Shown here piece by piece: positions 1 to 47,833 of a stretch of 47,833 nucleotides of DNA. Location of the stretch: UHGV virus genome UHGV-0111856, one strand, 5' to 3'. Within the stretch, counting starts at the first letter, position 1. Each line of letters begins with the position of its first letter. The notes under the pieces are model-generated. The model was not told the origin of the DNA and searched no databases. It saw only the letters and a program-made list of their open reading frames with translations. This DNA is from a virus. The translations under genes were made by a program, and so were the position numbers.

Positions 1-100
1 ATTTTGAAAAAAATGGATTATGGGGTTGGAAAGGTAAAATAGCTCCGTCAAGCCGGAGTTGTGTTTATTTCGTACCTGACAGCCATGATAACCCCCAATA

Positions 101-129
101 AAAAACCCGCTTGTTTGCGGGTTTATTTT
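101..129. terminator. bidirectional rho-independent terminator
   Basis: stem AACCCGC-ttgtt-GCGGGTT flanked by A-run upstream and T-run downstream; lies downstream of the minus gene 128-322. Confidence 0.6.
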
Positions 130-322
130 ACTTGGTTTTCTTTGCCTTTGGCTGCGATTCTTGCGGAGTTGCAACTTCCAGAATTTTCTCACTAACCGGG
201 CGAAGTTTTGACTCAATGTGCGGAGTCGATTCGTCAATCACGTCGCCAATGGCAAGCTCCCGCAGCCGACCGTCTTTATCCTTGACGAAGATTCCGCTGG
301 CGATTACTTCATATTTAGCCAT
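128..322 (-). CDS. hypothetical small protein (64 aa), last gene of capsid operon
   Basis: ORF with AGGT RBS; its ATG overlaps the TAA of the upstream gene; followed by terminator. Confidence 0.5.
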   Translation of the reverse strand: MAKYEVIASGIFVKDKDGRLRELAIGDVIDESTPHIESKLRPVSEKILEVATPQESQPKAKKTK

Positions 323-689
323 TTTTTACCTCCGAAAGGTTCTGCTTAAGGAGATAACCCTCAAGCATCCAGATTTTATTTACCGCATTTTCTCTGGCAA
401 TCTTGCGACCAATTTCAGCATCGAAATTCTCTGGACTGGCGCAGGCGCTTTCTCCTGTCACGGTGAAGCCGTTTTTCAGCACCAAGACGCAAAAGGTAAG
501 AAATTTCAACTCATCATGAGCCCCACACATTCGAGTCAATTCATCCTGCTCGTGGAAAGCCTGCTGCACGCCATCTGATGCAGTAAAGTAATACTCACCA
601 ACAATAATCGAATGAATATGCTCCAGCGTAACGCGTGGAGCAGTCAATCCTTTATCTTTAATTTCATGCTCAATATCTTTATTGGCCAT
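315..689 (-). CDS. conserved phage protein, possibly Gp49-like family; function unknown
   Basis: 124-aa ORF, AGGT RBS, immediately downstream of capsid gene terminator. Confidence 0.45.
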   Translation of the reverse strand: MANKDIEHEIKDKGLTAPRVTLEHIHSIIVGEYYFTASDGVQQAFHEQDELTRMCGAHDELKFLTFCVLVLKNGFTVTGESACASPENFDAEIGRKIARENAVNKIWMLEGYLLKQNLSEVKNG

Positions 690-699
690 GATAACCTCT

Positions 700-730
700 G
701 ATAGTTAAAAGGGGCTTTCGCCCCTTTATT
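700..730. terminator. bidirectional terminator after major capsid gene
   Basis: GGGGC-tttc-GCCCC hairpin followed by T-rich tract on both strands. Confidence 0.6.
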
Positions 731-731
731 T

Positions 732-1817
732 TTACAGCGCGGTTTGCGTGCCGTAGCCGTTGAAAACTTTGCTTCGACCATTGAAATCCTTACGGATTTG
801 CAGGCCCATAGCAGCCCAGGTCAGGAAGTTAAAGTTAGCGTGCGGCGTGGTGCGCGGCTCTGCATAGGTTGATACTGGCTGAGCGACGCGAGGGCGGATG
901 TACAGCGCATTCTTCACATAGCCGACGAAATGGTTCCCGGTCAGCTTGAAGTTGGTGCCGATAGACGCGATGCGGCCAACATTGCCGGTTTTGCCGAATG
1001 CGAGGATATAATCCTCAATGGTGCCGCCTTTGAAACCTGCCGCGTTGGAGTACGGGCGGCTGAAGGAACGGCGCACAGATGGAGAAACCCACAGAGTAAC
1101 CGGCTCGAACACGTTCTGTGCATCGAGAACCGCCTGGAAATCCTGGTTGAAGAACTCAACGATTTTATCAGGAGTTGCCGTTTGCAGGTCGATATTCAGG
1201 CCGGGGGAATCGGCGCTCAGGTTAACCTGAATGGTGTTCGGGTGGTTGGTGATACCGTAACCAGTGTACACGCCGTTCACGTTCAGGCTTGCATCGCCGA
1301 CCAGCAGATAATCAGCCATGTCTGCGCGCAGGTTGAAGGTGGTGTTTTCCTGGTCATCAATCAGCGGGTCGAAACCTTCAGACTGCATGCCCAGCAGTTC
1401 ACGCCACTCACGGCCATAACCGGTTTTGAAGATCGGGATTACATCGCCGCTGTAGGAGTAGCGAGTTTTATCCAAATCTTCCGGTTCCTGACCGGAGATG
1501 GTGCGTACAACCTTACCAGCATCGGAGGCCATGCGACTAATTGCCACGGTCTTACCGATGTTGATGTTGGTCGCCAGCGTCATCAGGTCGGCCATCATAT
1601 CCTGACCAGCTTCGTTGCGGAAAACGCGGGTGGTGACGTTATCCACGTCGCGCCAGTAATCTTTCGTTACCAGTGCGGTGGCGTTAACACCGTAGGTTTT
1701 CGCCAGTTCAGCTTCTGCATTGCAGAACACTTTACGGTCGATGGTGAGATGTTTCCACTGGTCAGCCACCACTGCGGAGTTGGCTACCAAGTCTTTGGTA
1801 AAAATAATCTTTTCCAT
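732..1817 (-). CDS. major capsid protein
   Basis: 361 aa; strong AGGAG RBS; follows protease/scaffold and decoration genes; terminator directly downstream (typical of a highly expressed capsid gene). Confidence 0.65.
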   Translation of the reverse strand: MEKIIFTKDLVANSAVVADQWKHLTIDRKVFCNAEAELAKTYGVNATALVTKDYWRDVDNVTTRVFRNEAGQDMMADLMTLATNINIGKTVAISRMASDAGKVVRTISGQEPEDLDKTRYSYSGDVIPIFKTGYGREWRELLGMQSEGFDPLIDDQENTTFNLRADMADYLLVGDASLNVNGVYTGYGITNHPNTIQVNLSADSPGLNIDLQTATPDKIVEFFNQDFQAVLDAQNVFEPVTLWVSPSVRRSFSRPYSNAAGFKGGTIEDYILAFGKTGNVGRIASIGTNFKLTGNHFVGYVKNALYIRPRVAQPVSTYAEPRTTPHANFNFLTWAAMGLQIRKDFNGRSKVFNGYGTQTAL

Positions 1818-1828
1818 TATTAAGCTCC

Positions 1829-2293
1829 TTACGCCGCAGACATTGCAGCATTGCCAGCACGACGAACTGCAACGAGTTCAGCGCCATCAGATGCTACGGT
1901 GTAGGCTTCATACGCATAAAACAGGATGCTTTCACCTGCTTCCGCAACCTTTAACGCGCCGGAGTCATCGCTTGCCAGCGGAGTGCCTTTCTTCAGTTCG
2001 GAAGATTTAGCAACCAGTGCGTGATAGGTGACGCCAAATTCACACTGCACAGCCATGCCAGTAGCGCCAGCGGGAACATCTTCAGATACATCACCACCAC
2101 CGAGGTAGTTATGCTGAAGTACGTAAGGGAAACCATGACCGCCAGCGGTAGCGTGCGCGATGATTTTGTCGTCATCGTTAAAAGTTACCAGCGCGCCCGG
2201 TTGCAGAGCGACGTTCATCAGACCTTCGCGCAACTGCGGGTCATTTTTGCGGGCCGGGCCGCCGATGATGGTGCCATAACGGATAGTAGCCAT
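1829..2293 (-). CDS. head decoration / DUF2190-like structural protein
   Basis: 154 aa Gly/Ala-rich protein between scaffold and capsid genes; GGAGG RBS; TAATG overlap with upstream gene. Confidence 0.45.
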
Positions 2294-3570
2294 TATTCAG
2301 GTGCCTCCATATCAAAATCCTCTTCGGCACGGTTCGGCTGGAACCCGCCGGAAATCGGAGCCGCTTTACTGGTGAGTGCATAGGTTTCACGCAGTGCTTC
2401 GCCAGTCAGTGCATTAACAGCAGATTCCGGCAACTTCAGTTCAGCCATAATGGCGGCGCGCATTGCGGTTTCTTCCTGTGCGGCATTGGCTTGCAGCTGG
2501 TCGCGTAGGGTTTTGTTTTGCGCCTCCACATCGGCCAGTTTCTGGTTGACTGCGGTCAACGATTCCTGAACCGGTTTGAGGGCATCGGCTAATGCAGCCT
2601 GTAATTCCTCGTTAGTCATTGAGATTTCCCCTTGAGTTGTTTTTACCGGCTCAAGCTCTGTCTTATAAACAGCCTTAACCCGTTCACCGACTAATTGTAC
2701 CACATCATTTATAATAACGTAGGACTGCATATACTTGACGCCATCAATCTCAACGCCAAACTTATCATCATAAACAGCAAACACAAAAGGCCAGCTATCA
2801 TGGGATAACTCCTCTTTTATTTTTCCACGTATCTGATCGGCAATCTCATCAAATGACAGGTCGCTATTTCTGGTGATGTAGTTGATGGCACGCCGCCACC
2901 ATTTGATTTTGTTTGCACTTTCGTCTGGCATTGCCGATTCCTCAAGGTTAACTACAACACGCTCAATGTCTTCGCCATTGGTGGCAAAAATACCAACTCC
3001 ATCTTCTGGCGTTCCCGCCCCAGGCACGCCCGGAGGAAGAATGGCGAGGTGATCCCATTCCATATTCCTGGCAATCCACGTGTATTTCTTGCCTTTGCTT
3101 GTTCCTTCCGCTGCTTCACGGTTAAGCAATAGGCCAGTGGATACATGAATTGGCTCTGCACTATCGGCAGAATTCATTAGCGCCTCAATGCGACCAAGTA
3201 ACTCCCGACCTTTCTCTGAGCGACCAGCGATAACTTTGTTTACCTTTAGGTCAACAAGCACCTTTCCGCCATCGTGTGACGCGTTCTCGATCCATGAGCC
3301 GACATGGTACTGGTTCACGGCGCGAATATTGTGAGCGGACACATAAGAACCGTCTACCACCGGGTGATTGTACGGCGCCGGATTTCCATTCAGACCATTA
3401 TATGACTTCTTGATTTCGTCAGATGGATACATCCCGCCATTCATCACTACATCATCGACAAGAGGAACAACATTCTTTATAATGTAATGCATGTCTCCAT
3501 CAATAACCTGCTCGCTAATGTTGCTTGCGCTATTGATGGTGGTCAAGACGTTAACTTGTAACCTTTTCAT
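2293..3570 (-). CDS. prohead protease / scaffolding fusion protein
   Basis: 425 aa; N-terminal globular half then long coiled-coil Ala/Glu/Gln-rich C-terminus typical of scaffolds; GGAG RBS; sits directly upstream of the decoration and capsid genes. Confidence 0.5.
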
Positions 3571-3608
3571 GTTAACTCCGAGTGTTTTTTTGATATGTGG
3601 ATTATATC

Positions 3609-5006
3609 ATGCCGAAGAAGATGACGATTGATGAACTCAAAGAAAAGCTGCGTAGCGTTCATGGCGAGACGTATGAGTATGATTTTTATACCTTCCATGG
3701 CTGCCACTCACCAATGAAAATAGTATGCAAAAAGCATGGGGAATTCTGGCAAAAGCCATCCAAACACCTTCATGGTCAGGGGTGTGCAAAGTGCCAAAAG
3801 GGCGTCATTTCTGTCGATGATTTTAAATCAATGGCTTCCGCTGTTCACAGAGGAAAATATGACTATAGCAAGGTTTTTTTTGAAACGTTTTCTCGGGAAA
3901 AGGTAACAATCGGATGCCCGATCCATGGGTGGTTTGAGCAAGGAGCCTACATTCACCTGAAACGTGGTAATGGATGCCCAAGGTGCGGGGATGAGAGTTC
4001 GAGGAAAGCAAAGATCAAAATGTTCGGTGATTTTGTTGATGATGCGAAATGCATCCATGGAGATAAATATGAGTATTCACCGAATGGGTTTACTGGTTCC
4101 CGAGGCAAGATTAATATCTTATGCCCTGTGCATGGGGAGTTTACTCAGGGTGCAGCAAATCATCTTGCTGGGAATGGGTGCCCATCGTGCGCTGGAGTAA
4201 TGTCAAACGCAGAAGCCGATATCCTTGCATTTGTTAAGTCACTAGACCCATATGCAATCAGTAGGGATAGAGCGACGATAGCGCCATATGAACTTGATAT
4301 AGTCTCAAAATCCAAATCATTAGCCATAGAGGTAAACGGCGTGTACTGGCACTCGGAGAAGGTCGGGAAAGATAGGCTTTATCACAGAATGAAGAGGGAG
4401 AGGGTTGAAGCGTCTGGAATGAGATTAATAAGCATAAGAAGCGATATCTGGAGAGATAAAGAAGATTTGGTCAAATTAATAATAATGAATGCCATGGGCT
4501 GTAGGCCTAATGAAAACATAAACGCAAGAGAATGCGTCGTTAAAGAAGTATCAAGTCGTGATTCTAGGGATTTTCTTGATGCACATCACGTGATGGGTGG
4601 AAAGAACGCCAGCAGGCATTTCGGGCTGTTCAATGGTGATGATTTAGTTTCAGTTATGACTTTCACGATAAAATCAGGCGCAACAGAGCTTGTGAGGTTT
4701 GCGTCGAAGTGCAACGTTAGAGGCGGGCTTACCAAGATGCTAAAAAACTGCTCTTCAATCATCGGGTTTGACAGGTGCTTTAGTTATGTTGATCTTGATT
4801 TGTTTACTGGCAAGTCATACATAGCGGCAGGATTTAAACCAGTTAGCATAAAGCCAGGATTTGGCATAGTTAATGGCAGTAATGTAGAGTCAAGACAGAA
4901 ATGGAACAAGGCGCCGAAAGGTATGACCCAAACAGAATGGTACGAATCTGAGGGTGTTAGCAGGATATGGGACAGCGGACAGATGAGAATAGAGTGGAGT
5001 AGATAA
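3609..5006 (+). CDS. homing-endonuclease-like protein: 3 tandem zinc-ribbon repeats + PD-(D/E)xK (Vsr/DUF559-like) nuclease domain
   Basis: three repeats of pattern HG-x-Y-x-Y...CP-x-HG-x-F-x-Q...H-L-x-G-x-GC-x-x-C; then ELDIVSK...EVNGVYWHS...R motif block; opposite strand to flanking late genes; own terminator. The ORF track starts at GTG 3597; I moved the start to ATG 3609. Confidence 0.55.
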   Translation: MPKKMTIDELKEKLRSVHGETYEYDFYTFHGCHSPMKIVCKKHGEFWQKPSKHLHGQGCAKCQKGVISVDDFKSMASAVHRGKYDYSKVFFETFSREKVTIGCPIHGWFEQGAYIHLKRGNGCPRCGDESSRKAKIKMFGDFVDDAKCIHGDKYEYSPNGFTGSRGKINILCPVHGEFTQGAANHLAGNGCPSCAGVMSNAEADILAFVKSLDPYAISRDRATIAPYELDIVSKSKSLAIEVNGVYWHSEKVGKDRLYHRMKRERVEASGMRLISIRSDIWRDKEDLVKLIIMNAMGCRPNENINARECVVKEVSSRDSRDFLDAHHVMGGKNASRHFGLFNGDDLVSVMTFTIKSGATELVRFASKCNVRGGLTKMLKNCSSIIGFDRCFSYVDLDLFTGKSYIAAGFKPVSIKPGFGIVNGSNVESRQKWNKAPKGMTQTEWYESEGVSRIWDSGQMRIEWSR

Positions 5007-5013
5007 ACAAATA

Positions 5014-5045
5014 AAAGGCGTCATGTGGCGCCTTTTTTATATCTA
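5014..5045 (+). terminator. rho-independent terminator
   Basis: AAGGCG-8nt loop-CGCCTT followed by TTTTTTAT. Confidence 0.6.
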
Positions 5046-5187
5046 GCAGCAATAAAGCACCACGAAACGGACGCAAGAAGGTAAAGCGGAGATGCGGTAA
5101 AAGCGAAAAGAGTAGCAAAGAATGATATCAGTATGATTGGCATGGCTGCTACCTCCTGAATGCAAGGTAGCAGCCAATGATGAAGAT

Positions 5188-5532
5188 TTATTGAGGACTA
5201 TTCTTATTTAGCATTCCGCAGTTAATTTTTGCGCGGTTTACTGCATCCATGAATTTCCCGATGGGCATAGTTTTGCGGATTTCAGCCAGAATGGCGCCAT
5301 GCAACATTCTTTCTTCGCCGTAGTAGAGCTTATCAAGGCGAGTGCGAACCAGCGCGCGGGTGCGTTTCATATGGTCTCGCGCTTTCATTGCCTTCTCTTT
5401 CCATACCTTACCTGCATCATGATTCCCGGCAAGCTGGCGCTCGACCGCTTCAATCTCGAATGCAAGCATCATATCCCATGAGTCAAGCTCGCTGACTGTC
5501 GCTTCCATGATTTCGTTAAGTTGTAGTTTCAT
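5188..5532 (-). CDS. hypothetical protein (114 aa)
   Basis: GGAG RBS; TAAATG junction with upstream gene. Confidence 0.5.
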   Translation of the reverse strand: MKLQLNEIMEATVSELDSWDMMLAFEIEAVERQLAGNHDAGKVWKEKAMKARDHMKRTRALVRTRLDKLYYGEERMLHGAILAEIRKTMPIGKFMDAVNRAKINCGMLNKNSPQ

Positions 5533-5823
5533 TTACGACTCCACATCCAAATGTTTAACTTCGCCATCTTTGTATAACCTCCAGGGGATGCAAACTATGC
5601 ATCCACCAATATTCATTTCAATGGAGTGCTCACCCTCTCTGAATGAATCTGCATGCCACTGGCTAACCGTGTCGTCATGCCATGTAATTTTAATTAATGC
5701 GCTCTTTGGTTTGCTCACATTCACTTCCCCCACTATCCACCCCATCTCTCTGCGATTATTGGCCGTGCGTTCACAGTTGGTGACAAACAGCACGGTTCCT
5801 GATTTATGCTTTACTGCCCACAT
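5533..5823 (-). CDS. hypothetical protein (96 aa)
   Basis: ORF translationally coupled (13-nt overlap) to upstream gene. Confidence 0.5.
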   Translation of the reverse strand: MWAVKHKSGTVLFVTNCERTANNRREMGWIVGEVNVSKPKSALIKITWHDDTVSQWHADSFREGEHSIEMNIGGCIVCIPWRLYKDGEVKHLDVES

Positions 5824-6281
5824 GAATGGCGCGCCCCGGCAAGCAACTTTTCAAACATCATCCTGTCACGGCTCATGCCAAACGGGATAATCTCCTGCCA
5901 GTAATATTTCCATGCGCCGCCAGGAAGCATTTCACGGTCAACCTGACCAATGCTTGCCAGATAGCGCATGCGTGCCTTGAGGATGGTGTAGTTGACGCCG
6001 ACAGCTTCTGCTATCTGCTTGCTCTTGCGTCCCGGATTTGCCTCAAGATACGTCTGAATTGCCAAATCGAGCGCGGTATTATCGGGATTGAGGAAATACT
6101 TAAAGCAGCGCCTGCCATGGCTTACGCTTTCCTCTTTAATAATAAATCCCATGCCCTCAAGCTCAATCAGATAACCAGTAACGCTGGCTCGGTTTGTCAT
6201 GCCAGTCTGCTTGCGTATCATGGCATTGGTTGCGCCGCCGCAGCGCTCTATCACCGTGAGTATTTGAGTTTTAAAGTCCAT
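5811..6281 (-). CDS. winged-helix DNA-binding protein (two HTH-like segments)
   Basis: start moved to ATG 6281 (GGAG RBS 8 nt upstream, 11-nt overlap with upstream gene); the ORF-track start at 6335 is a GTG. Confidence 0.5.
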   Translation of the reverse strand: MDFKTQILTVIERCGGATNAMIRKQTGMTNRASVTGYLIELEGMGFIIKEESVSHGRRCFKYFLNPDNTALDLAIQTYLEANPGRKSKQIAEAVGVNYTILKARMRYLASIGQVDREMLPGGAWKYYWQEIIPFGMSRDRMMFEKLLAGARHSCGQ

Positions 6282-6507
6282 GTTTACGCTCCAGTGCATC
6301 ATGCTTGTAGTCTTCGACCGTGTATAGCTGGCCACCCCTGGTATTCCATGACCTCACCGCGGTGCAAAGGCGGAGATATTCGCCACCTTTCTTTCCGCAA
6401 TCATTACACTCAATAATCCACGCCGAACCCTTTACGCAGGCGTAAACATCAAGGCTCCCGCATTTATGGCACTCAAGCAGCCCATTGCTGCCCATCATTG
6501 GTTTCAT
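6271..6507 (-). CDS. Lar-family-like zinc-ribbon protein (possible restriction alleviation)
   Basis: 78 aa with C-x2-C ... C-x2-C (LECHKCGS ... ECNDCGKKG) pattern typical of Lar-like proteins. Confidence 0.4.
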   Translation of the reverse strand: MKPMMGSNGLLECHKCGSLDVYACVKGSAWIIECNDCGKKGGEYLRLCTAVRSWNTRGGQLYTVEDYKHDALERKHGL

Positions 6508-6731
6508 TTTTTCAGCCCATTAATAATAAAAAATTTCATCTGAATATCACAAAGTTTACGCAAAACTCTATCCCTGCGATAATCTCGCTTTCTGTTTGGC
6601 CTTCTGCGCTTAGGATGTAGCTTTTGCTTCAACGTTCGGCGGTCAGGCTGGTTTCTCTGCCAGTCAGCCCTTGCGTTGTCTTCCCTGATATCAGCCATGA
6701 TCAACTGAAGCAACGTGCTGGCCTTGCTCAT
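6504..6731 (-). CDS. Arg/Lys-rich basic small protein (nucleic-acid binding?)
   Basis: ATGA overlap with upstream stop; more than 30 percent R/K. Confidence 0.45.
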   Translation of the reverse strand: MSKASTLLQLIMADIREDNARADWQRNQPDRRTLKQKLHPKRRRPNRKRDYRRDRVLRKLCDIQMKFFIINGLKK

Positions 6732-6919
6732 TTCGCCACCCATTCACCAATATTGCTGAAATGCGGGCGCCCTTCGCGCCATTCGATAATTTCGCGGTTA
6801 ACCTGCCGCTGCATGCGGTTGCGAACTTCGCGCAATTGGCTTTCAACCCAAGCGCGAGTACGGTCGAGTTCCTCCAGCTTGTTCAACAACTCTTTTTCGT
6901 ACACCTGATCAGTAGTCAT
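6728..6919 (-). CDS. hypothetical coiled-coil protein (63 aa)
   Basis: GGAGAG RBS. Confidence 0.45.
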   Translation of the reverse strand: MTTDQVYEKELLNKLEELDRTRAWVESQLREVRNRMQRQVNREIIEWREGRPHFSNIGEWVAK

Positions 6920-7085
6920 TTTTTCTCTCCATCAGCACTTTGTAGTGAACGCCATAATACTTGAGCACCTGACTATGGTTGTGCAGATACCCGTCATCAT
7001 CTTCAATCGGTAGTCTTACCACGATGTAAAACGCCCGGTAGAGTTCTGTCCATCCATGACAACATTTGCGCTTCCTCGGCTTCAT
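6909..7085 (-). CDS. possible small protein (MKPRKRK...), overlaps 7003-7218 in another frame
   Basis: stop overlaps start of downstream gene; doubtful because it overlaps 7003-7218 by 83 nt. Confidence 0.25.
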   Translation of the reverse strand: MKPRKRKCCHGWTELYRAFYIVVRLPIEDDDGYLHNHSQVLKYYGVHYKVLMERKNDY

Positions 7086-7218
7086 GGGCGGCCTCCATAG
7101 CAGCCAGGTCAATGCGCTGCTCGATAGATTTAATGATTGACTCTGGAACATTAAGCATTTGCAGAGTCTCCCGGCAATCGCGCTTATGAACCTCTGTCAC
7201 CTCCTGCCACTTCTTCAT
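7003..7218 (-). CDS. hypothetical protein (71 aa)
   Basis: ATGA overlap with HNH gene stop. Confidence 0.45.
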   Translation of the reverse strand: MKKWQEVTEVHKRDCRETLQMLNVPESIIKSIEQRIDLAAMEAAHEAEEAQMLSWMDRTLPGVLHRGKTTD

Positions 7219-7736
7219 TCCACACCACCTTTTATCATTCTTTTTGGCCTATTGATTCCATGGTTTTCATGGAAACCATATTTCATTTCAGCTTCAAGTC
7301 TGGCCTTTATTGCTTCGCTCTTTTCTGAAAAGCGACCTAAGTGCAGCCTTGTTCCGTTTAAGACTATTTGCGCGTACCACTTGCCGCGCTTTTTATCAAA
7401 ACAAACACCAACAACACCACTGGTGTTGTCGCTCCTGATTGAACTGTTTCTCGTGTTTTCTCTCCTGTTAACAAGCCTGAGATTCTCTATTCGGTTGTCA
7501 TCTCTGATGTGGTTGATGTGATCAATTTCCATGTCTTCCGGTATTGGTCCGTTAAATAGCTCCCAAACAATCCTGTGCTCATATGTCTGGGTGTATTTTA
7601 CTTTTACCTTTCGATAACCTGTCGTTGGCTCCAGGCACCCAATCCTTGCGCCAGCCTTTACGTTGTTTGACGGCTTAACCTTCCAGTAAAGCTTGCCGTT
7701 TTCGTAAACAAACAAGTCAATAAAGTTCATATCCAC
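7215..7736 (-). CDS. HNH-AP2 homing endonuclease (HNH_3 type)
   Basis: motif EIDHINHIRDDNRIENLRLVNRRENTRN followed by AP2-type DNA-binding domain (GVVGVCFDKKRGKWYAQI...GRF); paralog of 25380-25853 and 28309-28875. Confidence 0.8.
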   Translation of the reverse strand: MDMNFIDLFVYENGKLYWKVKPSNNVKAGARIGCLEPTTGYRKVKVKYTQTYEHRIVWELFNGPIPEDMEIDHINHIRDDNRIENLRLVNRRENTRNSSIRSDNTSGVVGVCFDKKRGKWYAQIVLNGTRLHLGRFSEKSEAIKARLEAEMKYGFHENHGINRPKRMIKGGVE

Positions 7737-7755
7737 ATCACTCGCATTAAGATGT

Positions 7756-7797
7756 TATAATCTACAACACCTAGTATTGACTAATTGACGTAGATTA
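7756..7797. promoter_or_regulatory. divergent promoter region with TTGACGTAGATT module and 8-bp inverted repeat TAATCTAC/GTAGATTA
   Basis: TTGACG 7785-7790 + TAGATT 7791-7796 on plus strand 45 nt upstream of the 7826 start; mirrored GTAGATTATAAC on minus strand upstream of 7736. Confidence 0.4.
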
Positions 7798-7825
7798 GTC
7801 AAGATGATTTCACAGGAGAGCGACA

Positions 7826-8026
7826 ATGGCGAGACAACGCAAAGAACCACTGGAAGTACTGACTGAGATTATCGCTAAGCGCCAGCCGTTAAGCCTGCGA
7901 GATGTCAGATATTACGCGCACTGCTATGTAGCAATGCGGGAATGGAGCGCTGAAGAAATGTATGAGTTTGTGCGTGAGCACTTCAGCGTGGATGAGAAAA
8001 ACAAGGTTACATTGAGAGGTGAGTGA
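7826..8026 (+). CDS. hypothetical protein (66 aa)
   Basis: GGAG RBS; first gene of a plus-strand cassette. Confidence 0.5.
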   Translation: MARQRKEPLEVLTEIIAKRQPLSLRDVRYYAHCYVAMREWSAEEMYEFVREHFSVDEKNKVTLRGE

Positions 8027-8577
8027 TGAAATACAAATACCTGAAGGGGAGTGCTGATTATTTTAATGGTCATGAAGATGCCGTTCTTGTTGTGAAATCA
8101 GCAACCAGTGGCAAAATCTACTACCTCAGCGCGGATTATGCAGGGCGAGACAAGGATATCGAAAAGGCTGGCGATATTGTTATCGCCCATCGTGAGCCAA
8201 TCGCTGACGAAGATAATTTGAATGGATGCGCCAGTTCACCAGGATGCCGCGTGAAAGCTGGTGAATTGATAATGGACGGCAAGTGGCATGATGCCAACAT
8301 TGGCGGCAGTGATGAAACAGAAGCCCTCATCACCGAGCGCGGCACTCGCTACGGGAAGTTCAAAGACGGTGCAGATATCATGCAATCACTGAAGGATACC
8401 ATGCGCGACGTTGACGGCTGGAATAACCTGACGGCAAGCCAGAAGGAGGCGCTCGACATGATTCAGCATAAAATAGGCCGCATCCTGAATGGCGACCCGA
8501 CATACGACGATAGCTGGAAAGACATTGCTGGCTATGCAACATTAATTGTTAATGAACTGAATGGGGAGATTAAGTGA
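8026..8577 (+). CDS. hypothetical protein (183 aa)
   Basis: TGATG stop-start overlap, GGTGAG RBS. Confidence 0.5.
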   Translation: MKYKYLKGSADYFNGHEDAVLVVKSATSGKIYYLSADYAGRDKDIEKAGDIVIAHREPIADEDNLNGCASSPGCRVKAGELIMDGKWHDANIGGSDETEALITERGTRYGKFKDGADIMQSLKDTMRDVDGWNNLTASQKEALDMIQHKIGRILNGDPTYDDSWKDIAGYATLIVNELNGEIK

Positions 8578-8789
8578 TGGCAACGCAAGACCCCATGCCA
8601 CGCATTGAAATTGATATGGTGGAGTTTCATGAACCAGCAACGCGAGATTATCATATCCCGAGGTTAGGCGAACCAGCAGCCTACATCATCACCAGCAATC
8701 GTGGTCGCCGATATCTGGCATTTGCTGGTAGTGTTGAGCATCAGAATGCAGCCATGTTTGGCTATGAGATGAAACCACTATACGAATGA
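8577..8789 (+). CDS. hypothetical protein (70 aa)
   Basis: TGATG overlap, GGGGAG RBS. Confidence 0.5.
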   Translation: MATQDPMPRIEIDMVEFHEPATRDYHIPRLGEPAAYIITSNRGRRYLAFAGSVEHQNAAMFGYEMKPLYE

Positions 8790-8798
8790 GGTGTAAAA

Positions 8799-9053
8799 AT
8801 GTCTTTAAGCTTTGGTGAGGCATTAGAGGAGATGGAGATTGGATGCAAGGTCGCAAGAAGCGGGTGGAATGGAAAGGGTATGTTCCTGTTCATGATAGCA
8901 GGGGGAGCATGGGATTTTGAGTGCGACATTGATGGGGTTGACGGGCTTAATACGCTACCTTTTATCTGCATGAAAACGGCTGATGGGAAACTGGTGCCAT
9001 GGCTGGCAAGCCAAACCGATATGATCGCTAGCGACTGGATGGTTATTAGTTGA
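8799..9053 (+). CDS. DUF2829-like small protein (Tad2 anti-Thoeris sponge family candidate)
   Basis: 84 aa; N-terminal F-GEAL-x-M-x-G-x-KVAR-x-GWNGKG and C-terminal KTADGKLVPWLASQTDMIASDW blocks resemble the DUF2829 signature from memory; AGGTG RBS; terminator follows. Confidence 0.5.
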   Translation: MSLSFGEALEEMEIGCKVARSGWNGKGMFLFMIAGGAWDFECDIDGVDGLNTLPFICMKTADGKLVPWLASQTDMIASDWMVIS

Positions 9054-9054
9054 C

Positions 9055-9085
9055 AGCAAAGCCCCTTTATGGGGCTTTTTTATTG
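9055..9085 (+). terminator. rho-independent terminator
   Basis: AAAGCCCC-tttat-GGGGCTTT + TTTTTATT. Confidence 0.7.
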
Positions 9086-9235
9086 CTACAGGAATTGGGG
9101 TGCAGGGCCATATTCATCCTTTGCCGACTTGCTATACCGGCTTTTGCGTGCTGGTTGATAACCAGCCCTGCCTGACGCCACATTAGACGCCATCTTGTTG
9201 TATTTTTGCTTTGCGATGTCTTCTTTCATATCATC

Positions 9236-9484
9236 TCACTTGCCAAAATTGTCACGATACCAATCCTGCCAGTCGTAAATCGTCATCTTTCTTTTCGTGG
9301 CACATTCCGTGTTCTGGTTCTCCATAACGATGCTTTCGTCGCTATTTTTTGGCGCCACTTTCGACAATTCGCACACCTGACCCAGCATCTCTGCTGACGG
9401 AGGCGTCGGCGTCGAGGGATTGTTGGCGCAACCGCTGATAGTTGTCATCAAAAACACACACATTACGATTCGGGTCGGAGACAT
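9236..9484 (-). CDS. o-spanin (Rz1-like outer-membrane lipoprotein), overlapped architecture
   Basis: lipobox LMTTISGC, Pro-rich mature region; begins inside the i-spanin gene in another frame and extends past its stop. Confidence 0.6.
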   Translation of the reverse strand: MSPTRIVMCVFLMTTISGCANNPSTPTPPSAEMLGQVCELSKVAPKNSDESIVMENQNTECATKRKMTIYDWQDWYRDNFGK

Positions 9485-9722
9485 ATTTCACCACGTCACG
9501 GTAAATGGTTTTGTATTTGGTTTCAGTCACAACGCGTACCTGCTGAGATTGCGTCGTGGACTTAGCCTGCTTGCTTTGCGCCTCCTGCCTGCGCTTTTCT
9601 GCATCACGATTAACTTTTTCGCTGTGCGCATACCACCCTTTCAGGTATCCAGTGCCATAACCAGATGCGGCAATGATTACCGCGACGCCTATGGCGATTA
9701 GAATTAACTTAATTCTGGTCAT
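9342..9722 (-). CDS. i-spanin (Rz-like)
   Basis: N-terminal transmembrane segment then charged coiled-coil periplasmic domain; follows holin. Confidence 0.65.
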   Translation of the reverse strand: MTRIKLILIAIGVAVIIAASGYGTGYLKGWYAHSEKVNRDAEKRRQEAQSKQAKSTTQSQQVRVVTETKYKTIYRDVVKYVSDPNRNVCVFDDNYQRLRQQSLDADASVSRDAGSGVRIVESGAKK

Positions 9723-9942
9723 TTTTCAGCGCCTTAATCTCTTTCTTCATGCCGTGCATTTTTCCAAACAGCGAGGCAAGAAGGATACTGTAGCTGATCG
9801 CCTTGACCGCAATGGGCGGAATGGCAGACTTGAGGTCTTCAGGCATGAAAGCCCATACGTGAACCATGGCGTCAGGCCAGAGCTGAATCAGCGAGCAGAA
9901 TGACGCCCAAATGCCGATAAGCCAGTTACTGAGGCGCCTCAT
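9709..9942 (-). CDS. holin (two TMD, class II/pinholin-like)
   Basis: 77 aa, two hydrophobic helices and a charged C-terminus; between endolysin and spanins. Confidence 0.5.
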   Translation of the reverse strand: MRRLSNWLIGIWASFCSLIQLWPDAMVHVWAFMPEDLKSAIPPIAVKAISYSILLASLFGKMHGMKKEIKALKNDQN

Positions 9943-10376
9943 GACATGTAGACCTGACGTTCTGCCGCCCGGCGCTTGGTGAGTCCGTTCATGACCTTGC
10001 CATTAGCGCGATTCCATACCCGGAACTGGTCAGCGGCGCAGGTATAGCAGCGGGCGTTATGCTTTTTCAGAAGCGTTGATTTGCCAAAGTTACCAAGTCC
10101 GATGTTATAGGCCAGCGACACCATTGCATCAAACTGGCCCTGAGTTGTTGGAGCGGTGACGAGTGACGAAACGCCGCTTTCAAATTTCGCTACGTCTTTA
10201 TCAAACCATGCGTCAGCCATTGCCTGCGTGACCTTCATTCCCGGCTTAACGTCGCTTCCGGTATGACCGTATCCAGCAGTGTACGGAGCGCCTCCGGTTG
10301 CCGGGTCGGGGTAGACTGCAAGCACCAACCCCTCATGAGATTTAATTAAATTCTTTCCGCACGTTGATAGTTTCAT
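9939..10376 (-). CDS. endolysin, GH24 phage lysozyme
   Basis: HEGLVLAVYPDPATGGAPYTAGYGHT catalytic E-D-T triad region of the T4-lysozyme family; AGGT RBS; no signal-anchor, so soluble. Confidence 0.85.
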   Translation of the reverse strand: MKLSTCGKNLIKSHEGLVLAVYPDPATGGAPYTAGYGHTGSDVKPGMKVTQAMADAWFDKDVAKFESGVSSLVTAPTTQGQFDAMVSLAYNIGLGNFGKSTLLKKHNARCYTCAADQFRVWNRANGKVMNGLTKRRAAERQVYMS

Positions 10377-10417
10377 TTGTTACCTCCGGTGATGCAGATT
10401 ATTTTATCATAATCCTA

Positions 10418-10429
10418 TTGACGTAGATT
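10418..10429 (+). promoter_or_regulatory. TTGACGTAGATT promoter module upstream of plus-strand cassette
   Basis: exact 12-mer 46 nt upstream of the 10475 start; a second GATGcAGATT lies 17 nt further upstream. Confidence 0.4.
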
Positions 10430-10474
10430 GAATCGTAGGCCATGATGTAGATACACAAACACAGGAGAGTAAAA

Positions 10475-10765
10475 ATGGAAAAATTAATCGCAGTAGCAAT
10501 TATCGCAATGGCTTCATTTGGTGCGTCGGCTGGCGAGTTTTGCAATGCAGTTGGTGAGTTCGGTGAAGCGGCAGCAGAAGCTCGTGATGCTGGCGTATCA
10601 AAGCAGCTCGCGCTGATGGTTTCTTCTGGAGGCCAGTATAGCGCTGAATTTAACCAACTCAGCAAGGCCATCGTTGATGGGGCATACAAAATGACAGACA
10701 AGACACCGAAAGAAGTTGCCGCTGCCGCCCGTGAAGTCTGCCTGTCAACGATGGGCGACAAATAA
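10475..10765 (+). CDS. secreted small periplasmic protein (signal peptide, 2 Cys)
   Basis: strong AGGAG RBS; N-terminal hydrophobic core ending ASA-GE; diverges from the lysis cassette. Confidence 0.55.
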   Translation: MEKLIAVAIIAMASFGASAGEFCNAVGEFGEAAAEARDAGVSKQLALMVSSGGQYSAEFNQLSKAIVDGAYKMTDKTPKEVAAAAREVCLSTMGDK

Positions 10766-10897
10766 TGTGCCCGCGCCTGATGTTTAAGGCCCGCAATCGC
10801 TACGTAAGGATGGTGATGCGCGGAATGGATGAGCATGCAGCATGGCTGAATGTGATGGGTGAACTGAAAAGCATTTATAACGGAGATAAGAAATGAA
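10766..10897 (+). CDS. possible 43-aa basic peptide, translationally coupled on both sides
   Basis: TAATG start overlap and AAATGA end overlap with neighbours; short, so uncertain. Confidence 0.3.
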
Positions 10898-11687
10898 TCT
10901 GATTGATATTTTGGTTGAAGAACTGCCGAAGCGCGGTGGCTGGCCGGAGGGTGTTAGTAAAATATCCTCTACATCATGCGGACGCGTGTTCTTCGATGGT
11001 CAGTCGCCGCATGGATTTACTTTACCTGCAGCATCCGACGCATGGGACAGTCATAAACACCCATTCAGTTACACAAATGCGGTCACCCGCGAACAGTACG
11101 AAGCCGCGCTGGCCGCCAAAAATGAAGGCTGGATTGAGTGGGGTGGCGGTGAATGCCCGGTTGATGCCAGTGAAATGGTTGATGTTATATTCGGGCACGG
11201 TGGGAGAATGTCCACCAATATTGCAGACTGTTGGCGCTGGAATCATGAAGGAACTGATTCTGACATCATCGCCTACCGCCTGCACCAGCCGCAGGAAGCA
11301 GTACATCCCAAGGCCGATGACGAAGCCGACCTGAATGAGTGCATTGGCCAGGATTCTGCAACGGTTTGGAATGGCGAGGGCGTGATACCTCCAGTTGGTT
11401 TCGTGTGCGAACGCTCATGGGCTGGCGATGAATGGCAGTCATGCAAAATACTCTTCGCAAGCGGTCAAATTGTTGTAGTTAAGTTGAAAGAAAGCGGCAT
11501 GGAGGATGCCTATAACATTGGCGACGTCACATTCCGCCCTACCCGCCAAATCCGCTCAGAAGCAGAGCTGAAGCGCGAAGAGGCAGTGAAAGCAATTATG
11601 TTAACAGGATGGTGCCAGTCTGCTGCCGAGGAAATTTACGACCTCGTTGCTGCTGGAAAAGTGCCTGGCATGAAGCTGGATGATTGA
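10893..11687 (+). CDS. hypothetical protein (264 aa), Cys/Trp-rich
   Basis: GGAGAT RBS; no recognisable motif. Confidence 0.55.
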   Translation: MNLIDILVEELPKRGGWPEGVSKISSTSCGRVFFDGQSPHGFTLPAASDAWDSHKHPFSYTNAVTREQYEAALAAKNEGWIEWGGGECPVDASEMVDVIFGHGGRMSTNIADCWRWNHEGTDSDIIAYRLHQPQEAVHPKADDEADLNECIGQDSATVWNGEGVIPPVGFVCERSWAGDEWQSCKILFASGQIVVVKLKESGMEDAYNIGDVTFRPTRQIRSEAELKREEAVKAIMLTGWCQSAAEEIYDLVAAGKVPGMKLDD

Positions 11688-11883
11688 TATGTACAGAATG
11701 AGCAAGAAAAGCCTTGCCGGAAGAATTGTTATGGCGCCACTATTTTTCATTGTTTTGGTTGTCGAGGTGATACTGAATAAAGCTGATGACTGGGGCTATT
11801 ATGTAAGACGCCTCAGGATTAAGATGACTGACTTTGTTGATAAGAAGTTTCCATTGGCAAACAACAAGAAAACTAAGATTTAA
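11680..11883 (+). CDS. small membrane protein (67 aa)
   Basis: one transmembrane helix (APLFFIVLVVEVIL); followed by weak hairpin terminator near 11884-11912. Confidence 0.45.
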   Translation: MIDMYRMSKKSLAGRIVMAPLFFIVLVVEVILNKADDWGYYVRRLRIKMTDFVDKKFPLANNKKTKI

Positions 11884-11896
11884 CAAAAGGCCGCCA

Positions 11897-12841
11897 TCAG
11901 GTGGCTTTCTTGTGTGTGTCCTGCCATGCTTCACGCTGCTTATCGAGTCTTTCCTGCGTTTTTTCAAGTATCACAGGCTTGCCATCCATCACCAGTGCTG
12001 GGGTTTGCGCACAGTGGCAGTTACGGCGGTTTGCGCCTTCGCTGTAGAACTCATCAATCTCTTCAGGGGTGTAATACTTCCCATGACGAGCGGCATGAGT
12101 GACGCGGGTGGTTTTCATTAGCGCCGACTGCCAGAGCATGATGGTGTCCATACCCAGCGTGACTTGCGCCTCTTTCACTTCGCGCCTGTTAGCCTCGCGC
12201 AGGGTGTTGGTGATTTCAGTCTGAGCAATGGAGCGCGCATAGCTCCTTGATACATCCATGCGGTTAACGATGTTTTGTTCAACCACTCCAGGAGCGTCGC
12301 CATTTGCAATGCCAGCAGTGATGACTTCCGCCACCTGTTGCCGCGTGTAATCTGAAAGGCCACCCCAATCGTTATACGTGCGCGTATACGCAAGTTGAAG
12401 CCTGTCGAGATAAGGCTGAGAGTACAGGATTTCAGCAAGCGGCCTGGTGTCTTTGTATGCCGACGACAGGTCGCCAAGGTCTGAGTTGGCCTTCTGCGTA
12501 CCGGCATACATGGCGTCGCTGACGTAGGATGATGCCCACATCCGTCCATGCGTGAAATCATCGCCTTCCAGCAACTGATTATCAAGAATGCGCTGAAGCT
12601 CATCAAAGAATGTCGATGCGCGGTAGGCAGAGAAATCATAATAATAATTTCCAGCCTCAGCATTACCGGTTGCCACAGGAATAGTGCGGAACAACCCGGC
12701 AACCTGCGATTTTAGCGTCACATATCTGGCGTCAACATCACGCACCATCTTATTGACGCGACCCACTGCGCCGAGCGGGTCTGTCAGGCTCATGCTTAAT
12801 TTTGGCTGCGGAAGCCGGGCATTAATTTTGAGGAGGCGCAT
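11897..12841 (-). CDS. minor head / head morphogenesis protein, SPP1 gp7 / Mu F family
   Basis: C-terminal block [14 protein letters not shown]...HGKYYTPEE...RRNCHC typical of the Phage_Mu_F domain; immediately downstream of portal with 20-nt overlap. ORF track starts at 12940 but that start lies inside the portal gene. Confidence 0.75.
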
Positions 12842-14252
12842 CGGTCTGGCCCTGCTGTTGGTCTTGCTGCTGACCTTCCTGTAATCCGTCAGGAAGCTGC
12901 TCTTCCAGAGGCTCCATACCAACAATTCCGCGCATCTCATCTGCGGTCATCAGGGCCATCTGGCCCGCATCGAATACGGATTTGTTTGCAGCGGCAAGTT
13001 TGACCAGCAGGTCGGCCTTGTTCAGTTCGGAAGGTGCAAGCAGGTCATCCCATTTGCAGTAATAACCGCTCTCTGGCGCTTTATCCAGAATGCCAAAGGA
13101 AATCATCCGGTCAATGAACACCGAAATGATGTAATCCAGCCAGTCTTCGCGGCGCTGCTTGGCGCTCATGGCGTCGTCGGTTTTATCCTCATCGGATGCA
13201 AGGCGGCCAGTTTGCTGACCAAACAGGATGGTGAATGGCTTCTTGATGGATGCCGCAAACTGGTTGGCTGCAATAGTCCACGTCGGGCTCGGGTCTGCTG
13301 GTGTCACTGAGAGTACTTTGACATCAGCGCCCATCGTGAACATCGCCGCGTCAATCGCCTCATTCAGGCGCGCCACATCCTCATTGAGCACATCTGCCAG
13401 CTCTTCCAGTGGCACATCCATTTGCTGCGCCAGAGACCGAGCGGAAACTGACTCTTTGTTGTAGTTAACATTTAGCTGTCGGCTTGCATTCTTCAGGAAG
13501 CCCTCGGCGCTTGAGCCGGTTACTTTCGCCATGTCGATGAGATGGTTATACCCGGCACGCAGAAGCGGAACGCCAGAGTAAATCGAGCCATCCATCGCAC
13601 CCTCGGCAAATACGATAATGCGATCGGGATGAATGCTCAGGGAACGTGTTGGTTTGCCGTCGCTGTTGCGGGCGCCGACTACCGACTCCTGATATTCGTA
13701 CATCTTCGGTTGACCATAGTCCTCGCTGGATTCGTCATTTTCCCATTCACTTACGCGGAGCTGCTCTTCCCATGCCGGAATGTAGCGGACAATGGCAGCA
13801 TCCTTGATGCGTTTTGTTTTCGTGATGTCTACCGGCTCATTCCACTGCTTTCCGTCACGGATTTGTAGTATGAGGCCGGAGTAGCGATTGATGAGGTTGC
13901 GGCGGTCTGCATCCTTGATAAATGGCGCAGCGCGCTTAAACAGCTTATTGGCAGCTTTCTCCCACGGAGTGCTTGCTTTATCATCGGCACCTTCCTGAAG
14001 GATTTGCGGCGGAGTCTGCCAGCACTTATCGAGTACGCGGTTAACGCCAGCTGTTGCCGGTGCATAGCGCTCATAGGCATAGCGGAACATCTCGGCGGTG
14101 ATTTCTTCAGGGTAGCCGCATTCGACCCACAGCCTGTCGTGTTTGTGGTCGATGTTCTTCCCACCAAACTCCCGACGCTGCCGCTCGATGAGCCTGTTAT
14201 TGTTCGCCACTCGCTGCTGAATATAGGCGTTTACCGCCTCTAACTTTGACAT
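12822..14252 (-). CDS. portal protein
   Basis: 476 aa, acidic/Gln-rich C-terminus; lies between terminase and the Mu-F-like gene. Confidence 0.65.
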
Positions 14253-14261
14253 TTCGTCACC

Positions 14262-14292
14262 ATAAAAAATCCCATCGCATGGATGGGATTAT
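14262..14292 (-). terminator. rho-independent terminator (minus strand) upstream of portal
   Basis: AATCCCAT-7nt-ATGGGATT; T-run on the minus-strand reading. Confidence 0.55.
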
Positions 14293-14299
14293 AGCATGG

Positions 14300-14812
14300 T
14301 CAAGGGTTGTTTTTTCTTACCATTTCAGCGACCCGCTCCCTTGCTGAGATGGAAGCCATTTCTGCCTCCTCTACTGTTTTATAGTACCCAAGAGATTCCT
14401 GCTTCCCATTGATGTATATTGTTGCCAGATACCTTCCTGATGGTTTATGCAATGTCACTCCGAGAATTCCAAGCGAGTTACTCTTTGGTAACTTGTAAAA
14501 ATTCCTCTTTGCTATTTCATTATTCCCAATATTTCTGCAACCTGATGGAGATATCGAAAGGTCATCCCACCTTGAGCTGAATGGGTTCTGAGATATTGAG
14601 TACACATTTTGATCTGCAGGAGGAAAATCACCGGTCATATATAACCATGCCAGGCGCCTTGCTGTATAGGCTTTTCCAAGCACTATTATGTGGCATCCAT
14701 GACTCGATCTTGTGCCTGCAACCTTTCCCTTCCTTTTGCCTTTAATCCATACAAATCTACCTGATTCAGGATGATATGATAGCCATTCTTTTAATTCGCT
14801 CTGAGTTATCAT
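14300..14812 (-). CDS. degenerate HNH-AP2 homolog (catalytic motif lost, AP2 DNA-binding domain retained)
   Basis: aligns with the HNH-AP2 paralogs (RLAWLYMTGDF) but DH-N...N motif replaced by VYSISQNPFSSRWDDLSISPSGCRN; AP2-like LGILGVTLHKPSGRYLATIYINGK present. Confidence 0.6.
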   Translation of the reverse strand: MITQSELKEWLSYHPESGRFVWIKGKRKGKVAGTRSSHGCHIIVLGKAYTARRLAWLYMTGDFPPADQNVYSISQNPFSSRWDDLSISPSGCRNIGNNEIAKRNFYKLPKSNSLGILGVTLHKPSGRYLATIYINGKQESLGYYKTVEEAEMASISARERVAEMVRKNNP

Positions 14813-14821
14813 TATCCCACC

Positions 14822-15025
14822 TCAATCAACTCTACTAAGAAACAGCGCGCCAACCATAGACGCAACCAGCAGAAATACAGTAATGCGCAGCACGCCGATA
14901 TTCATGATATCACTCAGCATCGGTTGCTCCCATTTAATAAACCATGCAACCGGAAAGGCTAGTGCAAGGCATGCCATATATACCGCAAAGAGATATACCC
15001 ATGCCAAGAGAAATCGCTTCATCAT
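14822..15025 (-). CDS. small membrane protein (2 TMD)
   Basis: ATGA overlap with upstream gene. Confidence 0.45.
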   Translation of the reverse strand: MMKRFLLAWVYLFAVYMACLALAFPVAWFIKWEQPMLSDIMNIGVLRITVFLLVASMVGALFLSRVD

Positions 15026-15222
15026 TCCACCTTTTCGAATTTATCAAAAATAACAGAATATCCGCTTCCTCCTTTTGAGTTAATGTATTGAACTTGCTTG
15101 TCGTAAGCAGCATCAAAGCCTTTTACGGCATCTGATGCCGTTACAGTCCCGCAGAAGTTGCCAACATTGCGCCCGGATGCTGGTTCCTCAATGTGACCGC
15201 GATAAAAGTAAATACTCATCAC
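15022..15222 (-). CDS. hypothetical protein (66 aa)
   Basis: coupled operon member. Confidence 0.4.
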   Translation of the reverse strand: MMSIYFYRGHIEEPASGRNVGNFCGTVTASDAVKGFDAAYDKQVQYINSKGGSGYSVIFDKFEKVE

Positions 15223-15386
15223 TCAATCTCCTCGCCATCAACCCAGCGTTGCAGGACTTCGATAAGCTGCGCGGCCTGGTGTTTGTCGATGATAATAGCG
15301 TCACACCCCTGAGTAATCACCAATTCAGGACCAAACTTAATAGCTATTGCGCACATTGACGTTTTGGTTTCATCTTCAATAATCAT
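15220..15386 (-). CDS. hypothetical small protein (55 aa), not in ORF track
   Basis: ATGA overlap with the HslV-like gene stop; ends at the start of the next gene. Confidence 0.35.
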
Positions 15387-15871
15387 TTCATCCCCTCGCC
15401 ATGCTTGAATTGATAAGTTTTAACATTCGAGTCAGTGAAGGCATCCAGAACTGACGCAGTAATTACCGCCTGTTCAGCGGTCTGCCCCAAGTACATTGCG
15501 GTCATGGCAAAGTCGCGCCCACAGCCAGCGGCAAGCGGTGGAATGACTGCGTAAACCGCTGGATATTTATTGTCAGGAATCTTCTGGATGGCGAAGCAAT
15601 TCCCTTTGTCTGTGAACACCCACTGAGTAAAGTCCAGCTCTTCCGGCATCTCCATAATGTCATCAACAGCCCGCCGCATGAACTGCCTCGCGTATCTCTC
15701 ATCACCGGCAGCGCCGCTACCAACAATCAACACAGCCAGCTCACCGCAAATAAAAAACTTATCATTGGCATCAAGTACAAAAGACTTCTGCTGGTTAGCC
15801 ATAATCAGGCTTCCGGCAGTAGCCTGACTATCGTGCGCAATCGTAATCCCATCCCATGCAATTGTTGTCAT
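15383..15871 (-). CDS. HslV / proteasome-beta-like Ntn-hydrolase peptidase
   Basis: N-terminus M-TTIAWDG-TIAHDSQATAGS...M...K parallels HslV TTIVSV...IAGDGQATLGNTVMKGN.KK with Thr directly after the initiator Met; later G-x-AG and AAGCG (compare HslV AIGSGG) blocks; AGGT RBS. Confidence 0.55.
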   Translation of the reverse strand: MTTIAWDGITIAHDSQATAGSLIMANQQKSFVLDANDKFFICGELAVLIVGSGAAGDERYARQFMRRAVDDIMEMPEELDFTQWVFTDKGNCFAIQKIPDNKYPAVYAVIPPLAAGCGRDFAMTAMYLGQTAEQAVITASVLDAFTDSNVKTYQFKHGEGMK

Positions 15872-15883
15872 TTCATTACCTCA

Positions 15884-16033
15884 ATCATCAATCTTTACAG
15901 ATGAAGTCACAAGCACCGCAACAAAAAGAAACCATCCCCAGCCTTCTTTATTGTTGTATGCCAGCCACGCAGCCGCACAAATGGCAAATATTGTTGGCAA
16001 CTTCACCATAATCATAAACACTACATCCCTCAT
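15884..16033 (-). CDS. small membrane peptide (50 aa), not in ORF track
   Basis: ATGA overlap with upstream gene; two hydrophobic segments. Confidence 0.35.
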
Positions 16034-16269
16034 AAATCACCACCCTCATCGTTATTTAACTCAACATTCCGAAAGAAATCATTAATCGTCTTCAGCCCAC
16101 TGTATCCCCGGCGTCGCTGTAACTCACACAGCACCTCATCATACATGCGCAGCAGAATGGCCTCATCCACATCGTACCTTTTGCACAGCACCTCATCAGA
16201 CACACCAGCCCTTGCGAGTGAGTATATTTTTTCCTTCTGCTCCCAAGAAAAAGATGAATATGCCTTCAT
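16030..16269 (-). CDS. HTH-domain protein (putative transcriptional regulator), first gene of minus operon leading to portal
   Basis: SWEQKEKIYSLARAGVSDEVLCKRYDV helix-turn-helix-like segment. Confidence 0.45.
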   Translation of the reverse strand: MKAYSSFSWEQKEKIYSLARAGVSDEVLCKRYDVDEAILLRMYDEVLCELQRRRGYSGLKTINDFFRNVELNNDEGGDL

Positions 16270-16302
16270 GATGCCCCGGTGATGTAGTTATGTCAATGCG
16301 CC

Positions 16303-16331
16303 TTGACGTAGATTCTAGCATGGCGTAGATT
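16303..16331 (+). promoter_or_regulatory. promoter TTGACG-N17-TAGATT
   Basis: -35 at 16303-16308, 17-nt spacer, TAGATT at 16326-16331; start codon 16358 follows at about 27 nt. Confidence 0.55.
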
Positions 16332-16357
16332 AAAATGAAACCTCTCGGAGAAATCTT

Positions 16358-16648
16358 ATGAAATGTGTCATTTTCGAGCTTGATGGCGTGCTGCGTGATG
16401 TCGATGGTAATGCTATCACTGGCAACGTTGCGCTGGCTAAGTCGCTCTACTCTGCCGGGCATGATGTGCTTATCATGAGGGCAAAGCATGCTTATGAATG
16501 GCTGCATGCTAACGATATTTTCTATGATGACATCATGGCTTCTCACCAGCAGATTGACGCTGACAGAGTGGCAATGGCGGTCGTGTCTGATGATGTGATT
16601 TATGCCGCCATGCGCAACGCTGGGATTCATTGCTGGCTTTATAAATAA
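16358..16648 (+). CDS. small protein with HAD-like ELDGVL N-terminal motif (96 aa)
   Basis: GGAG RBS; FELDGVLRD resembles HAD motif I but the protein is too short for a full HAD fold. Confidence 0.4.
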   Translation: MKCVIFELDGVLRDVDGNAITGNVALAKSLYSAGHDVLIMRAKHAYEWLHANDIFYDDIMASHQQIDADRVAMAVVSDDVIYAAMRNAGIHCWLYK

Positions 16649-16661
16649 TTTATTGTAAACG

Positions 16662-16690
16662 TTGACGTGGATTCGTGGTTGATGTAGATT
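16662..16690 (+). promoter_or_regulatory. promoter TTGACG-N17-TAGATT
   Basis: -35 at 16662-16667, TAGATT at 16685-16690; gene start 16726 with AAGGGTGG RBS. Confidence 0.55.
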
Positions 16691-16725
16691 TATCAAAATA
16701 TAGTGATTTGGTTAAGGGTGGTAAG

Positions 16726-17275
16726 ATGCAGATTCCAAAAACAAGAAAAGATGCTATATGCCTTGGCGTTAAATTCTACAACACTGGCAGGACATGCAAG
16801 AACGGGCATCAATGTGATAGACACGTTGGTTATGGGTGTGTGGATTGCTTGAGGTTAATTCAGCAGGATTACAGAAAAAGAAACCAAGATAAAATACAAA
16901 AAAAGAACTCCAACTATAAGAAAAATAATGCAACAAAGATTGCAGAGCTAAACAAAAGCTATAGAGAAAAAAAACAGAAGTAAAAGGAAATGCCAAAATA
17001 AGAAATACAAAACACAGTCTAGACAGGCATCTCAAATATCATTAACAGAATGGGACGAATTTGTTATTTCTGAGGCGTACCTTTTATCTCAAGCGAGGAC
17101 AAAAGAGACAGGTTTCGATTGGCATGTTGACCACATGATTCCATTAAGAGCAAAATATGCAAGCGGTTTGCATTGCGCCAATAATATACAGGTTATTCCT
17201 GCTGTTATGAATCTTAGCAAAAGAAACAAAATGATTCTTACAGAGCCAGTGGAATGGATAAAAACAGCCCTCTAG
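16726..17275 (+). pseudogene. zinc-loop HNH endonuclease gene interrupted by a frameshift at an A8 homopolymer (16965-16972)
   Basis: frame 1 encodes the Cys/His zinc region (CKNGHQCDRHVGYGCVDC) and stops at 16981-16983; the next frame continues from 16952 with no start codon and encodes WHVDHMIPL...GLHCANNIQVIPAVMNLSKRN HNH motif up to TAG 17273-17275; removing one A restores a single ORF. Confidence 0.6.
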
Positions 17276-17290
17276 CGAGGGCTTTTTCTT
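17262..17290. terminator. bidirectional terminator between HNH gene and terminase gene ends
   Basis: GCCCTC-tagc-GAGGGC with T-runs on both strands. Confidence 0.6.
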
Positions 17291-18713
17291 ATCTCCTGCT
17301 TCTCCTAATCCATCCAGAGCCACGCTGCACAATGTGGTCTCCAAGGCCATAGCGCAAACTATCTGTGGCGTGGTTGTGCTTGTCGATGATATCAGGAAGT
17401 ATATTTCCCGTGAGCTTGTCCACTTTGTAGCTGTAAAGAGTAAACTCCTCAATGACAGTCTTACATCTTTCGTGAACAAAAATCCTGTCACAACCCCTGA
17501 GCCATGTGATTCCGTCCTCAATGCTGCCCGGCCACTTTGCGCACGGATGGATATCAAATCCTGAGCGCTTTATATGGCTTATTGTTTCTGGCCTTGCGCA
17601 GTCACCATACCATCTGTATTTTTCTGAACCCGGGAATGCCAGTCGCATAGCTTCTGGCGTATCAGTTATCTCAAGACCAACCTTTGCAAAGTCGCGGTAG
17701 ATATACAGGTTTCTTCTTCCGCCGCCCAAATCCTCGACATAAGATTCAGTTGCTGCCGTAGCATCCTGCGAGAAACCAAAGTCAATGCCATAGTAAGGCC
17801 CTCCCCAATCTGGCGATGGCTCAAAATCAAGAGTCTGCCATTTACCCCCAAGCACGGCCTCATCTGAGCGCCGGTTAAACAGTCCCTCATAAACCCACAG
17901 ATAGCGGTCATAATCTACCGCCTTCATTTGGTTCATGTGCTGTTTAAGTTCCTCAGTAAACCACGGGTTATGGATGTAGTTGACATTTACAACGACAATA
18001 TCATCATCCTGATATATCCCGTCTACCATCTTATCAACATATGGCTCAACAAAGTTTGTCCACGTGGGGTCAGTTTCGCGGTTGGGGTTAAAAACAATAA
18101 TAATTTCAGAACCTGACGCGCGAACCGTTGGGATGAGCGTGTCCCATGACACCTGGCTTATATTCTCGGACTCTTCGCAGAACACGTCAGTAAGCCCCGC
18201 CATCCCTTTAATGGCCGTGATATTGCGCCACATGCCCCTGAACACGAACTTTGACCGTGTGCCATAGTGCGTTATCTCGCCATCAACGCAGCGATATTCT
18301 TGCGCGTGGCCCTTCCTGTTGATTTCATCAACAAGCTCTGTGTAGCTTGATTGCTTGATTGAGTTCTGAATTTCCCGGAAGCAGCCAACCCTGCAATTTC
18401 TGAACCTTGCCTTTTCGATAAGATAGGAAACGACGTTAGCCGTTTTGCCGCTGCCCCTTCCGCCATAGAAGACCTTAAACCGGCGCGGATAAAGCAAAAG
18501 CTCCATGCGTTCAGGGATTAGTATTGTTGGCTCTTCAGTTGTCTCTGATACGCCATCCTGAGTCATTTTAAGTCGCTTGATAACATTTGGCGTGCCATCT
18601 TCAAGCAGCTTATCGACAATGCCGAAAACAGCAGAGTCAGGCTTCTCTATGGAGTTACCAACCGCTTCTTCCAGCTTTTCGATTGCCAGTGCAGAGAGGC
18701 GCTTACGAGCCAT
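17289..18713 (-). CDS. terminase large subunit
   Basis: Walker A YGGRGSGKT, C-terminal nuclease-like region; ATG at 18713 chosen (ORF-track start 18731 is TTG). Confidence 0.85.
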   Translation of the reverse strand: MARKRLSALAIEKLEEAVGNSIEKPDSAVFGIVDKLLEDGTPNVIKRLKMTQDGVSETTEEPTILIPERMELLLYPRRFKVFYGGRGSGKTANVVSYLIEKARFRNCRVGCFREIQNSIKQSSYTELVDEINRKGHAQEYRCVDGEITHYGTRSKFVFRGMWRNITAIKGMAGLTDVFCEESENISQVSWDTLIPTVRASGSEIIIVFNPNRETDPTWTNFVEPYVDKMVDGIYQDDDIVVVNVNYIHNPWFTEELKQHMNQMKAVDYDRYLWVYEGLFNRRSDEAVLGGKWQTLDFEPSPDWGGPYYGIDFGFSQDATAATESYVEDLGGGRRNLYIYRDFAKVGLEITDTPEAMRLAFPGSEKYRWYGDCARPETISHIKRSGFDIHPCAKWPGSIEDGITWLRGCDRIFVHERCKTVIEEFTLYSYKVDKLTGNILPDIIDKHNHATDSLRYGLGDHIVQRGSGWIRRSRR

Positions 18714-18858
18714 GGCGGGATGTTCCCACAATAGTAATTATTGTTGCTGACATCATGAACATGATGCCCCATATCGCAGATGCAATATCGTTTGACTTAT
18801 CACCCATAGCAAACATGAGCATGGCACAGACCATTAGTGACATTGATAGTTTAAACAT
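18703..18858 (-). CDS. possible 51-aa membrane peptide between small and large terminase genes
   Basis: start embedded in TerS stop (AATGTTTAA), stop overlaps TerL start; Met-rich and hydrophobic; could be spurious. Confidence 0.3.
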   Translation of the reverse strand: MFKLSMSLMVCAMLMFAMGDKSNDIASAIWGIMFMMSATIITIVGTSRHGS

Positions 18859-19330
18859 TCTGCGCCTCCAGTAGCTTCTCAAGTCGCTCAAGGCGCGCCG
18901 CAAGCTCTGTTACCTCTTCGATATCAAGCCCGGCCTTCAGGATGTCCGCCATCATCTTGCCAATGTCGGCCGGAACAACGCCAGTAGAGACACCCTTGAT
19001 AATCGCATCCATCTTCTGTACAGGCGTGCCGTCAGCAGGGAAATCAAACTCAACAGGGGGCGCTACAGGCTTTGGAATTGGGTTCAGTCGCAGGAATATC
19101 TCACGCAGCATGCCGGTAGCCTGAGCGTCTTCGCATGTCATCGCCTTGTTGATGTAGTACGTGACGAACTCAATCTCATTCATCGGCGTATTTGCAGCGC
19201 GTAATGCTTCAAGAAGCACTGTTCTGTAGCTTTTTCCTCTTGGTGGAGGCTGATTGCTGGATGAAAATTTGTGCTTAGGGTTCGGATTTGCCATTTTATA
19301 TGTGTCCTTTGAGTAACTCACATAGGACAT
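18851..19330 (-). CDS. terminase small subunit (by position)
   Basis: 159 aa, basic N-terminus with PPPRGK, coiled-coil C-terminus; immediately upstream of TerL; preceded by a terminator. Confidence 0.5.
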   Translation of the reverse strand: MSYVSYSKDTYKMANPNPKHKFSSSNQPPPRGKSYRTVLLEALRAANTPMNEIEFVTYYINKAMTCEDAQATGMLREIFLRLNPIPKPVAPPVEFDFPADGTPVQKMDAIIKGVSTGVVPADIGKMMADILKAGLDIEEVTELAARLERLEKLLEAQNV

Positions 19331-19344
19331 ATCTTACCACATGG

Positions 19345-19375
19345 CGTAGATAAAAAAAGAACCCGCCGAAGCGGG
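19345..19375 (-). terminator. rho-independent terminator separating early minus genes from the terminase operon
   Basis: AACCCGC-ttcg-GCGGGTT followed by CTTTTTTTAT on the minus strand. Confidence 0.65.
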
Positions 19376-19573
19376 TTAAAGGGTGGTGGGTGATGATTGA
19401 TGAGATGATTGTACATCAGTTTTCGCATAACACCAAACATTACAGTTATTGCTTTTAACGTGAACCACCTCAATCGCATCAGGGAAGGATTTGGCGATTG
19501 CTGCTATGAAGTGGTCTACGCCTTCAATTTGCGCCTCCTGCCACACCTCCTGCTTTGATTTTTGCGGCATCAC
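19376..19573 (-). CDS. hypothetical protein (65 aa)
   Basis: ORF in early minus-strand cluster; two further tiny ORFs (about 52 and 30 aa) lie at 19563-19823. Confidence 0.4.
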   Translation of the reverse strand: MMPQKSKQEVWQEAQIEGVDHFIAAIAKSFPDAIEVVHVKSNNCNVWCYAKTDVQSSHQSSPTTL

Positions 19574-19820
19574 TGATACCTCGTCGTTGAGTACATATAC
19601 CGAAGCATGCTGTTATGTTCAACCACCATCATCATGCTGCCAACCTGAATCACGTCATGATGCTTTCCGGTCTCCTCATAAAGAAAGTCAGCTTCTTCGC
19701 ATGCAGCCTGAATATCGCTCCACAGCATAAATCACCTCAAGATAAAGTAGGCGGCCAGTGCAGCAGCAATCCAGAATGCAACGCAGGCTACAGCAATAAG
19801 TCTGCGGATGATGTAGGGTT

Positions 19821-20294
19821 TCATGACTTACCTCCACTGAGCATGGCGGCGCGGCAGGATTCATATTTTGCTATCACAGCCAAAACACCGTGATTCCAGG
19901 CATGCTCATCAATTGAATCGCACGTTTTACATTCTTCAATTGCCGCTTCGAATATCGACACATCATCCGGCACTACCGGCGCTGGATGCACTGGCGGCAT
20001 ATCTGGACCTTTGCGAATGGCTTTTGCCAGCTCGATAGGGTCATCGTAAAGCCAGTCTCCGGTCTGAGGGTGATTTGACTCCGCCAGTCTGGCTGACCAC
20101 TCAAGACCATCTCTATGTCCCTGTAGGTAGTCGAGAGGCAAACACCCAGACTCGCTGTCCATTGCGGCCAGCGCCATGCGGGCCAATTCATTCACTTCCT
20201 TTAACCCAAGAAGCCACGCTCCGGGGTTGGACTTGCAATATTCAGCGTTAGCTAAAGTCTCAAGGCGCTCTCTGGTTATGGTTGATTTGGTCAT
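19821..20294 (-). CDS. hypothetical protein (157 aa)
   Basis: strong AGGAG RBS. Confidence 0.5.
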   Translation of the reverse strand: MTKSTITRERLETLANAEYCKSNPGAWLLGLKEVNELARMALAAMDSESGCLPLDYLQGHRDGLEWSARLAESNHPQTGDWLYDDPIELAKAIRKGPDMPPVHPAPVVPDDVSIFEAAIEECKTCDSIDEHAWNHGVLAVIAKYESCRAAMLSGGKS

Positions 20295-20346
20295 AACTTA
20301 ATCTCCTCGCAGTTATGGCTGCCGTTAATAGACTTCCCGCAAACAA

Positions 20347-20973
20347 TTACCTTCTGGCCGGTAGTGACAGTAACTGTGCCGTCATCGCATTGCGCAGCTG
20401 CTGGGCGTAGTAGTCACGCAGCGCACAGGCCGCAACAGAAATAAGCGTGTCAAAATCACAAACAACCGTATCGCCGTTGTGCTGTTCTGAATTTGCGATC
20501 ACCTTAAGGGCACTAACCAGCGGTGCTGCAGCATCAGCCTTAATCGCGGCTACGATGCGATCGGTGGCGGGGGTTTCTACCGAGTCAACCAACCGGTAGT
20601 TGCATGTTTGATAGGTGTGCTGGCTATCGGAGGTATGCAGCCCTTGAGCATCGAATCCTTGAGCCTGTTGAATCACGATACCCCATGACACGCGCTGAAC
20701 ATCTTCGCTCCAGCCGTCGTCTGCGTCCTCACGGTATGCGTCAATCTCAGCCTGTGCTGTGTCGATAGCGCTCTGCTTGTCTTTGAAATAATCAAAACCG
20801 TATTCAGGCGAGTAAGCGAAGTAAGTTACGCCAGCCTTCAGCGCCACATTCTCCGCAGCAAGTTGCACGCACAGCTTTGCAACTTTGAGGTATTTTTCCT
20901 CTTTAATTGAGAGTTCACCACTGTCCTCAAGGTTTTTAATAATTTCCTGAACTTCGTTAATTTCGATATCCAT
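20347..20973 (-). CDS. hypothetical acidic protein (208 aa)
   Basis: GAGGA RBS. Confidence 0.5.
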   Translation of the reverse strand: MDIEINEVQEIIKNLEDSGELSIKEEKYLKVAKLCVQLAAENVALKAGVTYFAYSPEYGFDYFKDKQSAIDTAQAEIDAYREDADDGWSEDVQRVSWGIVIQQAQGFDAQGLHTSDSQHTYQTCNYRLVDSVETPATDRIVAAIKADAAAPLVSALKVIANSEQHNGDTVVCDFDTLISVAACALRDYYAQQLRNAMTAQLLSLPARR

Positions 20974-20979
20974 AAATCC

Positions 20980-21258
20980 TCACTTAACCGCCTGTAAACG
21001 CTCAAGCTCACGCATCAGCGCAGATACCCGGCGTTGCCGCAAAGTCTCCGCATGCTCTTTTGCCTGCTGCTCATCAAGCCAGTATTCACCACGTTTAAAG
21101 TAAACATCACCAACCACAGCAACCTGCCCATCAGCAAACAACTGTGCGCTTTCGTACTTCTGAATGCCACGGGTCAGCGCGCACTTCGTGACCCATATAG
21201 TCTCAGCGCTTGCCGAGTTAGCGATAACCAGTAAAACTACTGCCAGTAATTTATTCAT
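20980..21258 (-). CDS. secreted small protein (signal peptide)
   Basis: N-terminal LLAVVLLVIANSASA-E signal peptide. Confidence 0.5.
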   Translation of the reverse strand: MNKLLAVVLLVIANSASAETIWVTKCALTRGIQKYESAQLFADGQVAVVGDVYFKRGEYWLDEQQAKEHAETLRQRRVSALMRELERLQAVK

Positions 21259-21273
21259 CGTTGCTAAACCGGT

Positions 21274-21459
21274 TTAGTTTCCACCAGATGACACGATAAC
21301 CTGCTCAAGCACTCTCTTCTTGCCTTCGCCATTAAAAACACGACAGACGCGCTTACCGTTGCTGTATGCATGCATTGCCTGTGCAGCCATAAAATTCTGC
21401 GCTTTCACTGCGCCCATTTCTGGTTCCAGTTGAGTGCGCGTGTAGATTGCTTTGGTCAT
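21274..21459 (-). CDS. hypothetical protein (61 aa), first early minus gene
   Basis: AAGAGGTGA RBS; promoter 21491-21519 upstream. Confidence 0.45.
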   Translation of the reverse strand: MTKAIYTRTQLEPEMGAVKAQNFMAAQAMHAYSNGKRVCRVFNGEGKKRVLEQVIVSSGGN

Positions 21460-21490
21460 TCTTCATCACCTCTTTGTTGTTGGTGTGGTA

Positions 21491-21519
21491 ACTATACGAT
21501 GGCGCCCAATCTACGTCAA
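21491..21519 (-). promoter_or_regulatory. promoter TTGACG(TAGATT)-N17-TATAGT on minus strand
   Basis: reverse complement reads TTGACGTAGATTgggcgccatcgTATAGT; drives the early minus-strand genes. Confidence 0.65.
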
Positions 21520-21561
21520 TATGATGGTGAAAATAAATATAACACTGTATATTCATTCAGT

Positions 21562-21826
21562 GTTCCCATAATTCCCAACTGTTCCCGGACGAGTTCCCGG
21601 AATTTATTGTTATATATCAACGAGTTCCCGAGTTCCCAGCTTTTTCTTTAGAAATGAATTTTTCCAAAAATTAGAAATTCAATTTTTACTAATAAAAACA
21701 ACAACATCTATTAAAGGTATATATTACTTTTTTACTAGAGGAATTCCCCGGGAACTCGGGAACTCCTCTCCAAGCCTTGGTGCGAGCGGCCTGCGAGTTC
21801 CCAAACTCTCGGGAACTCTTGGGAAC
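21562..21826. repeat. iteron-like array: at least 11 copies of GAGTTCCC / GGGAACTC in dyad arrangement around a 100-bp AT-rich core (candidate origin or operator array)
   Basis: left arm GTTCCC at 21562, 21581, 21593, 21624, 21633 (ATTCCC at 21571), with tandem GAGTTCCC-GAGTTCCC at 21622-21638; right arm inverted GGGAAC at 21750, 21758, 21811, 21821 plus GAGTTCCC at 21795 forming GTTCCC-N8-GGGAAC palindrome; centre 21640-21740 is over 80 percent AT with internal direct repeats. Confidence 0.6.
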
Positions 21827-21889
21827 TGGCCAAAAAGTGACCAGGTGGCATATTGCAGCGATAATGGGTGTTTATTTTGGTTAAATGGT

Positions 21890-21921
21890 TTGCTCGAGTG
21901 CAGATTGTTCAGTACAATCTG
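21890..21921 (+). promoter_or_regulatory. promoter TTGCTC-N17-TACAAT with overlapping inverted repeat CAGATTG/CAATCTG
   Basis: -35 at 21890-21895, -10 at 21913-21918; 7-bp inverted repeat 21901-21907/21915-21921 spans the -10; AGGAGG RBS and ATG 21945 downstream. Confidence 0.55.
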
Positions 21922-21944
21922 TATAAAGCAAGAAGGAGGAAGTG

Positions 21945-22223
21945 ATGCACGCAGAAGGCTCAAAGATGAAGTTCGTTTATGACCACCTTGCCGCCATGAA
22001 GAGCGGTGAGGTGATATCCGTCCATTTCGAAAATGATTTATCAGATTCAGTAGTCAGGGGTTACAAAGAAGAGTGCGGCTTATCTGATATCCCTCCAGAG
22101 TACCGGATGAACAGAAACATGTTCCGCTCCTATGCTGCAAAGATTGCCATTGCGCATAACATGAATATTAAGACCAAAAACGGCCCGATGGGTAAATTCC
22201 TGTACATCTGGAAGGTTTGCTGA
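21945..22223 (+). CDS. hypothetical protein (92 aa)
   Basis: AGGAGG RBS. Confidence 0.5.
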   Translation: MHAEGSKMKFVYDHLAAMKSGEVISVHFENDLSDSVVRGYKEECGLSDIPPEYRMNRNMFRSYAAKIAIAHNMNIKTKNGPMGKFLYIWKVC

Positions 22224-23872
22224 TGAATACATACGAAATTATAGCCATGAAAAAATCCGTCGGGAAATCGGATTCATCAACAGACCCGCTCGATGAGGCT
22301 GACATTCCTGAGTTCAGGGAGAAATACAAGATCCCACCAGGTTCACTTGGGGAGTTTATCGAGGAGATAGAGAAAAACTTCGAGCGCCGTGATGATGGCG
22401 AAAAATATCGACTTGTTGGCGCGCTTGGTCTTGCTCAGATAATGGCGGGCAGATTTATCATTGGCCCAACGGGGAGTAAGTGCTCAACTGGCATTTTCCT
22501 CGTGGCGCGGTCTGGAGCTGGGAAGCAAGCTCCGGTAAATTTCATAAAGCAATATGCCGAAGCCTTGATGATAAGTGACCGCCTCTGCACTACTACTGCG
22601 ACATCACTAAAGCAAATACAGACCAGCATGATTGAAGGTGATGGCTCCCTGCTTTACGTGGTAAACGATGACAAGCAGCACATTGACTCATGGAACGACC
22701 CGCGCAGCGCATATCTTGGAGGAACAGCTCCGTGGTATCGCGGATTATCTGATGAGGGTGGATGGGTGCCAACAAGGACAATAATCAGGGATATTGAGGA
22801 GAATATGGCTAAAGCCATGAACCCCAAGACGATAGTTAGTGTTGCTATGGCGGAAGGCTGGATTGTTCCGCGTATTGGCGGTGCGCAGGACGGGATGATT
22901 GATTATAAAAGACTGGCTCAGATGGATCACAGTGTCGGCAGAAACCTGAAAAAAGTGATGGCGGAGCATGAATTATGCACGCGTGATGGAGGCATTGAGA
23001 ACGCGCGATTTATTCCTCTCATCACTGTAACTCCGGTTCAGGGTATTGATGCTGTCAGGTCATGGCAGAAGGACGGCGGCATGGGCAGGACGTTGTTCAT
23101 TCTTGGTCATGGCGATGATGAGGAAATGCCGTTGCTTAAAAGAGAGCAGCCGGCAGGTGAGGTAAACAGGAGGATAGTAAATGAATGGAAGCAAAGAATC
23201 CTGCGCTCAATAACCCGCGTTGAATTTGAAAGCGAAAAGGTAAACGACAGGCGTTATGAGCTTACGTGCCACCTTGAGAAATGTCTTGGAAATGTAGATG
23301 GTGTAATTGGTGATGTTGTCCCACGTGCCGGGCAGATGATTGTAGACCTTGCCTCGATATGCGCATTTGCAGACCTTTCGAGTCGCAATGGAATGACGCC
23401 AGTTTTGTGCGATCGGCATCTTGAATGGGCTTATATGACAGTGATTAATCACCTGCGCTCACTTCGTGATTATATAGAAGGTGATGTTGCATTCAGTGGT
23501 CTTGAAGAGGATGAGTGGGAAAACATCATAGCCAAAATGAGAAAGGTGATGGCCGGGAAAAAATTCATTAATAAGCCTTACACTTCCGTACTGAAAAGCG
23601 GATTGTGCCGTGGTCGAATTGAGACAATCATCAAGGCGGCAAACTCAAATCATCTACAGGTAACGCCTGACAGGTTCATTTCTGAGGTTCTGGTTTCCAT
23701 TACAGAAAACCGACACTCACCTATCGATATTGAGGCTTCTGCTATTAATGGCGGGTCAAAAATCGTATTCAGGGATGAGGGGTCATGGTCTGGGCTGCGA
23801 ATGAATGCCTCGGTGAGAAACATACTTTCAGCTGCTGTTAACAGGATGAAATTCATGAGAGGTCTGAAATGA
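22223..23872 (+). CDS. large hypothetical protein (549 aa), candidate replication initiator by position only
   Basis: TGATG overlap; contains degenerate P-loop-like ARSGAGKQ; no confident motif; first large gene downstream of the iteron array. Confidence 0.55.
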   Translation: MNTYEIIAMKKSVGKSDSSTDPLDEADIPEFREKYKIPPGSLGEFIEEIEKNFERRDDGEKYRLVGALGLAQIMAGRFIIGPTGSKCSTGIFLVARSGAGKQAPVNFIKQYAEALMISDRLCTTTATSLKQIQTSMIEGDGSLLYVVNDDKQHIDSWNDPRSAYLGGTAPWYRGLSDEGGWVPTRTIIRDIEENMAKAMNPKTIVSVAMAEGWIVPRIGGAQDGMIDYKRLAQMDHSVGRNLKKVMAEHELCTRDGGIENARFIPLITVTPVQGIDAVRSWQKDGGMGRTLFILGHGDDEEMPLLKREQPAGEVNRRIVNEWKQRILRSITRVEFESEKVNDRRYELTCHLEKCLGNVDGVIGDVVPRAGQMIVDLASICAFADLSSRNGMTPVLCDRHLEWAYMTVINHLRSLRDYIEGDVAFSGLEEDEWENIIAKMRKVMAGKKFINKPYTSVLKSGLCRGRIETIIKAANSNHLQVTPDRFISEVLVSITENRHSPIDIEASAINGGSKIVFRDEGSWSGLRMNASVRNILSAAVNRMKFMRGLK

Positions 23873-24225
23873 AAGTTAATACTCGCTTTACTGCCGCAGT
23901 TTATTACGCCATGTCAGGCACTCATGATGGCATGTGGTTCGGGTTGCAAGGCGCGGCAGACCAGTGTTTATTTGATGCGTCCGTATTTCATTCTGAGGTA
24001 ATGGATCTTACTCAGGAATGCTTTAATGGTCATTATTTTCTTTGCTTTAGGCGTGGAGTTACGTCTCACGATAATGACTGGAGAGCCATCGCTACTGATT
24101 TAATTTATCGCCATGACGGTGCTCACCAGATACATGCGTGTGGCAAATCAAACACAAAAATGAGAGCAATAAGGCGCTGCTGCAAGGCTATGGATGCTGC
24201 CGTCAAAAAGTACAATCTTGAGTAA
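23869..24225 (+). CDS. hypothetical Cys/His-rich protein (118 aa)
   Basis: TGAAATGA overlap; followed by terminator. Confidence 0.5.
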   Translation: MKVNTRFTAAVYYAMSGTHDGMWFGLQGAADQCLFDASVFHSEVMDLTQECFNGHYFLCFRRGVTSHDNDWRAIATDLIYRHDGAHQIHACGKSNTKMRAIRRCCKAMDAAVKKYNLE

Positions 24226-24230
24226 CAAAA

Positions 24231-24258
24231 AACCCTCCATCAGGAGGGTTTATTTTTT
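24231..24258. terminator. bidirectional terminator overlapping the 3' end of the primase gene
   Basis: AAAAAACCCTCC-atca-GGAGGGTTT-ATTTTTT; the minus-strand primase stop codon (24240-24242) lies inside the hairpin. Confidence 0.7.
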
Positions 24259-25166
24259 AGTGCTTCAAATAATTCTTCTGGTTTATACAGCCTTTTTCTG
24301 ATGGCACTGCTGTAACGGATATCCTGACCATCATCAGTAATCAGTATCGGCAGACCTGCATTCTCGGCAGCGCATACTTCATCGAAATTATTATTAATGA
24401 TGCAGCGTAATTTGGCTCGCTGATCATCGCTCACATTGCGCACAACTTCCCACATATTCTCAGGAGACCAGCAGCACCAGACATGCGCGCCAGTAAGACG
24501 GTGCGCTCGCCAGGCATCGAAGTAATCCGCAACCAGGTATGTCCATTCAGTCTTATCGCCGATGGGTGTCACTGCACCTCGCGTAAGTCTTCCGCGAGTG
24601 TACTCCTGGCTGAAACCTGCGCGAAATGATACGCTTTCATCGTCTGCCAGAAAAGCCACGTTGCACGGCGACATGGTTCCAGCCATATAGAGCGGTATCG
24701 CCACCAGTTCACCAGTTTTGCCGGTTATGGTGTCGCCCCCGGCTTTTTCCATGATGGCCGCCACTTCTTCCTCTGTCAGGTAGTCAGAAGCATGGTTGAC
24801 CTTCGGAAGTTGCTTTCTAATCGCCTCAAGTTTTTCGCGCGGGTGCATGTTAAGAAATCCGGCCAGTGCCTCAAGTGCTTCTGGAAAGCTCATGCCTGAA
24901 AGTTTCATCAGCCAGTTCATGCCGCTACCGGAACCGCACTGATTGCATATTGCTCCGCCATCGCCTTTTGTTTCGAAGTGATTATCCCAACGGAACCGGT
25001 CAACCCCCATGCAATGAGGGCATGGTTGATGTTTTCCAGAAAAAATTTTCCTGTCAATATTCACTATTGATAGCAGCGCGGCCTCCCAGTTGCCTACCAT
25101 TAAAGGCTCTATATCCTTCCAGTCGTATCGCATAATTTCTTCCAGTTGACTATGATGTAGATTCAT
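24240..25166 (-). CDS. DNA primase (zinc-binding N-terminal domain + catalytic core)
   Basis: C-x-H-C...C-x2-C zinc motif (KHQPCPHCMG...AICNQCGSGSG) like phage/plasmid primases; lone minus-strand gene inside the plus-strand replication module. Confidence 0.55.
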   Translation of the reverse strand: MNLHHSQLEEIMRYDWKDIEPLMVGNWEAALLSIVNIDRKIFSGKHQPCPHCMGVDRFRWDNHFETKGDGGAICNQCGSGSGMNWLMKLSGMSFPEALEALAGFLNMHPREKLEAIRKQLPKVNHASDYLTEEEVAAIMEKAGGDTITGKTGELVAIPLYMAGTMSPCNVAFLADDESVSFRAGFSQEYTRGRLTRGAVTPIGDKTEWTYLVADYFDAWRAHRLTGAHVWCCWSPENMWEVVRNVSDDQRAKLRCIINNNFDEVCAAENAGLPILITDDGQDIRYSSAIRKRLYKPEELFEALKNKPS

Positions 25167-25198
25167 TGTAATTTACTCACATGAAACGCGCAAGCGTT

Positions 25199-25227
25199 CT
25201 TGACATGAAACGCAACTGAGTTTAATA
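25199..25227 (+). promoter_or_regulatory. sigma70-like promoter TTGACA-N17-TAATAT
   Basis: -35 at 25199-25204, -10 at 25222-25227; 13 nt before ATG 25241. Confidence 0.65.
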
Positions 25228-25240
25228 TTGAGGTTAACAA

Positions 25241-25393
25241 ATGGCTATCACATTGAAGAAGTGCAAACACTGCGGGAGAGAATTTCATGGAACATCAAGA
25301 GCTGAGTTCTGCTGCTCGGGATGCAGACTTAAAAACTTCAGGGAAGAAAGAAAAGCTAAAGGTTTCACAGGAAAGTCTGATGGAGGTTCTTGA
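25241..25393 (+). CDS. small zinc-ribbon protein (50 aa) preceding/overlapping an HNH-AP2 gene
   Basis: MAITLKKCKHCG...FCCSGCR (C-x2-C...C-x2-C) then a basic tail; paralog at 28272-28397; overlooked by the ORF track (shorter than 60 aa). Confidence 0.5.
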   Translation: MAITLKKCKHCGREFHGTSRAEFCCSGCRLKNFREERKAKGFTGKSDGGS

Positions 25394-25853
25394 TTACAGT
25401 CCTGACACCGGGTTGTTTACCTGGATTAATGGCAACTTAAGAAATGTCAAGCCAGGAGATATTGCTGGATATAAAAATTCACGTGGGTACATAAAAATAA
25501 GGGTTTGGTCAAGGCTGTTTTTCGCGCATAGATTGGCGTGGATTTATGTTTATGGAGAAGATATTGATGGGTATGAAATAGACCATATAAATGGTGACAA
25601 ATCAGACAATAGAATTTGCAACCTTAGGATTTCTAGTCACCAACAAAACATGTTCAACATGAAAAAGAAATCAACAAATAAATCTGGTGTAAAAGGTGTG
25701 CATTTCGATAAAAGGTGCAACAAATGGAGAGCGCAGACATCAATAAACAAGAAGAGGGTTCATCTTGGTTTGTTTGACACCATAGAATCAGCAGAAAAGG
25801 CGATTCGTGAATTCATGGTTGCTAACCATAAAGAGTTTATTAATTTAGGGTGA
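25380..25853 (+). CDS. HNH-AP2 homing endonuclease
   Basis: YEIDHINGDKSDNRICNLRISSHQQNM HNH_3 motif + AP2 domain (GVKGVHFDKRCNKWRAQ...GLF); ATG 25380 with AGGAAAG RBS, in +1 frame overlapping the zinc-ribbon ORF end. Confidence 0.75.
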   Translation: MEVLDYSPDTGLFTWINGNLRNVKPGDIAGYKNSRGYIKIRVWSRLFFAHRLAWIYVYGEDIDGYEIDHINGDKSDNRICNLRISSHQQNMFNMKKKSTNKSGVKGVHFDKRCNKWRAQTSINKKRVHLGLFDTIESAEKAIREFMVANHKEFINLG

Positions 25854-25856
25854 GCT

Positions 25857-27791
25857 ATGCATAAAATAGACAAAATGATTTCAGAGATTGATATTGAGAA
25901 GTTAAAGCAATCTATCAAGCCTGGACTCATAGAGCCATATGATTACCAGTGGCTGGTGTATGCAAAGTGCGCAGAAGTAATCCGTAACTTTGGTAGAGAC
26001 CCTAAACCAAGCTATGTTACTGCTTCAGTTTCTAGCGGAAAAACAGTGATGATTGCAATGCTTTGCAGCAGGTTTCAAGATATGGGATGGGAAGGACTTG
26101 TCATTGCCAGGCAGTCAGAAATTATTGATCAGGATGCAAGTGAGCTTTGGAATTTTGGGGTTAAGAACTCACTTTATAGTGCATCGCTAGGCAGAAAGAG
26201 CACTGCTTACCCAATAATCTGCGCCACAGAGGGAACAATTATAAATGCTCTTTTTGACAAGAAAGATGAATCTGGTGAGGTTATTAAAAAATCAGACCTT
26301 TCAGATTACACGCCTAGATTCTGCCTGTGCGATGAGGGACACCAGGTTCCGTGGCAGGACGTCGTAAGTGACAACCCAACAACTCAGTATGGAGTAATAC
26401 TTACTGAGCTTAACAGGCGCTGCAAAGCAAAGTATGGACACGACATGATCACCATCGCTTTCACCGGAAGCCCTTTCCGTGGCACTGAGTCAATGAAGGG
26501 TGCCTACTGGAAGCATGAAATAATAAACATTGACACAAAGTACATGGTAGATCGCGGATTCGTTGTGCCAACAATCTTTGGTCTTCATGATGTCGATGAT
26601 TTACAGTATGACCTTTCTGATTTTCACGGCTCAGATGTTGACGGAACTCAAGACTTTACCGCTGAGCAACTCAAGCAGATGCAGAAAGAAATATTAGAAC
26701 AGGGTACTCTCACGCAAAAAATAATGATGAAGGTCATGGAGCTTACGAAAGACCGCAATGGGGTATTGATTACATGCGCAGGCAAAAAACACTGTTTAGA
26801 AGCTGCAAAATATTTACCAGAGGGGAGTTATGCGATAGTAACTGAAGATATGGGCATGAAAGCTCGCCGGAAGGCTCTAAAAGATGCCTACACTGGAAAA
26901 ATAAAATACACATTCCAAGTTGCGGCGTTAACAACAGGTGTAAACATACCTTTGTGGGATGTAAGTGTGATATTGCGAAAAATAATGTCACTCACTCTTC
27001 TTGTGCAGCTGCTTGGTCGCGGGATGCGCCTGCTGAAGAAAGAACAAATTGATGCCGGGTATCATAAAGAAGACCATCTGGTTCTGGATTTTTCAGGCAC
27101 GATGTTTGAGCTTGGTCAGCTGTATGAAGACCCAATCCTTGAAGAGGCTGAAGCGCAACGTTCGAAACGCAGTGGTGAACAGGTTCCATGTCCTAAGTGC
27201 GGGACAATGAACAGCCCATATGCGCGTCGCTGCATTGGCAAGGATGCACTATCTCCAGATGGTCGGTGCGAAGAGTTTTTCAGTTATATCCGCTGCGGCT
27301 TCGATAAGCACGGCATCCGTATTTTTGATGATGGATGTGGTACTAAAAACGACCCAACGGCGCGTTATTGCCGACATTGCGATCACGTTTTGCGCGACCC
27401 GAATGCGGCGCTGAATGAGCGTGCATATACCGATAATGAGTGGGCTGATGTTATGGATTTCAAAGTCCAGTTGACGAAGGATGGAGAAGGTATTTTGTAT
27501 CGCTACTGGATTAATCGTTGTGATGGCAAAGAAGGCTGGGCTAACGAAGTTTTCTATCCTTATGGCGGCGCAACTCACATGAAAAACATGTTCAAGGCAA
27601 GGGCTATCTTTCCTCACCTTGATGATAAATCAATAGCTGGGAAAATCCTGAAATGCCAGAACGCCAAGCAGTTCATGATGTATGCGGGATTGATTAAAGC
27701 GCCAAAACGCATCACGCATCGTATTAATGATAAAGGTCGCGACATAATCCACAGAAAAGATTTTTCAGGAGAACAAAGTGAAGCAGCTTGA
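25857..27791 (+). CDS. SF2 DNA helicase with C-terminal zinc-ribbon cluster
   Basis: Walker A SVSSGKT, motif II DEGH, motif VI LLGRGMRL; multiple CxxC pairs near the C-terminus. Confidence 0.8.
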   Translation: MHKIDKMISEIDIEKLKQSIKPGLIEPYDYQWLVYAKCAEVIRNFGRDPKPSYVTASVSSGKTVMIAMLCSRFQDMGWEGLVIARQSEIIDQDASELWNFGVKNSLYSASLGRKSTAYPIICATEGTIINALFDKKDESGEVIKKSDLSDYTPRFCLCDEGHQVPWQDVVSDNPTTQYGVILTELNRRCKAKYGHDMITIAFTGSPFRGTESMKGAYWKHEIINIDTKYMVDRGFVVPTIFGLHDVDDLQYDLSDFHGSDVDGTQDFTAEQLKQMQKEILEQGTLTQKIMMKVMELTKDRNGVLITCAGKKHCLEAAKYLPEGSYAIVTEDMGMKARRKALKDAYTGKIKYTFQVAALTTGVNIPLWDVSVILRKIMSLTLLVQLLGRGMRLLKKEQIDAGYHKEDHLVLDFSGTMFELGQLYEDPILEEAEAQRSKRSGEQVPCPKCGTMNSPYARRCIGKDALSPDGRCEEFFSYIRCGFDKHGIRIFDDGCGTKNDPTARYCRHCDHVLRDPNAALNERAYTDNEWADVMDFKVQLTKDGEGILYRYWINRCDGKEGWANEVFYPYGGATHMKNMFKARAIFPHLDDKSIAGKILKCQNAKQFMMYAGLIKAPKRITHRINDKGRDIIHRKDFSGEQSEAA

Positions 27792-28203
27792 TAGCGGTAT
27801 ATGGGTATTTGATAGCGGTTATCGTGGAGAGTGTCCTAAAGAGGAGGCTGACCAGATGGGTTACGGCACATGGATGCAACACCGCTTCCCTGATGTTCTG
27901 TGGTTTCATGTACCCAACGAAACTGGCACATCAAGCAGGGTGCAGTTTGTGCTGAAGCGCCAGAAGATGGGGGTTAAGTCTGGAATAGGCGACAACGTGA
28001 TAATGACGCCTGGTGCGAATCACGGTTGCGGGATGATTGAAGCAAAGCGTCGCGATAAAAGCAAAAGCAGAGTTAGCAAGGAGCAATCTACTGTGTTAAC
28101 TGAGATGTGCAGACTTGGTCATTATGCCGCCATCGCTTACGGTCTTGATGAACTAAAAAAAGCCACGCTTTTCTATTTTGGCTTGCTGAATGATGTAGAT
28201 TGA
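27778..28203 (+). CDS. VRR-NUC family nuclease
   Basis: GDNVIM...GMIEAKRRD PD-(D/E)xK-type VRR-NUC core; GTG start with AGGAG RBS; adjacent to helicase as in many phages. Confidence 0.6.
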   Translation: MKQLDSGIWVFDSGYRGECPKEEADQMGYGTWMQHRFPDVLWFHVPNETGTSSRVQFVLKRQKMGVKSGIGDNVIMTPGANHGCGMIEAKRRDKSKSRVSKEQSTVLTEMCRLGHYAAIAYGLDELKKATLFYFGLLNDVD

Positions 28204-28231
28204 TGTATTGTTAGTAACAAATAAAAGTTAC

Positions 28232-28259
28232 TTGCAATGTAACGGTAAATGATTACAAT
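28232..28259 (+). promoter_or_regulatory. sigma70-like promoter TTGCAA-N16-TACAAT
   Basis: precedes zinc-ribbon ORF start 28272; GATGTAGATT motif at 28192-28201 upstream. Confidence 0.5.
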
Positions 28260-28271
28260 AGAGGATAAGAA

Positions 28272-28397
28272 ATGGCTATCACCGTTAAGAAGTGCGAGGT
28301 TTGCGGAAATGAGTTTATCGGAACTGCAAAAGCAAGATTTTGCTCAGGAAAATGCAGAGTCAAACACCATAGACGGAAGAAAAAGAATACCACGTGA
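28272..28397 (+). CDS. small zinc-ribbon protein (41 aa), paralog of 25241-25393
   Basis: MAITVKKCEVCG...FCSGKCR then HHRRKKKNTT; A-rich AAGAAAAAGAA near the stop. Confidence 0.45.
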   Translation: MAITVKKCEVCGNEFIGTAKARFCSGKCRVKHHRRKKKNTT

Positions 28398-28875
28398 TGT
28401 TGTTTTGGATAGCTTAAATTACAACCCTGAAACAGGGGTTTTCATTAGAAATAAGACAGGTGGAGGTGTAAGAAAGGGTAGTGTTGCTGGCAGGAAAAAA
28501 CATAACGGATACATAGAGATAAGCATAAACAATAAAAGATACTACGCGCATCGCTTGGCATGGTTGATTTATTATGGTTTCTGGCCTGAAGGTCAAATTG
28601 ATCACATTAATGGTGTTCGTGACGATAACAGGATTTGTAACTTAAGAATCGCAACAAACATGCAGAACCAGTACAACGCGAAAAAGCCCAAAAACAACAC
28701 ATCTGGTGTCAAGGGCGTTTACTGGCATAAGCAATGCAATAAATGGCAGGCGTACTGTGATGTTAACGGCAGAAGATACAGCATTGGATTATTCAAGGAT
28801 ATTGAGCAAGCAAAGGTTGCCGTTATGAATTTTAGAGAAAAAATGCACAAAAATTTTTGTAACCACGGAGAATGA
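28309..28875 (+). CDS. HNH-AP2 homing endonuclease (start uncertain: ATG 28309 inside the zinc-ribbon ORF, TTG 28405, or +1 frameshift fusion)
   Basis: GQIDHINGVRDDNRICNLRIATNMQN + AP2 domain; no in-frame ATG between the zinc-ribbon stop and the conserved VVLDSLNYNPETG block. Confidence 0.7.
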   Translation: MSLSELQKQDFAQENAESNTIDGRKRIPRDVVLDSLNYNPETGVFIRNKTGGGVRKGSVAGRKKHNGYIEISINNKRYYAHRLAWLIYYGFWPEGQIDHINGVRDDNRICNLRIATNMQNQYNAKKPKNNTSGVKGVYWHKQCNKWQAYCDVNGRRYSIGLFKDIEQAKVAVMNFREKMHKNFCNHGE

Positions 28876-28877
28876 TA

Positions 28878-29834
28878 ATGAAGGTTTATTTAAATAATGA
28901 GCTGAGTAATAAAGAGTATCATGATGATACAGAGCATATCAATGGGTCTGGATTATGGAATATACTAGACCGTTGCCCGGCAGCGTGGCGCTACAAAGAC
29001 GAAGAAGATGAGCAATCAAAGGCTCTTGTCTTCGGAACCGGTAGCCATACCGCACTGCTTGAGCCTGAGCGCTTCAAAGCAGAGTATGCCCGCATGCCAG
29101 TTGTCGAAGATTTTCCAAAAGACAAAGATGGCAATCGCACGGTGCTGGTAACTGCTTCAGACATGAACTCATGGGCGAAAGAGCGCGGAATAAAAGGCCT
29201 TTCTGGCAAGACAAAGGCTGAGGTGATTAAAATCATTCAGGCCACTGGCGATCCAGTGCAGATTTACGATGTTATCCGTGAAGAAGCAGAGAAGACAGCT
29301 ACTGGTAAATCAATGTTGGAAGGTAATGATTATGACGCCATCATGCAGATGCGCGCCGTAATCCATGCAAACAGCTATTACAGCAGCCTGCTTTCTGGTG
29401 CTTATTCCGAGGTGTCAATTCTCGGCCAGTTGCTTGGCGAACCATCAAAGGTACGCTTTGACTGCCTTACTCGCGGTGGCGACATCATCGACTACAAAAC
29501 AGCGGTGAGCGCCAAACCTGATGAGTTTTTCCGCTACGCTGCGCGGCTCGGATACTTTATGAAGATGGCAATGCAGCACGACATGTTTGTCGAGGCTTAT
29601 GGTCATGCTCCCCGCTCTGTAAACCTCCTGGTGCAGGAGAAGAAATCGCCATTCATCCCTGCGTTGATTCGCCTGACTGATGAGCAGTTACGCATTGGTC
29701 GCATTCAGCTGCGCAGCGCGATGGAAATCTATAAGGCATGCAAAAAAGCAAATTCATGGCCCGGTTACTCAATGGGTAATCCGGTCATCGAAATGGAAAC
29801 GCCAGAATGGTTCAAAAAGCAATTTAACCTGTAA
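28878..29834 (+). CDS. PD-(D/E)xK recombination exonuclease (RecB/Cas4-like fold)
   Basis: RFDCLTRGGDIIDYKT D...D-x-x-D/E-x-K motif; GGAG RBS for ATG 28878; upstream of the RecA-like ATPase and SSB. Confidence 0.55.
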   Translation: MKVYLNNELSNKEYHDDTEHINGSGLWNILDRCPAAWRYKDEEDEQSKALVFGTGSHTALLEPERFKAEYARMPVVEDFPKDKDGNRTVLVTASDMNSWAKERGIKGLSGKTKAEVIKIIQATGDPVQIYDVIREEAEKTATGKSMLEGNDYDAIMQMRAVIHANSYYSSLLSGAYSEVSILGQLLGEPSKVRFDCLTRGGDIIDYKTAVSAKPDEFFRYAARLGYFMKMAMQHDMFVEAYGHAPRSVNLLVQEKKSPFIPALIRLTDEQLRIGRIQLRSAMEIYKACKKANSWPGYSMGNPVIEMETPEWFKKQFNL

Positions 29835-29857
29835 TTTATAGTAAATGAGGTGAAGTG

Positions 29858-30895
29858 ATGGGAATTCTTGATATCAAACCTGCTGAACGTTCAGGTTCTC
29901 GCGTAGTTATTGGCATCTCCGGCCAGTCTGGTAGCGGAAAGACATACAGCGCACTCAAGCTTGCGCGCGGCATGGTTGACTCACCATCTGAAATAGGTTT
30001 TCTGGACACGGAAAACGGTCGCGGGCGTCTTTATTCAAATATCCTTGATGGAAAATTCCTGCATGCTGATTTGTATGCGCCATTTAGTCCAGCTCGTTAC
30101 CGCCAGGCTATCGAAGAGTTTCAGAAAGCAGGCGTTAAAGTGCTGGTTATCGATTCCGGTTCGCATGAATGGGAAGGAGAAGGCGGTTGCTCAGATATAG
30201 CTGATCAGCCTCTGCTGCAAGGAAAGAAAATGGCAGACTGGAAGCGCGCCAAGGCTGAGCACAAAAAATTCATGAGTGCGCTATTGCAGAGCAATATGCA
30301 TATCATCGTTTGCCTGCGTGCACGCAATAAAACAGACTTCAGCAATCCTAAAGACCCAATGCCGCTTGGACTACATCCGGTCTGTGAAAAGGATTTTATG
30401 TTTGAAATGACCGTCAGCATGATGATGTATGACAACGGAAAGGTGCAGGATTTTACCAAGCTACCAGAAGAACTGCGCCCGATATTTTTTGAATCTGGCC
30501 GAGATAGTCAGCATCATGGATATATTGGCGAAGCGCACGGGATGGGTTTAATTAAATGGGTTGAGTCTGGCGTTAAGATCGATGAAGAGTTTGAGCACTG
30601 GCGTTCCAAGTTGCAAATGACCGCTTCACGCGGGGTTGCGGCACTGAATGCTGAGGCTGCAAATATTCCAGATTCAGTCAAAAAGAAAATCAGGGAGATA
30701 TGGTCAACCCTCAAGGCATCAGCAGAAGAGTATGAGCGCATTGAGTCATTCATTAATGATGAATCGCCAGCAGCGGTAACTATCACACCGCAGGACGATT
30801 TCAACCCGGCAAAACTCCAGAAAGCAGATGCGCCAGCGTCATCTGCAACCGAAGAGAAGCCATCAACGTCTCAACAGAACATCGAAAACTTTTAA
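29858..30895 (+). CDS. RecA-like recombination ATPase (Sak4-like)
   Basis: Walker A GISGQSGSGKT, Walker B-like VLVIDS; acidic C-terminal tail. Confidence 0.6.
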   Translation: MGILDIKPAERSGSRVVIGISGQSGSGKTYSALKLARGMVDSPSEIGFLDTENGRGRLYSNILDGKFLHADLYAPFSPARYRQAIEEFQKAGVKVLVIDSGSHEWEGEGGCSDIADQPLLQGKKMADWKRAKAEHKKFMSALLQSNMHIIVCLRARNKTDFSNPKDPMPLGLHPVCEKDFMFEMTVSMMMYDNGKVQDFTKLPEELRPIFFESGRDSQHHGYIGEAHGMGLIKWVESGVKIDEEFEHWRSKLQMTASRGVAALNAEAANIPDSVKKKIREIWSTLKASAEEYERIESFINDESPAAVTITPQDDFNPAKLQKADAPASSATEEKPSTSQQNIENF

Positions 30896-30904
30896 GGGTA
30901 AATT

Positions 30905-31402
30905 ATGGCATCTCGCGGAATCAACAAAGTAATTATTCTTGGCACCATAGGCCAAGACCCGGAAGTTAAATATATGCCATCTGGCGGCGCTGTGTGCAAT
31001 CTGTCTCTGGCAACATCAGAGCAGTGGAGCGATAAAGCAACAGGGGAAAAGAAAGAGCAGACAGAATGGCATCGCGTGGTTATCTTCGGAAAGCTGGCAG
31101 AGGTAGCTGGCGAATACCTGCGCAAAGGCTCTCAGGTGTATGTAGAAGGTAAATTACGCACTCGCAAATGGACAGATCAAAGCGGTGTTGAAAAATACAC
31201 TACTGAAATCGTTTTGCAGCCGATGAACGGTGTTATGCAAATGATTGGTGGTAAATCAAGTGATAATGGAAACCAACAATCACAACAACGGCAACAGTCA
31301 GGAAGTAATCAGCAATCAGGATGGGGCAAACCTCAGCAACCATCAAACACGTCAAAACCACCGGCAAACGAGCCTCCGATGGACGATGACATTCCATTTT
31401 AA
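30905..31402 (+). CDS. ssb: single-stranded DNA-binding protein
   Basis: near-identical block pattern to E. coli SSB ([13 protein letters not shown]...[38 protein letters not shown]) and C-terminal DDDIPF tail. Confidence 0.92.
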
Positions 31403-31404
31403 TG

Positions 31405-31432
31405 AAGAAAGGGCCGAAAGGCCCTTTATATT
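31405..31432. terminator. bidirectional terminator between ssb and tailspike gene ends
   Basis: AAAGGGCC-gaaa-GGCCCTTT + TATATT. Confidence 0.7.
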
Positions 31433-33491
31433 AAACAGCTGTGCCAGTAGCATCTACCCATCCAGAGTTATTCGCATTCCGCCATATTGGCTTATTAAGT
31501 GTTGTATCAAAATATTGCATACCGATAACCGCTGTTGAACTTGGTCTGGCATCGGTTGTCCCTGATAAAACACGTATAACATCTCCAACTTCTCGCCAGA
31601 TATTTGTTGCCGTCTTAATGAATCTGTATACCTGACCTGCCCTCATAGTTTTATCAGCATGATCTGCCAGATTGTTAACTAAAAATGATGAGCTATTAAC
31701 AAGCGTAACAGTAGCTGATGCGTTTAGATAAATATCTACCTGCTGGCCTATCATACCCCCATCTAGTCCGGTTATTTGACTTAATGATGCAGTATTTATA
31801 GCGATGACACTAACCCCATCTACGTTAGGGGTTGTCGTAGCGTTACTAGTTACAGATAATCTACCTATTGTTGGAGTGTACTGTAACCCATGCGTAGGCG
31901 GAGAGTTTATCCATCCTAATGAATGCCCATATGAAAAGCATTGATCAACCCATGGCTTGAACCTTAATGAAAGATAGTCTACAACAGCAAAATCATATCC
32001 GTATTTATGTAAGCGTTGCTGACCTGTACCATCTACCGGTGCGTTATCTGTCCACGCCAAGCAGTTGGAAGCCATTATGCGAGTTGCCCCTGGTAACGCT
32101 TCAAAACCTGAATATAATCCATCCCCAGTGCGTGAGTTGTTATATGAATGGCATGTATCCATCATTACGCCGTTAATGAGGTATCCAGGGCCAACGTTGT
32201 TATCCGCTCGGCATCCCCACATTTTATGATGAACTGAACTAGCGCTAATATATATCCCTGTTTCAGATATCTCGCCCATTAGTGCAGAGACATAATGGTT
32301 ATTACCTGCTATTTTTATACCGCAGATATACGGCGCAGCGTTCGTTATTGAATTAAGGCCTTTTACCTGTGCGTTACCTTCCAGTCGGTGAATCTGGCAG
32401 TCTGATGCGCCAGATATCTCGATGGTCCCAACATAATCTGTTCTCACCCTGTTTTTTAGACATTCATTAGCAATGATGTCTTCAAAAAGTCCAATGTTTC
32501 CGCTTGCTTCAAGCCCCTGGTCCTGAAAACCGTAAAAACTACAAGACTTAACGCATATTTCAGGGCCACGAAGGCGAACACCGCCTGTGCTATTGGTGGC
32601 GTCTTTCGCGTCAAAATCTATACCAATTATGCCAAAGCTACGGGAAGTAACATCAGATTGTGATGCGGTTGCCGATGATATAATCCAGTCGTTAGCAAAG
32701 TTTCTGAATCTCGTAGACCCAGGGTTAGCCGATACTGAAAAAGCCCACGGCATAGCACGTCGAACGGAGGGCCCCCTTGCACCAACCAATATAACATTAG
32801 GTTTTGTTTTGACATTTAAATAATATTGACCAGCAGGGCAATGTATGGTTGCACCACCCATCGTATTTGCTGAATCAATCGCCGCCTGCACGTAAGATGA
32901 CAGGTCTTCTGTGCTGGTGAAATTAACAATAGCATCATGTTTTGCCGCAGGTATAAAATCAAAGAGATTCAACACCGTACTCAATCTTGAATGTAGCGAA
33001 TAAGCTAAAGTACCTGAGTTACCATGCTTGTAATCTACTAATTCAGAACCGTTTTCAGAAGAAAGTTCCTGCCTCAAATTAGCATCGCCAACGCTTACAA
33101 GATGAGTCACGTCTACCGCCCAAGAGGTGTTATCAACACCAGTTGTTGTATATGGTGGATTAGTAGCCGCATTTAAACGCCAGAACTCATTCTGATAACG
33201 AATAATCTGATTGCGAGCGGCAATTGTATAAGGCCCATTTTCATAATCTCCTAAAAACTGATAACCAGAGTTTAAGAGAAATTGCTGGAAATCAGACTCC
33301 CTTTGAGTTTGCGCATCCTGAAACTGGTTATTTCTACCAGTATTTGTCAGTCTCTGCACGCCGAATCGGTCGGCGTAGTAATCAGCGCTGCCATTAACTT
33401 CTTCATCAATCTTCCCGGCGTTAAACTTCAGGTCGCGCGGGTCTTCAGAAGGAATTGGCTTGTTAGTTGGGGTAGTAGCCATCGGCTGCAA
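31431..33491 (-). CDS. tailspike / tail fibre with beta-helix (pectate-lyase-like) depolymerase domain
   Basis: 686 aa; N-terminal anchor-like region then long Gly/Asn/Ser-rich repeats typical of right-handed beta-helix; last gene of tail operon. Confidence 0.55.
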
Positions 33492-36000
33492 TCTCCGTAA
33501 TCATTAATTGCCCTATTGTATCATGAACAGGGTTGGTGTAGGCGTACATGGCGTCATTGTATTCAGTTACTGTGAGAGAAACTGTGCCATCTGTACCTGG
33601 AGTTTTCTGGCTGACTGTCCATAATGTTGAGTCAAGCTCAACCTCTGTTGAGATGGCATATCTTGATTCTGACTGAACATTAACACCATCAAAAATGTTT
33701 AGCTCGAAGTCAGATGGTAATGCGCATTCGAATGTATTCAATCCAGTAACGGTACAAGCGAGACGCTCTGACACATTCCCATTGGCGCCAGTGATGACCA
33801 CAAACAGGCCGCTTCCTGCCGTGAGCTGTTCACTGGTGGTAAATACGTTTCCAGACCTTGAACGGATAACGCCAGTCTGCTGCACTGAATCATAAATGTC
33901 GACAACAGAAATCATATCGCCAACGTTCACCCACTCGCCATCAGCAAGCGCTTTTATCTCCATTCCGCGACGTGAGTACATCAGGCGATTGCATTCAAGC
34001 ATGGCCCGGTCTGTTGCCTGATACAGGTTTCGAACATATGGCATGTCGAATTTTTTCGGCTTAGTTGGCTCTCCAGGCTCTATACCGGAAGTGCCAACTT
34101 TATAATAAACGTAAGCCTGTTTGTTTGTGTTTGGGTCGCGGTACTGAACACTTACGCCATCATATGAGCCTGGCAAAGTCATGTCATAAGACATTTTATA
34201 GCCATCGGCCTGCGTGTTTCTGGTATTAAACACAGTTTCAGGGGCTGATTTTTGCTCATCTCTTGAGAAAGACAAGACGCCATCATCCCAAAATACAGTT
34301 ACGCGAGCGGCATCACAGATGGTCTGGATTCGCTCACCAATGGACTTATCCTCATCGTCAAAGGTGTAATCAAAGTACCCAAGGCGCTCATCAGGCAGAG
34401 AATCAGCTATTTCATAAAGCCTGCCTATGTCAATGGTGCTTTCAGGCTGACCGGCGGTAATAAGCCAGTTATGCAGCACTGAATCTGCAAAACTTCTTGA
34501 TGGACTTAACGTATAGTCGACCGTCCCGGCTGTTCTGTTATATCCAATAGTCCAGCGGGTGATCAGCGCGTTATACTTGCGCTCAGTAACTGATGTGGGC
34601 TGAAGCGTGGCCTTCACCGTCACTTTAACAAGGGTATCATCAGGATAAACCACATTCTCACGGATGTTGATGGCGTGCGCCGCCTGCAACGTTACGCGGT
34701 TGCCAGAGTTTGAATTGTTTGTCCTTTCAATGCTGATGGCATACTTAGCCAGCCCATAAGCAGGAGTTAACTTATGCGTGCGATAATAGGTTTTTGTTGT
34801 CTGATTAAATGGGTTGTCAATACTGTCTGCGAGCTGCTCCTCGGTTCCAGGAATGGCATCCCCATTATCATCAACCGCCCATACCTTGATCAGATAATCT
34901 GCCGTGCCACTGGTCGGCCCAAGCTCAGACTGAACGTGAACCCAAACCTGCGTTGATTCCACAGCCCCAACATATGGGCCAACAACGAGCGCCTCATTAT
35001 CCACAATCTGGAAATAAGTGTTGTTGATGGTTGCGCCAGTCAGGTTGCCAAGATTTGCGCCGGTTAGGTTATTGAAGGTGAAATTATAGAAATACTGAAT
35101 ATCAGGAATGACGCCTGTCTCAGTTTCCTCGGCTGAAATGATGTTGCCACTAAGCTGGATATTTTCAGTAACTGGCCCGGATGTCGAGTTGTAGGTAATA
35201 TTTATTGTTAATGACACAGAGTGCGGTAAAGACAACCCCATAAAATAATCGAAATCAGTGTTTTTTGGTATGACCATTAACAACTGTCCGCCAGCATAAT
35301 CACCACTGGTAACAGATGTTGTGGTCGCTGTCTCTATCGGGGTATCTTCTGATTCGTTCAGTCCTGGAACCTCCTGACCATCAAGCCCGTCGAACTGGTA
35401 AGGCTCAATGATTTGCCCGATCACATCACCTGGATTGTAGATGACATGAGTGGCGCCGGGCAGAGAACCAAGATTAGTTTCCGCATAGCGAACCGATGAA
35501 ATGGTGTATTTCCCAAGGCCAAAGTTCATGAATTCAGTGACGTACTTCAGATCGTCAATGTATTCAAAAAGCGATTCCTGAATCAGGTCGGGAAATGCCC
35601 TTATCTGACCGAAGTTGTCAGGTCTTGCCTCTCCGTTTCGCGCAATATTGGTTTGCGATTTCAGGCTATTGTTGGGTGATTCAACCGTCGCGCCAGTGCT
35701 GGTTGATGGCGTTGATGCTTTTGGCAGCAGAAAAGAAAGAACCTTAGTTACAGGCTTGAGTATCGTGCTGATAAGGTCGCCAATGGCGCCGCGAGGCTGA
35801 CAGTAAATGTTAACAATATCGTTTTGCTTTAACGATATCGATAATTCATCATCAGGTCCAAAAATGCGGCCATTCAGCGCAATCCTGATGTCAGATGGAA
35901 GGCCGGAATTCTCCAGCCATCTCCACAGATTAGTGCCAGCAGGAACATTACCCGTCTCTTTTGGAACTCCTGGCATCTTCTGAATGTGAATAACCGGCAT
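33463..36000 (-). CDS. tail tip / host-specificity protein (lambda I-J fusion-like)
   Basis: 845 aa; N-terminal ubiquitin-like 100 aa (gpI-like) followed by a large beta-rich domain; follows K-like gene. Confidence 0.55.
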
Positions 36001-36427
36001 AAGTCAGGAACCTTAATTTTGTTGATAATTTTTCGAGTGTTTTAAGGCGGTCTGTCTTGACTGCCGTTTTCTCTCGCGCATGCAGTATTTTATCACGACC
36101 CCACCACAGCGCGACATGTACCGGATGACTCCCGCGATAGGCAACCACCACATCGCCAACTTTTGGCTGTTCGGTGTCTTTCCAGAATGATACTTCCCCA
36201 TTGAAGCAAGTGACAAAATCGCCACCATTCGAATATGAATCATCGTGATGAACATTGACATTCATGCAAAGGCGATAGAACAGCACCACCAGACCCCAGC
36301 AGTCTACTGCGTCAACGTGACAGCATCTGTCGACGTATGGCTTACCAAGCATCATCCTTTCAAAATCGTCAAACGGTACGCAGTCCGGGAAATTCTGTGA
36401 TGTCATAAAGTTTTGCCACGTTGCCAT
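35948..36427 (-). CDS. tail assembly protein K-like (NlpC/P60 Cys-His peptidase fold)
   Basis: DCWGLV Cys and downstream His (HVALWWG); start uncertain, overlaps upstream gene. Confidence 0.5.
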
Positions 36428-36839
36428 TGATTGGGTTTTTTATGGAGATGGAGACAGTTACATCAGACTGATCAAGCGTCACATCGTTCACATAAAGCGT
36501 ATATGGTTTTAATGGTGTTTCTTTGTCTGTTTCGTCAAAACGCTGGTATAAAGCAGTGATAGGCTCAATGCGTCCAGAGCCTGACCATAACTTTAAATAT
36601 TGCTTAAAGTCATTAGCCAGTCTCGCAAACTTCAGCGTGGCGTTGATTACCGGCGTGTTTGATTGCTGGCTTCTGGTTACATCCATACGCACTGGCTGGT
36701 AAGTTTGACCACCAAGCACAACATCAGAAAACTCATTGCCAACTAGCCGGACGTAACCAAATGAAGAATGATAAAAGGTTATTGTGTCATACAGCTTCCA
36801 GCTTGGCCTTTTTGACTGGTATTCACGCAATGTTGGCAT
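36369..36839 (-). CDS. minor tail protein L-like
   Basis: [12 protein letters not shown] block resembling lambda gpL (GRQYQPYPIQ); GGAG RBS. Confidence 0.45.
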
Positions 36840-37309
36840 TATGGATACTCCGGCAAATCCCTGTTAACAACTTCATCGAGCCATGAATACCATCTCTCAT
36901 CAAGCTCAACAAGCACATCATCAAATTCATCCATGGGGTTATTGAGAGTTTTACAGATGACATTTCCAGCCCATGTGACGATGCCGCCATTGATGCTTGT
37001 CTGTACGGGGTAATCAGTAAAGTGTAAAGTCTGATTCTGTAATCCGCTGCCGCCAAGATCGATATCCATCGTGAACCATTCATTACAGTGGTTGAGGTAT
37101 TTTGAACTCCTTAACCACTGCATAAAAGCCAGTTCCTGTCTGAGCGTAAAGACCCACGTAAGGCTCCATGTCACCGCAACGTCGGTAGTTAATTTTTGAA
37201 AAATCGGCGCTCCAACCGCAGGCTGATCGCTGCGGAATGGGGTCTGAGTGGTCATGTTTTTACTGGCCCGCTGCGCAAGCGGTAGCCATGATGGATAAGG
37301 GATAGCCAT
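36839..37309 (-). CDS. minor tail protein (lambda M position)
   Basis: position between tape measure and L-like; start moved to ATG 37309 (GGAG RBS). Confidence 0.4.
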
Positions 37310-37442
37310 AGCAGTCTCCATTTTGTATTGTTGTATTTTAGCACGTTGATGGTACAATCACAGTGCAGCTAGTCCGGCCAGACGAAAAGCGATTGGTTAT
37401 CGCCTGCTGCATCACTTCAAACCACCTTTAACCGAGGAATCA

Positions 37443-38333
37443 ATGATGCGCAAGCTAACTACTGAAGAATTTATTGCCAAAGCTAAAGCGGTACATGGCG
37501 ACAAATACATTTATGATAAATCCGTGTACGTTAACTCAAAGGAAAAGATAATTATCACCTGTCCAATGCATGGTGATTTTGAGCAAACACCATCTAACCA
37601 CATGTATGGATTTGGGTGTAATTATTGCGCTAGGGATATAGTTACGTCTTCAAGGAGGATGAGCTTCGATGACTTCGTTAGCAAAGCAATAAGTGTGCAT
37701 GGTGAAAGGTACTCATATAAAAAAGATACGTACAAAACCAGATCTAATAAGATGATTATTTGTTGCCCAATACACGGTGACTTCATGCAGTCACCAAAAA
37801 AGCATCTGGTTGGGCACGGCTGTCATTTTTGCGGCGGAGGCATCAGATCAAATACTATAGAGTTTGTAATAAAAGCGGCCACCGTTCATGGTAACAAATA
37901 TGATTACTCTCTTGTTGATTATACATCAGCTAACAAAAGTGTTGCCATCACCTGCAAAGAGCATGGGGTTTTCATGCAGGCACCGTCAAATCATCTTAAT
38001 GGACAGGGTTGCCCGGATTGCGCAGAATACGGATTCAAAAGAACAACAAAAAAAGCATATGTTTACTTCCTTGAGTCTGTGTCTTTGGGGGTGGTGAAAA
38101 TTGGCGTCACGCACAACAAAATTGAAAGGATTAGAAGATTAACAAAAAATACCCCATTCCAATTCAATGTCATCAAGATGATAAAAACAACTGGATTTAA
38201 TGCTGCCAAAATAGAGTCGCACTTTCACAGCAAATTTAAAGCGGCTGGTCTTTCTGGTTTTGATGGATGTACAGAGTGGGTGATTAGAACTCCTGACTTG
38301 ATGATGGAGATAGACAAAATAACCCCGCAATAG
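37443..38333 (+). CDS. homing-endonuclease-like protein: 3 zinc-ribbon repeats + T5orf172 (GIY-YIG superfamily) domain
   Basis: same repeat unit as 3609-5006 (VHGDKYIYD...CPMHGDFEQTPSNHMYGFGC..C x3) then YVYFLE...VKIGVT...RIRRL...TEWV T5orf172 signature; inserted on plus strand between tape-measure and minor tail genes. Confidence 0.6.
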   Translation: MMRKLTTEEFIAKAKAVHGDKYIYDKSVYVNSKEKIIITCPMHGDFEQTPSNHMYGFGCNYCARDIVTSSRRMSFDDFVSKAISVHGERYSYKKDTYKTRSNKMIICCPIHGDFMQSPKKHLVGHGCHFCGGGIRSNTIEFVIKAATVHGNKYDYSLVDYTSANKSVAITCKEHGVFMQAPSNHLNGQGCPDCAEYGFKRTTKKAYVYFLESVSLGVVKIGVTHNKIERIRRLTKNTPFQFNVIKMIKTTGFNAAKIESHFHSKFKAAGLSGFDGCTEWVIRTPDLMMEIDKITPQ

Positions 38334-38345
38334 CGGGGTCAAATA
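38318..38345 (-). terminator. terminator after tape measure gene, overlapping stop of plus-strand endonuclease gene
   Basis: CCCCGC-aata-GCGGGG followed by TTATTTT on the minus strand. Confidence 0.5.
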
Positions 38346-38347
38346 GT

Positions 38348-41300
38348 TTACTCTGTCGCCCTTCTGGTTGCAGTAGTATGGCTGGTAATCGCGTTTGATA
38401 TCGGCCCTCCAGCCTCGATATCGGCAACGATAGTCTCAATTGTAACAGACCCATCACCGTTATCTCTTGCGGTTGATGAGGCCGTTGCCCCACTGCTGTT
38501 ATTGGTGACATTATTATAAATAATGATACCACTGCCACCGCCGGTAAGATCTTTGTTGCTGATAACCTTTCCGTTGTCGCCAGGTATCATGTACTGATTG
38601 CCATTGCTGGCCTGGAAGATTTCAGGTAGGTTGTTCTCGCCGACCTGATACATTGAGCCAGCCTGCGCAGGCCCACCATTCTTTAATGCCCCGGCAACAG
38701 ACATTGCTTTAGCAACACCAATGGTGGAAACAATGCCAGCCTGTGCAGGTACTGCGTTAGCACCACCCGTGGCAAGTGATGTCATCGCTGCTGCTGGTGC
38801 CATGGCTGCTGCTATTCCTGCCGCCTGAGCAGCGGTTGCGGCAGATGCTGCTGCCATTCCTGCCTGTCCCATGATTACCGATTTAAGCCACTCCACGCCC
38901 ATCTGAACGAAAGAGTTAATAACCGCATTTAACACATTGCTCCCTATTGACTGTAGCGCCTCGCTAACAGACATTGAGCCGGTCAAAACACCAGTCAAGG
39001 CGTTGCTTGCGGTTTGCCCAAAAGCATCAAATGCAGCAGCAGCCGCCTGCGTAGCCGCATTCTGCTGGCTCCACTCCTGCCACATGGCATCAAGGCGCTG
39101 CTGGCGGTATTGCTCCTCAATAGCTGCTCTGGCCTGCTCAACCTCCGCTATCTTTTGCGGGTAGGCTACTGCGTAAGCATTGAGCGCTGCTAAATCCTTC
39201 TGGTAATTTGTTTCAACGGCAAACATTGGGGATGTCTGCGATTTTAATGCAGAGAATCCCTTGACAGCTTCGACCCTTTGTTTCTCTGCCTCCGCCTGAG
39301 CCTTTATCGCGTTGGCATTATCCCATGCCTTAGCCGCATATTGCCCGGCAAGGTTAATTTGCTCCTGAGTGGCTCCCTTGCCAAGGGATTGCTGGGCAGC
39401 CAGTATTGACTGTTCACGGCTAAGTTCTCTTGTACTTTCAGCGGTAAGCAGTGACTTCTGGCGGAGTTCCTCAAGTTTATTGGCGATATTCTCCTGCTCT
39501 GTGGCTGCTTTTTGCGCCGCTGATTGCGCATCATTTTGCGCTTTACCCCTTGCTTTCTCGGCCTCATTTAAATCATATATCTGCCCTGCAAGTTCAGCAG
39601 CCCTTGCTATCTGATTGGGGTTATCAGTTACCTTTTGAGCCTCCAGCCGTGCTTTTGCTACCGCCCTCTGTCTTTCATCCTGTATTCTTAAAAGCTGATT
39701 CTGCTCCTCAAGGCTGAGAATCATCTTATCTGCTTCTTTTGTTGGGGCTGATACCTGCAAGGATTTGGGGTTGAAGTTTTGTCCTGCCTGATTTGCTCGG
39801 TTTATTTCATCGGCGGTCAATCCGAATGCTCTTGCCACCGCGCCCTGCACTCTCTCAAGGGTCGAACCTTTCTCAATCAGACCATCATGCACACCCATGG
39901 ACGTGAGCATGTTGTTTGTAAGGGTCCTGCTTGCTTCGGCTGCCGTTTCCTGAGTTCTTGCTAGTTTTTCCTGAGCGTCAGCTAAATCTCTTGATTTTTT
40001 ATTTAATTCATTGAACACCCTTTCCTGTTCAGAAGCAAATTGCGACCCTTGACCAAGTGACTCAGCCACCTCTTGCGCGGCAGGAGTGAAGCTAAGATAC
40101 CTCTCACGAAGTGCATCAACTTCACTTTGCAGATTTCTCACAGCATCCTTTTGCGCCGAAATTGAAATATTGGCGTCAGCTATCACCCCCCTGAGTTGGG
40201 TATTGTTCATCGCCTTCATTGAGGCGTTAACTTTATCCAGGCTATCGGCAAAGCGGATTGCTTCTTCTCTGGCTTGCTGTGCTTTCTGCCAGAAGTAAAA
40301 TATTGCCCCCGCCGCTAACATTGCCGCGCCAGCTGGGCCGCCTATCAATGAAAGCGCACCTCTGGCAAGTCCAATCCCTACCGATGCGGCCCTTGCCGCT
40401 GATGCTGCTCTCGCTGATGCGGCAGCCTGTGCGTTTTCAGCCTGAGCAAGGGATAGTGACGCGGCGCTCGCTCTTGATTTTGCCGCAACCAGAGCATCAA
40501 GCGCCAGCATCTCGGCTGCGCTGCCTTTTGCTATGTTATATTCAGCCTGAGCAAGCGCCAGAGATGATAGCGCCGCCTCTTTATCAGCCAGCGCCTTCCT
40601 CCGCGCGGAATTTGCAGCCACAAGCGCTGATTGTGCCTGCTGATTCTCAGCTATTAATTGCTGTCTTGATGCCGCTATATCTGATATTTTCGCGGCAGTG
40701 GACATTGCCAGCGCGCCAACATACCGACTTCCCATTATGCCAGCTACAATGATAAGGGCGCCGCTCAGCGTCTCAAGGTTCTCACTTATTGTGATGACAG
40801 AGTCTCGGAACCCTGCTGCAAATGATTTAACCGTCGAGTTTTCGCCAAAGAACTTCGTTACGTTGTTACCGGCTACCTGCAATCCCTTGGCGATTGAGAC
40901 GGTGGTGTTGGCAAATTCTTTGCCGATTGCATCCCCTTGTGATAGAAGCCCCTTAACTACAACGTCTGTTGTTAGCTGCCCCTGAGCGGCCATAGCCCTC
41001 AACTGACCGATAGAAACACCCATCGAATCAGCCAGAGCTACCATGAGGCGGCTGCCTTGCTCTGACACTGAGTTAAACTCCTCGCCGCGCAGAACGCCGG
41101 AAGCGATACCCTGTGATAGCTGAATGATTGCGTTCTCAGCTTCCTGAGCTGTTGCACCGGATACTGCAAACCCCTGGTTGATAATAGTGGTCAGGCGGAC
41201 TAAATCTTCAGCGCTGGTGTTGTACGCCCTGGTTCCTCGCTCAAGTCTGGCGTAAAGAGTCGCCGTGCCGTTCAGGGATGACTGGGTTGCTTGTGAAACA

Positions 41301-41629
41301 TCAAAGATCCGCTGCATAACTTCGGTCTGCGTCTCTCCAGTACGAACCGAGTTAGCTACCTTGTTATTTAGTTCAGTCCAGGCATCGGCGTAACTCGCAA
41401 CCTGTTGCACAGAAAGCGCCGCGAACAATCCCTTGGCAACGCCAGAAAGGCTGGACATTGTTCGTTCCATCGATCCAATAGAGCGCTCTGTCCTGTTTAC
41501 ACTGGCCTCAAGTCGCCCCATGTTCCCGCTAAGTCCATTTAGCATTGACTGCAATTCACGACTACCAGCTGCTAACTGAGATGTGTCAATGCCAACCTCA
41601 TAGATAATGCCGCCAACTGTTTCTGCCAT
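38348..41629 (-). CDS. tail tape measure protein
   Basis: 1093 aa, extremely Ala/Gln-rich, coiled-coil, Gly-rich C-terminus; directly downstream of chaperone gene. Confidence 0.85.
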   Translation of the reverse strand: MAETVGGIIYEVGIDTSQLAAGSRELQSMLNGLSGNMGRLEASVNRTERSIGSMERTMSSLSGVAKGLFAALSVQQVASYADAWTELNNKVANSVRTGETQTEVMQRIFDVSQATQSSLNGTATLYARLERGTRAYNTSAEDLVRLTTIINQGFAVSGATAQEAENAIIQLSQGIASGVLRGEEFNSVSEQGSRLMVALADSMGVSIGQLRAMAAQGQLTTDVVVKGLLSQGDAIGKEFANTTVSIAKGLQVAGNNVTKFFGENSTVKSFAAGFRDSVITISENLETLSGALIIVAGIMGSRYVGALAMSTAAKISDIAASRQQLIAENQQAQSALVAANSARRKALADKEAALSSLALAQAEYNIAKGSAAEMLALDALVAAKSRASAASLSLAQAENAQAAASARAASAARAASVGIGLARGALSLIGGPAGAAMLAAGAIFYFWQKAQQAREEAIRFADSLDKVNASMKAMNNTQLRGVIADANISISAQKDAVRNLQSEVDALRERYLSFTPAAQEVAESLGQGSQFASEQERVFNELNKKSRDLADAQEKLARTQETAAEASRTLTNNMLTSMGVHDGLIEKGSTLERVQGAVARAFGLTADEINRANQAGQNFNPKSLQVSAPTKEADKMILSLEEQNQLLRIQDERQRAVAKARLEAQKVTDNPNQIARAAELAGQIYDLNEAEKARGKAQNDAQSAAQKAATEQENIANKLEELRQKSLLTAESTRELSREQSILAAQQSLGKGATQEQINLAGQYAAKAWDNANAIKAQAEAEKQRVEAVKGFSALKSQTSPMFAVETNYQKDLAALNAYAVAYPQKIAEVEQARAAIEEQYRQQRLDAMWQEWSQQNAATQAAAAAFDAFGQTASNALTGVLTGSMSVSEALQSIGSNVLNAVINSFVQMGVEWLKSVIMGQAGMAAASAATAAQAAGIAAAMAPAAAMTSLATGGANAVPAQAGIVSTIGVAKAMSVAGALKNGGPAQAGSMYQVGENNLPEIFQASNGNQYMIPGDNGKVISNKDLTGGGSGIIIYNNVTNNSSGATASSTARDNGDGSVTIETIVADIEAGGPISNAITSHTTATRRATE

Positions 41630-42336
41630 TATTTTGCTCCTTTGCTTTTAGCGGCCTTTCTGGCGGCTTTCTCTTTCAGTTTCTGTTTATTCAGCTTGGC
41701 CCGCTCATAAGACGCATCATACTGCTCGCGCGTCATGCCTTCCGGTTCCGGGTATTTTGATTTTATCATCTGCTGATACTCGGTCATGGTCAGGTCTTCA
41801 GCTTCCTCACGGGTGATTCCGAAATGGGTGCGAGCTGAGATGATGTAATCCGACATTCTCAACTCACTTGTTGTGCGCTTTTGGTTTTCCGAGCGCTGAG
41901 GAACCTTGAGTGGAGACTTGCCGATGATGCCATGCTCCATCAGGTTGCGAGCAATAATAATAATGTCATTTACTGGCATTCTTCCGGTGACGTACTTCAC
42001 ACCGCGCGGAGTCGGCTTCCATGACCCAATGAGCACCGAGATATCATCATCACAACAGGACTGCATGATGAGGCAGGCGGCGCTGAGCACTTTCTTACCA
42101 TAGGCAGGACGTGACAGGATTTTTGCCACCTGAATCTGCGCGCCATACGGCATTGACTGAATGGCGCCGAGTATGGCTGCGTATTCATATCCATTAAGCA
42201 TAGCGTACAGTTCGACAATCTCTTTCGGTGAGCCAAGCTCATTCATCGCCGCAAATGATGGTTTGAAGAAAAAAGACTTGTCAGCCAGGGAGATGCGCAT
42301 CTCTCCGATTTCTGTTAGCGGTGTGCGTTGTCTCAT
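41629..42336 (-). CDS. tail assembly chaperone (single ORF; no G/GT frameshift evident)
   Basis: 235 aa with Lys-rich C-terminus; position between major tail and tape measure. Confidence 0.45.
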   Translation of the reverse strand: MRQRTPLTEIGEMRISLADKSFFFKPSFAAMNELGSPKEIVELYAMLNGYEYAAILGAIQSMPYGAQIQVAKILSRPAYGKKVLSAACLIMQSCCDDDISVLIGSWKPTPRGVKYVTGRMPVNDIIIIARNLMEHGIIGKSPLKVPQRSENQKRTTSELRMSDYIISARTHFGITREEAEDLTMTEYQQMIKSKYPEPEGMTREQYDASYERAKLNKQKLKEKAARKAAKSKGAK

Positions 42337-42373
42337 GTCTAAATCCTGTTTTCATAATGACGTAATTATACCA

Positions 42374-42403
42374 TTGACAGGGGGCGCAAGACTGACGTAG
42401 ATT
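42374..42403 (+). promoter_or_regulatory. promoter TTGACA-N18-TAGATT
   Basis: -35 at 42374-42379, TAGATT at 42398-42403; precedes the three-gene small cassette. Confidence 0.5.
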
Positions 42404-42432
42404 GAAAGCATAAGGTGATTGAGGGTTTGACA

Positions 42433-42561
42433 TATGAACGAGACTGATGCTGATTTGAGATTTTACATCGACCTGTACGTTGATTGCGGGTTTACCTATG
42501 ATGAGGCCCGCGTAAAGGCGATTTTGTTGCTGGCTAAGATTGGCGTAGTGGTGGAGGATTA
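42433..42561 (+). CDS. small ORF (42 aa)
   Basis: first of three plus-strand small ORFs inserted between tail chaperone and major tail genes. Confidence 0.3.
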
Positions 42562-42565
42562 AAAA

Positions 42566-42718
42566 TGCCAGTAAACAAAGACGACGAAGATGTCATATCT
42601 GCATATGCAGGCCAGCGCATCGACATAAACTACGCGATAGCAATTCACCTGCGACGTGCTGAGTTTATCGCCAATCTGATTTTGTGGGGCATCAAGAACA
42701 AGACGAGGAAGGCGTGAT
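42566..42718 (+). CDS. small ORF (50 aa)
   Basis: ATGA coupling to next ORF. Confidence 0.3.
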
Positions 42719-43022
42719 GAGTGTTGAATCTGCAGGTTCAGATGATGGCGCGTCAGTTGGCGACGAGAGCCGATACGCATGCGAGCAATATTTAGATGCC
42801 CTTGTGACTGTAGAGTTGGCTGCAAAACTGGCTATGATTGAAGGTCGTCAGGTTAACAAATCAATCCGCGCGTGCTGGTCAGCAATCAGGCCGCGCATTG
42901 ATAATAAATTAAACCGCCAGATATTCGATGGCATGGCTAATCAGTTTATGCCGCATGGCGCGCTGTGTATGCTGCGCCGCCAGCTGGATGCCGCAATAAG
43001 CGAGGATGGTGATGACCATTGA
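42717..43022 (+). CDS. hypothetical protein (101 aa)
   Basis: ORF track 42684-43022, start moved to ATG 42717. Confidence 0.4.
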   Translation: MSVESAGSDDGASVGDESRYACEQYLDALVTVELAAKLAMIEGRQVNKSIRACWSAIRPRIDNKLNRQIFDGMANQFMPHGALCMLRRQLDAAISEDGDDH

Positions 43023-43072
43023 TGATAATGATGCCGGTACCATTTTAAATAATCCGCGCATCTTCATTGCTG

Positions 43073-43107
43073 AAAAAATAAACCCCCTTTCGGGGGTTTT
43101 CTTTATT
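43073..43107. terminator. bidirectional terminator
   Basis: AAACCCCC-tttc-GGGGGTTT with flanking A- and T-runs; overlaps stop of major tail gene. Confidence 0.75.
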
Positions 43108-43861
43108 CCGCCGTAACGGTAACAACACACTTGGTGGAGTCAACGTAATCAGGGCTGGTTGCCGAGTCCGTTACGCGGCAGAAGTACGTACCAGCATCAC
43201 CTGCGGCAGCAGCGGTCTCGGTGAACGTGCCTGTAGTAGCACCGCTAATCGGCGAAGTACCTTTATACCATTGGTAGGTATAAGGATCGACACCACTAGC
43301 CGCAACTACCGGACCGAGCGTCAGAGTGGCGCCAGTAGCAACGCTTTTTGTTGCGCTGATATCAGTAGTCAGCGTCAAATCTTCGATGCTGGACACGTCA
43401 ACGGTAGAGCCATCATACGGCTTGAATTCAACCGAGCCGGTGATGATGTCGTTGGTGCCGCCATCATAGCTCAGCGCAGTAATGTTGCAGTAAGCCACAA
43501 CAACGGTGTTACCGGTGGTCTGGCGAACCCAGACAGACGGCTGGCGGCGCGCTTTAACTTCGGTGACGAAATACTTGATGAGATTATGTACGCCATACTC
43601 ATCAGCCTTGTCAGCCTTGCGAACTTCGAAATCACCAGAAATGGTGAGGTCTGCGGTAGTGACCAGCGTCGCAACAAAGCCATCGCCATCATCAGCCTCT
43701 GAAGTGGTGGTGCTTGGACTGAAGTCGACGCCTTTTGAGGTCATGGGAGCAAAAAACTTCCAGTCTTCCCCTGCTGGCACAGCATCCCGGCAGCCATCAG
43801 CCAGCTCAATGAGAGACTGGCGACCTGTGATGATGCCGTTATCATTTGTACAAATAGCCAT
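43103..43861 (-). CDS. major tail protein with C-terminal Ig-like domain
   Basis: AGGA RBS; C-terminal YTYQWYKGTSPISGATTGTF...TYFCRVTD Ig/Big_2-like module; own extended -10 promoter. Confidence 0.6.
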   Translation of the reverse strand: MAICTNDNGIITGRQSLIELADGCRDAVPAGEDWKFFAPMTSKGVDFSPSTTTSEADDGDGFVATLVTTADLTISGDFEVRKADKADEYGVHNLIKYFVTEVKARRQPSVWVRQTTGNTVVVAYCNITALSYDGGTNDIITGSVEFKPYDGSTVDVSSIEDLTLTTDISATKSVATGATLTLGPVVAASGVDPYTYQWYKGTSPISGATTGTFTETAAAAGDAGTYFCRVTDSATSPDYVDSTKCVVTVTAE

Positions 43862-43895
43862 GTTTAGAATCCTCTGTGTCTAGCTAAACAATCGC

Positions 43896-43935
43896 ATTAT
43901 ATCATGTTGACAGGTTTTTATTGGTGGTGTAGATT
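43896..43935. promoter_or_regulatory. overlapping divergent promoters: plus TTGACA-N17-TAGATT (tRNA/leader) and minus extended -10 TGATATAAT (major tail gene)
   Basis: TTGACA 43907-43912, TAGATT 43930-43935; minus-strand TGATATAAT = complement of 43896-43904. Confidence 0.55.
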
Positions 43936-44316
43936 AAATGGCAGATAGTTTTCGGTGCGACTTTGCGGGTTTTTAGAAACTGACCACAAAGATAAATGCA
44001 AACGAAGATCGTTTCCTGATGGCGGCGTAACAGCCTAAAATCAGCGGGGTATTCCAGTTCCCTGTAACCGAATCTGGCGCAGTGGCCCGCTGTGATTAAT
44101 AATGGGCACACAACAGGTAAGAGCATTGAGATTGATCGTCGTTCCTGGGCCCAAGGTCTGCTCGAAGTCAGTGCTCTTTCCGTTGTGGTGAATGCGCAGG
44201 CTGATGCGCAGTGGGACGTGGCTGACTCACGAGGATGGCTCAAGCGAATAAGCAAGCTCGATGCCGCCGAATAAGCGCCTTATGCCGGAGATCAGCACCG
44301 GCCATCATAACATAAC

Positions 44317-44394
44317 GCACCATTAGCTCAGCAGGATAGCAGCAACGGCCTTCTAAGCCGTGGGTCACTGGTTCGAATCCAGTATGGTGCACCA
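44317..44394 (+). tRNA. tRNA-Arg (anticodon UCU)
   Basis: clean cloverleaf: acceptor GCACCAT/ATGGTGC, anticodon stem ACGGC/GCCGT with loop CUUCUAA, T-arm CTGGTTCGAATCCAG, encoded CCA. Confidence 0.85.
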
Positions 44395-44397
44395 AAT

Positions 44398-44474
44398 TCC
44401 CGTTTAGCTTAACTGGTTAAAGCACCCGACTCATAATCGGATGATTACAGGTTCGAATCCTGTCGCGGTAACCA
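44398..44474 (+). tRNA. tRNA-Met-like (anticodon CAU), acceptor stem with two mismatches
   Basis: D-arm TAGCTTAACTGGTTAAAGC, anticodon loop CUCAUAA, T-arm ACAGGTTCGAATCCTGT, 3' CGCGGTA-A-CCA; 5' strand TCCCGTT pairs only 5/7, so possibly a pseudo-tRNA or non-canonical. Confidence 0.5.
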
Positions 44475-44858
44475 TTACTCACCAAAAACAACCCTCAGCA
44501 ACAATTCATAAACCGGCCTCTGCTCTGTCGTAAGCGTAGGGCGACCAAGCGGCGCCTGCAACTGAATCATGCCAATACAACTATCAACGGGATGCTCTTT
44601 GATATATGAGATGACATCAAGCGCTTTTGCTTTTGTCTCCTTGATATTGTACTGACCCTGCTGGCCGACAACATAGAGCGAGAAATAGTAATCTCCGCCG
44701 AGTCCTTTGCTTACGCTCGTGCCGCCATTGGATTGCAGCACCATAAAGCGCTCGGTGCCAACTTCGCTATCGTTCCAGAACTCAAGCTGATTAGTCCACC
44801 CGTCATAAAGATGGGCATCGCTAAGGTACTGGTCAACAAGCTCAAGCATATCTCTCAT
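44475..44858 (-). CDS. tail terminator-like protein (lambda U position)
   Basis: 127 aa; last gene before major tail; stop codon abuts the tRNA 3' end. Confidence 0.4.
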   Translation of the reverse strand: MRDMLELVDQYLSDAHLYDGWTNQLEFWNDSEVGTERFMVLQSNGGTSVSKGLGGDYYFSLYVVGQQGQYNIKETKAKALDVISYIKEHPVDSCIGMIQLQAPLGRPTLTTEQRPVYELLLRVVFGE

Positions 44859-45271
44859 TTTAGCGTCATCTCTTTTTTAATTACCTGATCGACAAGCTCG
44901 CGTGTGTTTTCGCCAGCCTTGAGAAGGAATTTAGGCTCGCCGCTCTTATCCCATACATTCCCCTTCCCTTTGAGCCGTCCTGTGCGTGGCGTGTTTGTAC
45001 CCAGCAATGTGCCAGGTGCATTATGGACATACAGTGCGTAATTAGCGGAATACCCAATCTTGCCGGTTATGCGAGTGCCTTTAACCTCAACGGTGTCATA
45101 CTGGCTATTTATCAGTGTTGATGTGGCTATTGGTGTCATAGAAGCCGATTCAGTACGGATAATAAAGTTGGCGCTCTTTATGGCCCGCACAGCCTTTTCA
45201 CCAGTAATCTCGCCGACTATCTGCTGAGTGCGCTTAATAGCCTGCTGGATACCTCGCATTTTGGCGGCCAT
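44855..45271 (-). CDS. head-tail joining / tail completion protein
   Basis: 138 aa; ATGA-type overlap chain in the neck module. Confidence 0.45.
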   Translation of the reverse strand: MAAKMRGIQQAIKRTQQIVGEITGEKAVRAIKSANFIIRTESASMTPIATSTLINSQYDTVEVKGTRITGKIGYSANYALYVHNAPGTLLGTNTPRTGRLKGKGNVWDKSGEPKFLLKAGENTRELVDQVIKKEMTLK

Positions 45272-45274
45272 ACA

Positions 45275-45619
45275 TTACCCCGTTACCAGCGCAAAATCAG
45301 GCAGGTCGTTGCGGTCTAGCGTATTGCCGTAATTTACGACGTTTCTAATCTGGTCAGCTCCGGCAGCCAGAGGGTCAGCACTGGTGATGGTGCCAAGCAT
45401 GATGAAGTCGCCAACAGATGCATCCTGATATTCCGTCCAGAATGTGTTTTTCTGTGCAATCTCATTGCCAGCCGTGCCGGTGGTCAGATTCTTATCAAAG
45501 CCATAATCACACATGATGGACTCTGGCGCGGCAAACGTCGGCTTACCATACTTATCCTTGCCAGTAAGCCGCCAGATTGTGCATGGCTGCGTATAGCTCC
45601 ATCTCGCTATTGCTGACAT
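45275..45619 (-). CDS. head-tail adaptor / head closure protein
   Basis: 114 aa; position in the neck module. Confidence 0.4.
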   Translation of the reverse strand: MSAIARWSYTQPCTIWRLTGKDKYGKPTFAAPESIMCDYGFDKNLTTGTAGNEIAQKNTFWTEYQDASVGDFIMLGTITSADPLAAGADQIRNVVNYGNTLDRNDLPDFALVTG

Positions 45620-45741
45620 GGTGCGGCCTCAATAGTATAAATCCAGCGCGGAACAGGAAGGCGCAGCAATACCAGAATAACCAGCAGCGGCATGCACCAT
45701 TTACGGATTGCGATATTTACAGTTAATGTTGACGTTTTCAT
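45603..45741 (-). CDS. small hydrophobic peptide (46 aa), not in ORF track
   Basis: strong GGAG RBS, ATGA overlap with upstream connector gene, stop overlaps next start. Confidence 0.35.
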
Positions 45742-46130
45742 CTGCACTTACTCCCGGTAACAACCCTAAACCACGGCTTTGCACTTCCATCAGGCTCTTC
45801 TACAAGGTCGCCCGTGCAGTCTGCCGTATCGAGTAGCTTCATCTGATTGTAAAGGGACATCCACGGCTTACTGCCATAGCCAAATGACTGCGACGCGCCA
45901 GATGGCGCCCGGTGGCTGGTGATGTATCTTCCGGCTGTATTTGAGGCGATCAGGATAGATGCCCATAGCAGAATTGCATCCTGCCTGCATGTGTCTTCAG
46001 GGTAATTAAGCTCAAGGCACTCTGTGATGCTCGCCACCAGACACAGGATGCCCGTTGCGTCTGCCGTGGTGATAGTTACGCCTCTTGACGCCATGGCGGC
46101 GACAAGTTCACTTGCTGTCGGTGCTGCCAT
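45738..46130 (-). CDS. head-tail connector protein (gp6-like)
   Basis: start moved to ATG 46130 (GGAGAG RBS, 23-nt overlap with upstream gene); ORF track started at 46199. Confidence 0.45.
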   Translation of the reverse strand: MAAPTASELVAAMASRGVTITTADATGILCLVASITECLELNYPEDTCRQDAILLWASILIASNTAGRYITSHRAPSGASQSFGYGSKPWMSLYNQMKLLDTADCTGDLVEEPDGSAKPWFRVVTGSKCR

Positions 46131-46395
46131 TCTTTTTGCTCTCCCGAATTTTCCACCACATCTCAAAAAGGTTTTTTGCCACCAGTGACAGTGCGCCAAG
46201 GATAGAGGCTACCGCCGCCCACTCAGTAATCGAATGGGGAATCATTGAGGCAATGTATGATTGTGCGACCGGCGTGCGCTCTGCCACCTTCAGGCCAAGA
46301 CCTGTACCGATGGATGTATAACCGGCTTTGTCGATTACCTGGCCGACAGTGCCACTAATTATCTGGTTTGCGGCGTGCTGAAGCGCGTCTCTCAT
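46108..46395 (-). CDS. hypothetical protein (95 aa) with one hydrophobic helix
   Basis: GGAGAA RBS. Confidence 0.45.
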   Translation of the reverse strand: MRDALQHAANQIISGTVGQVIDKAGYTSIGTGLGLKVAERTPVAQSYIASMIPHSITEWAAVASILGALSLVAKNLFEMWWKIRESKKNGSTDSK

Positions 46396-46557
46396 TAATT
46401 ATTCTCCGAATGATGAACTTCCAGCATCTGTACACCTGAACCAGCGAAAGCGCCATGACGATAACGCCGATTGCTATATCCAATTTCGCCGCCTTACGTT
46501 TTTCAGGACGGAACAGCGCGGGTTGAGTGTTGTTGGTTTAATTTTATCATAAAGTGT

Positions 46558-46586
46558 TGACGTAGGTTGAGGGTGCCGCTATAGTG
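46558..46586 (+). promoter_or_regulatory. promoter TTGACG-N17-TATAGT
   Basis: -35 at 46558-46563 (followed by TAGGTT), -10 at 46581-46586. Confidence 0.65.
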
Positions 46587-46625
46587 ATGACGTAGAAACA
46601 ACAATAAATTTTATAGGTGATGAAG

Positions 46626-46910
46626 ATGAAAGAATTTAAAGGTACGCCGGGGCCGTGGTTTATAGATAACGGCAGGGCAATAGGGCCAAAATCAACAGAG
46701 GACGACCAGTCTTATGGAATGATTATTCCTGTCGGCTGGGTTGAGTTTGACCCTGAAGTTGAGGTTCAAATTGCCAACCAACGAATGATGGCCGCAGCAC
46801 CGGAACTACTGGAGGCTTTGCAAATTATATGTTTTTTTGAAGATATTTCTTCGGCTCAAAGAGAGATAGCTGAAGCAGCCATCGCCAAAGCCCTCGGAGA
46901 ATCAAAATGA
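46626..46910 (+). CDS. hypothetical protein (94 aa)
   Basis: AGGTGA RBS 5 nt before ATG 46626; ORF track began at GTG 46617. Confidence 0.5.
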   Translation: MKEFKGTPGPWFIDNGRAIGPKSTEDDQSYGMIIPVGWVEFDPEVEVQIANQRMMAAAPELLEALQIICFFEDISSAQREIAEAAIAKALGESK

Positions 46911-46926
46911 TTTCATTAACAAAAAA

Positions 46927-47394
46927 TCAACTTAAATGCCTTAAGGAAATAAGAAGAACAAATGGATACCCTGCACACTGGATGCCAAAATCAAGGCAGA
47001 AGCTCGTTGAGTTGGGACTGGTAAAGGATTCGAACAATGGACCCATTGTGTCTAGGTAGTCAACAAGCTTTGTTAGGTCATAAATGTTACGACCTCCATA
47101 TCGGCTGTCACTTTTTGATGTTGGTTTCTTGTCCAAGAGATTGGCTTTTTCCAGATCATTGATAGCTCTCTGAACTGTCCTTACAGAAACGCCCATTCGT
47201 ATTGCTAGGCTCTCCATCGACGGGTGCGGCCATTCTTGTAGACTCCACCAATGAACTATGAGGTTAAGCAGAGTGTTGAAGGCCACAGAAGTTAGTTTTT
47301 TTTCGTTTTGTATAAAAAACAACACGGTAGGCACTGCTGTCCAGCCAAGAGACAAACCGCCAGCTTTCCATTTTTTATCAATGGAGTAAGTCAT
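46927..47394 (-). CDS. HTH-domain protein (replication-organiser / DNA-binding like)
   Basis: SMESLAIRMGVSVRTVQRAINDLEKANLL HTH; C-terminal 40 aa look non-protein-like and overlap a convergent plus ORF (46907-47059). Confidence 0.4.
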   Translation of the reverse strand: MTYSIDKKWKAGGLSLGWTAVPTVLFFIQNEKKLTSVAFNTLLNLIVHWWSLQEWPHPSMESLAIRMGVSVRTVQRAINDLEKANLLDKKPTSKSDSRYGGRNIYDLTKLVDYLDTMGPLFESFTSPNSTSFCLDFGIQCAGYPFVLLISLRHLS

Positions 47395-47548
47395 TGATTA
47401 CCTTATATAAAAAATTATTTGGTGTATATATTATATGATTATTCATATGAATAGGGTGACACTAGCGCCATTATTGTGCAACCACAAAAAGCTAACCTGA
47501 AGATAGAAAAAAAATTTTTCTGCCTCGAATAAATACGGAGTTAACGAT

Positions 47549-47719
47549 ATGAAAACCGAACAACGTCATGATCTTTTTGAAGATACTGAGGTATTTGGCG
47601 TATCCTTGTCTCTGTTGATTTCCAGAGCGAATGAGAAGTCTGTTACAATGCCCTCTGGTCTGACTAGGGAGCAGAGAAGGGAATGGGCGATAAAAACGGC
47701 ACGCAAAGTTCAATCGTAA
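47549..47719 (+). CDS. small protein (56 aa), not in ORF track
   Basis: GGAG RBS 7 nt upstream; preferred over the anti-sense 89-aa ORF 47492-47761. Confidence 0.35.
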   Translation: MKTEQRHDLFEDTEVFGVSLSLLISRANEKSVTMPSGLTREQRREWAIKTARKVQS

Positions 47720-47833
47720 CATATGCGCAATATACCGTAGATTTTTCTGATTCATTTTCAACGTTTTACGCTTCCCTTGTGGAGATGCCTACACGCCTCA
47801 ATATCCTTGATTGTATCGATGAATTTATCGATC

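Follow-up and report, generated by a model that had tools for sequence, protein, structure and literature searches.

The window analysed here, i.e. the whole stretch of 47,833 nucleotides deposited as UHGV-0111856, is the genome, about 48 kb long, of a T1-like (Webervirus-like) Klebsiella siphovirus. Positions 7826-9053 form a single short operon of four plus-strand ORFs encoding 66, 183, 70 and 84 amino acids, in agreement with the original prediction. As had also been claimed, this cassette lies in the late region on the strand opposite to its surroundings: the flanking morphogenesis and lysis block is entirely on the minus strand, with capsid genes to the left and the terminase, portal, head morphogenesis and lysis genes to the right. 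The features of the locus are as follows.

7753-7761, plus strand: candidate extended -10 promoter element TGTTATAAT from a consensus scan, with a possible -35 element TCCACA at 7732-7737
7777-7802, no strand assigned: conserved leader- or operator-like inverted repeat TTGACTAA-N10-TTAGTCAA, which contains TTGACGTAGATT
7826-8026, plus strand: gene 1, 66 aa, phrog_14963
8026-8577, plus strand: gene 2, 183 aa counted from the ATG (a GTG is present at 8023), with a C-terminal DUF6378
8577-8789, plus strand: gene 3, 70 aa counted from the ATG, the C-terminal 40 aa being the phrog_34266 core
8799-9053, plus strand: gene 4, 84 aa, Tad2-like (DUF2829), predicted sponge for TIR-derived ADPR immune signals
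9058-9084, plus strand: intrinsic terminator, i.e. an 8-bp G+C-rich stem (hairpin 9058-9078) followed by TTTTTT

Genes 1 and 2 as well as genes 2 and 3 share ATGA overlaps, suggesting translational coupling, while gene 4 follows gene 3 after a gap of 9 nt and has its own Shine-Dalgarno sequence, GAGGTG. All four products are small and mostly acidic, and none of them had a match in NCBIfam or PADLOC; the cassette DNA had no match in complete E. coli genomes.

The promoter had originally been placed at TTGACGTAGATT (7785-7796). This string is present, but its TTGACG (7785-7790) directly abuts TAGATT (7791-7796), and since the -35 and -10 hexamers of a sigma-70 promoter lie 16-18 nt apart, a zero spacer means that it cannot be such a promoter as written. 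The extended -10 element TGTTATAAT appears to be the better candidate. It belongs to the promoter found by the consensus scan, i.e. TCCACA-18-TATAAT with a TG extension (7732-7761), and is kept as either TGTTATAAT or TGGTACAAT in four related phages, while the flanking bases vary. Furthermore, the window holds 11 copies of the motif TGNTAYAAT where 3.7 +/- 1.7 would be expected (none of 100 shuffles reached 11), and several of the copies are located directly upstream of gene starts.

Between this element and gene 1, positions 7761-7825 are near-invariant across four phages and include the inverted repeat, which has one copy only within the window. In two of the four phages one arm carries an A-to-C change that would break one pair. 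A structured RNA leader was considered for the repeat and rejected, given that the hairpin barely beats shuffled sequences (z = -1.5) and that this natural variant breaks a pair. A promoter-like TTGACT-18-AATACT on the minus strand (7802-7773) overlaps the repeat. At the other end of the cassette, the strong terminator predicted for 9055-9085 was recovered as the 9058-9078 stem and its T-run, folding at -15.2 kcal/mol (z = -2.6) when read on the plus strand and at -16.6 kcal/mol on the minus strand; it sits where the cassette converges with the minus-strand lysis operon, and does not vary in three related phages, whether or not gene 4 is there.

Gene 1 matched phrog_14963 (4.8e-40) and had no match in Pfam, NCBIfam or PADLOC; its homologues were found in 207 phage records, all from T1-like enterobacterial phages (Salmonella, Klebsiella and Escherichia). 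Gene 2 consists of a conserved N-terminal domain (residues ~1-60), a linker that is hypervariable in the alignment (~61-97) and DUF6378 (99-174). Against the corresponding Pfam profile (PF19905, cut-off 27.1 bits), the whole protein scored 26.8 bits and residues 95-183 alone 29.4 bits; with the domain alone above the cut-off, the C-terminal part belongs to this uncharacterised family. There are 1445 homologues of gene 2, which all related loci examined carry in the same place, and the DUF6378 domain is represented in 6503 representative clusters. The AlphaFold model of the protein is poor (pLDDT 60.4, and below 50 in the linker, 62-118), and Foldseek returned nothing from the PDB below E = 1.4. 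The structure matches in BFVD were other DUF6378 proteins only, apart from two without significance, i.e. a protein labelled ‘Nucleotide modification associated domain 1’ (E = 0.076) and one with a dATP/dGTP diphosphohydrolase N-terminal domain (E = 0.85), and the PDB, searched with profiles from two alignments, yielded no more than a chance match to TRF2 (E ~0.3-0.5). A MazG-like nucleotide pyrophosphatase had been considered for DUF6378 because of four predicted helices and conserved acidic residues, and was dropped for want of support in the profile and fold searches. Longer DUF6378 proteins contain no additional Pfam domain, and the three papers that were found to mention it simply list the domain.

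Residues 31-70 of gene 3 matched phrog_34266 (7e-15), the core of which is encoded in relatives by ORFs of 48-49 aa. This core also occurs in N4-like phages, two genes from a DUF2829 gene, i.e. phrog_34266 adjoins DUF2829 genes in two unrelated phage families. Taken over Pfam, PHROGs, NCBIfam and PADLOC, genes 1-3 matched only DUF6378 and unnamed PHROG families, and no known anti-defence family.

The product of gene 4 (9.2 kDa, pI 4.1) is a well-supported member of the Tad2/DUF2829 family. It contains exactly both sequence blocks on which the family assignment had been based, and it matched the Pfam profile PF11195 (Tad2-like) with 89.3 bits (E = 2.4e-25; cut-off 25 bits) over positions 2-73 of 73. 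All homologues among the matches listed, out of 1979, carry PF11195. A phmmer search of the PDB sequences recovered HgmTad2/AcrIIA7 (1e-18), ModTad2 (8e-18), SPO1 Tad2 (7e-17) and SptTad2 (2e-16), with no other significant match beyond Tad2 proteins. The predicted fold agrees: the AlphaFold2 model (pLDDT 93.8) combines an N-terminal helix with an antiparallel sheet in the Tad2 topology (H5-13, E17-20, E29-33, E55-59, E65-67, H72-76 and E80-83), and in the PDB, Foldseek ranked 24 Tad2 chains first (E 9e-9 to 5e-7, TM 0.70-0.88), the next match having E = 0.57. DUF2829 domains are often the C-terminal part of longer proteins without an assigned role, as in the PHROG matches phrog_1048 and phrog_872.

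The conservation extends to the ligand pocket. In SPO1 Tad2 the ligand is contacted by W25, N26, I63, T65, D67, W73, S76, T78 and D79, and through water by H71 (10.1101/2023.05.01.538930). The first nine align to W23, N24, M58, T60, D62, W68, S71, T73 and D74 of gene 4. In HgmTad2, gcADPR is contacted by W21, N22, G23, M76, V84, W87, L88, S90, T92 and D93, and the mutants W21A/N22A and S90A/T92A/D93A bind it more weakly (PMC10680739). All ten of these residues are identical in gene 4, as is the motif WLASQTD. Across 53 homologues, W23, N24, G25, M58, T60, W68, L69, S71 and D74 are invariant, while the position of T73 is occupied by T in 41, S in nine and A in three. The elements of the protomer interface, i.e. 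alpha-1 (FGEAL, the tetramerisation helix) and beta-2 (MFLF), are identical to those of SPO1 Tad2. Between beta2 and beta5, gene 4 has an insertion of 22 aa, without the long stretch from which HgmTad2 builds its cyclic-dinucleotide pocket; of the HgmTad2 contacts to cGG, R31 corresponds to I33, N85 falls into a gap, and the stretch with S47 and F70 is absent. Gene 4 consequently falls outside the dual type that binds gcADPR and cyclic dinucleotides (HgmTad2/SptTad2), which is defined by an insertion of 35-41 aa with the dinucleotide contacts.

Considering family, fold and pocket together, gene 4 probably encodes a tetrameric sponge for ADPR signals made by TIR proteins, with 3'cADPR as the best guess for the ligand, and is a rare addition to the 3' end of the operon. 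By this account, host RNA polymerase would probably transcribe the operon from the extended -10 promoter at ~7753-7761, with a predicted start near 7768, to the terminator at 9058-9084. The precedents of SPO1 Tad2 and HgmTad2 make a homotetramer the most likely form of the protein, with two pockets at the protomer interfaces, which would bind and sequester the ADP-ribose-derived signal produced by Thoeris TIR proteins upon infection, most plausibly 1''-3' gcADPR (3'cADPR). An effector of the ThsA type would then stay inactive, and the phage cycle could be completed in Thoeris-carrying Klebsiella. Published results count in favour of this model, as four of the five Tad2 homologues first tested inhibited type I Thoeris and one did not. 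Timing counts against it: a sponge has to be expressed early, yet gene 4 is embedded in the late/lysis block, and its promoter is a predicted one. In the literature covered, neither this protein nor any close homologue turned up in a biochemical or genetic experiment.

Ligands vary within the Tad2 family, comprising 3'cADPR, His-ADPR, N7-cADPR, cUMP/cCMP and cyclic dinucleotides, and the systems inhibited by its members include CBASS, Pycsar and three types of Thoeris, many members acting on more than one (PMC12393519). Gene 4 could thus be a sponge whose main or additional ligand is not 3'cADPR, i.e. either His-ADPR or N7-cADPR, the signals of type II and type IV Thoeris, respectively, or a cyclic mono- or dinucleotide, for which the clade-specific 22-aa insertion would build a second pocket. 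ModTad2 scores equal to SPO1 Tad2 against gene 4, a member of the ModTad2 clade from Tatumella (an enterobacterial prophage) blocks type II Thoeris, and the insertion carries a motif, W-x-F-x-x-D-x-x-G-V-D, which is kept across the enterobacterial short-Tad2 clade and maps to the second-pocket region of HgmTad2 and ModTad2. Nevertheless, we consider this unlikely: gene 4 has the SQTD pocket motif of the 3'cADPR binders SPO1 Tad2 and HgmTad2, whereas ModTad2 has SVSD and differs at eight of 13 aligned positions around the pocket (LALKTVDNDIATWTPSVSD against FICMKTADGKLVPWLASQTD), the insertion is short compared with the 35-41 aa of cyclic-dinucleotide binders, and the cGG contacts of HgmTad2 are unmatched. 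With 37-40 % identity, gene 4 is no nearer to the ModTad2 clade (ModTad2, TmoTad2 and CcaTad2) than to SPO1 Tad2. More speculatively, and with a rather low probability, the conserved 22-residue insertion (A-W-D-F-E-C-D-I-D-G-V-D-G-L) could confer a second or different specificity on the enterobacterial short-Tad2 clade as such, e.g. for N7-cADPR, His-ADPR or a cyclic pyrimidine, and thereby turn the clade into a multi-system sponge; separately, the phrog_34266 protein could act with Tad2 as its partner, or have an anti-defence role of its own that has gone unrecognised.

The original prediction regarded the entire cassette as a candidate anti-defence island of typical layout. While its DUF2829/Tad2-like last gene was substantiated by the PF11195 match and the fold, the four-gene island was not: an island would have at least two recognisable anti-defence genes in one locus, and the cassette has gene 4 only. 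It is improbable that the four genes act as a coordinated island in which genes 1-3 are host-immunity inhibitors as well. Such an arrangement would fit small, mostly acidic proteins within one operon, the 3' part of which varies among relatives (three to six genes), and, in N4-like phages, the proximity of the gene 3 core to a DUF2829 gene, as well as a Lar-like gene in the divergent block 1.3 kb away. The Lar match of this ORF (6271-6507, minus strand), however, reaches 17.1 bits where the Pfam cut-off is 28.6. In addition, genes 1-3 resemble no named anti-defence or defence family, the variable genes of relatives have no assigned function, and roughly two out of three known anti-defence genes stand alone and not in islands (PMC11370490). 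Nearly all members of the phage group carry genes 1 and 2, unlike typical strain-variable anti-defence genes, and with 207 records for gene 1, and 1445 homologues and a fixed position in the related loci for gene 2, they look like backbone rather than accessory genes.

The first three are conserved genes of the T1-like phage group, and the 3' end of the operon, from the DUF6378 gene to the fixed terminator, is a variable slot for small genes, with the Tad2-like gene being one rare insertion. Gene 4 is present or absent between otherwise collinear phages, followed by the same terminator either way (KpnS_VR6602 is a relative that lacks it), and only three distinct phages of the phage collection have a Tad2-like gene in this position. 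Its homologues with 65-72 % identity are found in unrelated Klebsiella podoviruses and Klebsiella genomes, as expected for a host-linked accessory gene. Neither the GC content nor the GC3 of gene 4 differs from that of the neighbouring genes, and a compositional sign of recent transfer is therefore absent.

It is very unlikely that gene 4 has kept the DUF2829 fold without an anti-defence role, as a decayed passenger or with some other function. Some tested Tad2 homologues inhibited no system, and many DUF2829 domains belong to longer proteins (phrog_1048, phrog_872), but gene 4 is under strong purifying selection (dN/dS 0.05-0.09 between locus orthologues), its ligand-contact residues are invariant, and it has a strong Shine-Dalgarno sequence of its own. 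Klebsiella is not known for type II-A Cas9 systems, which counts against an anti-CRISPR of the AcrIIA7 type. That function is hardly tenable, even though AcrIIA7 (i.e. HgmTad2) tops the PDB sequence matches and some phage records label homologues as ‘anti-CRISPR protein’, given that the attempts of Li et al. to reproduce Cas9 inhibition failed for HgmTad2 and other Tad2 homologues, both in vitro and in vivo (PMC10680739), and that Yirmiya et al. argue for DUF2829 as an anti-Thoeris and not an anti-CRISPR family.

The predicted sponge is a well-supported addition of the Tad2 family to the T1-like Klebsiella phages, a group often considered for phage therapy. Since only a few group members carry gene 4, they offer a natural comparison of whether Thoeris limits host range in Klebsiella, and new counter-defence genes could sensibly be sought at the 3' end of this conserved operon, where accessory genes are exchanged. 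No new mechanism is involved, as the family, fold and mode of action of Tad2 have already been described.

Among the closest known proteins are the same-locus orthologues, i.e. the DUF2829 protein of Flyfo siphovirus Tbat1_6 (UIW10255.1) and those of phages AB4P2 and VLCpiS13c, with 97.6 %, 95.2 % and 79.5 % identity, respectively. They share the operon and terminator, show no difference of functional note, and are recorded merely as ‘DUF2829’ or ‘hypothetical protein’. From SPO1 Tad2, ModTad2, HgmTad2 and SptTad2, gene 4 is about equidistant (37-45 % identity). ModTad2 (Myroides odoratus prophage; PDB 8V3E, 9EIB), a binder of His-ADPR and cUMP that does not block type I Thoeris, is the top Foldseek match (E = 8.9e-9), with a similar length and an identical WNGKGMF loop, in contrast to the differences around its pocket. 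HgmTad2/AcrIIA7 (PDB 8KBI-8KBM) is the best sequence match, and its gcADPR pocket is almost identical; its insertion of 41 residues, however, builds a second pocket for cGG and 3'3'-cGAMP, with R31, S47, F70 and N85 as contacts that have no counterpart in the 22 residues of gene 4. SPO1 Tad2 (Gp34.65; PDB 8SME/8SMF/8SMG, 8WJE) has 89 aa and the same fold (Foldseek TM 0.70-0.84, 42-46 % identity). It stems from a Bacillus myovirus, while gene 4, known from sequence and model, belongs to a T1-like siphovirus with a Gram-negative host. The insertions of the two proteins are of similar length (24 residues in SPO1 Tad2) and unrelated in sequence, while nine of the ten listed ligand contacts are identical or conservative, with I63 replaced by M58 and the water-mediated H71 by V66.

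The cassette in question consists of four plus-strand ORFs inside a minus-strand block, with the layout and gene sizes that had been read from the sequence at the outset, and ends at a terminator (fold energy -15.2 kcal/mol) where the original prediction had placed one, i.e.:

7826-8026, plus strand, gene 1, 66 aa
8026-8577, plus strand, gene 2, 183 aa
8577-8789, plus strand, gene 3, 70 aa
8799-9053, plus strand, gene 4, 84 aa
9058-9078, downstream of gene 4, intrinsic terminator (8-bp stem, then TTTTTT)

Genes 1 and 2 as well as genes 2 and 3 overlap by ATGA, and gene 4 follows gene 3 after a gap of 9 nt, with a GAGGTG ribosome-binding site of its own.

Based on its sequence and predicted fold, the 9 kDa, acidic (pI 4.1) product of gene 4 is a member of the Tad2 family. 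It matches the whole Pfam profile PF11195 (‘Thoeris anti-defense 2-like domain’) with 89.3 bits (cut-off 25), and a sequence search of the PDB returned significant matches to Tad2 proteins only, i.e. HgmTad2/AcrIIA7 (1e-18), ModTad2 (8e-18), SPO1 Tad2 (7e-17), another AcrIIA7 entry and SptTad2. The AlphaFold2 model, built from a 53-sequence alignment, reached a pLDDT of 93.8, and the first 24 Foldseek matches in the PDB were all Tad2 chains (E 9e-9 to 5e-7, TM 0.70-0.88), followed by noise (E > 0.5). Since both the profile match and a Tad2-like predicted fold were found, the proposal that this DUF2829 protein is Tad2-like stands.

Gene 4 is a real, accessory gene. Among the 71 records with the cassette, a Tad2-like gene was located at this locus only in phages Tbat1_6, AB4P2 and VLCpiS13c, with dN/dS between these orthologues of 0.05-0.09 where dS was unsaturated, while the Klebsiella phage KpnS_VR6602 harbours genes 1-3 and the same terminator without gene 4. 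The same arrangement as in the window was found in a 47,973-bp metagenomic contig, and homologues with 65-72 % identity are present in unrelated Klebsiella podoviruses and Klebsiella chromosomes; the GC content did not set gene 4 apart. Of these phages, AB4P2 (accession number OR544125.1) is labelled as an Acinetobacter myovirus (‘Acinetobacter phage vB_AbaM_AB4P2’), and its operon and lysis cassette are as in Klebsiella T1-like siphoviruses, with a Tad2-like gene of 95 % identity; the host or morphotype label of the record may be wrong.

The wider reading of all four genes as an anti-defence island narrows to gene 4, because none of the three products of genes 1-3 matched NCBIfam or PADLOC and the additional genes that the operon contains in relatives are of unknown function. 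The 207 phage records containing gene 1 (phrog_14963) all belong to T1-like enterobacterial phages. Gene 2, with 1445 homologues, encodes a conserved N-terminal part that is joined through a hypervariable linker to an almost invariant C-terminal domain, DUF6378 (29.4 bits alone, cut-off 27.1; residues 95-183, 8308-8574). The linker (about residues 61-97, 8206-8316) varies in length and sequence among orthologues that are otherwise 75-95 % identical and 155-202 aa long, and several distinct variants recur. DUF6378 itself, found in 6503 representative clusters (50 % identity) either by itself or in fusion with diverse unrecognised sequences, carries the strongly conserved signature ERGxRYGxF...HKIGRILNGDPxYxDSWxDIAGY, with invariant F, K, R, N, G, Y and D positions and 50-65 % identity between distant representatives. 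Profile and fold searches, including the PDB and BFVD, yielded neither a function nor a solved relative nor a convincing match in fold for this domain, which, being widespread and unusually well conserved, is a good target for structural work.

Gene 3 contains a 40-residue core (phrog_34266) at its C-terminus, which forms a 48-49-aa ORF in relatives. Counterparts with 55-65 % identity are found as ORFs of about 50 aa in N4-like Schitoviridae (L008:1980-2138 and L007:2001-2132). There, a 162-aa DUF2829/Tad2-like gene lies two genes downstream, so that the same linkage is seen again in an unrelated family of phages; the annotation of phage 24-32N lacks the ORF. Across relatives the operon comprises 3 to 6 genes, with a variable slot between the DUF6378 gene and the fixed terminator.

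The window is essentially the complete genome, of about 48 kb, of a T1-like Klebsiella siphovirus, and siphoviruses of Klebsiella, Salmonella or Escherichia, 45-49 kb in size, make up most of the 71 phage records matching the region. The tail genes (PHROG) also lie on the minus strand, as do the following:

732-1817, minus strand, virion structural (head/packaging) protein (PHROG)
6271-6507, minus strand, 78-aa ORF with a weak Lar restriction-alleviation match
7215-7736, minus strand, HNH endonuclease gene (PF13392, 75 bits, plus an AP2-like domain)
9342-9722, minus strand, lysis cassette ORF in the position of an Rz-like spanin in relatives’ annotation, without a Pfam match
9709-9942, minus strand, lysis cassette DUF7940 protein, annotated as holin in relatives
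9939-10376, minus strand, lysis cassette lysozyme
11897-12940, minus strand, head-morphogenesis gene (PHROG)
12822-14252, minus strand, portal (PHROG)
17289-18731, minus strand, terminase (PHROG)

Directly past the shared terminator, the lysis operon ends with a conserved basic 47-aa ORF (9086-9229, minus strand) without a family match, a ‘hypothetical protein’ in relatives. On the other side, the HNH gene, which adjoins the promoter region of the cassette, looks like a homing-endonuclease insertion; it is present in this phage and KpnS_VR6602 and missing in Tbat1_6 and VLCpiS13c, where a 71-aa gene (homologue of 7003-7218) directly borders the intergenic region. The 78-aa ORF lies in a divergently transcribed block of small genes and is a possible anti-restriction gene; its Lar score (17.1 bits) is under the cut-off of 28.6, and the corresponding ORFs of related phages carry a Lar-like annotation.

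The promoter originally proposed, TTGACGTAGATT at 7785-7796, is present, but its -35-like and -10-like hexamers touch and it is therefore not a sigma-70 promoter. It lies within a conserved inverted repeat, TTGACTAA-N10-TTAGTCAA (7777-7802), that occurs nowhere else in the genome and overlaps a minus-strand promoter-like site; as an RNA hairpin it was no better than shuffles (z = -1.5), and one pair is broken by a natural A-to-C variant. A consensus scan instead returned TCCACA-18-TATAAT with TG in front (7732-7761). When four related phages are aligned, all retain the extended -10 (TGTTATAAT or TGGTACAAT) amid variable adjacent bases, and there is almost no variation between 7761 and the start codon. 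The window contains 11 copies of the motif TGNTAYAAT, compared with 3.7 +/- 1.7 in shuffles (0 of 100 reach 11), and several of them precede a gene start on the same strand by 25-90 nt. Sites span 2694-47649, e.g. 3601-3609, 14288-14296, 42365-42373 and 43896-43904 (minus) and 37350-37358 (plus). This roughly threefold excess, with many copies shortly before gene starts, points to a phage that depends on extended -10 promoters. Given the scan match, the conservation in four phages and the enrichment, 7753-7761 is the likely promoter element of the cassette.

The operon would be transcribed by the host RNA polymerase. The analysis establishes the family, the fold, the conserved pocket and the selection on gene 4, and from the Tad2 family we infer its oligomeric state, ligand, timing and phenotype: its acidic product would form a tetramer like SPO1 Tad2, whose two inter-protomer pockets would capture a TIR-made ADPR signal, so that the Thoeris effector would stay off.

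The pocket itself is conserved. SPO1 Tad2 contacts 1''-3' gcADPR through W25, N26, W73, D79, T78, I63 and T65, and via water through D67, H71 and S76 (Yirmiya et al., 10.1101/2023.05.01.538930). In pairwise alignment, W25, N26, W73, D79 and T78 correspond to W23, N24, W68, D74 and T73 of gene 4, and I63, T65, D67, H71 and S76 to M58, T60, D62, V66 and S71, i.e. all are identical or conservative except H71 to V66. Of the 12 HgmTad2 contacts (W21, N22, G23, M76, A78, T82, V84, W87, L88, S90, T92 and D93), where the mutations W21A/N22A and S90A/T92A/D93A lower binding (Li et al., PMC10680739), 10 are identical in gene 4, as is the WLASQTD stretch. W23, N24, G25, M58, T60, P67, W68, L69, S71 and D74 are invariant across 53 homologues.

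HgmTad2 and SptTad2 possess a second, cyclic-dinucleotide pocket formed by an insertion of 35-41 residues (PMC10680739). With an insertion of only 22 residues and no equivalents of the HgmTad2 contacts R31, S47, F70 and N85, gene 4 would not be expected to bind cGG or cGAMP in the HgmTad2 manner. The insertion (residues 33-54, 8895-8945) may serve as an interface or as a second pocket; it carries the motif W-x-F-x-x-D-x-x-G-V-D, whose conservation extends across the enterobacterial-phage clade but no further to more distant homologues. The ligand of ModTad2 is His-ADPR rather than the type I signal, and 8 of 13 positions around the pocket differ between ModTad2 and gene 4, which makes 3'cADPR the best guess for the gene 4 ligand. 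It is no more than a guess, given that the signals bound by Tad2 homologues are highly diverse, with one homologue blocking Thoeris of types I, II and IV at once (PMC12393519). Both the Tad2 family and its mechanism have already been published, and the gene 4 protein is a new member, with a 97.6 % identical protein already deposited under the label DUF2829 and homologues labelled ‘Thoeris anti-defense 2-like’ in UniRef.

Follow-up and report, generated by a model that had tools for sequence, protein, structure and literature searches.

What does a lone proteasome-type peptidase gene mean in a tailed phage, placed between the large terminase and the portal? The question is raised by a 162-codon gene in the virus genome UHGV-0111856, a stretch of 47,833 nucleotides (the window) with a Klebsiella siphovirus backbone. 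An initial annotation, made from the letters of the DNA, had proposed a phage-encoded HslV/proteasome-like peptidase in a tightly coupled operon of seven genes. We consider it very likely that the reading which explains the locus best as a whole is that of an accessory peptidase with an N-terminal threonine, a member of the PPH family acting independently of HslU. Our confidence is high for the peptidase identity and low for the details of its function.

The gene cluster between TerL and portal

All seven genes are encoded on the minus strand; they occupy 16269 to 14300, between the genes for TerL and portal. The features of the region are listed here by their positions in the window.

17289-18731, flanking the cluster: TerL (large terminase), matching Terminase_3 with E=5e-36
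17283-17266, after TerL: second terminator-like hairpin
16268-16296, minus strand: sigma-70-like promoter match in the divergent intergenic region, TTGACA-17-CATCAT, 10 of 12 positions
16030-16269, minus strand: g79, first gene of the cluster, soluble protein of 79 aa
15881-16033, minus strand: g50, peptide of 50 aa with two hydrophobic segments
15383-15871, minus strand: PPH-family proteasome/HslV-like N-terminal-threonine peptidase, 162 aa, ORF MTTIAWDGITIAHDSQATAGS..., protein starting MTTIAWDG
15866-15868, minus strand: codon of Thr2, ACA directly after ATG, the predicted nucleophile (Thr1 once Met is removed)
15518-15526, minus strand: codons of Gly116-Cys117-Gly118, equivalent to proteasome Gly128-Ser129-Gly130 and aligned to HslV IGSGG
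15219-15386, minus strand: g55, soluble protein of 55 aa, its start overlapping the peptidase stop by 4 nt
15022-15222, minus strand: g66, soluble protein of 66 aa with a GTG start
14822-15025, minus strand: g67, peptide of 67 aa with two hydrophobic segments
14300-14812, minus strand: degenerate HNH-AP2 homing-endonuclease-like gene, 170 aa (degeneracy judged from its sequence)
14268-14290, minus strand: hairpin resembling an intrinsic terminator (stem of 9 bp, loop of 5 nt, T-run), immediately behind the HNH gene and marking the end of the cluster
12822-14252, flanking the cluster: portal gene, matching phrog_146 with E=4.5e-96

The tight coupling ahead of the portal gene is confirmed. Start and stop codons overlap by 4 nt at four of the six junctions (g79/g50, PPH/g55, g55/g66 and g66/g67), and the g50/PPH and g67/HNH junctions are gaps of 9 nt which have the ribosome-binding junction TGATTGAGGT in common. 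At the upstream end, the -10 hexamer of the promoter match overlaps the ATG of g79, so that either the promoter or the start of g79 is uncertain. A repeat scan of the island detected short similarities between junctions and nothing else.

The composition of the cluster largely follows the initial description. The two tiny peptides announced as membrane-type, g50 and g67, each contain two strongly hydrophobic segments, with Kyte-Doolittle values over 17-residue windows reaching 2.31 and 2.39, respectively. The two small proteins described as soluble, g55 (phrog_13627, E=5e-20) and g66 (phrog_26739, E=3e-17), are free of hydrophobic segments, and so is g79 (phrog_13301, E=9e-41); all three phrogs are of unknown function. 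The helix-turn-helix (HTH) identity given to g79 is possible. It appears in the annotations of some depositors only, and searches of Pfam and of PDB sequences, which gave no match to g79, lend it no support.

The last gene matches phrog_99 (E=4e-31), and in Pfam AP2 alone, at 27.7 bits, below the cut-off. Compared with intact homologues, it has 11 residues inserted, and the conserved His and the DHIN, DNR and NLR residues are all replaced. To judge from these changes at the catalytic His and Asn positions the gene is degenerate, and the cluster does end, as had been claimed, with a degenerate HNH-AP2 gene followed by a terminator-like hairpin.

Kinship with HslV and the proteasome

Direct comparison of the 162-aa protein with known peptidases gave little. 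The pairwise match to HslV of E. coli (sequence taken from MG1655) is weak (E=0.19), the score with the Pfam Proteasome model, 12.4 bits, stays below the cut-off of 22.4 (E=0.12, not significant), NCBIfam contains no matching model, and a single-sequence search of PDB sequences returned nothing. Other members of the family likewise reach at most 23 bits with the HslV/Proteasome models of NCBIfam, the cut-offs of which are 137-158.

Profiles reveal much more. A profile search yielded weak matches (E~0.06) to the N-terminus of proteasome beta5, pairing T2/D14/K29 with T1/D17/K33 and D143/T146 with D166/S169. In PHROG the protein matches phrog_1040, 'peptidase HslV family', with E=5e-27. An exhaustive HMM search collected 4249 cluster representatives at E<=1e-3 (469 of them at E<=1e-10), nearly all 135-175 aa long and matched from residue 1. 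The retrieved family proteins have a median length of 153 aa, and 152 out of 163, taken without selection, start with MT, mostly MTTIAWDG. Finally, the profile of 147 family sequences aligns with E. coli HslV over residues 1-148 (hhalign 97.4%, E=1.2e-11), leaving a gap of about 25 residues opposite HslV helix H2. The Gly-rich blocks GSGAAGD and AAGCG are aligned here with GFAGGTAD and IGSGG of HslV, in agreement with the initial proposal that they occupy the places of the HslV Gly-rich loops. The HMM search which the initial annotation had named as a check therefore failed with Pfam Proteasome and succeeded with phrog_1040 and with the family profile. The resemblance is weak in pairwise comparison but far beyond chance by profile and fold.

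The fold was modelled with AF2 from an alignment of 115 sequences (pLDDT 93.8, pTM 0.89). The model contains helices at residues 57-67, 119-127 and 132-142 only and ends after the last core strand, 151-156. The best 50 matches found by Foldseek in the PDB are all proteasome beta, HslV or BPH, with probability 1.00 and TM 0.53-0.68, and 40 viral proteins in BFVD match the model as well. A first model, built from 11 sequences, was discarded (pLDDT 74.7, the other four models below 58, Foldseek TM ~0.3). The protein is thus predicted to contain a proteasome-like Ntn beta-sandwich core, and together with the profile alignment this bears out the view of the gene as a lone phage-encoded Ntn peptidase of HslV/proteasome type, a proposal which has thus withstood the refuting condition stated with it.

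Its putative active site is strikingly complete. The ORF begins ATG ACA ACA, placing Thr directly after the initiator Met, as initially noticed; a Thr in this position allows removal of Met by methionine aminopeptidase, as in HslV. Profile alignment assigns T2 to Thr1, D14 to Asp17, K29 to Lys33, G53 to Gly47, G116-C117-G118 to Gly128-Ser129-Gly130, D143 to Asp166 and T146 to Ser169, so the sequence appears to provide the whole catalytic triad Thr1/Asp17/Lys33 as well as the oxyanion Gly47. All these positions are conserved throughout the family: D14, G116 and G118 in 100% of members, K29 in 99-100%, G53 in 99%, Ser or Thr at 146 in 97-98%, D143 in 93-97% and Ser at 117 in 86-91%; T2 also reaches 100%, partly by selection in the 147-sequence alignment, which was limited to MT and VT starts. 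The window protein carries Cys117 at the Ser129-equivalent position, and this Cys is confined to its clade. Against 13 members of the clade (dS 0.35-1.3) dN/dS is 0.03-0.08, evidence that the 162-aa protein is under strong constraint.

A family answering to this description was published in 2021 under the name PPH (PMC8665760). PPH proteins, of about 140 aa, come from Caudovirales and prophages and belong to group I, near HslV and BPH; they have no propeptide and no S12/H5, and the absence of helix H2 is unique to PPH and RPC (PMC8665760). The window protein shows every testable feature of the published family, the representative of which is WP_042125023.1 (absent from the accessions listed for ten NCBI-derived clusters of the family): a compact single-domain proteasome-like fold, Thr following Met with no propeptide, conserved Thr1/Asp17/Lys33/Gly47, a missing H2, no C-terminal S12/H5 or extra domain, and carriage by tailed phages and prophages. 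It differs in its length, 162 versus about 140 aa, the extra residues coming from a hairpin inserted near residues 33-43 and from lengthening of the loop near 98-104, and in the Cys at the Ser129 equivalent.

The relationship to HslV proper (ClpQ, the HslVU peptidase, MEROPS T1B) is more distant. Both share an N-terminal Thr nucleophile, in the window protein predicted to be bared by Met removal as in HslV, and the same beta-sandwich fold, catalytic residues and positions of Gly-rich loops, and Foldseek superimposes the model on HslV of E. coli, S. aureus and T. maritima with TM 0.60-0.67. However, identity in structure-based alignments is 17-21%, the curated HslV/Proteasome cut-offs are not reached, H2 is lacking, and the gene is a phage-borne accessory one with no hslU partner, whereas HslV is encoded in a heat-shock operon. 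The protein consequently fails as HslV proper on the curated models, on H2 and on the HslU partner, and recent capture of a host hslV is rejected on account of the low identity and the missing helix.

Among other relatives, BPH of Thiobacillus denitrificans (5OVS, 5OVT) is also a group I proteasome-like protein with no known partner ATPase and matches the AF2 model with probability 1.00, but it has kept four helices, has a long, acidic loop at the pore and assembles into double rings of heptamers (PMC5777263, PMC8665760). RPC shares the loss of H2 and differs by an extra C-terminal domain, which the window protein does not have; AAH, which also occurs in phage genomes, is not described as H2-less.

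Occurrence and genomic context in phages

The initial remark that such a protease is not a standard module does not hold. Besides the published family and its PHROG entry, the gene is annotated as 'peptidase HslV family' or 'HslV family protease ... -like' in the close phages VLCpiS13a (96% identity) and KpV2811 (94%), with annotations of the same type in VLCpiS13d and KlebP_265. Homologues were detected by tblastn in 345 phage records, 268 of them of Salmonella phages (among those listed, largely Jerseyvirus); further carriers are SPN3US-like and Erwinia jumbo phages and phages of Xanthomonas and Microbacterium, the last with five records. In IMG/VR a relative is encoded on 174 stretches, and there is a Providencia prophage copy, too. 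Lone HslV genes without HslU were already noted in a paper on jumbo phages (PMC7823757). The gene is thus no novelty: its family has been described, and near-identical phages carry the annotation. Our literature search found no experimental study of PPH; two leads, JSS1_004, where host hslV only is mentioned, and the essential genes of SPN3US, where the gene is not mentioned, proved irrelevant.

The absence of an HslU-like ATPase nearby, pointed out in the initial annotation, was confirmed. No HslU-like gene was found in the window by tblastn with E. coli HslU (E>5), and the annotation of the complete genome of the relative VLCpiS13a includes no AAA+ unfoldase.

We then compared the surroundings of 86 PPH loci, representing 31 clades at 60% identity. 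Apart from the window, g79 is carried by 17-18 loci, g55 by 11, g67 by 7, g66 by 6 and g50 by 1. While g79 stands upstream of the peptidase gene throughout the close clade, the other small genes accompany it only in part, and none of the small cluster genes occurs at PPH loci outside that clade. Neither BLAST of the six neighbours against the 86 loci nor clustering of 878 neighbouring ORFs revealed a partner gene conserved beyond the close clade. Moreover, the siblings VLCpiS13e and KP591P1 keep the arrangement TerL-kinase-island-portal and are devoid of PPH, the portal-proximal end of the island in VLCpiS13e being occupied by a DNA methyltransferase gene, and another relative (L023) bears a frameshifted PPH copy. 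The idea of a seven-gene operon tied as a unit to the peptidase must therefore be abandoned: only g79 travels along, in the close clade alone, and the island persists in siblings without the peptidase. What looked like an operon is a mosaic accessory island of variable small genes.

Elsewhere the position of PPH varies. At least six independent clades have it immediately ahead of TerS-TerL, next to TerS proteins of three different families (phrog 606, 1482 and 51). At locus L035 it directly follows the Rz spanin and endolysin genes, and in Jerseyvirus it directly precedes holin, holin and endolysin. In a Jedunavirus it belongs to a three-gene divergent island within the tail module, in Providencia prophages it is inserted between tail tube and tail chaperone, and at two further loci it stands beside a methyltransferase (L080) or after primase (L071). 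The survey thus makes modest additions to what was known: no conserved partner, recurrence at the lysis-terminase junction, and dispensability in siblings.

Possible roles of the peptidase

We propose the following course of events. PPH would be a stripped-down relative of HslV and proteasome beta subunits, lacking H2 and a propeptide. Host methionine aminopeptidase would take off Met1 and so free the Thr that would serve as N-terminal nucleophile. The catalytic triad would be completed by Asp14 and Lys29, Gly53 would provide the oxyanion hole, and Thr1 would be held in position by Cys117, Asp143 and Thr146. Such a protein would be catalytically active as a hydrolase with N-terminal threonine, and most probably a peptidase. 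The protein is predicted to assemble by itself into a homo-oligomer in the cytoplasm of the infected cell. As the product of an accessory gene in a variable small-gene island, it would stand outside head assembly and most likely act on restricted host or phage proteins or peptides, with no dedicated ATPase. Isolated HslV is weakly active without HslU, so independence of PPH from an activator is not guaranteed.

A more specific version of this explanation, a sub-case that does not contradict it, would have the protease serve counter-defence or host takeover by destroying a particular host immunity or stress-response protein. We regard it as a tentative possibility. The variable accessory island is consistent with it, as is the methyltransferase (a typical anti-restriction gene) found in the island of VLCpiS13e, where PPH is absent; presence of PPH is patchy among close relatives, and at L080 a methyltransferase even adjoins it. 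Yet this is guilt by location. PADLOC gave zero matches for any gene of the cluster, the literature we searched contains no published anti-defence phenotype, and many phages place PPH in late, lysis or packaging regions, not among early anti-defence genes.

Docking of PPH on host HslU (ClpY), either as a hybrid ATP-dependent protease or with displacement of HslV, would redirect or block host proteolysis. Full HslV activity needs HslU, PPH is homologous to HslV, the phage encodes no ATPase for it, and enterobacterial hosts carry hslVU (checked for E. coli). Nevertheless we hold such docking to be unlikely. The family column aligned to HslV Lys28, which we take to be the residue binding the HslU C-terminus (C-tail pocket), is variable, with an alignment gap nearby. 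H2, an apical helix on the HslU-facing side of HslV, is missing according to model, alignment and the family description (PMC8665760). PPH also occurs in Actinobacteria, for which Table 1 of that paper lists no HslV (PMC8665760), and in the Microbacterium phages mentioned above. The loss of H2, the variable Lys28 column and this distribution together weaken the idea.

A late role, either in the timing of lysis or in DNA packaging, for instance through degradation of a lysis regulator or processing of a packaging protein, appears rather improbable. Recurrent adjacency to holin and endolysin in Jerseyvirus, to Rz spanin and endolysin at L035 and to TerS-TerL in six clades or more would fit it, and so would the site of the window gene between TerL and portal. 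But cargo genes in general tend to be inserted at the lysis-terminase junction, a known hot-spot, and the adjacency of PPH may for this reason be positional, not functional. The adjoining TerS proteins are of different families, other clades use tail modules or a post-primase site, and PPH-less siblings have the same packaging and lysis genes.

We give a low probability to a catalytically dead scaffold or decoy, or to a hydrolase or ligase acting on a non-protein substrate. Near-total conservation of the catalytic constellation in about 150 diverse members speaks for catalysis, and characterised members of the proteasome-like family all act on polypeptides (PMC8665760). That this family includes the ligase connectase speaks in favour, together with the replacement of Ser129 by Cys in the window clade. 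Members such as BPH, for which no physiological substrate is known, point the same way.

A prohead (capsid maturation) protease of the window phage, suggested by the head-gene surroundings and by the lack of an annotated one in VLCpiS13a, is hardly credible and is rejected, as the portal, head-morphogenesis and capsid genes are shared by VLCpiS13e and KP591P1, both without PPH, the position of PPH varies widely across phages, and known prohead proteases have other folds.

For the accessory PPH peptidase, the expectations of specialists remain unchanged by these results, and the remaining interest lies in the biochemical question and not in the finding itself. There is some chance, although a small one, that PPH is a self-sufficient viral threonine protease selectively destroying a host immunity or stress protein, or else a plug-in that retargets HslU; the exchange of Ser for Cys in the window clade could mark a shift in specificity or regulation. 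If either were true, it would be the first time that a function is demonstrated for a proteasome-type enzyme encoded by a virus. The window clade lends itself to such work, as it provides a small Klebsiella siphovirus that can be cultivated and, in nature, siblings that do without the gene.

Position of the PPH genes in phage genomes

The commonest home of genes for the phage proteasome-like peptidase (PPH) is the lysis-packaging junction. This follows from two kinds of adjacency: a small terminase subunit gene lies directly downstream of the PPH gene in six or more independent clades of the family, and in one locus (L035) genes for an Rz spanin and an endolysin lie directly upstream of it. 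The small terminase subunits concerned belong to three different PHROG families (606, 1482 and 51).

Loci with adjoining PPH and small terminase genes (coordinates internal to each fetched phage locus)
L029:4001-4983
L046:4001-4967
L057:4001-5101
L035:3196-4277
L043:4001-4948
L077:738-1522

Gene borders and neighbours of the window cluster

Two of the cluster's gene junctions lack an overlap, and both carry TGATTGAGGT...ATGA on the coding strand. This common sequence may represent either a ribosome-binding junction used at both places or a seam left by recombination in a mosaic island.

14805-14828 and 15864-15887, TGATTGAGGT...ATGA junctions (g67/HNH and g50/PPH)

The HNH-AP2 protein (14300-14812) retains its AP2-like DNA-binding part, has lost all conserved HNH catalytic residues and has gained an 11-residue insertion. 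Since a 76% identical copy in another PPH-bearing locus (L011) shows the same residue losses, the gene is being maintained in an inactive form.

At the other end of the cluster, the best sigma-70-like match (16268-16296, minus strand) has a -10 hexamer that overlaps the ATG of g79 (16030-16269), and the annotation of the related phage VLCpiS13a gives the g79 homologue a shorter reading frame of 174 bp; either the true start of g79 or the putative promoter is therefore uncertain. Within g79, a 19-nt direct repeat (16127-16145 and 16184-16202, 95% identical) encodes a duplicated peptide motif, DEVLC. The promoter-like sequence TTGACG-17-TAGATT occurs twice on the plus strand (16303-16331 and 16662-16690), each copy preceding one of two small plus-strand genes that interrupt the minus-strand TerL-portal region.

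16358-16648, plus strand, small gene; polynucleotide-kinase/phosphatase-like gene in relatives
16675-16983, plus strand, small gene

The tRNA complement differs between the two phages, VLCpiS13a carrying tRNA-Met and tRNA-Gly, whereas the window has the following.

44317-44474, adjacent genes for tRNA-Arg(TCT) and tRNA-Met(CAT)

Variation within the PPH family

At the active-site position equivalent to proteasome Ser129, 86-91% of family members have Ser. Cys was found there in 6/147 and 6/115 aligned members (two alignments), exclusively in the Klebsiella-phage clade of the window.

15521-15523, Cys117 codon (Ser129-equivalent)

On two jumbo-phage contigs, two PPH-like genes stand side by side, the longer member of each pair being 244 or 216 aa.

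L068:3264-3998 and L068:4001-4537, tandem pair
L025:4001-4543 and L025:4559-5209, tandem pair

Such pairs could form hetero-oligomeric rings or include a paralogue resembling RPC, a proteasome-like homologue. The second L025 copy begins MSVAAFDG, suggesting Ser as its nucleophile.

In a close relative (L023:4001-4494, 93% identical) the PPH frame is split into pieces of 74, 49 and 40 aa; this copy is a pseudogene unless the assembly is wrong here. A real pseudogene would be consistent with the PPH gene being dispensable.
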